Both the position numbers and the translations under genes were made by a program. A DNA stretch of 64,000 bases from Narcine bancroftii (Eukaryota): assembly GCF_036971445.1 (NCBI RefSeq), contig NC_091479.1, forward strand, positions 83,204,001 to 83,268,000, in the 5' to 3' direction. Shown piece by piece: positions 1 through 64,000 of this stretch (the first letter of the stretch is position 1; each line of letters opens with the position of its first letter). Under the pieces are notes generated by a model. That model was given only the letters and a program-made list of their open reading frames with translations. It was not told the origin of the DNA and did no database searches.

Positions 1-584
1 TGTTAAATAAACTCCTTGGATCTGCTGATGGCTTGTTTAATCGATGTGAACTATGTCAAACAGCAGACTTTTTTACTTAATCCCTAAAACAAATACACCA
101 AATGTAATTTATTTGAGTTTAAGGTGAATTAAACTCTTAATCAAAATAAATCTAAATGTTAACTATCTATATATGTAATAAATATTAAATAGAAAACACC
201 CAAATAATGTACCAATATGTGTTTAACCCAGACATTAAGTGTATTCAGTTTCTCTGGATTTGTGTTGTTTGAAAAATAATCTCCCTCCTCTCCTCCAAAT
301 TACAGCCGTCACCACATTCTCGCCTTCATTCCTTTTGCAATATTTGCAGAGTCTGATTGCAATTGGGACTGCAAAGAGGCAAGGGTCATCTTGTGCACAT
401 AATAATAGTTCAAAGCACACCTACACATATTTTTAACTACTACATAATTATAGTTTGTGTATTGTCTTTGGGAATATTGATCCATATCTCTAAAATTGGA
501 ATTCAATATTTATGTAGAAATTCTTGGTATATAGGTTCGCAAAGTAGGCATTCCAATATTCAGTTGCAAAAGAACTGTAGACGA

Positions 585-1450
585 CAGTCCTTCCCCACAA
601 TGTCTATGCATTCACTGCAATGAGCTTCAGTACTCAGCCTATATTCCTGCAGCTTGGAATGTGCCAGTCAGCAGCATTCCCATATACATCTCATTGCATT
701 GTACTGGAAGACCAACAAGTTTTGACATCTTTCACCAAGATGATTATTTTCCAAAAGCACTAAATGTCCATCACCACATGTGTCCCTGGGAACAGATTGT
801 AGATTTGAGAATCCTATAATGCAGGTGCTCAGAATGAACTGTGACAAGGCGTCCTTCTCCAGACCCTCTTTTCAGATACACAGTCAACAAAGAGGTAGAC
901 TTGTCATTGCAGTTATCCTAAGGGAAGCTTGCATGGGCAGTGAGTTTCCAAATTGACATGGAAGGATCTTCTAACCACCAGCCAAGCAAGAGCTTGGTGC
1001 TTGTTGGCAAGTTTTGGCAATAAGGCATTCTTCCAAATAATATGGACAGTCTGCTCAGTAACCAGCCTGCAGGATCAATTGTGTATTTGTTGCAGTGTGT
1101 GCAGGATTTTCCCATGAAAAACACTGCCTATGAGACGTGGTATGAGATATTTTTCTTTAGAACTTTTTCTAGGAAGGATAAATAGAATGACACTGACCAG
1201 CTGACTGAGATGTTGCACAAGCAATGGAACCAGCCCTATCCTCTGCAACTTTGGGGACAAGTATGACCTCAGCATGTAGGTTGCCTGTGTACTTAGCTCC
1301 AAGTGCAGCTTTATACAACCACAAGAAAGCTGGTCCATCAGGATGATGGTGATTTTAGGTTGCTTTTACTCATCTGTCTTATTCCATCTTGGATCTCCAG
1401 ATTAACCTGTAAATGGCTTAGGATGGAGATGTGGGGAGACAGTCATGTAA
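585..1450 (-). mobile_element. Degraded Tx1-like non-LTR retrotransposon, ORF2 C-terminal part
   Basis: Minus-strand fragments CGCIKL...YMLRSYLSPKLQRIGL and terminal WGRTV resemble Tx1-clade ORF2 ends; many frameshifts. Confidence 0.55.
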
Positions 1451-3627
1451 AATGACTGCTTAGATTGGTTTCCAGTGCCAAATTCTATGAGCAGTATCCT
1501 TCTCAGGCAGGATTCCTTTCAGTCAATGATGAAGCAAACCCCCAGAGCTGCTTATTCATGATTAATCATCGATGTTTTCATGCTCAATTAGGCTTAATCA
1601 TAACTAAAACTGAAAATAAAGTTGAATCAGAGGAAACTCTGAATGAAGAAGAAAGGACTTGGCAAGAACCATTTCATATCAGCGAACAAGATTATCTGTT
1701 GTGCTGAGAATTTCTATTTCTTCTTACGTGAAGCATCATGAACAGAGTACATAAAAAAAATCATAAACCCTCATTTTTCTCATAAATCAATCTGTACTTT
1801 TACAAATAGAGATATATTTTGTTCACTTAACTCATATGCCTATCTATGCATGTTCATACATTTATTTAAAATATTGTGGATTTTAAAAAAAATACCAACA
1901 AGGAGGTAGAAAAATGCCAAGCAAACTAAAGTGCTATATACTATATGTCTTTCCGTTCAATATAGTTGTTTGCAATTTAGCAGGAAAAGGGCAGTGCTCA
2001 CTTATAGATTTCCAAAAAATCTGTTTCAAAATAACTCTTTGTGGTGTGGAATACCTTTGTCAAAACATCACATTTCTGTTTGGAATATATTCATGGGGGC
2101 CCCTGACATCCAGCTGTAATCTATCCAAACTTAACGAGCAGACAGCAAACCATTGAAGGGAAGAGCACAACTTTAATTAACCTTATAATTATTGAACAGA
2201 ACACTAAATAAAGAGAAATAAATAATGACATGTCATAAACTAACAAACATATAATGTTTGATTGGTTAACAATCAATATGCAGGTGATGTTCACAATGCA
2301 CTGCAATCTTGACTGCACCTTCTCCCACATTTGTTCTGATCATAAGGTGATTCATATCAGTGCCTCTTGGATGTCTCAATTTTTCATTGCTATAATATCT
2401 GATGTGCCTCTCCACTCTGTCGATTTCCCACACTTCAATTTTCATACCCTTCTCCCACCGGAATAAAGAGCGTTCCCCTTGTACTCACATTCCACTCCCA
2501 AGCTCTATTAACTATTCTCAATACTTCCACCACCTTCAATATAACCATTTTCAATAACTTCCTTCCCCCTTCAATATAATTCCACCATCCTATTTTGCCT
2601 CCCCACACTTTCAGCGCAGTTAGCGTGACTCTATGACAGCGGTTCAAATCTGGTGCTATCTGTAAAAAGTTTGTTTGTTAAGTTCTCCCCTTGACCTACA
2701 TGGGTGCTCTGGTTTTCTCCCAAAACTACAGTGCTGTAGGTTGATTGGGTGTAATTGGGCAACATGGGTTTCAATGGCCAGAATTAACTTCTACTGTGTT
2801 TTAAGTCGAATTTTTATTAAAAAACTAAATGAGCATATTCCGAAGGAACTGCTCACTCCACAATACTCTTGAGCACTTCTCTGTTTCTACCAACGCCCTC
2901 AGATTTCTTGCAGATTTCCATACAACTGTCAGAATCGTTTCCTTCTATTTTGCATAACATCTTCCACACAACTGGACCTCAAATGTCTTCAGATTCCCCA
3001 ACTATCGTGTTTCTCTGCAACAAATGTCAGGGTTGACTAATGTAATGTTTTCTACATACCCAAAGATTACAGCCCATGGGATCTGGTGCAATTTGGCAAG
3101 TTGGATCCAAAACTGGCTTGGGGGTAGGGAGTAGGATGTAGGAGGCAGAGGGTAATGGTGAGGGGATACTTTTGTGATTGAATGCCTGTGCCGGTGTCCA
3201 GTGGTGTTTCACAGAATTAACGGTTAGGAATCTTACCTTTTTAAATCCACGTTGAGAACTTAGATGTGAATGTACGATATATAATTAGAAAGTATCCAGA
3301 TGAGACAAAAATCAGCAGGGCCTGTTGATAGCAAGGAGCATAGTTGACAACTACAGAATTATTGATCAGTAGATAAGATGGGTAGAGCAATGACAGATGG
3401 AATTTAATCCTGGTGTGAGGTGATTACTCTGAAGGGACTATTAATAGTAGGAAGTACAGAGGGACCTTGTGTACATGTCGAAGACTCCTTGAAAATGCAA
3501 GCAAAGACTTTTTCACCCAAAAGTTGGTTGGAATCTGGAATGCACAGCTTGAAGAGGTGACAGGAGCAACTACTCTCATAACATATTGCCAAGACTTAGA
3601 AGACTTATTGTATCAGTATATAAGGGT

Positions 3628-3823
3628 GGGGTGTATGTGGTGTCTAGGTAGGGGTAGCACCTCTGGTAGGAGGGGGGGGGTCTTCCATGCTCTTTTCAGG
3701 CAGCTTGTTCACCTTTGGTCCCCACTGGTGCTCAGCTCTCACCTGGGGCTCCAAGTAGCTGATGCACACGCAGCAGACACACCCTGATAAACCGTCTCAG
3801 CAGATGGGCTAAACAGGTGAGGG
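3628..3823 (+). ncRNA. HDV-like (double-pseudoknot) self-cleaving ribozyme, partly degenerate copy
   Basis: P1 GGGGTGT 3628-3634 / ACACCCT 3779-3785 with G1-U wobble; P2 CTCTCACCTG 3736-3745 / CAGGTGAGGG 3814-3823; P3 GGC followed by L3 TCC...; P4 CCGTCT/AGATGG 3792-3807; J4/2 GCTAA with C3809. Confidence 0.7.
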
Positions 3824-4175
3824 TAGCCGACGGGTCTTCGACCCTTGGTGAGGTAGGGGATCTGTCTATCCTAGCATGTGAAGTCTGGCCCTGGCAGATT
3901 GAGCGGAAGAGACTGATTAATGGTTCAACAGTCAAGAAGGTCAGTCCAGGAGGTATTATGGAATGCCAAGACACTTAGATGTCCTGGTCTTCTACTGCAG
4001 AAAGAGAGGTCTCCAGCCATAACGGTTGTCTGTGCCACTGGATCAAGGTCTCTTCTGCCGAGAGAGTAGGATCACCCCTGTGCAACGGCTGTTCCACTTA
4101 AAACTCCATCACACACAGGTTTATTCTTTTTTATTATTATTGTGTCTTTTTCAACTCAAAGGACTACCAATAACA
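3628..4175 (+). mobile_element. Non-autonomous retroposon (RTE-like 5' UTR/tail) with 5' HDV-like ribozyme
   Basis: TSD atataagggt (3618-3627) / atataaggat (4176-4185); short ACCAATAACA tail; no RT ORF. Confidence 0.7.
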
Positions 4176-4245
4176 ATATAAGGATACTTAATGGTCAGCA
4201 GGGAAAAGATGGGGCAAAGGCCTGTTTTGGTGCCATAAGACTATG

Positions 4246-4510
4246 GCTGTGGTTTTCAAACTGCCCCCCAAACTCACATTCCACCTTAAGCAATCTCTAT
4301 GTTATAAGTGCTCTCTGACTAGTAAGGGATTGCTTAAGGTGGTATGTGGGTGGAAAAAAAAGTTTGAAAACACTGTTTTAATTGTACCTAATTGACTCAT
4401 TATGTGAATGGTTTTGTAACGCCAAAGGAAATGGGTCAATGACAATTTTTCTCAAGCAAAATATTTCATAAACAATTGGGTCTAGAGCAGTGGTTTTCAA
4501 CCTTCTCTAT
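4246..4510. mobile_element. hAT/Charlie-like MITE (palindromic); related copy at 57415-57530
   Basis: Ends gtggttttcaaac ... gtttgaaaacactg; internal inverted arms accttaagcaatc / gattgcttaaggt. Confidence 0.55.
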
Positions 4511-4884
4511 GTTGGAAAAACAAAACCCACAACTTTGCTTGAAGTTTCTGTCCAGTGAACAAGGGTTCTCCTGACTTTTCTGTTATCTGTCGATTTAAAT
4601 TTTCCTTCCACTTCCACCCTGATTTCTCTGTCTTTCCACTCTATGATTCACCATCAAAGTCAAATTTTATTTGATACTAACATTAAATTAACAATTTCAG
4701 ACAATGATTTTTCTAAATCTAATGCAAGGTTATCAACCTGAAATATTAGTTTTGTTTCTCTCCACAGAAATGCATTTTCTGGTTTTATTTCACATTTCTA
4801 TTGTTTTGCCTCCAGTTTGTATCTTCCTCTTCAGCATTTTAATTTGATCTGGGTCTTTTTTATGTATGTTCTAATATCCTTTTA

Positions 4885-5520
4885 TAACAAACATTATAGC
4901 ACAGTATAGGTCCTTCGGTCTGTGATGTTGTGCCAACCTATATAAACCCCAATCCTTTCCTACCTCACAGCCTTACATCCACGTACCTATCTAAGAGTCT
5001 TTTAAATAGCTCTATTGTGCCAGCCTCCACCTCCACCCTCACCAGGCATACCACTTTCAGATAAAAAGCTTATCTGATTCTCCTCTATACTTTCTTCCAC
5101 TCACCTTAAACAGATGATCTTTGGTATTTGCTAGAGAGAAGGTGCGGACTCCCACCCTATCTACGCCTCTCCTATTTCTATTAAGTCACCTCTCATCCTG
5201 CATTACTTTAAAGAGAAAAACCCCAAGCCCATATGTTCTTGATTTCAGGGAACATCTTCTCTGCACCCTTTCTAAAGCTTCCATAACCTTCCTATATTGA
5301 GGCAACTAGAACTGAACAGAATAATCCAAATGTGGCCAAAACAGAGTTTGATAGATCTGTAACATTACATGACAGCATTTGAGCTCAACCCACCGACTAA
5401 TGGAGTCCACATGCCTTCTTAACCACCCTATCAACTTGCCTGGCAAACTTGAGAGCTCAATTGACTTGGATCCAAGATCCCTATGTTCCTCCACACTGCT
5501 AAGAATCCTGCCATTATCCA
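4885..5520 (-). mobile_element. CR1 LINE 3' fragment
   Basis: ORF 5306-5521: EEHRDLG...MLQIYQTLFWPHLDYSVQF; CR1 tail at 4885-4940. Confidence 0.75.
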
Positions 5521-6298
5521 CACCCCTCCTTTCACGTTTCCATTTTCCTTAGCCCCTATCTCTTCGGTCCTGATTTGCAACTATTCTAGTTTAAGTGAAT
5601 CGATAAAGTAGGTGGCCATGGTTCCCAATCATTATTTATTTTCTGATTTAACCATGCTTTCACCTTTTGCTGCACTTACTAGAATGCTCTCTCCTGATTC
5701 TGCTCTCACCAGGTGGTTGAGGATACCGCGTTGGACTTGTTACCCGTCAAGGTTACATCTGGTGCATCCCAAAAGATATTTTTTTTAAATTCCCGATCAC
5801 TTCACTTTCATACTCTTCATGCTATCTTTGTGCAAGAGGTCATGGGGCCGGAAAGTACTTTCTGCGTTATCTATTGACCCAAAGGCGGTTGCCAAATCCT
5901 CAAATGACAAACGACTTACAGAGGCTCATTTTGCCTTTAAATTTATGAACATTGCAATGCAAACATTGCCCTGCAGGTCAGGATTTGAGTTCGACGCCAT
6001 AAAATTATCAGAATTTACGGCACATCCATATGAATCCTGCTTTTGCCACCTCGCTGCTTCCATCTCCTCAAAGTGACCTCACTGCCACCGCATCCCTTGA
6101 ACGAAGGGCTCGAGGCCGACACGCTTTGGCCTGCTGTGCTTTTACTCCAACCGCAGTTTCGGCTGACCTTCTCGCAAGCCCCATGCCCAAAATCTGCTGC
6201 ACCTCCATTTGCCCATTATCCTCCCTGCGGTGAGCGGGCGCGGGCGCTGACAGGCCCCGCGGAGCCCGGTGCATTGTGGGCTGTTGGAGGACAAGCTG

Positions 6299-26822
<20,524 letters not shown>

Positions 26823-26898
26823 ACTATAAGATATTGCAGATGATATCTATGGATTAATTTAGAATATTGGTTGTACAGACTGTCATTAACTTTGAGGA

Positions 26899-27016
26899 AA
26901 TAAAGTGTTCATGTAAATACTCTTGTGTGGAGAAAAGTGTTGAATGTTAATTCCTGTAAACAAAAGTATTTTTACTTTACAAAATTATTTGTATTGAGAA
27001 TATTTCATTTAATAAA
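26899..27016 (+). terminator. MRPS35 polyadenylation signals (AATAAA at 26899-26904 and 27011-27016)
   Basis: Two AATAAA hexamers about 80 and 190 nt after the stop codon. Confidence 0.55.
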
Positions 27017-28164
27017 TTGGTAATTTTTTTCCAATTACTATGCAATTCATGCATAAAGCTGAATATGAGGCTCCTGCCCTGATGTTTGCACCTATTAATT
27101 TTCTCTCCATCTTTTAATTCTTTGAAAGCCATCATATTAGTATGCTAATGCATTCCCAAATGCATGCCATCCTTTTGTTTCTCCATGTAATTTCCATTTC
27201 TGAGAGGGTTTTTCTGTGTTTGAAAGGGCTTTAAAACAGCAATTATTTCTTATCCTAGTTCAGATTTCAGGTTTATTGTCAGAGTACATATATGACATCA
27301 CATACAACCCAAAGACTCTTCTTCCTGCAGGTGAGGGAGAATAACCACTTTTTGGTAGTGCAAAAAAACTACTCAACATACACATGTAAACATATAAGGA
27401 AAAGTAAACAATTTGTACAATACAAACAGAAAAAAAAATAAAGTGCAAAAGTCCTGAAATGAGTCCTTGATTGAGTTTGTTGAGGAGTCTTAATAGTGGA
27501 GGAGGGAGGATGATGATATTAAAATGTATCGCATGTTTAAACATTCTGATGAGAACTGTCATCAAACTAAAATTTTTGCTCTGTTTCTATCTGCCTGACC
27601 TGTTACGAAATTCCAGCTCTTTCCATGTGTGTATTTGAAAAAACAAATATAAATTAGTCTGTTCTTGGAGTTATCAAGTAGCTAGGCCACATTCTGACCC
27701 ACTGTCTATTTTGCAGTTTTCTGCTGTCTGTGCATTAATAAGAGAAAATGGAGCTGTTAGCATTCATTGAAATAAATGTTCTTCATGATAAACTGGTCTG
27801 ATCTTAAATATAAGTTGTGAATTTAACTTTTCATGTTTTGGGGATAAAATGTTTTCAGTTTTATAGAGAGTAGGGAATGTTACATGAAAGAATAGTCAGT
27901 AACAAGTAAATAGTCTGAAAAATGAAATGAGGATGACATATCAAGATGAATGTGTTATGCCAAGCAGGATCAATACATTAAAATGCTCTTTTTAAAAACA
28001 AAAAATTAATTGAGCACCAAAAACAACTTAGTGCACCTTAGATAGATGTATATTGTGCTCCTAATTTCTTTTTTAACGGAAAACCAACATGCATACAGTA
28101 TACAGAAATATTTGCATGCACCCCCCAGGCTGACAATATCATCAGAATATTACTGACTGTACTG

Positions 28165-28967
28165 TGTGACAGAGTATATAGATATGTTTTTGGGAGATAA
28201 ATTGGGAAAGGTTCGTTAGAGTAGGTTACATACAAACACTTTACTTGAAATACTGTAGTTCTGCTAATGCTAGACATATCAGCTCCACAGCTTTTGCAAG
28301 AGCTTTGGAGAATGTCCAAGAGACTTCACTAATGGATTGTTTACAAAAGGCAACAGATGAAAGAGCTTGTCGGAGCTGCCTTCTGACTGGAAGGGTACTT
28401 GCTGTGCTAAGAGGGCCATGTGGTTTGGCAAGCAGAGAGAAAAACAGGCTTTCTCTCTAAGAGACAGACAGACACACACACACACACAGATCACTTCTAC
28501 AGTGTTACAGCCAGTAACAGAAGCTGGGACTGGAACAGGACAAGCTGGCAAGCTTGTGGAAAGCTCCACTTGGAAGACGGCCTGGTCAAGGCCCTTGTGG
28601 TTCATGCAAAGGAGAGGACTGGCTGTCTAATGCTTCACTTTGAATAAGAAAAACAAAAAGGAACTCTGTGGTGACCTGAAAGTAAAAGATTATCACTTAT
28701 CACCTGGAGAAACCCGAAGGGACAAGTTTCATCAGCAAGACACTGAAGAGACTGATGGAAATACATCAGTTGTGAATGTCCTGGAACAGCAAATCTCTCA
28801 CTGAAAACCAACACGAACCTTCCTGAGTGTTAACCATTTACCTTTCAAGCATCTGATCAACTTCATAAATGTTAAATTCTGTGCACAGTATAAGATTTGC
28901 CTGCAACCAGTGAACTTGGAGGAATGAGAAGTGAGATTGGACTGTGAATCAAAAAACCTTTCTGAAC

Positions 28968-29007
<40 letters not shown>

Positions 29008-29183
29008 TACATACATGTGCTTAGAATTAGAAGGGGGTTGTTAGTTTAAGTAAGTCAATAGTGATAAGTTAAAGTTTGATTCTATTTTCATGTTTAAAGA
29101 TAATTAAAAGCAACTTTTGTTTAAGTGACCATTTGTCAGTGAATATCTATTGCTGGGTTTTGGGATCCTCTGGGCTCGTAACA
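28165..29183. mobile_element. Solo LTR (1019 bp) with 4-bp TSD ACTG
   Basis: actg|TGTGAC ... GTAACA|actg; TG..CA termini with imperfect inverted ends. Confidence 0.85.
28970..29006. repeat. (CA)n microsatellite inside the solo LTR
   Basis: About 18 perfect CA units; a shorter run at about 28472-28488. Confidence 0.95.
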
Positions 29184-29609
29184 ACTGGTACAACCATCTC
29201 AGTTATTCATTTACTCCACAAGCACTCATAATTTGGAGAAAAATGCATAAAGCGTTGCCATTTGTGAAAATGTTTTCCAGTGGACCGTCATAATGTCTAT
29301 TTGATTTTCTCCAGTTTAATAAAGAAACTGATATTTACATGAACCTCTATCAGACTTCCAGTGTAATAAGATTAGACACTTGGAGTCTAAAGACGACCAC
29401 TCAGCGGAACAAGGACAGTTTCTTCACCGCTGCCATCAAATTCCTGAATAATCAATGAATGAAAGACACTTTACTCTTCATGTACAATTATTGTTATTAT
29501 TTTATTTTTTATTGTAATGTCATAAGATAGTTATGTATGTTTGCACAATGCTTCTGCCGCAAAACACCAAATGTCATGACTTGTTCATAGCAATAAATTT
29601 TGATTCTGT

Positions 29610-32600
29610 GAGCATTTTAATTTCTGACCACTCTCTGGTGGTATTATCAGTTAATATTCTAAATTTTCTTAGAGCTATTAAACAATGGCATTTGAATTCT
29701 ATTTTATTGTCTGAACCCAATTTTTTTTTTAATTTATAAAAAATCAAATTGCTTTCTTTCTTGAAACTAATTCCTCTTCGAAGGCCTCTCGTTTAGTAGT
29801 GTGGGACTCCTTTAAAGCTTATATTAGAGGTCAAATCATTTCATTTATGGCTAATGTGAAAAAGAAAGCTAATTTGGAGAGAGATGAATTGGCCAATCAA
29901 ATGATGCTCATAGATCAATAGTATGCTGCGACCTTGAAACTTGAATTTTTTTTAAAAAAAGGATAGAATTAAAAACTAAATATGATTTACTTCTTACATA
30001 TCCTATTCAAGCTCAACTTTTGCAGAGTAAATCTAAATTTTACATTCACAGTGATAAGGAATGAAAGCTGATAGCTAGTTAATTGAAAGGTTTTACTGCT
30101 AATCAACTTACTTCAGAAATTCGTAAAGATAATGTGATTATTATTACTGACCAAGTGGAGATAAATGAAGCATTTCGACAATTTTACTCCAAAATTTATA
30201 AATCAGAATCTTCTACAGATTCAATTCTTACGAGGAAATTTCTAGATAATTTGATTGTTCTTAAGCTTTCATTAGAAAACCAGATGGTGTTGGAAAAGCC
30301 TGTTTCTTCTGAGGAGATAATTCCAATAATTAACTCTTTACCATCTGGCAAAGTTATCAGTCTTGATGGCCTCCTATCTGAGTTTTACAAAACTTTTTTT
30401 CTCAACATTGGCACCCTATTAAATTCATTTTTTTTTTCTGAATCTTTTACTGTTGTGAAGCCTCAATTTCACTTATTCCCAAAAGGAATAAGGATCTATC
30501 TGATTTTTCCTCATATAGGCTAATTTCTCCTTTGAATACTGTTGCTAAAGTTCTGTCTAAAATATTGGTCTGTAGGTTGGAGAACATTATGCTTATTATT
30601 TCTGAGGATCAAATTTGTTGTATTAATGGTCATTATTCACAGTTTAATATCTGTCATTTATTAAATTATTCTCCTGTCTCATCCTTTGATGAATGTGTTA
30701 TGTCCTTAGATGCTGAAAAAGCTTTTGTCTGGGTGGAATAGGACTTTTTTTTAAAATTAGAAATGTTTAATTTTGGCCCTAAATTTATCAATTGTATTAA
30801 ATTGATATACAGTATTTATCTTCTGTTGCCTCAATCCTTACCAATTCTTTAAAATCTAAACCTTCTAATCTTTACCGTGGAACTAGGCAAGGGTGTCCTC
30901 TTAACACTTTTTTATTCAATTTGGCATTAGAACCATTAGCCATGGCCTTTCACCAATCGAATGATATTTTGGAATCTTAAGAAGTGGAAGTGTTCATAAT
31001 GTTTCCTTACATGCAGATGATCTCTTATTGTACATTTCAGATCCAGATCATTCAATTCCATCCATTTTGTCATTGCTTAATCAATTTTGCCAATTTTCAG
31101 GTTATAAATTAAATCTTCAGAAAAGTATTATTGAAGTATTCTGGTTCTTTATATACTGAACCTTCTGTTTGAAGTAGCTAAAAATCAGTTTAATTATTTA
31201 GGTGTTACTATTACAAAAAAAAATAATTTGTTTAAAGAGAATTTTCTTACTTATATTTGGAAAAATAAATGTTCTTATCTTAATAAAGTTTTCCTTCAAA
31301 CCCCTAAAAAGAAAGGCGGCTTGGCTTTACCTAATTTTGGATTTTATTATGGGGCAGCTAATATTAGATGTATCATTTTTTTGGATTCACTGTAATGGAT
31401 ACTCCAAATTGGATTAATTTAGAAATTAATTCTACTAAAAAATATTCTCTTATTTCAATACTTGTAGCGCCATTACCTTTTTCTGCTTCCAAATTAACTG
31501 ATAATTTTGTTGAACATAATTTGAGAATTTGGTTACAATTTAGAAAATTTTTTGATTTCGTAGATTTTTACTTGCTAGCCCTATATCAGTTAATTGTTTT
31601 TTCCACCTTCTGTTCAAGACTCTACTTTTCATGAATGGGTTAACTTGGGTATCCAATCTTTTCAGGATTTATTTATTGATAATAATTTAGCTTCATTTGA
31701 ACAACTATCTTTTAAATTTAAATTACCTAAGTATCAGTTTTTTTAGATATTTACAAATTAGGAAGTTTTTTTTTCAGTTCACTATCATTGAGTATTCCTC
31801 AGGTCCTTGCTATAAATACAATAGGGATGATTTATAATTTTAAACTGTAAAAAAAAAAGATGATATCAGATATACATGATTTATTATTAGTCTCGGAATA
31901 ACTCTCTAGATAAGATTATAAAATTATGGGACCAAGATCTTCAGCTCTCATTCTTGAATACTACATGGAATTCTACATTAAAATTAGTAAATATCTCCTC
32001 TGTATGTGCCCATCATTCGCTTTTACAATTTAAGGTGGTACATTGATCCTACTTTTTTAAAGCTCAATTGGCTAAACTTTATCCTAATATTTCTTCAAAT
32101 TGTGATAGATGTAAGACTGAAGAGGGGTCTTTATTACATATGTTTTGTCTTGTTCCTTTATTTTGGCAAGATATTTTTTGTACCTTATACGTATAGTTAA
32201 TGCAAATCTTATACCTAATTCTCTAATTGCTCCTTTTGAATGAACTAAGGTAGTTGATTTGAAATTAACTGCATCTCAATTGGTACATGGTCGATATTGA
32301 TGAGACGGAAAGATGCTGTCCCTCCTACTCACACTCAATGATTACATGATATGATGGCATGTCTGACTTTGGGGGGAAAAAATCAGATGTTCATCTAATG
32401 TTACAGAATTAAACTTTTCAAGCTTATGGGGTCCTTTTATTAATTTTTTTTCATAATCTGTAAGATCATTTAGATCTTGTCATGAGAGTTTGGGTTTTTT
32501 TTTAATGGTAGTGAAATTGTATGTATTTACCAAAAAACTTTGGAACGGAATGGGGTAGAATTTGTAGTATAGTATCAATTTATTCTGTTTTATCTTTATC

Positions 32601-32790
32601 AATTAGCCATGTTATAACTGATTATTTCCATTTTTTGCTTGATTGTTATGATATTGGTTTATATGTAACAGATTTTCTTGAGTAAGTTTTTCTTTTGTAT
32701 ATTTTCTTTTTCATGTTACCTCTTTATATTTAGATAAATATAGCTTATACTTTTTGTATTATTATTGTAAACTGTAATAAAAATATTGAA
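29610..32790 (+). mobile_element. L1-clade LINE ORF2 pseudogene (EN end, RT, C-terminus, 3' UTR)
   Basis: ISDHS, KVLSKIL..RL, SLDAEKAF, RGTRQGCPL, LALEPLA, HADDLLLY motifs with stops and frameshifts; AATAAA near 32777. Confidence 0.9.
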
Positions 32791-33199
32791 TCTGAAACTG
32801 ATGATATTTGATACCTTTGGTTTACCATGTATTAAAATTAGAATCTGATTGGTTAAGTTACAGAGCTGCTCTGGTGAAGGACTAACATTCACTCTTGAAG
32901 ATTCAATTTTTAACCTGAAAAAGAGCCAAACTCCAGAATGGATAGAATGGAGGGAATGCTTATCTGCGGGTGTGTTACAAACAGCAGCAAGTCATCATCA
33001 TACAATGAAACTCACTTTTCAAGTCCATTTCTGACAATGCCTTTAAAGGTAGGGGAAAACTGTAACATAATTGATAATGGTTTGATTACAGTAGCAAAAA
33101 TAAGAGGAGGTAGGGGACACCCTTGTGTACTGCATTCCAATTCAGAATAGAGAGATTATTGATTGTGGATGTTGTGTATAGAAAGTAATCTGGTGTATA

Positions 33200-34260
33200 G
33201 AAGGTGAATCCAGGAGGTAAACTTTGTTACCAAATCCAAATTTCTATAATACTGCAAAAAGATACTTCCACTCTACCCTAACAATAGCTTTTTCAGCATC
33301 TAGCGAAATTACAATTTCCAGAGACTTTATTTAGTTTTTAAAGTAAATGATGAAGTGTGTTCAAATGTTAAAGAACATGTGATGCTGTTTTATGAAACCA
33401 TTCTGCACTTCAGATCTGATCTTTGGTAGCACTCCTTTTAGTCAAGATGCTATGATCTTGGCTAACATTAAGCAGAGATAGCAGCCTATAGGAGCCACAT
33501 ATGGTTGGATCTTTGCCTTTCTTCAGGAGTAAAATTATTGATACTTGGGTTAAAGTAGTTGGTAAAACTCTTCACTCCAGTGCTTCATTAAACACATTAT
33601 AATAATGGGGTTAGTTTATCATTAAATTTTTTATAAAACTCCATTGGAAATCCATCAGAGCCTGGAGCTCTATGAGACTGTATTGCTTTAATCAATAGTA
33701 TAATCTGATCCAAATTGAGTGAGATGTCAATTTGACCTGATTATGGTTATAAAATTGTTAAGAAACTGGTTTATTTTGGTGTCATCAGAAGCGTGTTCAG
33801 ATTTGTAGAGTGATGAGCAGAAAGATTTAATGACAGCATTGATTTTGGTGGGATCAAATGTTGTTATTGGAGGGGTCTCTAATTTGGAGTATCAGCCTTG
33901 ATTGGTAGGCTTATAGACAGCTTGTCTTTTCCCCGTATTCGTAATGTGAACCACGAGTTTGCATTAATAACCACTCTGCCTGTGTAGTTGATATAAGATC
34001 AAATCTGCTTGTAAATCAAGAGATTGCTTGTATAATTCTGGGGATGGACAAACTGTGTTGTGTTGATCCATTTCACTAAAAGCAGATGTTAGTTTATTGA
34101 TCTTGGCAGTGTGTTTCTTATTTAATGAAGGTGAGTATGAAATGATTTGACACTTCAAATAACACAAGTGACTCCCAGAATAGGGGAGTAGGAGGTTCAA
34201 ATGATCATTTTAACTAACTTCTGAGTTTCCAGTAAGTTTAAAGTATCTCTGATTTTCAAT
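33200..34260 (-). mobile_element. L1-clade ORF2 fragment, inverted
   Basis: SLDAEKA on the minus strand at about 33287-33307; ORF 33964-34200 resembles the L1 linker region. Confidence 0.7.
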
Positions 34261-34789
34261 ATCAATTTTTTTTATTAAGAAACTTAATAAATGTCAGCTA
34301 CATCTTTACAATCTTTGCTTTTGTATCTGTTCATAAGATTCTCAAAAATGCAGCTCTTTATAAACAGGTTAAAATGAGCATTCTCATTGCAAATGCTTCT
34401 CTTGTTTCCAAGAAATACTCAACCACAGTGAATCATTTAGAACTGCAGGTGCAAGCCAGGGGAACCAAAATAAAAACTTTTACTTATCAACCTCAAGAAG
34501 ATTTTTTGGCCTGAATACAATGTAGAATTTAATATGTTTGAAAAGTAGGAGAGCACTCTAAAAATATGCATATGACTTTGCATTTCACTTCCAGTTATTT
34601 CTTTGATTAGGATGTAGCCTATCTTTTTTGAAGTTACAGCTGGTTTATCTCGATGCTTCCAAATCAGGTGTGCAGAAATAATGCTTTAAAATAGAGATGG
34701 CTTATAACTTTTTAAAAAGCACAAATTAGCTGTGAGTTGGATGTGTTTTATCTTAAAAGGTATCATTTTTAAGATTACAACAGAAATAA

Positions 34790-37140
34790 GTATTCTCAGT
34801 CAAAGCTTATTGCCACAAACCAAAGTGAGAAAGTTTGTTTTCTGTGCAATTCAGCGGGTGACCCATTCATAGTAATAAAAGCACAGGTCGGAGTGCAGAG
34901 TTACAAAGAATTGTCAGTTAAAACTGAACAAGGACATCAGAATTGAACTATTGTGAGTTTCGTTCGGAAGTCTGAGATTAGTGAGAAACTGTCCTTAAAT
35001 CTGGTGGTACATGATCTCACCCTCATGAATCTTCCTTGTAGGAGGAGGGAGTGTGGCCATGGAGGGATGAGCGCTTAAATATGTTAGATGTTTTTCTAAG
35101 ATAGTGGGAAGTGCGTATGGGGTCGCTTTGATCTGAGCTACTTTCACAGTTCTCTGCAATTTCTTGCTGACCTCAGCTGGGCGCATTCCATACCATGCAG
35201 TGATGTGCCATGAAAGAATGCTTTCAATGGTGGAAAATTTGAAATTATTAAGGGATCCAGGGATGATTGTGACATGACAAATTTCCTTAGGCATCTGAAG
35301 CAGTAGAAGCTCTGATGGTCTTTCTTGGATGTTGTGTCGATGTAGTTGGATCAGGACAGGTTGTTGGAGGTGTTTACCCCTAGATCACAAGCCTCCCTCC
35401 TTTCTTAAATAGTGGAACAACATGTACCACCTTCCAATCCTCCAGCACCATGCCACAGTGTATTGATTTTTGGAAAATCATTTCCAATGCCTCCACAATC
35501 TCCAAAGCCACCTCCATGTGGAACCAGTGGGTGCACCTCATCTCGTTTGGGAGACTTGTCTATCTTTGGTCCATTGAACTGACTAAGCACAATTTCTCTA
35601 GTAATCTTGAAAGTACTTAATTTTATTCCCTGAGACCTCTGGCTATCAGCTATATTGCTATTGTCTTCCTCAGAGAAGACTGATGCCATCTCTTTGTTAC
35701 CCATTATAATTTCTCCAGTATCATTTTCAATCGGTCCTATATCTACCCATGTCTCTCTTTTACTTTTCATATATTTGACAACTTCCTTTCATAATTCACC
35801 TTTTCTTTTCTAATGACTTTCTTTGTCTCTGTAAGTTTTTAAAAGTTTCCCAGTCCTCTGTTTTTCCACTAATTTTTGCTTCCTTTTGATTTGATTTTAG
35901 CCTTAACCTCTCTAGTTAGACACATTTGTGCCATTTTTCCATTCATAATTTTCTTTTTTCTTAGAATATATCTATCCTGCACTTTCCTTATTTCATGTAG
36001 AAATATCATCCAATTCTGCTCTGCTGTCCCTCCATCTTACTTATTTTTCCAGTCAACGGGCCAATTCCTCTCTCATACCTCTAATTTCCTTTGTTCCACT
36101 GAAATATTGACACACCTGGTATCAGCTTTACCTTTTCAAATTTGAAACAGATCTCAATCATAATATGATCACTACTTCCTAAGGGTTCCATTACCTTTAA
36201 TTCTCTAATCACGTTAAGTTCATTACTCATCACCCAATCCAAAGCCACTGATACCGTGGTGGGCTTATTGACAAGCTGTTCCATAAAGCCATCCTGTAGG
36301 CATTCTACAAACTCTCTCTCCTGAGATTGTACCTTCCTGACTTTCTCAATCCCCTTTCATGTCAAAATCCTCCATAATTATTTTGACATTTCCTTCCAAC
36401 ATGCTTTTTCTATTTCCAGCTGTTGCTCATAGTCCACTTCCTGGCAGCTGTTTGGGGCCTGTATATAACTGCTAATAGGGTCCTTATACCCTTGCCATTT
36501 CTTAACTTAGCCCATAGGGATTCTACAACTTCTGACCCGATGTCCCTTCTTTCTAGTGATTTAATATCATTGCTTACCATCAGGGCCATGCCACCCCCTC
36601 TACCTACCTGCCTATCTTTCCTATACACTGTATACCCTTGGACATTCAGCTCCCAATCACCTCCATTCAATGATGCCCACAATGTCATATCTTTTAATCT
36701 GTAGCTGTACAACAAGGTCATCTACTGTCTTCCTAATGCATTTAAGTACAATAGACCAGTGTCTGTTTCTAATTTTGCTGTATTTCTATTTTACAGCAAA
36801 TTATCCTGATTTTCATCTGGCCTGTTCTTTTAGTCATCTTTCCTGCACATTATTTTTTTACTTTTTTCTATTTTCCACTTTCTTGACCCTAAGACCCTGG
36901 TTCCCTTTTAACCTAATCTCTGCACTCACATTCTGATTACCACCCCATCCCCCCCCCCCCCCCCCCGCCAAACTAGTTTAAACCCTTCCGACAGCTCAAG
37001 CAAACCTGCCTGCCAGGATATTGGTCCCCATCCAGTTCAGGTTCCCTAGGAACTTAAAGCCTTCTACTATCTCCACAATGATGTGAACCAGGAAGTGAGC
37101 TCTATCTGTCTTCTGAAAGTCTGTGATGTGTTTCTTTTTG
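34790..37140 (-). mobile_element. Rex/Babar-like LINE interrupted by a CR1 fragment (35384-37043)
   Basis: Rex-type TIESILSWHITAWYG (ORF 34995-35294); CR1 EN motifs YRKDRQVGRGGG, IYRP, LGSSDH (ORFs 36081-36721); ccctag duplicated at both junctions. Confidence 0.8.
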
Positions 37141-39512
37141 AAGGAGGTGACATTGTTGACACTAGCCATAAGAAATAGCTTTACTGCTTTGGATATCTCT
37201 TAATCTGCAAAGACAAATCTCACGTTTGTCACTAAATACCACCCAAGTCAATACTTTCCTGCTAAAAATGTTGGACTCTTAATGAAAGGTATTTCACTGT
37301 GACAGTGGATTAGTTCTTTGCAGAATGTTGTCAGAAATCCAGTACAGTCACAGGTCAGCTCCTATAAAACCTTGTGCACTAATAAACCAATTTATAATTC
37401 CCAGCTTATTGAACTTTTCTATTCTTTTCCAACCTTTATCCAACTTTCCACAAAACGATAAATCAAATTTCTTTGGAAAAGCTTGATATCACATTGGAGT
37501 TGTCATGGCAAAGTGATAATTTGTTCTCTAGTTTTGGTACGATAACAGGAATGTGGTTTCAATGACGGTGTTTGATTTGCATCAAAGGTGCAAAAAGAAT
37601 TTTACTCATTCTAACAATGGAATGCGCCTGGATGCTTTGGCCAAATGTGATCTAAAAATTCTATTTGACTTTTATATATCTTTCATGTATATGTTTCATG
37701 TATATCTATGTTTTCTTTATTGAAATCCTGAATATGGCAAAACTATGTAACTTTCTTCATGTCCATTCAAATATCCAAAACAAACTTAACAATGTAAGTT
37801 TTAAAAGGCATACATAGTTTTTATTCAAGCCTGATAAATGATGAACAGTTCGTTTGCAACAAAGCAATCTGTGTGTCAAGCAGCATCTGTGGCAGGGAAA
37901 GGAATAGTAATCATGAAGAGACATCACTTGTCTAAGAAGGAGAGGGTAGGAGGGATTAGACAGTGGGGACTTGTGAATTAATGAACTCGGGAGGGTGAAG
38001 GATGACTGAAGGATGGTGGAATTGGGAGATTAAGATGGGGTGATTGATAGATGCTAGAGAGAGAAAAGCCAAATTAAGCAATATGGGCTAGCGGAGGGAG
38101 GACAGCACGTGGCAGTTGATGAGTAGGGAAAAAAGGCTACCAGTGCTAGAATCCAATAAATAAAGAAGATGACAATGGGAACTAACCTCCCCTCTCCTCT
38201 ATTCCCCTTCCCTCCCCCCCATCCCTGAATCCTTCATCCTTACATCCACCTCTATCCCCACATTTAACCCACTCCAATCTGGTTCCATCCAGCCCCATCT
38301 GGTCCTTCTTGTTTCCCCTTATGTTTCCCTTTTTCACCTCAGCAGGTTTCAGCTGCAACAAAATGGTCTGAGAGGGTGAAAGTTGGTGACATAAAATTAC
38401 ATGAGTGATCAGAAGATATTATTTGCAGACAACTTATAAAAATCCATGCCCGCTAGCTATAATGTCATTATTGTATGCTTTTTTAATTGTATCTCTTGGG
38501 TTACTTATGACAATGTTAAATACTTGAGTATTTTGGCAGCAAGGTTAAGTACTTGTAGTACTGTGCATGCAAGAGTTCTGATAATAGCATTAACAATATA
38601 ACCGAGAAGATATTATTGGGTAAATGCCTCACATGTTCATTTTTTTAAAAACTACTCTGAATGATAGATTGGGAAATGAGAAAAATGTTATTGAAATGTA
38701 CAAAGCTCAATTGTAGATCAAATGTTTCAATGAATGACAAATTGTGTATCGAAACCTGTTCGACATTTTTTATTTGAACAATATGAAAGCTGGCATGCTA
38801 ATATTCCAAAAATCCTGCTGTCCTTTTTTACCTCAAATATTGTCAAAAAGTTGCAACATTTTTAATCTTGATTTTAATCACCTATTCCCAGAAAGGTTAG
38901 AAGAAACTGCAATGCTTTTTTGACAAAGGGAATAATAAATCTTTTAGGTATTCAAGATGCCACTTGACTTGGCATTCTCCATTTCCACAGTTTCAAGGTT
39001 TTTAACTACAAAGTGTAAGTGTTCAATAGCAAAACATGATTATTTAATTTTTGGTTTGATGTTGCAAAATGTACCAGTATAGCAGCTACATAATTACTGA
39101 TGTGGAAAAAGGAAACCATTCCTTTCCAAAAATATCAAGTCTGTCATCTGCTTTTCTTAAACTATAATTGATTGTTTGGCACAGGAATCATAATTTCAAA
39201 ATTAAGGAAATTGTTACTATCACAACTGCTTAAATCTTTTGGAGAGTTAGAATGAGCCTTGAAACCTCAAGTTTTTTTGTAAGCAGTGAACTATGCCTTT
39301 TTCTAACCCACCAGAGTTTGCCAGGGCAACATCAGACATACATAAAACTTAAATGGTACATTAAATCATTTAATGCAAAGAACACTCAGCAATATTCTGT
39401 AACCAACAGACCAGATTAAAACCTTCTGTCCTGCCTCATCCAGTCATGAATGGGAGCTTATGAATATTATCATCTTCAATGGCGATTTCGGCCAGCACAA
39501 AAGTATAAAAGG

Positions 39513-39609
39513 AATCTCTGTATTAATTCATTACTTACTATGTATTTTTTTATATCTCTTTGAACTGTATGTGTTTATAAATTATAATAATAATAAAAAG
39601 ATTGAAAAA
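39513..39609 (+). mobile_element. Very short 5'-truncated L1-type tail with 14-bp TSD
   Basis: aaaagtataaaagg at 39499-39512 and 39610-39623 flanks an AT-rich segment with AATAAA and A tail. Confidence 0.7.
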
Positions 39610-39678
39610 AAAAGTATAAAAGGCAAGGTTGAAGATTTTTAGCCATCACACCTGAAATGTTGAATGGATTTTCCATCT

Positions 39679-40404
39679 GTTTTTATGAATATTTTATTTT
39701 GGTTTTCAAACATAAGTCAAATATACATCTTTTACATAAATATAGTAGAAAACAGTCTATATGCCATTTATACAGAATAAAAATCCTTCTTAAAAAATAC
39801 AAATTTTCATAAATATTTGTAACAAAAAAATCAACCAAAAAATAAAATTTCCAAGCAATAAAATTCAAGCCCCCTCCCCCCTCCCCCCCCCCCCCGCCCC
39901 TGCTACCCCCTTCCCCTTAACTTAAACAGAATAAATGGATGCAGGGTCTTTCCATCCATCGCCAGAGCTTACAGTCTATTTTATAAAATAAATATAAAAA
40001 TAGTATAAAATCGAGGGAAGATCATAAATTTACAACAGCAATATTATACTTGTGCATCAATCTCATTTAAATACATTTGCCAGGTCTTGAGGAATGTATC
40101 GTGTTTGTTTTGCAAATTATAAGTAATCTTTTCCATAGGGATACAACTGTCCATTTCTGATATCCATCTTGCCAAAGTGATTGGTGTATTCAACTTCCAT
40201 TTGACTGCCACACATTTCTTGGCTATTGCCAGTGCAATCTTAGTAAACGATAATTGATACTCTGTAAGATTATTACTAATAGCTATAAAATTTCACAATA
40301 AATATCATTCTGGGTAACCAGGAAGATTAACTCCGGTAATCTTTGTTAAGACTTCCGACACTTGTCACTCCTGGGGGAGTCATATCATTTCCCCAAGTTT
40401 CTCT
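39679..40404 (-). mobile_element. 5'-truncated L1-clade insertion with 16-bp TSD
   Basis: aatggattttccatct at 39663-39678 and 40405-40420; ORF2 C-terminal remnant (IPMEKITY...TFLKTW) on the minus strand. Confidence 0.85.
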
Positions 40405-40789
40405 AATGGATTTTCCATCTTGGTCTGTTCCTTGCATATGGCCATTAATGGAGCCTGTATTTAGTCATCTTTCAAAGCTGGAGAGTATCTTGGCTGTTTG
40501 CTGTTACCACTAACAGTCTTTTTTCAGTCCAGCCTCTGTTTCAATCTTTTTACACCTTGGCCCAAATATGAGCAGAATTCCAAAGATCAGGTGAAAATAA
40601 CAGCTCAACATCAAGGAAGTTCTTGAGTAAGTGCTGGATGAAGGACTTCCAATCCAGAGCTGTAAAATTGAAGTGTGTGGGAATGAAGGGAAAAATTCTC
40701 CACCATTATACCCAGCAAAATGGAAGAGAGTTGGAGTTGTCAGAGCCAATTATTTCAATCATACAATCACCTCAGAAAGATAAATATTG

Positions 40790-42560
40790 TCAAGTTAAAA
40801 GTTAATTGCCACATGTATCAAAAATTCAGCGGTGGAGATTGTTTTGCAAGCAGACCAATAGACACCTCAGACATAAGTACCACAAGTCAGATGGTTCAAA
40901 ATTAGAGAATCACAGAGAAATCAGCTGGTCTAGAGAAAAGGCAACATAATTATATTTTAGGTTCATTCAGGAGTCTGATAGTGGCAAGAAAGAAACTGTC
41001 CTTGAATCCAGTGTGCATAATCTCACACTTGTTGCTTGTCTTTTTGACAAGATGGGGAGATGGTGGGAAATGAGTGTGGTGGGTGGGATGAATCTTTTAA
41101 TGTGATGGCTGCTTTTCCGAAGCATCTGGAGTTAATGGAGTGGAGGAGTGTATGTTTGATGGACTGAGCCATGCTCACAACCCTCTGCATTTTCTTGCAG
41201 ACTTGTGTAGAGCAGTGATGCACCCTGATAAGATGCTTTCGATACTGCATTGGTATAACTTGTTAAACAAAGCAGGATGCGGCAACTTTCCTAAGACTTC
41301 TGACTAAGTAAAGGGGGCAAAGCACTTCCTTGGCTATTGCACTGACATGAATGGACTATCACGTCACTGAAGATGTTTACCCCAAGGAACTTAAAGGTGT
41401 CCACTATTTCCACCTCAGCACTGTGTACCCAGACCAGGTGTGAGCTCTGCCCCTCCTCCAGAAGTCTATAACCAGCTCTTTGGTCTTGCTGTCATCGAGG
41501 GAGAGGTTGATGTCCTGCCATCAAACCACAAATCCCTCTATCTCACTTTTATATCCCATTTGGTAGTTGTTATAAATCTTTTCCTACACTGGTGGTGTCA
41601 TCTACAAATTTATAGATGGAGTTGGAGCTGAGATTGGCCATGCTGTGAGTGTATGTGGAATATCATAGAGGGCTGACTATAGAGCCTTGAAGTCCCCTTG
41701 TATTGAGGATGATTGTGGAGGAGTTGCTGTCACCAATCCTCACTGATTGTGGCCTGCATAATAGAAAGTCAAATATCTAATGGGAGAGGTTGGTGCTGAG
41801 ACCAAGGTTACAATGGTTTACTTTGGTACTATTTTGTTGTAGTCAATATATAGTAATCTGACATAGAAGTCCTTGTTGCTCCACAGCTGATTTTTTAACC
41901 TGGGAGGTGGCATCTTCTGTAGACCTACTTCAGCAGTTTGTGAATTGGAGAGGGTCAACGATGTTGGTGGGCTGCACTTAATGTGAACTATGACCAACCT
42001 CTCAAAATACCATGATGGTGGACATCAGAGCCACCAGCCGGTAGTCATTTAGGCCCATCGCTTCATTCTTCTTTGGCACTGGGATGTTAGTGGCCTCCTT
42101 GAAGCAAGGGTATACTTCAGCCTGTTGAAGAGGGAGGTTGCAGTTGTGAATACAGCTGCTACTTGGTCTGCATAGGCACAGAGGACAGACCAGCAAATAT
42201 GGTCCAGTAACTCTCCATGGACTCGCTCCAAAAGGCACATCTGACATCTGATCAGTGACAGGGGTACAGGTGTGCTTGAGGTTGAGGTAGAAGAGATGTT
42301 TTCCACTCGTTTGCTGGCCCTCTGCTAGAAATGAGCATAGAATCCATTGTGCTTATCTGTGAGTTTATGATTCTGCCTGGCTTCATTTTGTAGCCTGTAA
42401 GGCTGTGAAGGCATGCACTCAACCGAAGAAAGCTATTTTCATCAATTGAGTCTATGTCCGTTTCTAGTAGAGCAGTTGTGTGAATCTTTTTTCCCCCCAT
42501 CCTGGTCTTTCCTTAACATCCTGGAAATTACTTCCTTTCTCGTGCCTCTCCAATGTCCTT
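40790..42560 (-). mobile_element. Rex/Babar-like LINE, RT to 3' end
   Basis: CFKEATNIPVPKK...LNDYRLVALMS (ORF 42002-42247); ADQVAAVFT. Confidence 0.8.
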
Positions 42561-43529
42561 CTGAATGTACAGTTTAATTTGCGTCACCTGTACAGGTAAT
42601 TAGGTCATAATCACTCCATTAAAATATGTTTTTCCACATAGTTTTGCCCAAATTGTTAAATCTGTATATGTGCAATTATTTCGACTGCTACTGTTTCCTC
42701 AGATCGACAAGGCTCCAATTAGGAGTATAATTGAATGCTTCCAATTTGTCTGGATGAATGCCAATCCTGCAAAGCACAGCAACATCCAGGCCTCAGCAGC
42801 CTGTTTGTTTGGTACATCTCATACCATTTTGAACAGCCACTCCCTCTACTGCCAAAATTTATGGATGTGGCCTGTAGCATTGACAGAATACATTAATATA
42901 GTTTGCCAAAAACTTTATGGCACCACTTCATAAATCCAAAACATCCAAAAAGAGGAAAAGATATATTGGAAGCCATGACATCTAAATTGCACATCAATCT
43001 TCCTGCTATTGTTGCCAGTCAGTATCTGTGAACTCCCCCTTTAATAGCACTGGGAAGTTTGTTCAACACAAGTGACTGTGAGTTAAGAATTAGGATTATA
43101 ATCAATTTCTCAAGGAGAATTTAGGGTGGGCATTAACTGCCTGATTTTTGTCAGTGAATCATATTTTAAATGCAAGTTATGTATTTTGAGCCTTTAAAAT
43201 TTTATGAATTAAGTGAACCAATTTTCTAAGGGCAGAGCAAGTTTATTGAATAAATATGGGGTTATGTACCATTGTGCCCATGTAAATAAGTAATAATATA
43301 AATATAATGATGTAGGTAGCCAGCTTAGTAAACTTGGTTTAACAATTATATGTTAGTTATTCTGAGATAAGGTCATCCTTTTAGCTGAAACCCATAAGGT
43401 CAGCTTTTCTGCTATCCCCAAATATTTTTAAATTGTTTTTTTTTTACTGAAGAGTTGGAGGGGTGGGAGGAAGAGAACTCAAGCTCAAATTAACTTTGGA
43501 CTTGGTACAAACAAAGAAAATAAATGCAA

Positions 43530-44420
43530 TGCCAGCAAAACAGACCAGATCAGCATCTGTGCACAGAGAAACCAGGTCAATATGTCAGGTCCTTCTTCAG
43601 AACTGGGAAGGTGAGAAAACAAGTTAGTTTTAAGTTGAAGATGGGGACAGATGGGTAGGAAAGAGGAATTATCTGAAAAAGGTGAGAGTAGGGTTGCAAA
43701 GGTAATTACACAATGTATCCATTGGAGAGAAAAATTAATGAGAGCAATTAGAAAATGAACAAAGGGAAATATAAACTCAGGTCAGAGTTGTTGTGATAAC
43801 TTAAAATGCCCAGCAAATCAGGTAGGGCCTATGGAGAGAGAAAATAAATTAAAATTGAGATGGGTAACTTTACAGCATAAAAAGGAGGCTGCAATGCGTC
43901 TAAATGGAAGAAGAAATGGTGTTTCTCAAACTTAAAATAGTCGTCATTTGAAAAAGAAAGAAAATTGAATTAGAATAAGATTAATGTCAAATGGCACTTG
44001 ATGTGAACCAAAGGACTTATTTCCATGCTGCAGGATTCTAACTCCTGTAGTTATGTGGAAACTCCTGTCAAAGAGGTGGTTGATAGGGATGAAATAGCAG
44101 TAATGATAGGAACAAAGAGAGAGGGGAATATATGTCTGACAAATGAAGGTTGCAGAGGCTGATCTGTTGAATTCAGTGGCTGGAAGGTCAGGGCTGGGGA
44201 AACACTCCTTGTTTTTGCAGGGAGCAGGTGCACGATACAGACGAGATATGGAATATTGCAATTTAAAGTCATATTTAAAGAAAAAAAAGACATTTCAGAA
44301 GTTCTCATCATCAGAGCAGATGCAAGAGAGATGAATGAAATGGAAAAATGGAATAGAGACCTCAAAGGAGATGGGAGGAGAATGTATAGTTGGGATAACA
44401 GGAGAAGTATTTGATTGAAT
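43530..44420 (-). mobile_element. Degraded Penelope-like element remnant
   Basis: Similar to 57730-58700 (terminal motif ccttcttcag; ORF 44051-44428 resembles the PLE C-terminal region). Confidence 0.45.
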
Positions 44421-44548
44421 GGCCACAAGGAGAAAATAACAAATATATTTACCCAAATTGTCTCATGGATAAAGTTGTTTATTATTTTATATTTGTAAAA
44501 TTGCCATTATCCAGAAGAATAAATATAAATACCAGTCAGAGAAAACCA

Positions 44549-44755
44549 TATTTAGACATACAGCACAGTAACAGGCCATTTTGGCCCACAAGTCTGTGCC
44601 GCCCAATTACACCCAATTAACCTACACCCTCTGTACGTTTTGGAGCACACAGGGGAGAATGTACAGACTCCTTCCATACAGCGTGGGATTCAAACCATAG
44701 TCCCGATCGCTGGTGGCTGTAAAAGCGCTGTGCTAACTGCTACGCCAACCTTGCC
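44549..44755 (-). mobile_element. tRNA-derived SINE
   Basis: Same family as 8648-8890; A and B boxes on the minus strand. Confidence 0.8.
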
Positions 44756-46696
44756 ATCTATATTCAGATGGAAGAAAGCAGCTGCTTGCAATATACTTCA
44801 TTTTAATGGAAAATTTGATCATAGCCTTGTCCATGCATATTGCATTACTGGCATAAATTCAGTACTCATTTAAAGTGGCACACTCCCATACAACATGCCA
44901 CATCTATGTATTTATATGATATGATTTGATACTGGACTAGGTGTAGAACAGTGTAGATTACAGTAGAACAGTGTGCTAAGCACGCATCCTTGAAGTGTGC
45001 CTATGTTGGTTGTTAGTGAGGAGGAAATGTTGTTTCTGATCTGTACTCTCTGTGGTCTTCCAATGAGGAAGTCAAGGCATCCACTTGCAAAGGGTGCATA
45101 GGGATTTGTGATGAACCATGATTCTGTGAAGCATCCAAGTTTTAGGCTGGCATAAAACATCACTTTTAAAAGACTCTCCAAACCACAGGTTCCTTGTTAT
45201 ATGTATTTCACTCCAGAGACACCCTTTACCCCCATCATAATGGGACTCATCTTGGATTACACACATATACACATAAATTTAATTGAACTTTTCTTAGGAA
45301 ATATGATTTGTGTTTTATCAGTTTTAATTGTTGTAGTAGGCCATTTCAGAACATCTCAATAATTACTTTCTTTGCCTGAAGAAAATAGTTTCACCTTTAA
45401 ATTAATTTAAGTAACTTTAAATATCAACACATCATAATTTTGAAATAAACTTTATTTTGCTGCAAATTAATAAAATAATTGGCAAATTTAATGTTAGTGG
45501 CATTAGATCTTGTTAATATTGAACTGATAAATTTAATTTGACCATCAGTTATTAGTCACGCAATTTTCTTTTGATGTTTAAAATAATGGGACAGAAACAA
45601 AATACTCTAGGTTACATCTTGAGATTGTATTAATTTATTTTGTACAATAATTGTCATTGTATCCAACTTAAGTTTCAACCTAAGTCATAATGGAAAATAA
45701 TCAAGTACTCAATAACCTAATTTTAGGGCAAATACGGTATGTTTCCCATAGATCAGACATAGGAAAGTAAAATTTAATTTCTTAGTTTATCACTATATTC
45801 TTATATATAAATTCTTAAATATTCTTAAGCAATATATGTTCCATTATTCAATTCAGACAATATTTGCATATTATTTCCAAATTGTTTTGGACTTTTATGT
45901 CATAATATGCAATTTTTATTGATGCCACCACTTTACATAATTTTAAGATCAATAATTATGGAATCAAGCTTATAATTTATTCCTGCTTTGATTGCATATG
46001 TAGATTCAAACAAGAATTTATAACTGTCTGTTTTCGTTCAAGTAAATGAACAAGCATCCAATTTAATTACCAAACCAATGAAAACTTTTGTCCAAAGAAT
46101 TAGTTACTTCATGAAAGGAATCAGCCAAAAAGAAATGTGTCAATGAACACATTGCCTCGGAAAAACCCCCCACTTTTGTTATCAGATTACATGGAGATAG
46201 ATATGAGTCACTTTGCATGGGCTGTTATTTCTAGAACTGTCAAATAAAGGCAGTGGCATCCATGTGTGGGGAAAAAAATGTAATGTTTTCTTTTAATGCA
46301 TTTTAAAAATGTGATTGTTAAGACGTTTTAGCATGGAAAAATTAAGGCTCCACATTTATAAATCAGTATTTGGCCCAGAGAGGTTGTTCAACTATAATTT
46401 TAATTGAGTATGTATGTGGTTCATTGAAACACATGGTACAAATTACATTGTCCATGGCTTTTATGACTGTATTCTTGGCAAAAGCAAAAATGACCCATAC
46501 TGATGACCTCGCCAAATAATATAATAATACATTAGGTGCGGAGTGGGAATAATTGAAAACAGCTTCTAAATTTTTACATTTAACTGGGCATAGATCAATG
46601 TTAGGTGCTGGCATCGGTTTTGTCCTAAAAGAATTAACATATTTCCAGACCACAAATTTCAGGGTCGGTGTTTCAATAGTTTTCAATTTGAACGAT

Positions 46697-47331
46697 TTAA
46701 AATAACCCCTTTCCAATGTCACATTTACCAAGCCGGGGAGGTCGAGAACAGCCTCGCCTTTTCTTCTTCCGTCTTGCAAGAGCGCACACAGAAATGAACA
46801 CGATGGCCGAGAACAGGAATAAGGGAGGCCGTAAGCCCTCTCGATCCACTTGCCTCGGTGCCACGGTTGTTCTGCGATCAACCGTCAAGTTCTTGCCATT
46901 GGTCTCCAAAGTGCTGTTCGCCCTTCCTAAGGAGTGGGGGTGAGGAGTGGCTTCGGGATCACTCGATCTTTCATCGGTTTCGGTGATCAGGGAGGGAGAA
47001 GGCTGCAGTGTGATGGGAGGGAGCCGCTCACCTTGGAGAAACGCCGGCGCTTCCAACCCCTCGCTGGGATGGCTCCGACTGCCGTTTGCGCCTCTCCCAA
47101 TGTCTCTGGAATCAGCGACTGACACCGGGTCGGACGGGAAAAGAAGTTGAGTCCGTGATGGAGACGAGCCATTCACGTCCCAGTTGGAGGTGGAAAGAGT
47201 TCCTTGAGATGGTGTGTCCAAGCCCAAATACCCAGAATTGTTGAATCGTACCATATCGGTGGCCTTCCGGAGGTTTGGCTGTCTGGGTTGATCTCGACGG
47301 TTTTCAAAAACAAGCAAATCTGGATCTTCTC
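46697..47331 (-). CDS. MANSC4: MANSC4 last coding exon
   Basis: tttacag|GEDPDLLVFE...LFLFSAIVFISVCALARRKKKRRG...GLF*. Confidence 0.88.
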
Positions 47332-49476
47332 CTGTAAAGCAATCGCAGACGAATTACGGTAGCACGCCAAAGTGATCTGAAATGATGCCTGGTTTCTGCA
47401 GTAAACTCAATGACAGTGGCCAACTTCGAGGAAAACGCCCTTTTCATAACCTGATCTTTTATCTGGGTTTAAAGAAAAGTCCCAGATTTGACGTTGACCG
47501 TTTCTCTATTTGACCTGCTGAGAGTTTTCTGTCGCTGTGATGATTTCTAGCATCTGAAAGTTCTTTTGATGGTCATTTATTCTCGGATTTTGCGAGTGGA
47601 GTGGACGGATCCCGGCGACTCGTCGCTCTCGCCTTCAGAGAAGCCTCACTGGGCGGATCATTTTCCAGTCTTCGTGCTGATCACGCTGATGAACAAATCT
47701 GTTGATTTCACTTAGGCGATGTATTAAATTCGTTACACTCTCCAAATGTAATTGATGAAATAACCCTGATGTTTTGTGCCATATTTAGCAGGGCAAGGGG
47801 CATTAGAAATACACCGAAGCGTAATCAATTTATGGAAGAGTTGTTGAGGAATAAATGGGGGCTGGCGCAGATAACCCGCACCAAAAGTTTCACCATTTAC
47901 TTTCAAATGGCATGAATTATAAAATGTGCTATATTTTCTATTCGTTTACATTAACATGGAAAATAGTGGCGGACTTACCTCGTGTCACGTTGAACAGTGT
48001 AAAATCAATCATTCTTCTCATTATGCAACTATCCGGACTTGGACAGTTAAGGTGAAAACAGTTAGAACCGTCCTGACTTTCGGCAAAGCTGAAGACGGCT
48101 GTGTTACATGTGGCTGCAATAAATTGAAAATCAGAACACATTAATTCGAACATTTATTCAATGTGTAGAGATGGGTTTCAAAAAGGGGGTGCCGACCAAG
48201 GGCAGGCAGCAGCAATCTCCAAGGATCCATGCTCTGTTCTCTCTGCAGTCTCGGTGCCACCAAGACTCGCCCCACCAGGTTAAGGAACAGCTGCAAACCC
48301 CCACCATCAGACTCAACAACAAACTCAATCAGGGACTCATTTACTCTTACACATAGTTTTTTTCTCTCTCTATTGCACATGCATTTATTTGTTTACGCTG
48401 CGTATAGTTTTTATTTGCACTACCATTAAGTGGAAATTATCCCTCGCTGCAGGAAACAGGTATTCTGATAATAAATCTGAAATCTGGGAGCAGTGCCTCA
48501 GCGTGATTTCGTGACGGATTGATTGTCTAAGGGCGAGCACGCCAGCGTTCAGTTATCAAGCAGCAGATGAGACTCAAAGGCGTTGCCTTAAATTGGAGAG
48601 AGGGGGATGAATTGGAGCACTGTATATGCAGAACAGTTGAAAAGTACATTCGAGCTTCAGGATCCCCCTGAATAGAAGAAAGAAGCAGTACAGCGTTACC
48701 AGTTGAATGAGAACATGCAGTGGTGAGGGGAAAGGTCGTTCGACACCTGGGCTGAGCTGAGATTGCTGGAACACAACGATCATTGTACTGAACGGGAACT
48801 AGACTCTTATTTCGTGAAACGTAATCTTTAGCCAAAATGACAGTTTTATTGATTCGCCGCTCTGCTTATTCTTTTAGTCAAAACTGCTTCTTGAGTATTT
48901 ATATTTGAGTCATTAAACTTTGAATCAAATCAGACTTCTTGGGCGACAGAATTGCCTGATACAATTTAAGTTGGGACGTTTTTTTACCAGCGGAAAAACT
49001 TGTTTTGCAACCCTGGTGATTAACTGTCTTGAGTTCTATTGAGAGAGTATCTCCTCTCGAGAACCGCCCCTTCATGTTTCCACATCCTCACTTCAGCCAC
49101 AGACGCCGAATAACCACGCGAATGAATAGTAACGATTGTTTAATCGGATTTGAAAGATCAACTAAACATGAAGCTACATCCTGATAGAAAAATCCCGGCG
49201 AGTTGCATCTTGAAGGCTGAGTGACAACGGTTCCTTCAGTCGCCTGACAAACTCACCATTCTCGAGCTGGCAGCAGGTCCTGCTGCAATGCCGAGCAGTC
49301 TTCGCGTGGTAGTAATTGACCAGGTGGGCACCCCTGCTCATGGAAAGTGGAAGGTCTATGAGTACACCAGGAAAATGTCGCAGCCAACAGTTTCTATAAA
49401 ATACTGTCGGCGAACATCGAGGAGAAGATCTCGGCAAGGCAGGAAAGGACACCAGCAGAATAAGCGTGAGGATCAT
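46697..49476 (-). CDS. MANSC4: MANSC domain-containing protein 4, spliced gene with 3 coding exons, 329 aa type I membrane protein
   Basis: Exons 49476-49257, 48113-47979, 47331-46697 join in frame (990 nt). Signal peptide, MANSC/MANEC domain (CSPTVFYRNCWLRHFPG...CSRTCC...CNTAVF...NCFHLNCP...C), S/T/P-rich stalk, TM segment, basic tail. Lies between MRPS35 and KLHL42 as in human. Confidence 0.92.
47979..48113 (-). CDS. MANSC4: MANSC4 second coding exon
   Basis: attgcag|ATCNTAVFSFAESQDGSNCFHLNCPSPDSCIMRRMIDFTLFNVTR|gtaagt; 135 nt, phase 1-1. Confidence 0.92.
48160..48485 (+). mobile_element. Rex/Babar-like 3' tail in MANSC4 intron
   Basis: Reverse-similar to 10000-10400 and 53200-53660; ends aataaatctgaaatctg. 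Confidence 0.65.
49257..49476 (-). CDS. MANSC4: MANSC4 first coding exon
   Basis: ggccATGa; MILTLILLVSFPALPRSSPRCSPTVFYRNCWLRHFPG...CCQLEN; donor G|gtgagt. Confidence 0.9.
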
Positions 49477-51971
49477 GGCCAGAGAGTGATCCTGCGTGAC
49501 CGTGCAGTCTTGTCGTTCTTGCACAAGCTCCTCTCAAGATGAGATGCGACTTCTGCGTCAGAAATGAGCATGTTCGCCATGGCGTGGCTTCAAGATTTTA
49601 ATTACGACAGGAAAAAGTGGGAGGGACCACATTTGCTAATATTGTTGGCAGAATTAATTCTTCATTTTACAGTTGTGGCAGATGAGTCTGTCACATTAAT
49701 CTATGACCTGTGACCGTTCTTTATTCGAACAAACTTTACATGAAAAGTTCAGACTGGAAATGGTTCATAACTGTTAACGTAAATCTGTCTGAAGCCTATC
49801 GATCGTTTTTCTTGGAGCATACCTTTACAAAAAAAATTCGAACAAAAATCAAAGATCAACTGATGTCAAGGAATTGGTGAATTATTCTGCAGCATCAGGT
49901 TTTTCTGCCAGCCCCGTTACTATCATCCTTTATAGAGAGTGAGCTTTGTTGACGTGGTTACAAAGGTACTGCTTCCATATATTATTTCGGTTGTGGGTGA
50001 GGTTGCTAATGTGTACTGAGTTCATGAGGTGTTACGCTAAAACGTACAAAGTCAGATATATTCAGACAAACACTTGAACAAAAATCGGTGAGCTAATAGC
50101 AAATACTTTTAGAGATAATTTCTATACACGTGACTGCATAATCCAGCGAGGCATGCCATTGCTGACAAATGGACACGAATATCCCCCAAATGAATAGTCA
50201 CACCGAATTCACTGGAGAACACGTCGAGCGAGGCTTTCATTGCACCTTTTAAAAAGGGCAAACAATTTGTCAACACTTGGCAAAGCTGAATGAAGGCATT
50301 GTTTTCAATTGGAACCAAATTGCTACATCAGATGTATTTTAATTCTGAACAGATTGCATCCATGAGCTTAAAAAAAAATGCAAGACCTCTTTATACCAAT
50401 GCAACATGAACACGAAGAATTCTATCGGATTCCTACAAGATTCTTTTCCTCGAAGGACACTTTCTTATTTAGAGCGCTGTACCGTGAGTGAAAGCTAATC
50501 TTCTTCTCACTGTTGATTTTTGGTGACTTCAACATATCATAAATATTTCTTTCTATCTGCTTTAAATAGGTTAAGCGATCAACAGCATCTGAGCTGAGAA
50601 TATCATATATGCGTGGTTCATTACTTTGTATAAGGAAAAGCATGTTGAATTTATATCTTGCCAACTGGATTGCATACTGCATGAAAGAAATGTATTTGGA
50701 TGCAATGACTATAAATCATATGTTATAATTCAGAAAAAAAAGTAATTGATATTCTGGCAGCTGAAGCCAAGTATGTTATTCTGGTATACTGTTTCACTAG
50801 ATAAGATATGTGCTGAAGAATAGATCATTGTACACCCACTATTAATAATAAATATTTGCAGCCAAGGTAAATTGGGGACATTTTTTGCTTTAAAAGGTTT
50901 TATGTTTATTTCACATCAAATATTAACAATTAACAAAGATTCTTTTTGGTTCTTTCAACTTGTCCCATTCAGGCGCTGCTGATTTGTATGATCAACTTAT
51001 TTCCCAATAAATAAATTCCCCAGTGGGTAAAAATAGAGGAAAACTCTTATACAGGGATACATATGTATGGGATAGCTACATATGGGGATATTGAAGAAAT
51101 AGTTTAAAATATCCCACTGGCTTCCAGCTCACAGAAAAGGTTAACCAGCAAGGAGACTGCAAAAAGTAGCAATTCCTGTGATTTCTGGTTCACTTGCATC
51201 CTTTTAGGAATTTTGATTTTCTTTTATTTTTAATAAGATTTCTTCACCTAAGCTCACCCAAATGCCTTCTGCAGATTAGTAATGGATTCTTATTCTGTTC
51301 TTTTTATTTCTGGCAGCATATTTCAGTGGTCAATGACTCTGCATTTAGAGGGAGACATTGCATGTTCATGACTGTGTATTTTAAAATCACAATGTGCAAT
51401 TAACATATGCCTTTTTGTTTGCTGGTAGATGAATGTTATGTTTCCATGTTATTATCATGGTTTCAAGATCCAGCCAGCATTAATCACATGGTCTTAATGT
51501 TTTTGCACGGGATCTTATTTCATGGCTACACTACTTGAGCTATGTAACTCTGGAGTAAGCTATGTCTACGTTTCTTAACAGGAAGTCATATCACCTTCAA
51601 CCATTGGAGGAAAATGTGGTGAAATCTTTAGGTGTTCACGTAGATAGAATGAAGAGAGTCTATTCTTAAGGGCTCAGGATTAAGTTGGAATAGTAAGCGG
51701 GCCATACTCAGGGTCAATGCCAGAAGTAAAAAGTGGATAGACACATTGCCACAAAGTGCTAAATGACCACATGGCCATGGCTGAGATCAGTGAACTCTGT
51801 TAAAATCTTTTTGTTAAAATAGCCACATGCTCATCTCAGAGCAATCTACAAACTCATTACTTCTTTGCACCGGTCTTTATTAATGGGGACTCCTTCCTAA
51901 TATGCCTCACCACATTCTCACAACCATATCTCTTTTGCAAGCCTTACAGTTTACACACACTGCCAGAAACT

Positions 51972-52455
51972 ACAGGAAGGATATCAATAAGATAGAATGA
52001 TTGCAGAGAAGATTGACAGGGAAAGGTTGTGCAGACTGGGGCTTTTTTCTCTGGAGCGTGGAGGATTGAGGGGGGACTTGATCGAGGTGTTTGGGATTTT
52101 AAAAGGGACAGACAGAGTAAATGTGGATAGGCTTTTTCAATTAAGAGTGGGGGAGATTCAAACTAGAGGGCATGGTTTGAGATTGAAGGGCGAAAATTAT
52201 AAGGGGAACATGAGGGGAAATTTCTTTACGCAAAGGGTGGTAGGGATGTGGAATGAGCTTCCGGCAGACGTGGTTGAGGCGGGATCATTGGTTTCATTTA
52301 AGGAAAGACTGGATCGTTACATGGAGAGGAGAGGACTGGAGGGGTATGGACCGGGTGCTGGTCAGTGGGACTAGGAGGGTGGAGATTTGTTACGGCATGG
52401 ACAAGTAGGGCCGAACTGGCCTGTTCTGTGCTGTAAGTGTTATATGGTTATATAA
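51972..52455 (+). mobile_element. Young CR1 LINE 3' end
   Basis: Intact ORF 51997-52374 LGLFSLERGGLRGDLIEVF...TRGHGLRL...FFTQRVVGMWNELP...FKERLDRYM; CR1 hairpin and (ggttatat)-type tail. Confidence 0.92.
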
Positions 52456-53199
52456 TCAACCAAGGCAGCTGCACCAGTCAAGCTCTTATTGGAGGGAACA
52501 GGCAGAAAGCCAGTTTGCATCTTTCTATTCACAGGCCTAGAGTAGGAGAGCACAGGTATTGCCACAGAATCTGTGGCCAGCAGAGAGGGCAAAGATAATT
52601 AAAAATAGCAGCATGCTCAAACATCCTTCATCTCACACTGCCCCTTCCCCACCTTTGCTTTTATTGCATAAGCACTTCAGATTTGCATAATTCAGGCAGT
52701 ATATCCACAACCTTCTCTCCTCACTATGACTTCCCCGGGTGTCATTTATCTTTGATAATCAGAGCTTCCATTTGGTCAAGTGATTTCTTGGGCAGCTGAA
52801 TGGATTCAATTGTCCTGATGGGTTATACATTACAAATGCCTGCATCCAGAGCAGAGGGAAAAGTATTCCAAGTGTCTCATCCCTGAACACTAAGTTCACA
52901 GTTGAATTCTATTCCAAAGAATTTCAGTGACCATCATCATTCATAGTCAAAATGCAAGGACTATTGAATAGTCTCATCAATAAGGTCAGGACATTGGTAG
53001 TCCTGCGTGAATTGTCAAGGAAGATATCCTACTTTAGACTTACTTGTTACTTTACAGCTCAGTCTTACTGCAATTAAGATGGAGGGCAACTTCATTTTAA
53101 CGTTAGCAGATCCATTTATCACAAAGCACCTGACTATTTCATTTATTATCTCAGCTTTTACTGAACATAAGCAGAAACCAACCAATGCTACAAATGCTC

Positions 53200-54630
53200 A
53201 AAGTTCAGATTTATTGTCAGAGTATATTCATGACATCACATACAATCCTGAGATTCTTTTTCCTTCAAGCCAGGAAAAATTTCTACTTATTGGTAACTGT
53301 ACAGTGTACTGAAAAAAATACATATATTATTCAAGATTCCATTTATTGCCATAATAATAAAACTGTCCTATTACATGAAATTCCCTTTTACCTGCTGCAA
53401 GACAGATATGCCACAAAGAGAGAAATGTAAACCAACTGTGTAATACAGAAAAAAAATCAGTAATAAATAATGTGCAAAGTAAGAATCCTTAAATGAGTAT
53501 CAGATTGAGTTTGTTGTTGAGGTGACTGATGCTGGAGGGGTAGCTACTGTTTCCAAACTTGGTGGTACAAGTCTTATGGCACCTCTACCTCTTTCCTGTT
53601 GGCAGTGGCGAGAACAGAGCATGTCATGGGTGCAGTTCATTTTTGATGATTACTGCTGCCCTCCAATGGCAGCTTTCCATGTATTGCAGATTTTTTTTAT
53701 CGATAGTGTATAGAATTTCGCCTGTGATGGGCTGTGTCCAATACCTTTTGCAGCGCTTTCTGCTCAGAGGTATTGGTGCCTGCACGCCAGGCTGTGATGG
53801 AGCCAGTCAGCACGCTTCCCATTAGAAGTTTGACAAGGTTTCCAATGTCAAGCAAAACCTCCACCAATCCTGAGGAATTAGAGGTGCTGACATGCTTATT
53901 TTATGATGGCATTAGCATGTTGAGTCCAGAAAAGGATCTCCAAAATAGTGACTCCCAGGAATTTAAATTTTCTCACCCACTCCACCTCGTATTCTCCCAA
54001 TGATCACTGGATCATACACCTCCAGTTTTCCCCTGCTGAAGTCTGCAATCAGCTCTTTGGTTTTGGTGACATTGATTGCGAGGTTGCTTTGAGCCAAGTT
54101 TTCAATCTACCTCCTGTATGCTGACTCATTGCCCCTTCTGTATAATCCACTACCGTGGTATTATCAGCAAATGTGTTGTGGTGGTGTACTGAGCCACACA
54201 GTCATAGGTGTAAAGCGAAAAGAGCAGGGGGCTATGGTGCTCCAGTACTGATGAAGATTGTAAATGAGATGTTCATGCCATTTTGCACTAATTATGGTCT
54301 GGAAGTGAAGAAATTCAGGATCCAATCACATAGTGGGGTATTGAGGCCCAGGTCTTGAAATCTGCTGACCAGTTTTGACATGATGATGGTATTCATTGCC
54401 AAACTGTAATCAATAAAGACCATCCTGATGTATGCGTCTTTGCCGTCCACGTGTTCCATGATTTTGCGTAGAGCTGGGAAGATGATATCTGCTGTGGACC
54501 TGTTGTTGCAGTAGGCAAACTGGAAAGGAACCCTGTCATTGCTCAGACAGGAGCAGACAGGCTGCGTCAAACGCAGCCTCTCAAAACACTTCATCACTGT
54601 TGATATAAGTGTAATTGGTCGATGATCATT
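53200..54630 (-). mobile_element. Rex/Babar-like LINE RT and 3' end
   Basis: MMKCFERL...QFAY..NRSTAD...YIRMVFIDYSLAMNTI...LCDWILNF (ORF 54292-54597). Confidence 0.88.
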
Positions 54631-55139
54631 TAGACAGAAACAGGCTTCTGATATGCAAGCTGAAACTTGGGGGTTTTGAGGATGATGTGGGACTCTCTCA
54701 ATATGTTATTCAGCAGATCATTAGGATTACTGAGCCAGAAACCACCCCAAGGAGTGGCTGTGACATCTCTCCCAGGATGAAGCATTTGGAATAAATTGTC
54801 ATCAATCACTGAGACACAATCTATCTTTTGCAATACTTATGGCAAGGTGATGAGGTCCAAATCTGGACCATTTATCTCCAGAGGTGTTCAAGATATATCA
54901 ACTGGATCATCCACAGTTTCCACCAGTTCAAACAGGAGGCATTCAAGCAGGTTTACTGCAACCATTGAGAAAGGACAATATATCATAGACTGTTAAACTT
55001 TTCAGGCTTTATGATTCAAATCAAGCTCCTCACTGGAACTCCTCCTTTTCCACCTTTACTCCTTCCCACTTCTTCTTCACCCCTGCCTACAAAGGCTGTG
55101 TCTACATGATGGCAAGGGTGAGGAGGGAGCAATAAGCTG

Positions 55140-55690
55140 CCTCTTAGGAGCAATAATATATTGAGGGACACTGGAGTCCAAGTGCATAAGGTCCCAGAAA
55201 ATGGCAGCACACATAAGTAGGATGGTAAAGAAGGTGTGTGCTATATTTGCTTTTAATCATTCAGGACATTGAGTATAAAAGTTGGCAAGTCGTTTTGCAG
55301 GTGTATAAATCTTTGTTTCGGCCTTATTTTGGGCAGTTCTGGTCGCATCTTAATGCTGACCTCGCAGAAGTATATAAAATTATGAAAGATAGGTTAGGTA
55401 ATCACAGTCTTCTTCCCCCGGGTGGAAATGTCAAGTACTCGAGGGCATAAATTTAATGTGAAATGGGGTAACGTTTAAAAGAGATTTGTGAGGTAAGTTT
55501 TATACATGTGGAGTGGAAGGGGCTTGGAACGCCCTTGCTCGAAGCGTATACTATGGCAATATTTAAGAAGCTTTTGAACAGGCGTGTGAATAGATGGGAG
55601 TGAAGGGATCTGAACTACTGATCGGCAGATAGAATTAGCTTAAACTGCCATCATTTGTTGGCACAGCCACCGTGTTCCTGTGCTGTATTA
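55140..55690 (+). mobile_element. Degraded CR1 3' fragment
   Basis: IEYKSWQVVLQVYKSLFRPY..QFWSH (ORF 55238-55450); CR1-like tail. Confidence 0.75.
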
Positions 55691-55899
55691 AAGATCCAGT
55701 GTTACTCGTTTCATTCTTGTATCTCAGGATGCTCCTGGCTGAATGGGCCATGTGTTGAATTCGAATAATTACTTTTTTAAAAAAAGTGTTAACAAATCTT
55801 TCTGTTCTTGATGGATCATTCTTATTTTAACCCTTAACATTTAATTAAAACTAGATTTGAAAAGCACCATCTTTAGAAGTGGCCAGCACCACCTCTGCA

Positions 55900-56273
55900 A
55901 GACAACCTGCACCATCAGTTAGGGCGCCTCTGAAATGGTGAGGGGGTTGAGCAAAGCAACTTGGGCGGTCGGTGATTGGTTGTCGAAAGCGGAAGGAGAA
56001 GTGACGAGTTTGGCAGGAGCTGGGGTGGGGGGGGAAAGGAACGGTATTCGGAGAAGTTTTTTTCGGAAATCCCTCGGAGACGGGACGAGGAGGGAGGCCA
56101 CGCGATTCTGCAGGGAGACGCATCGGAGCACCTCAAATCACTGCAACCCATCCCCTGCTTCAAGTCGGCCCCTTCGTGCAAGGTGGAGACCAACCAGCGC
56201 GTTCATCTGGATTCATGCAACTCAAAGCCGAGGGGAAGAACGATTGCACGGCGGAGCATTCCACCCGGATACC
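55900..56273. promoter_or_regulatory. CpG-rich promoter of KLHL42, possibly shared with the divergent MANSC4
   Basis: GC box GGGCGG 55963-55968, reverse CCAAT (ATTGG) 55975-55979, CRE half-site TGACG near 56002, CpG-rich. Confidence 0.6.
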
Positions 56274-57034
56274 ATGTCCTCCGACCAAATCATTACGATC
56301 TCGATAGAGGACAAGATGTATCAAGTCAGCAAACGCAAGCTCATTGAGAAAAGCGACTACTTCAGAGCTCTTTATGAGTCGGGAATGAAGGAATCCGAAG
56401 AGGATTCGGTTCAGTTGCAGGGCTTGAGTGTTCAGGGTCTGGAGCTCGTCATTAAATTCATTAACACGTCTGAGGTGCATTTTGAGAACGACACTTTGGA
56501 AGATTTGGTGGAAACAGCATCTTTTCTCCAAGTGACTTCCATATTGAAGCTCCTTCTGTCAGAGATCAAGGCGGACAACTGTGTAGAGTTGTATAAACTT
56601 GCTGAAATTTATGGGATCAGTGATCTGATGAGTGGTACTCTCAGGTTTATGGCGGGTCACTATCACCCAATGCTCAGGAGACAAGAATTCAGGCACCTGC
56701 CGAACGCTTTGCGTCTCCAGGTTAAGGAGATGCGTTTTAAGGGCACAGCTGTGTTGCTGGCAGTTGGGGATTTCTTCAGCGCCTCCTTAGACCTGAGTCC
56801 TGATGAGCCATGGTCAATGTTGAGATATGATGAGGATGCCCAGAGGTGGTTTCCCCTGGCAAACAGCCTTCCCCCTGACATAATGAACGTGAGGGATTAT
56901 GGCTCAACGGTGTTAAACAATTACCTTTTTATTGTGGGTGGATACAGGATGACTAGTCAAGAAATTGCAGCGGCACATTGCTACAATCCTTGCAAAAATG
57001 AATGGAATCAGATTTCGCCAATGAATCAGAAAAG
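56274..57034 (+). CDS. KLHL42: KLHL42 exon 1 (BTB, BACK, first kelch repeats)
   Basis: accATGt start; ends ...MNQK-AG|gttctc, phase 2 matching exon 2. Confidence 0.9.
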
Positions 57035-60000
57035 GTTCTCGAATTATATAGATATATTCTCACCTCTTGATAATACCTGTATTTGAAATGCTTTCCCACT
57101 CCATCTCCGCTCAAGAATCACTTTTATGATACTTTGTTTTATATAGCATGCTCAACATTTACATTACTCAATTTTAATATTACCATCCAATAACATTTCT
57201 GAAAATAATTGTGGTATAAAAATGACATTTTTACACATTCTAGTCATCAAGAAGGGTTTATCATTCAAGATGCTTACTACACAGCCCGTTCGTTCTAACC
57301 CTAATGCTAAATACAATACTTACAAAGTTAATTGAAGGAAGTATTTTTAAAGTTATTTAAATTGTTTAAATTTTTTGTGACGACTGTTTGATTTTTTTTA
57401 CTGTTAGTTTAACCCAGTAGTTCTCAACCTTTTCCTTAGATTCTAAGGTATCCTATGCCATATGTGCTCTGTGGTAGTAAGGGATTACTTAAGGTGATAT
57501 GCAAGTAGAAAAAAGATTAAGAACCATTAGTAATCTATTTTTTTAAATTATCCCTCTGCCCTCAACAGAATTTCAGAACATTGAGATAATTTTTGTTTTA
57601 GTGGATTACTTTTTCCATCCTTGTTTTTGCCTCAAATGTACATGAATCTTAATACTTCAGTGTATATAAGAACATTTTAATTTTATTCTAATATGAGCAT
57701 GTATTTTCCAAGTCAAGTATATGCCAGAAATCACAACGCTGGAGAAACTCAGCAGGTCCATCAGCGTACTTTATATAGTATAGAAAAAGATACATCACCA
57801 ATGTTTCGGGCTTGAGCCCTTCATCAAGGTATGAACAAAATGTAGGCAGGTGTCTGAATAAACTGGTGGAGGGAGAGGCGGGGGCACAGGCCCACAGGTA
57901 AGAGGTGGATGAGGGAGGGAGGGCACAACAGCAAGCAGGGGAGGGGGATGGCTCTGTGAATGGAGAAGTAAGGGGGTTGAGAGCTGAAGGAAAGGAGTCA
58001 GGGGATAGGGAAGAGAGGGAGAATAGGGAGTGGGCCTGCAGAAACTGGAGAAGTCCATGTTAATGTCATCCAGTTAGAGAGTGCCCAGATGGGATATTAG
58101 GTGTTGCTCCAATTTTTGGCAATGCATTAGGTCATGGACAGTAATGTCGGCTAAGGAGTGGGTGCAGAATTCAAATGGTTGGCTGCTGTGAGATCTCTGG
58201 CATTGATGTGGACAGAGTCAAGGTGCTCAGCAGAGTAATCTCCCAGTCTGCATCCAGCCTATCTGATGTAGAGAAGGCCACAACAGGAGCATTGGATGCA
58301 GTAGATAACTCCCTCAGAATAACGTGAAGAGTTGATCACTTGGAAGGGCTGTGGCTCCGATTGTTGGTGAGGGAGGAGGTGTGGGTGTGTGTGTGTGACA
58401 CTTCCTGAGGTCACAATGGAAGGTGCCAAGGGGCAGATTAGTGGAAAGTGATGAGTGGATGAGGGAGTCACGGAGGGAGCAGTCCCTTCGAAAGGTGAAG
58501 AGGGAAGGAGAGGGGAAGATGTATCTGGTGGCGGGATCCTGTTGTAGTTGATGGAAATTGCAGAGGATAATGTGGAGGCTGGTAGGGTGGTAGGTGGGGA
58601 CAAGGGGAATCCTGTTTTTGTTGCGTCTGGGGGTAGAGGTGGCCAGGGCAGCTGTGTGGGAAATGGAGGAGATATGGGTAAGGGCTGAGTTGATGGTGGT
58701 TTTTTGAAGAAGGAGGTCATCTTGGGATGATCTGGTCAGGAAGACCTTATCTTAGGAGCAGATGAGGCAGAGGAATTGAGAGAAAGGAATAGAATCTTTT
58801 GAAGGAACTGGGTGTGTAGAAGTGTAGTCAAGGTTGTTGTGGAAGTTGGGATTTGTAAAAAAAAAATTAAAAAGTTGGCCTCCTGAGATGGAAACCGAGA
58901 GATCAAAAGGGGAGAGTGTCGCCAAAGATGGACCAAGTGAATTTGAGGTCAGGGTGAAATTTAGCAGCAAAGTGACTAAACCTGATGTACATGAGGCAGC
59001 ACCAATGTAGTCATCAGTGTAGCAGAGGAAGAGTTGAGGAGCCTTGCCTGTGTAGGCTTGTAGCATAGATTGCTCCAAAAAGCCTACAAAAAGGCAGGCA
59101 AAGCTGGGACCCATGTGGGTACGCATGGCTACACTGATCTAGAGAAAGTGGGATGAGTCAAAGGAGAAGTGAGGGTGAGTACATTCTGCCAGGCCAAGAA
59201 GGGTGGTGGTAGAGGGAGACTAGTTCGGTATGTTAAGAAAGAAATAAAGGGCTTTGAGATCTGTATGGGGGGGGGAAGGGTGGAAGTGTAGGGAGTTTGG
59301 ATGTCCATTAATGAAAATGAGGCAGTCAAATGAGGCTATTTCACCTGCTGAGTTTTTCCAGCATTGTGTTTTTACTTGAATCACTGCATCTGTAGAATTC
59401 CAGTATATCCCAAACAACATTCCAATTCTCTTTGTCTTTTAAACTATTATGACGAGCACATATATTTTAAGCAGAAACCAATTTATTCTCAAGGAATTCC
59501 TTCAGTTTTTCTCCCTCACGTGTACTGGAACCCAAAGGCCTAAAGTTTCAGATAAGAACAAAGGCAACAAGTTATTTTTGGCTGTGGTTTGAAAGTATCT
59601 GGAGTATGGGCACAATGGATATGGGTGTACCAAGATTGGATGGTATACAGCAGACGAACAGTCATCACTGCAGTGGATGTTGAGCAAGGGACTGGACTGA
59701 TCACCCTAAATTATTTTCTAAATTGTCTTTCGTGGCATTTCTCCAGGGTCTTTGTGACAGTTTGGTTTTTTAACAATGTAAAATGTATATTGAACCTGGT
59801 GCGCTTGAGTTTGTTAATGCACAAAAAAGGAAGGGCTCAGGCCCGAAATGTTAGTTAAATATCTTTACCTCCTATCTTCTGGTTATCCATCCCTTAGGTA
59901 TTCATCGCTTGCATAATTTTTCTGTTTCAGATCGAATTTTAAGCTTCTGGCTGTAAGTGGGAAATTGTATGCCGTAGGTGGTCAATCACTTTGCAATGTT

Positions 60001-63000
60001 GAATGCTATAGTCCAGAGCTGGATTGGTGGAGCTTTGTAGCTTCGATGCCAGATCCACTTGTGGAGTTCTCAGCTTGTGAATGCAAAGGGATGATCTATG
60101 TAATAGGTGGATACACCACACGAGGTGAGTTATCACCTTTTTCAGCATAACCTTTGGAAGAGTTCAGCTTTGCTCATCACCACAAATATTCACGAATAAC
60201 TTGCAACTGGCATCATGGTCATGTGAAAACATTGATATAAGTTCTCGTTACAATGTTAAGTTCCTGGTCTTGGTTCCATGTTGTAAACTGGAGATAGGTA
60301 TTTTTGTAGAGATTTAGAAGTTCGATTGTGAGGCATCTGTCTAGGGCTTGCTGGTGCATTAATGTGTAACACCACAGAGATCTTGCAAAGTTTTCTTTTT
60401 AATAACATTGATCCAAAAGGAACATCAGTTTCAACACTGAAACTGTATCAACTTTTCAAGTCTTGGTATTCCTTCAAATCAAAAAGAATATTAGGACAGA
60501 AGTTTTAAATCTACTTTATTTGACTGAAGATGTGCTTATACTAAAAATAATTGGCATGTTCCCAATTATCATAATTGATATTCTGAACTTGTCATTGGGA
60601 GATGATGATCCTAGATCAAACTTTTCTCCCCATTTAATTGAGATGATTTTTTGTAGCAGGATTTTATGTTCCCTACAAATGGGTTAGCAGGCTAAAACAT
60701 TAAGTATTTCAGTTCTTTAAAAATTAACTGTATCACCAAGGCCAAACAAAAAGGCTTCACAAAAGCCATGTCATCTATTGGCTATTGTGGAAGTAGTCCA
60801 ATGGGACTGAACGGATAGCTGTATGAGCAGCCAAGCATGAACATAACGTGCTGAGTAATAGCTGTGATTTTTGTTTGGAATCCATAAGGTTTGTCTCTGT
60901 AATTTTTCAAAATGTTATACCCTAACACCTGATCCAAGTTAGTGATTTTAATAGGGATAATACTGCAAAATCCCCATTATCTGGGGATCAATTATGTTGG
61001 ATATGCAAATTTTCCAGTTGACTGAGACTCACTAATACACCTGCATTAAGAATACACCATTTAAAAAAAAAGACAGTGGAAAATGTAAAGTAATTTGATA
61101 ATAATCATTATTGTATTCTTTAATTATGTGAAGTTCACTTGCAGTAAATTATGTAACTTACAAAATTTAAATTTAAATTCAACCCCCAGTTGCTAGTGCT
61201 GTAGCAGCATTGCACAAACTGCTCTTCTACCGTGCCACCACCATAATTCACCCCCCTCCCCCATCTTTACAGGTAAATCCTTACTAATATACTTAATACT
61301 AATAAAAGTATAGACTCTTACTAAGCAGGGATAGGGAGACACTTTGGGAGAGTTGCCCCAACGGCAAGTGGCATCGATCAGCTCTTCATCCTGGTGTCCA
61401 GGTCAGGCCCTCGGTGCAACCCAACTCTTCTCTGCATAAATGTCCTGGTCAGGCCCTTGGCACAACCTGTGTCACCATGGCAGTGTCGGTGCAACCCAAC
61501 TCACCTCCACACCAGTGTCCCGGTCAGGCCCTGACAACCTGGCTCGCCTCCACACAAATGATGACAGCGAAAATAATGCGTGCCCATTGAGGGGCATTGC
61601 TGATTCAGTGGGGCAAATCTGCACATGTCCAATGAAGTCTCAGCACACCCCCATGGGGTCCATCTTCCCAGTCTTAGTTCTTTGTAATTATTTATTTATT
61701 TCCTCTTTTTTCGGCGCCAGTTGTTTGAGTTTCTAGTTGATTGAATGCTGGATAATGAAGATTTTCCTGTATTACTATTTTGAAGTACACAAGTATTTGA
61801 ATTCTTTTTCTTAACTTTGCAAATTCAGTTCATTCCATGTGGCACTCTGTCCTATTCATGTGATTTGTTTTCCCAAATAGTGGTGAAATTAAGGATTAAC
61901 CTTGTCTTTAAATCTGCATCCCGTCTAGAATTATGAGCTGCTTCAATTCCCATGCTTGCCTCAACTAATAGTACAGTAAAAGCCCCTGGCATGTGGCATC
62001 TATGGGGATTGCAGATGCCGGATATGTGAAATTTCCGGTTGACCGAGACTCACTTTTAAAATGCATAACTAATACAGCTGCTTAAGGATGCAGTGTTTAA
62101 AAGACAAAAGACAGTGTAAAATATAATTTTTTTTAAAAATCAGTATTGTAATCCTTAATTATGTAAAGTTCACATAATTGTGTAATTCCTGCAACGTACA
62201 AAACAATTGGCGCTGTAACAATGTTGCATTAACCGCTATGCTAACCGAGCTGCCGTCATAATTAACACCCCTGCAGTTCCCCCCCCCCCCCCCCCCCCCA
62301 AGTTTACAGATTAAAGCCTTAATACTGATAAAAATAAAGATTCTTCCTAGGCAGGGATAGGGAGACATTTTGGGAAAGTCGCCCAAGTGGCACAGGCCGG
62401 CTCTTCATCCTGGGCACTGCCATTTTATTCAAATGCAACTTTATTGAAACTTCATTCAAGCAGCTGCTGCGGGCAGGGCCCGACTGGGGCGTTCTGCTGG
62501 CTGAATATTTGCTCCCATCTTCACCAAGGAGTTGTGTCTTGGTTTGGAGAAATTTTACTTTTATAATTTTAAACTTTAATTTTTAAAAATTTATTTTTAT
62601 GCATCCTGCCCATTATTTATTTATTTATTTGCTTATTTTTTTGCCAGTTGCTTGAATTCCAGATACCGGGAATTTTTTTTTACTGTATTTCACTTTTGTG
62701 ATGAAAATTTTTGCAGCCATTATTTGGACAATCGTTTCTTGAGTTAGCACATGTAAAACCTAAACTGGAAATTTTTGTATAAAGCTTCTCCAAAACTTGA
62801 CCTCATTCAGTTGCAGTTCTAGTCACTGTTAATAGGATCAACTTTGTCCAATGTGTTCCTGCCCCCTTAAAGTCCATGGGAAATTAAACTGTTAAGCTCT
62901 GCCTTTTAGAAGATAAAACTGTATTGGGAGTGTTGTTTAAAATCTTGTTTATGGATTCGCTTAAAATTACTTTCAATTCCAGAGAGAAACATGAACATAT

Positions 63001-63428
63001 TACGATACTCTCCTACATCAGATGCCTGGACTGTTGTAGAATCCTGTGAGATTCATATTCGTAAACAACAGATGGTTTCAGTGGAAGATACTATTTATCT
63101 TGTGGGTGGCTGCATTCATGAGAAAGGTGGAAGTAAGAAGGGAAGCCATACTGAAGACATGCTCACTGTACAGTCCTATAATGTGAGCACAAGGGAATGG
63201 CTCTGCCTTAAGGAAAACACATCAAAATCTGGCCTAAATTTGACTTCTACATTGCACAATGATGGAATCTACATCATAAACAGAGATATTACAATATCAA
63301 CCAGCCGTGAATATCGTGTGTTCTTGAAATACAATATATTTTCAGATATGTGGGAAGCCATTCGACGTTTTCCACCATTTGGTCAGAACATTTTACTCTG
63401 CTCATTGTATTACCCTGATGTACTTTGA
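56274..63428 (+). CDS. KLHL42: Kelch-like protein 42 (BTB-Kelch CUL3 adaptor), 3 exons, 466 aa
   Basis: Exons 56274-57034, 59931-60124, 62983-63428 in frame (1401 nt). BTB start KRKLIEKSDYFRALYESGMKE; kelch motifs YLFIVGGY, LYAVGGQ, IYVIGGY; C-terminal CLKENTSKSGLNLT and FLKYNIFSD typical of KLHL42. Confidence 0.96.
57728..59402 (-). mobile_element. Penelope-like element (RT plus GIY-YIG endonuclease) with inverted terminal pLTR copy
   Basis: RT motifs MRTHMGPSFACLFVG and YTDDYIG; GIY-YIG-like GVIYCIQCSCCGLLYI; gctggagaaactcagcaggt (about 57739) is inverted as acctgctgagtttttccagc (about 59343). Confidence 0.88.
57797..57830 (-). ncRNA. Minimal type I hammerhead ribozyme motif in the PLE pLTR (variant)
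   Basis: acc-TTGATGA-a-gggc(tcaa)gccc-GAAAC-ATT-ggt; stem I acc/ggt, stem II gggc/gccc. Confidence 0.55.
59931..60124 (+). CDS. KLHL42: KLHL42 exon 2
   Basis: tttcag|(R)SNFKLLAVSGKLYAVGGQ...IYVIGGYTTR|gtgagt; 194 nt. Confidence 0.95.
60963..61769. mobile_element. TA-flanked Tigger-like MITE, copy 1
   Basis: ta|ctgcaaaatccccattatc ... gataatgaagattttcctg|ta; colinear with 61974-62685. Confidence 0.75.
61974..62685. mobile_element. TA-flanked Tigger-like MITE, copy 2
   Basis: ta|cagtaaaa ... ttttactg|ta; shares gagactcac, aattatgt.aagttcac and gcagggatagggagaca blocks with copy 1. Confidence 0.8.
62983..63428 (+). CDS. KLHL42: KLHL42 exon 3
   Basis: ttccag|(E)RNMNILRYSPTSDAW...YPDVL*. Confidence 0.95.
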
Positions 63429-64000
63429 AAAGGTATTGTTTGGAATGACATTGGTGCATAGAGATCATTAAACAATGCAGGGCTTTTAAAATGTGGTTTA
63501 TTTATATGCTAAATTACTCTTCTGTAAAAGAGACAAGAACTGGTCATTATTGTCAGATGATGAGTAAAGAAGTAAGATATTACAAGTTGCTGCACACAAA
63601 CAGAGTTGGCTGCTACACAAAGGGGCCTCCATAAATGTTACACTTAGGAAACAACATCAAGCATCATTGATAAAAGGCTAAAAGTATCGTGTCCTGCACT
63701 AAACCCTAGCATCTGCAGATTTTCTTGTTTACTACAAAGCATAATGAATTACTTAGGATTACATATACATTATGCATTATATTTATTAACACAAGCTGTA
63801 AGGTACTTGTCTGCATGAATGTAATACAGCGATTAATGATGGCTGCTAAAGAGGGATCTTCAGTCTTGTTCTTTAAAAGAAACTAATGACAAAGCTATCT
63901 TCTAGTGAACCATGATGTTAGGGTTGTGAGTGAAACTATGTCGTGCATTTAAGGCAGTATGCCTGCATTGCCGTAACAGTTCACTTTAAAAGTTTTGCGT

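Follow-up and report, generated by a model that had tools for sequence, protein, structure and literature searches.

The window analysed here, a stretch of 64,000 bp from contig NC_091479.1 of Narcine bancroftii, contains an MRPS35-like gene, a weak match to a MANEC domain and a BTB-Kelch gene, in an order which we take to recall the vertebrate MRPS35-MANSC4-KLHL42 cluster (Table 1). The first exon of the MRPS35-like gene is preceded, at a distance of 1.5 kb or more, by an insert for which the original prediction had proposed a retroposon headed by an HDV-like ribozyme; this position rules out a location inside an intron of the neighbouring gene. The span of the insert between target-site duplications, 3628-4175, was confirmed from the sequence. 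The duplication ATATAAGG is a perfect direct repeat that becomes a 9/10 match on extension by two bases, and the 5' edge of the insert is therefore uncertain by 2 nt. The idea that the insert splits an older CR1 remnant holds for the left flank, where tblastn detects such a remnant, while continuity across the insert reaches only the shuffle-maximum level.

Table 1. Coordinates of the features in the window and of the predicted ribozyme parts in the window copy.
Feature	Position	Strand	Remarks
CR1-like remnant, older, left of insert	3063..3617	+	tblastn E 2e-4 at 3063-3316
Left target-site duplication	3618..3625	+	8 nt perfect; 3618-3627 with one mismatch
Predicted HDV-like ribozyme, decayed	3628..3823	+	G3628 = predicted G1 and family 5' boundary
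P1, 5' strand	3628..3634	+	partner 3779-3785
J1/2, ~100 nt	3635..3735	+	likely a long P1.2 hairpin; base 3638-44 with 3727-33
P2, 5' strand	3736..3745	+	partner 3814-3823, 10 bp
P3, 5' strand	3747..3749	+	partner 3776-3778; A3777 private defect (G-A mismatch)
L3, 26 nt	3750..3775	+	U20/C21/C22 equivalents 3750-52; G25 equivalent 3755; hairpin 3758-62/3770-74
P1.1	3751-52/3786-87	+	C-A mismatch in window copy
P1 3' and P1.1 3' strands	3779..3787	+	A3787 private defect; T3785 CpG decay
P4 hairpin	3792..3807	+	strands 3792-97/3802-07
J4/2	3808..3813	+	C75 equivalent C3809; C in 40/50 copies, 4 gaps
Retained LINE 5' UTR remainder	3824..4122	+	ends one base before the LINE's 5' complementary arm
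T-rich junction linker, 19 nt	4123..4141	+	replaces ~3.4 kb: both arms and whole ORF
Last 34 nt of LINE	4142..4175	+	terminal stem-loop and AAT-type tail
Right target-site duplication	4176..4183	+	perfect match to left copy
MRPS35-like gene	~5680-26807	+	eight exons; start codon near 6299
Weak MANEC-domain match	~49177-49533	-	
BTB-Kelch gene	55923-63428	+	

Directly upstream of the element, the interval 3127-3357 has exact matches in low-depth contigs of two presumed-RNA runs, where nascent RNA and DNA carry-over look alike. A palindromic short repeat of MITE-like appearance, also present at several other loci, lies a short way to the right of the element (4272-4351) and reaches very high depth in presumed-RNA contigs. 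No exact piece spanning the window copy itself was found among the contigs listed from four presumed-RNA runs, a type of data that cannot show transcript starts.

A repeat family and its parent LINE

As had been expected, the window element is one member of a repeat family. Genome-wide searching gave 271 candidates, of which 40 were scored, and all counts are lower bounds; these relatives, at least 40 in number, are 77-83% identical to the window copy. Three DNA searches together yielded 67 distinct loci, 50 of which reach the 5' region, the other 17 being left out as truncated or broken. Among these 50 copies the alignment starts at base 1 in 16, at base 2 in seven and at base 3 in two; another 10 begin at bases 4-5, 12 at bases 6-12 and three further in. 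Half of the copies (25/50) start at the first three bases of the predicted ribozyme, in line with the proposal that 5' ends gather at G3628, and upstream of base 1 the sequences are unrelated, no letter being shared by more than 21 of the 50. A second cleavage site at the repeated GGGGTGT motif (base 10) was considered and rejected: there is no second peak of starts, base 8 being used in 4/50 copies and bases 9 and 10 in 1/50 each. This repeated motif likely closes a hairpin in the modelled J1/2.

Target-site duplications with a score of at least 8 occur in seven of the 24 copies that have both ends, versus 1.8% of mismatched flank pairs. Across the family these duplications end anywhere from 8 nt before to 11 nt after base 1, and their first letter is A in all seven good cases; duplications beginning with A have been reported for animal RTEs (PMC6007223). 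Outside CpG sites and variable columns, the window copy is ~6% diverged from the commonest letters, the family mean being 7.4%.

The partner LINE called for by the original prediction was found in the same genome, with a matching 5' UTR and tail. At both ends its long copies match the window element; they finish in the same ~35 nt and carry broken APE and RT frames, the expected remnants of RTE-type machinery; the longest copy examined measures ~3.9 kb. The closest proteins are single-ORF endonuclease-reverse transcriptases of ~1050-1090 aa, with up to 61% identity; related RTE families of other fishes, turtles and lancelets range over 55-61% at the protein level, and matches to the LINE bear the name craniofacial development protein 2-like, which we take to mark RTE-type endonucleases. 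Judged by its sequence, the parent LINE appears to fit the RTE clade, with a single ORF for APE and RT, a length of ~4 kb and a microsatellite tail. Because the long copies share the 5' and 3' ends, the window copy can be read as the LINE reduced to its bases 1-495 and its final 34 nt, with a T-rich linker of 19 nt between them.

This composition bears directly on the class of the element. An independent SINE that depends on a distinct partner for its movement finds no support: the sequence is made of the LINE's own 5' UTR and 3' end, and the junctions are heterogeneous. The lack of an ORF and of a Pol III promoter, also proposed, was borne out, there being neither a tRNA head nor properly spaced A and B boxes. 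When an RNA-gene head was looked for in the window copy, no tRNA and no Rfam match appeared, and the nearest B-box-like site, at base 209, is mismatched. On these sequence grounds we classify the window element as a bipartite RTE derivative with a predicted HDV-like head, not as a SINE.

Two related elements were seen in passing. Loci L117-L128 (e.g. G000:C15:243696674) represent a second, young RTE-like family, with open frames often longer than 1100 aa, an endonuclease 45% identical to that of the old family, and a 5' UTR consisting of a variable array of GC-rich tandem repeats; none of its 12 loci gave an HDV-like descriptor match. A contig of 2.9 kb from the bin of a bacterial genome, probably animal contamination, codes for an RTE-like protein that shares 49% identity with the query, and at its 3' end has a hairpin resembling the family's terminal stem-loop with a different loop.

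The predicted HDV-like head

Helices P1, P2, P3, P1.1 and P4 and the candidate catalytic C3809 are all present in HDV order at the positions originally named. In the window copy the HDV-like descriptor gives one register only, with G1 at 3628, the U20 equivalent at 3750, the C75 equivalent at 3809 and two defects, and the search returned no register with an L3 of 9 nt or less at up to two defects. The original prediction had missed that L3 is 26 nt long and contains an inserted hairpin. Scanning the two strands of the window (128 kb) gives eight further sites that satisfy the descriptor at two defects, the window copy folds worse than its shuffles (z-score +1.72), and an Rfam search of the window gave no match to an HDV family. 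Taken alone the window copy does not rise above chance, and the case for a ribozyme rests on the family. Because it is decayed, with pairs lost in P3 and P1.1, the window copy is probably inactive according to the modelled fold.

In the alignment of 47 copies, the commonest pair is a standard one at 32 of 32 positions of the HDV fold, versus two broken pairs in the window copy. Pairing cells amount to 81.8%, against 34-46% for slid partners, a control which favours the fold since the structure was derived from the same sequences. At zero, one and two defects the descriptor is passed by 1, 4 and 7 of the 50 copies, and by 0, 0 and 8 of 300 shuffles. The two defects are specific to the window copy and restored in the family, as had been supposed: position 3777 is C in 44/50 copies and position 3787 is G in 40/50. 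The G1-U pair, in contrast, was wrongly taken as a hallmark. G3628 faces a pyrimidine at 3785, namely C in 27/50 copies or T in 19/50, followed at 3786 by G in 28/50 or A in 15/50, and the G1-U pair of the window copy is a CpG-decayed G-C pair.

Covariation in the helices did not materialise, with nine pairs changed on both sides versus 8.7 in shuffles, and RNAalifold predicted no consensus structure from the family copies; copies neutrally decayed from one master cannot show covariation. One natural copy, L023 (G000:C8 near 9544125, minus strand), has zero broken core pairs; folded by energy alone, at a z-score of -0.30, it recovers P2 and P4 together with the hairpin in L3, and shows an extended P3 and a long rod in J1/2. 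Pairs within J1/2 recur across copies as a nested rod having its base on the second GGGTGT-type repeat (mean z -0.37, weak in decayed copies).

The standard L3 of HDV-like ribozymes is 7-8 nt long, and antigenomic HDV also has CUAA in J4/2. In the family described here, the U and G equivalents of L3 are kept (T3750 in 46/50 copies, G3755 in 39/50), and the ~18 extra nt constitute a self-contained hairpin placed after the G25 equivalent. Agreement with the published descriptor (PMC6326823) extends to the pyrimidine facing G1, P1.1, the U and G of L3 and the catalytic C. The C of L3 conserved in that descriptor is an A here, and J4/2 reads C3809-T-A-A in most copies, with a U as second base where the same descriptor has a purine. 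By sequence the head falls outside strict HDV-like membership on L3, and these departures (26 nt, and A for the C fixed in the descriptor) would weigh against ribozyme activity of the modelled head.

HDV-like ribozymes have been reviewed for R2, L1Tc, Baggins and RTE elements (PMC6765202). A close resemblance is with drz-Agam-2-1 (Webb et al. 2016, PMC4908430), which has in common with the predicted window fold a 7-bp P1, a short linker, a long structured J1/2 (P1.2), an extended P2, P3, P1.1, P4 and a C in J4/2; a short linker combined with a P1.2 hairpin and a long P2 makes drz-Agam-2-1 faster (PMC4908430). The RTE ribozymes of Ruminski et al. 2011, as related in PMC6765202 and PMC5786205, likewise possess a 7-bp P1, a long J1/2 (P1.2) and a C in J4/2. 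The window fold differs from the large HDV-like ribozymes by its L3 hairpin of ~18 nt, by an A where the PMC6326823 descriptor requires C, and by CUAA rather than CRRA in J4/2; PMC3774820 contributed nothing further on L3.

Diverged relatives with an HDV-like head were sought more widely. A pattern scan of metagenomes, too loose to discriminate, gave one chance-like descriptor match among 80 loci; viral contigs contained no such relative; genome contigs contained one related element, from which the 5' UTR is missing; and the protein matches within the genome belonged to the same family or to the young RTE family with its different UTR.

Junctions at a predicted stem and the proposed origin of the short copies

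Of 29 loci sampled by means of the mid-UTR of one long copy, and classed by eye, 16 are short and bipartite, seven are long, four stop near a common point without a visible tail, and two are interrupted earlier. Sixty-three copies reach base 470; 17 continue and 46 break. A stretch of 17 nt located ~500 nt into the 5' UTR is complementary to a second stretch whose end lies ~35 nt short of the tail, and by commonest letters these two arms, represented by 15 and 27 copies, pair at 16 of 17 positions (15 Watson-Crick pairs and one G-U pair, with one mismatch). The breaks vary in their exact position, yet 39 of the 46 cluster within -5 to +25 of the 5' arm, which suggests repeated jumps of a reverse transcriptase and not one master SINE. 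Two of the three DNA searches behind this census used the window copy, a bias toward the place where that copy itself breaks; among the 19 breaks mapped in the unbiased set, 13 fall in the same interval. The best partner of the 3' arm along the element is the 5' arm in four of six long copies, the exceptions being one copy without the arm and one in which it is degenerate. A rough hand calculation puts the chance of such a match at ~0.01. The stem was picked out by a scan for short arms alone, and duplex folding of the whole window did not single it out. What the window copy lacks is exactly both arms and all the sequence between them.

Junctions are found at the outer base of the stem, inside it and at its inner base, several of them with short microhomology and many seen only once. 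Twelve copies, including that of the window, break at -5 to 0 of the arm, resume at the same 3' position and carry a T-rich linker (three were read by eye, that of L067 among them); this outer-base class accounts for 4/29 of the unbiased sample. The 12 linkers are 9-27 nt long and strongly different in sequence, their last base being T, A or G in four copies each. On a tree of 61 copies, which is star-like with unsettled bootstrap and low in power, the linker-bearing copies require 11 changes for 11 rows, form no cluster and have no diagnostic column; their similarity is 0.821 to long copies versus 0.823 among themselves. Since the tree is star-like, a single master is compatible with it. Linker sequences (4123-4141 of the window and its equivalents) look like the AAT tail in reverse complement, and the four ending in G would lengthen the terminal hairpin. 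An origin of the linkers as fold-back copies of their own flank found no support (0.19 for own versus 0.18 for permuted flanks, p 0.46, 10 copies).

Loci L008 and L020, 1.5 Mb apart on the same contig (G000:C24), are 90% identical and have small deletions in common, with different flanks and different junctions; their likeness reflects either one source element or gene conversion. Of two flanking patches that look shared between the pair, the one checked is a common repeat. Deletions elsewhere in the LINE occur in eight of 30 3'-anchored copies, which suggests a jump-prone enzyme and tempers the stem as the only cause.

The reading that we favour, and hold to be probable, treats the window element as a copy of an old RTE-like LINE that is missing its interior and carries a predicted HDV-like head; a jump of the reverse transcriptase across a predicted 5'-3' stem likely produced it in a single event. 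The parent LINE would be read within a longer host transcript, and its ribozyme would cut just before G1, leaving the sharp 5' end that is observed. The 17-nt stretch of the 5' UTR, whose complementarity to the 3' stretch is evident, may then pair with it and loop out the ORF. Target-primed reverse transcription from the AAT tail would meet this stem after ~35 nt, and the enzyme may often switch to the 5' side, in some cases with the addition of a T-rich linker. The resulting product, a 5' UTR joined to the 3' end and bounded by a target duplication, is what is seen at the locus, together with later decay of ~6% and the loss of pairs in P3 and P1.1.

A propagating non-autonomous family of the RTE-N or SIDE type, in which one or a few short master elements with an (ATT)n-like linker are moved in trans by the parent LINE and retain the ribozyme for 5' processing, is the closest form of the original idea. 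It would account for the class of 12 copies with a common junction and a T-rich linker, a near-identity which would also be expected from a true subfamily; the short copies retain both elements needed in cis, and families of this kind are already known (PMC5786205, PMC3414825). Against it stand the differing linkers with their mixed last bases, the absence of clustering or of a diagnostic column, the equal age of short and long copies (7.1% versus 7.6%), the 90% identity of L008 and L020 despite their different junctions, and the fact that most other junctions are singletons. The variety of junctions, the differing linkers and the lack of clustering lead us to prefer repeated jumps, and to regard such a family as rather unlikely.

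The bipartite origin could also be right and the head non-cleaving, if the ribozyme was inactivated by the insertion in L3 and the sharp 5' end reflects transcription starting at an internal Pol II promoter, like Pr77 in L1Tc, for which a dual promoter and ribozyme function has been described (PMC3383444). The departure of L3 from the published descriptor and the lack of covariation speak for such a head, but the other core features are intact at the family level, the 5' strand of P1 begins exactly at the first base, and the L3 insertion is a self-contained hairpin located after the G25 equivalent; we consider this version improbable. Deletion at the DNA level after full-length insertion, triggered by the inverted repeat and repaired with filler that is templated or not, appears very improbable: the arms form an inverted repeat in DNA too and several junctions have microhomology, but the arms are only 17 nt long and lie 3.3 kb apart, and the short copies are the majority of 5'-containing copies (16/29) and as old as the long ones. 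Repeated jumps by the LINE's reverse transcriptase thus remain the preferred explanation.

Relation to known elements and significance

Ribozyme-headed, ORF-less LINE derivatives are already known, and the headline of the original prediction is not new in kind. Bipartite RTE derivatives lacking an ORF and keeping the 5' end have been described (PMC5786205, PMC7245038); according to Kojima 2018 (PMC5786205), such derivatives usually retain the LINE 5' end, several RTEs are predicted to bear ribozymes, and few LINE groups yield bipartite derivatives, "for unknown reasons". RTE-N2_Lch, RTESINE1/2, WALLSI3 and Bov-A resemble the window element in joining RTE 5' and 3' ends with no RNA-gene head and no ORF (PMC5786205). 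Relative to these RTE-N-type elements, the window family is a swarm of junctions at a 5'-3' complementary stem and not a demonstrated uniform family. The R2 SIDEs of Drosophila similarly combine an HDV-like head with a LINE 3' end in the absence of a Pol III promoter, and a template jump was proposed as one of their origins (Eickbush and Eickbush 2012, PMC3414825). Those SIDEs form ancient, conserved lineages that insert site-specifically, carry compensatory changes and have had their cleavage tested (PMC3414825), whereas the window family shows dispersed insertion and neutral decay, with cleavage only predicted. NARTc, RIME and SIDER of trypanosomatids are likewise short, non-autonomous and share a ribozyme 5' end with their LINE, but these belong to a different LINE clade and have a compact 77-nt head doubling as a promoter (PMC4035085).

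Of the features described here, the hairpin in L3 and the predicted stem located where deletions concentrate most deserve testing. Our literature search found no HDV-like ribozyme with an L3 hairpin, one of which may already figure in Ruminski et al. 2011, in Webb et al. 2009, in a 2011 review or in figures and supplements, and no stem-driven internal deletion of RTE LINEs. That the parent ribozyme is active despite its L3 hairpin, and that the 17-bp circularising stem turns most 5'-complete insertions into ribozyme-headed mini-elements, is a tentative proposal that we hold to be possible and somewhat doubtful. An L3-hairpin ribozyme, if confirmed, would widen the HDV-like fold and show that a class of ribozymes escapes descriptors with a short fixed L3; Rfam missed the candidate in the window. 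Confirmation of a 5'-3' stem at the deletion hot spot would make the origin of internal deletions in RTEs directly testable. If both an active L3-hairpin ribozyme and an ORF-skipping stem prove true, they would provide a concrete mechanism by which RTE LINEs spawn bipartite elements and SINE bodies.
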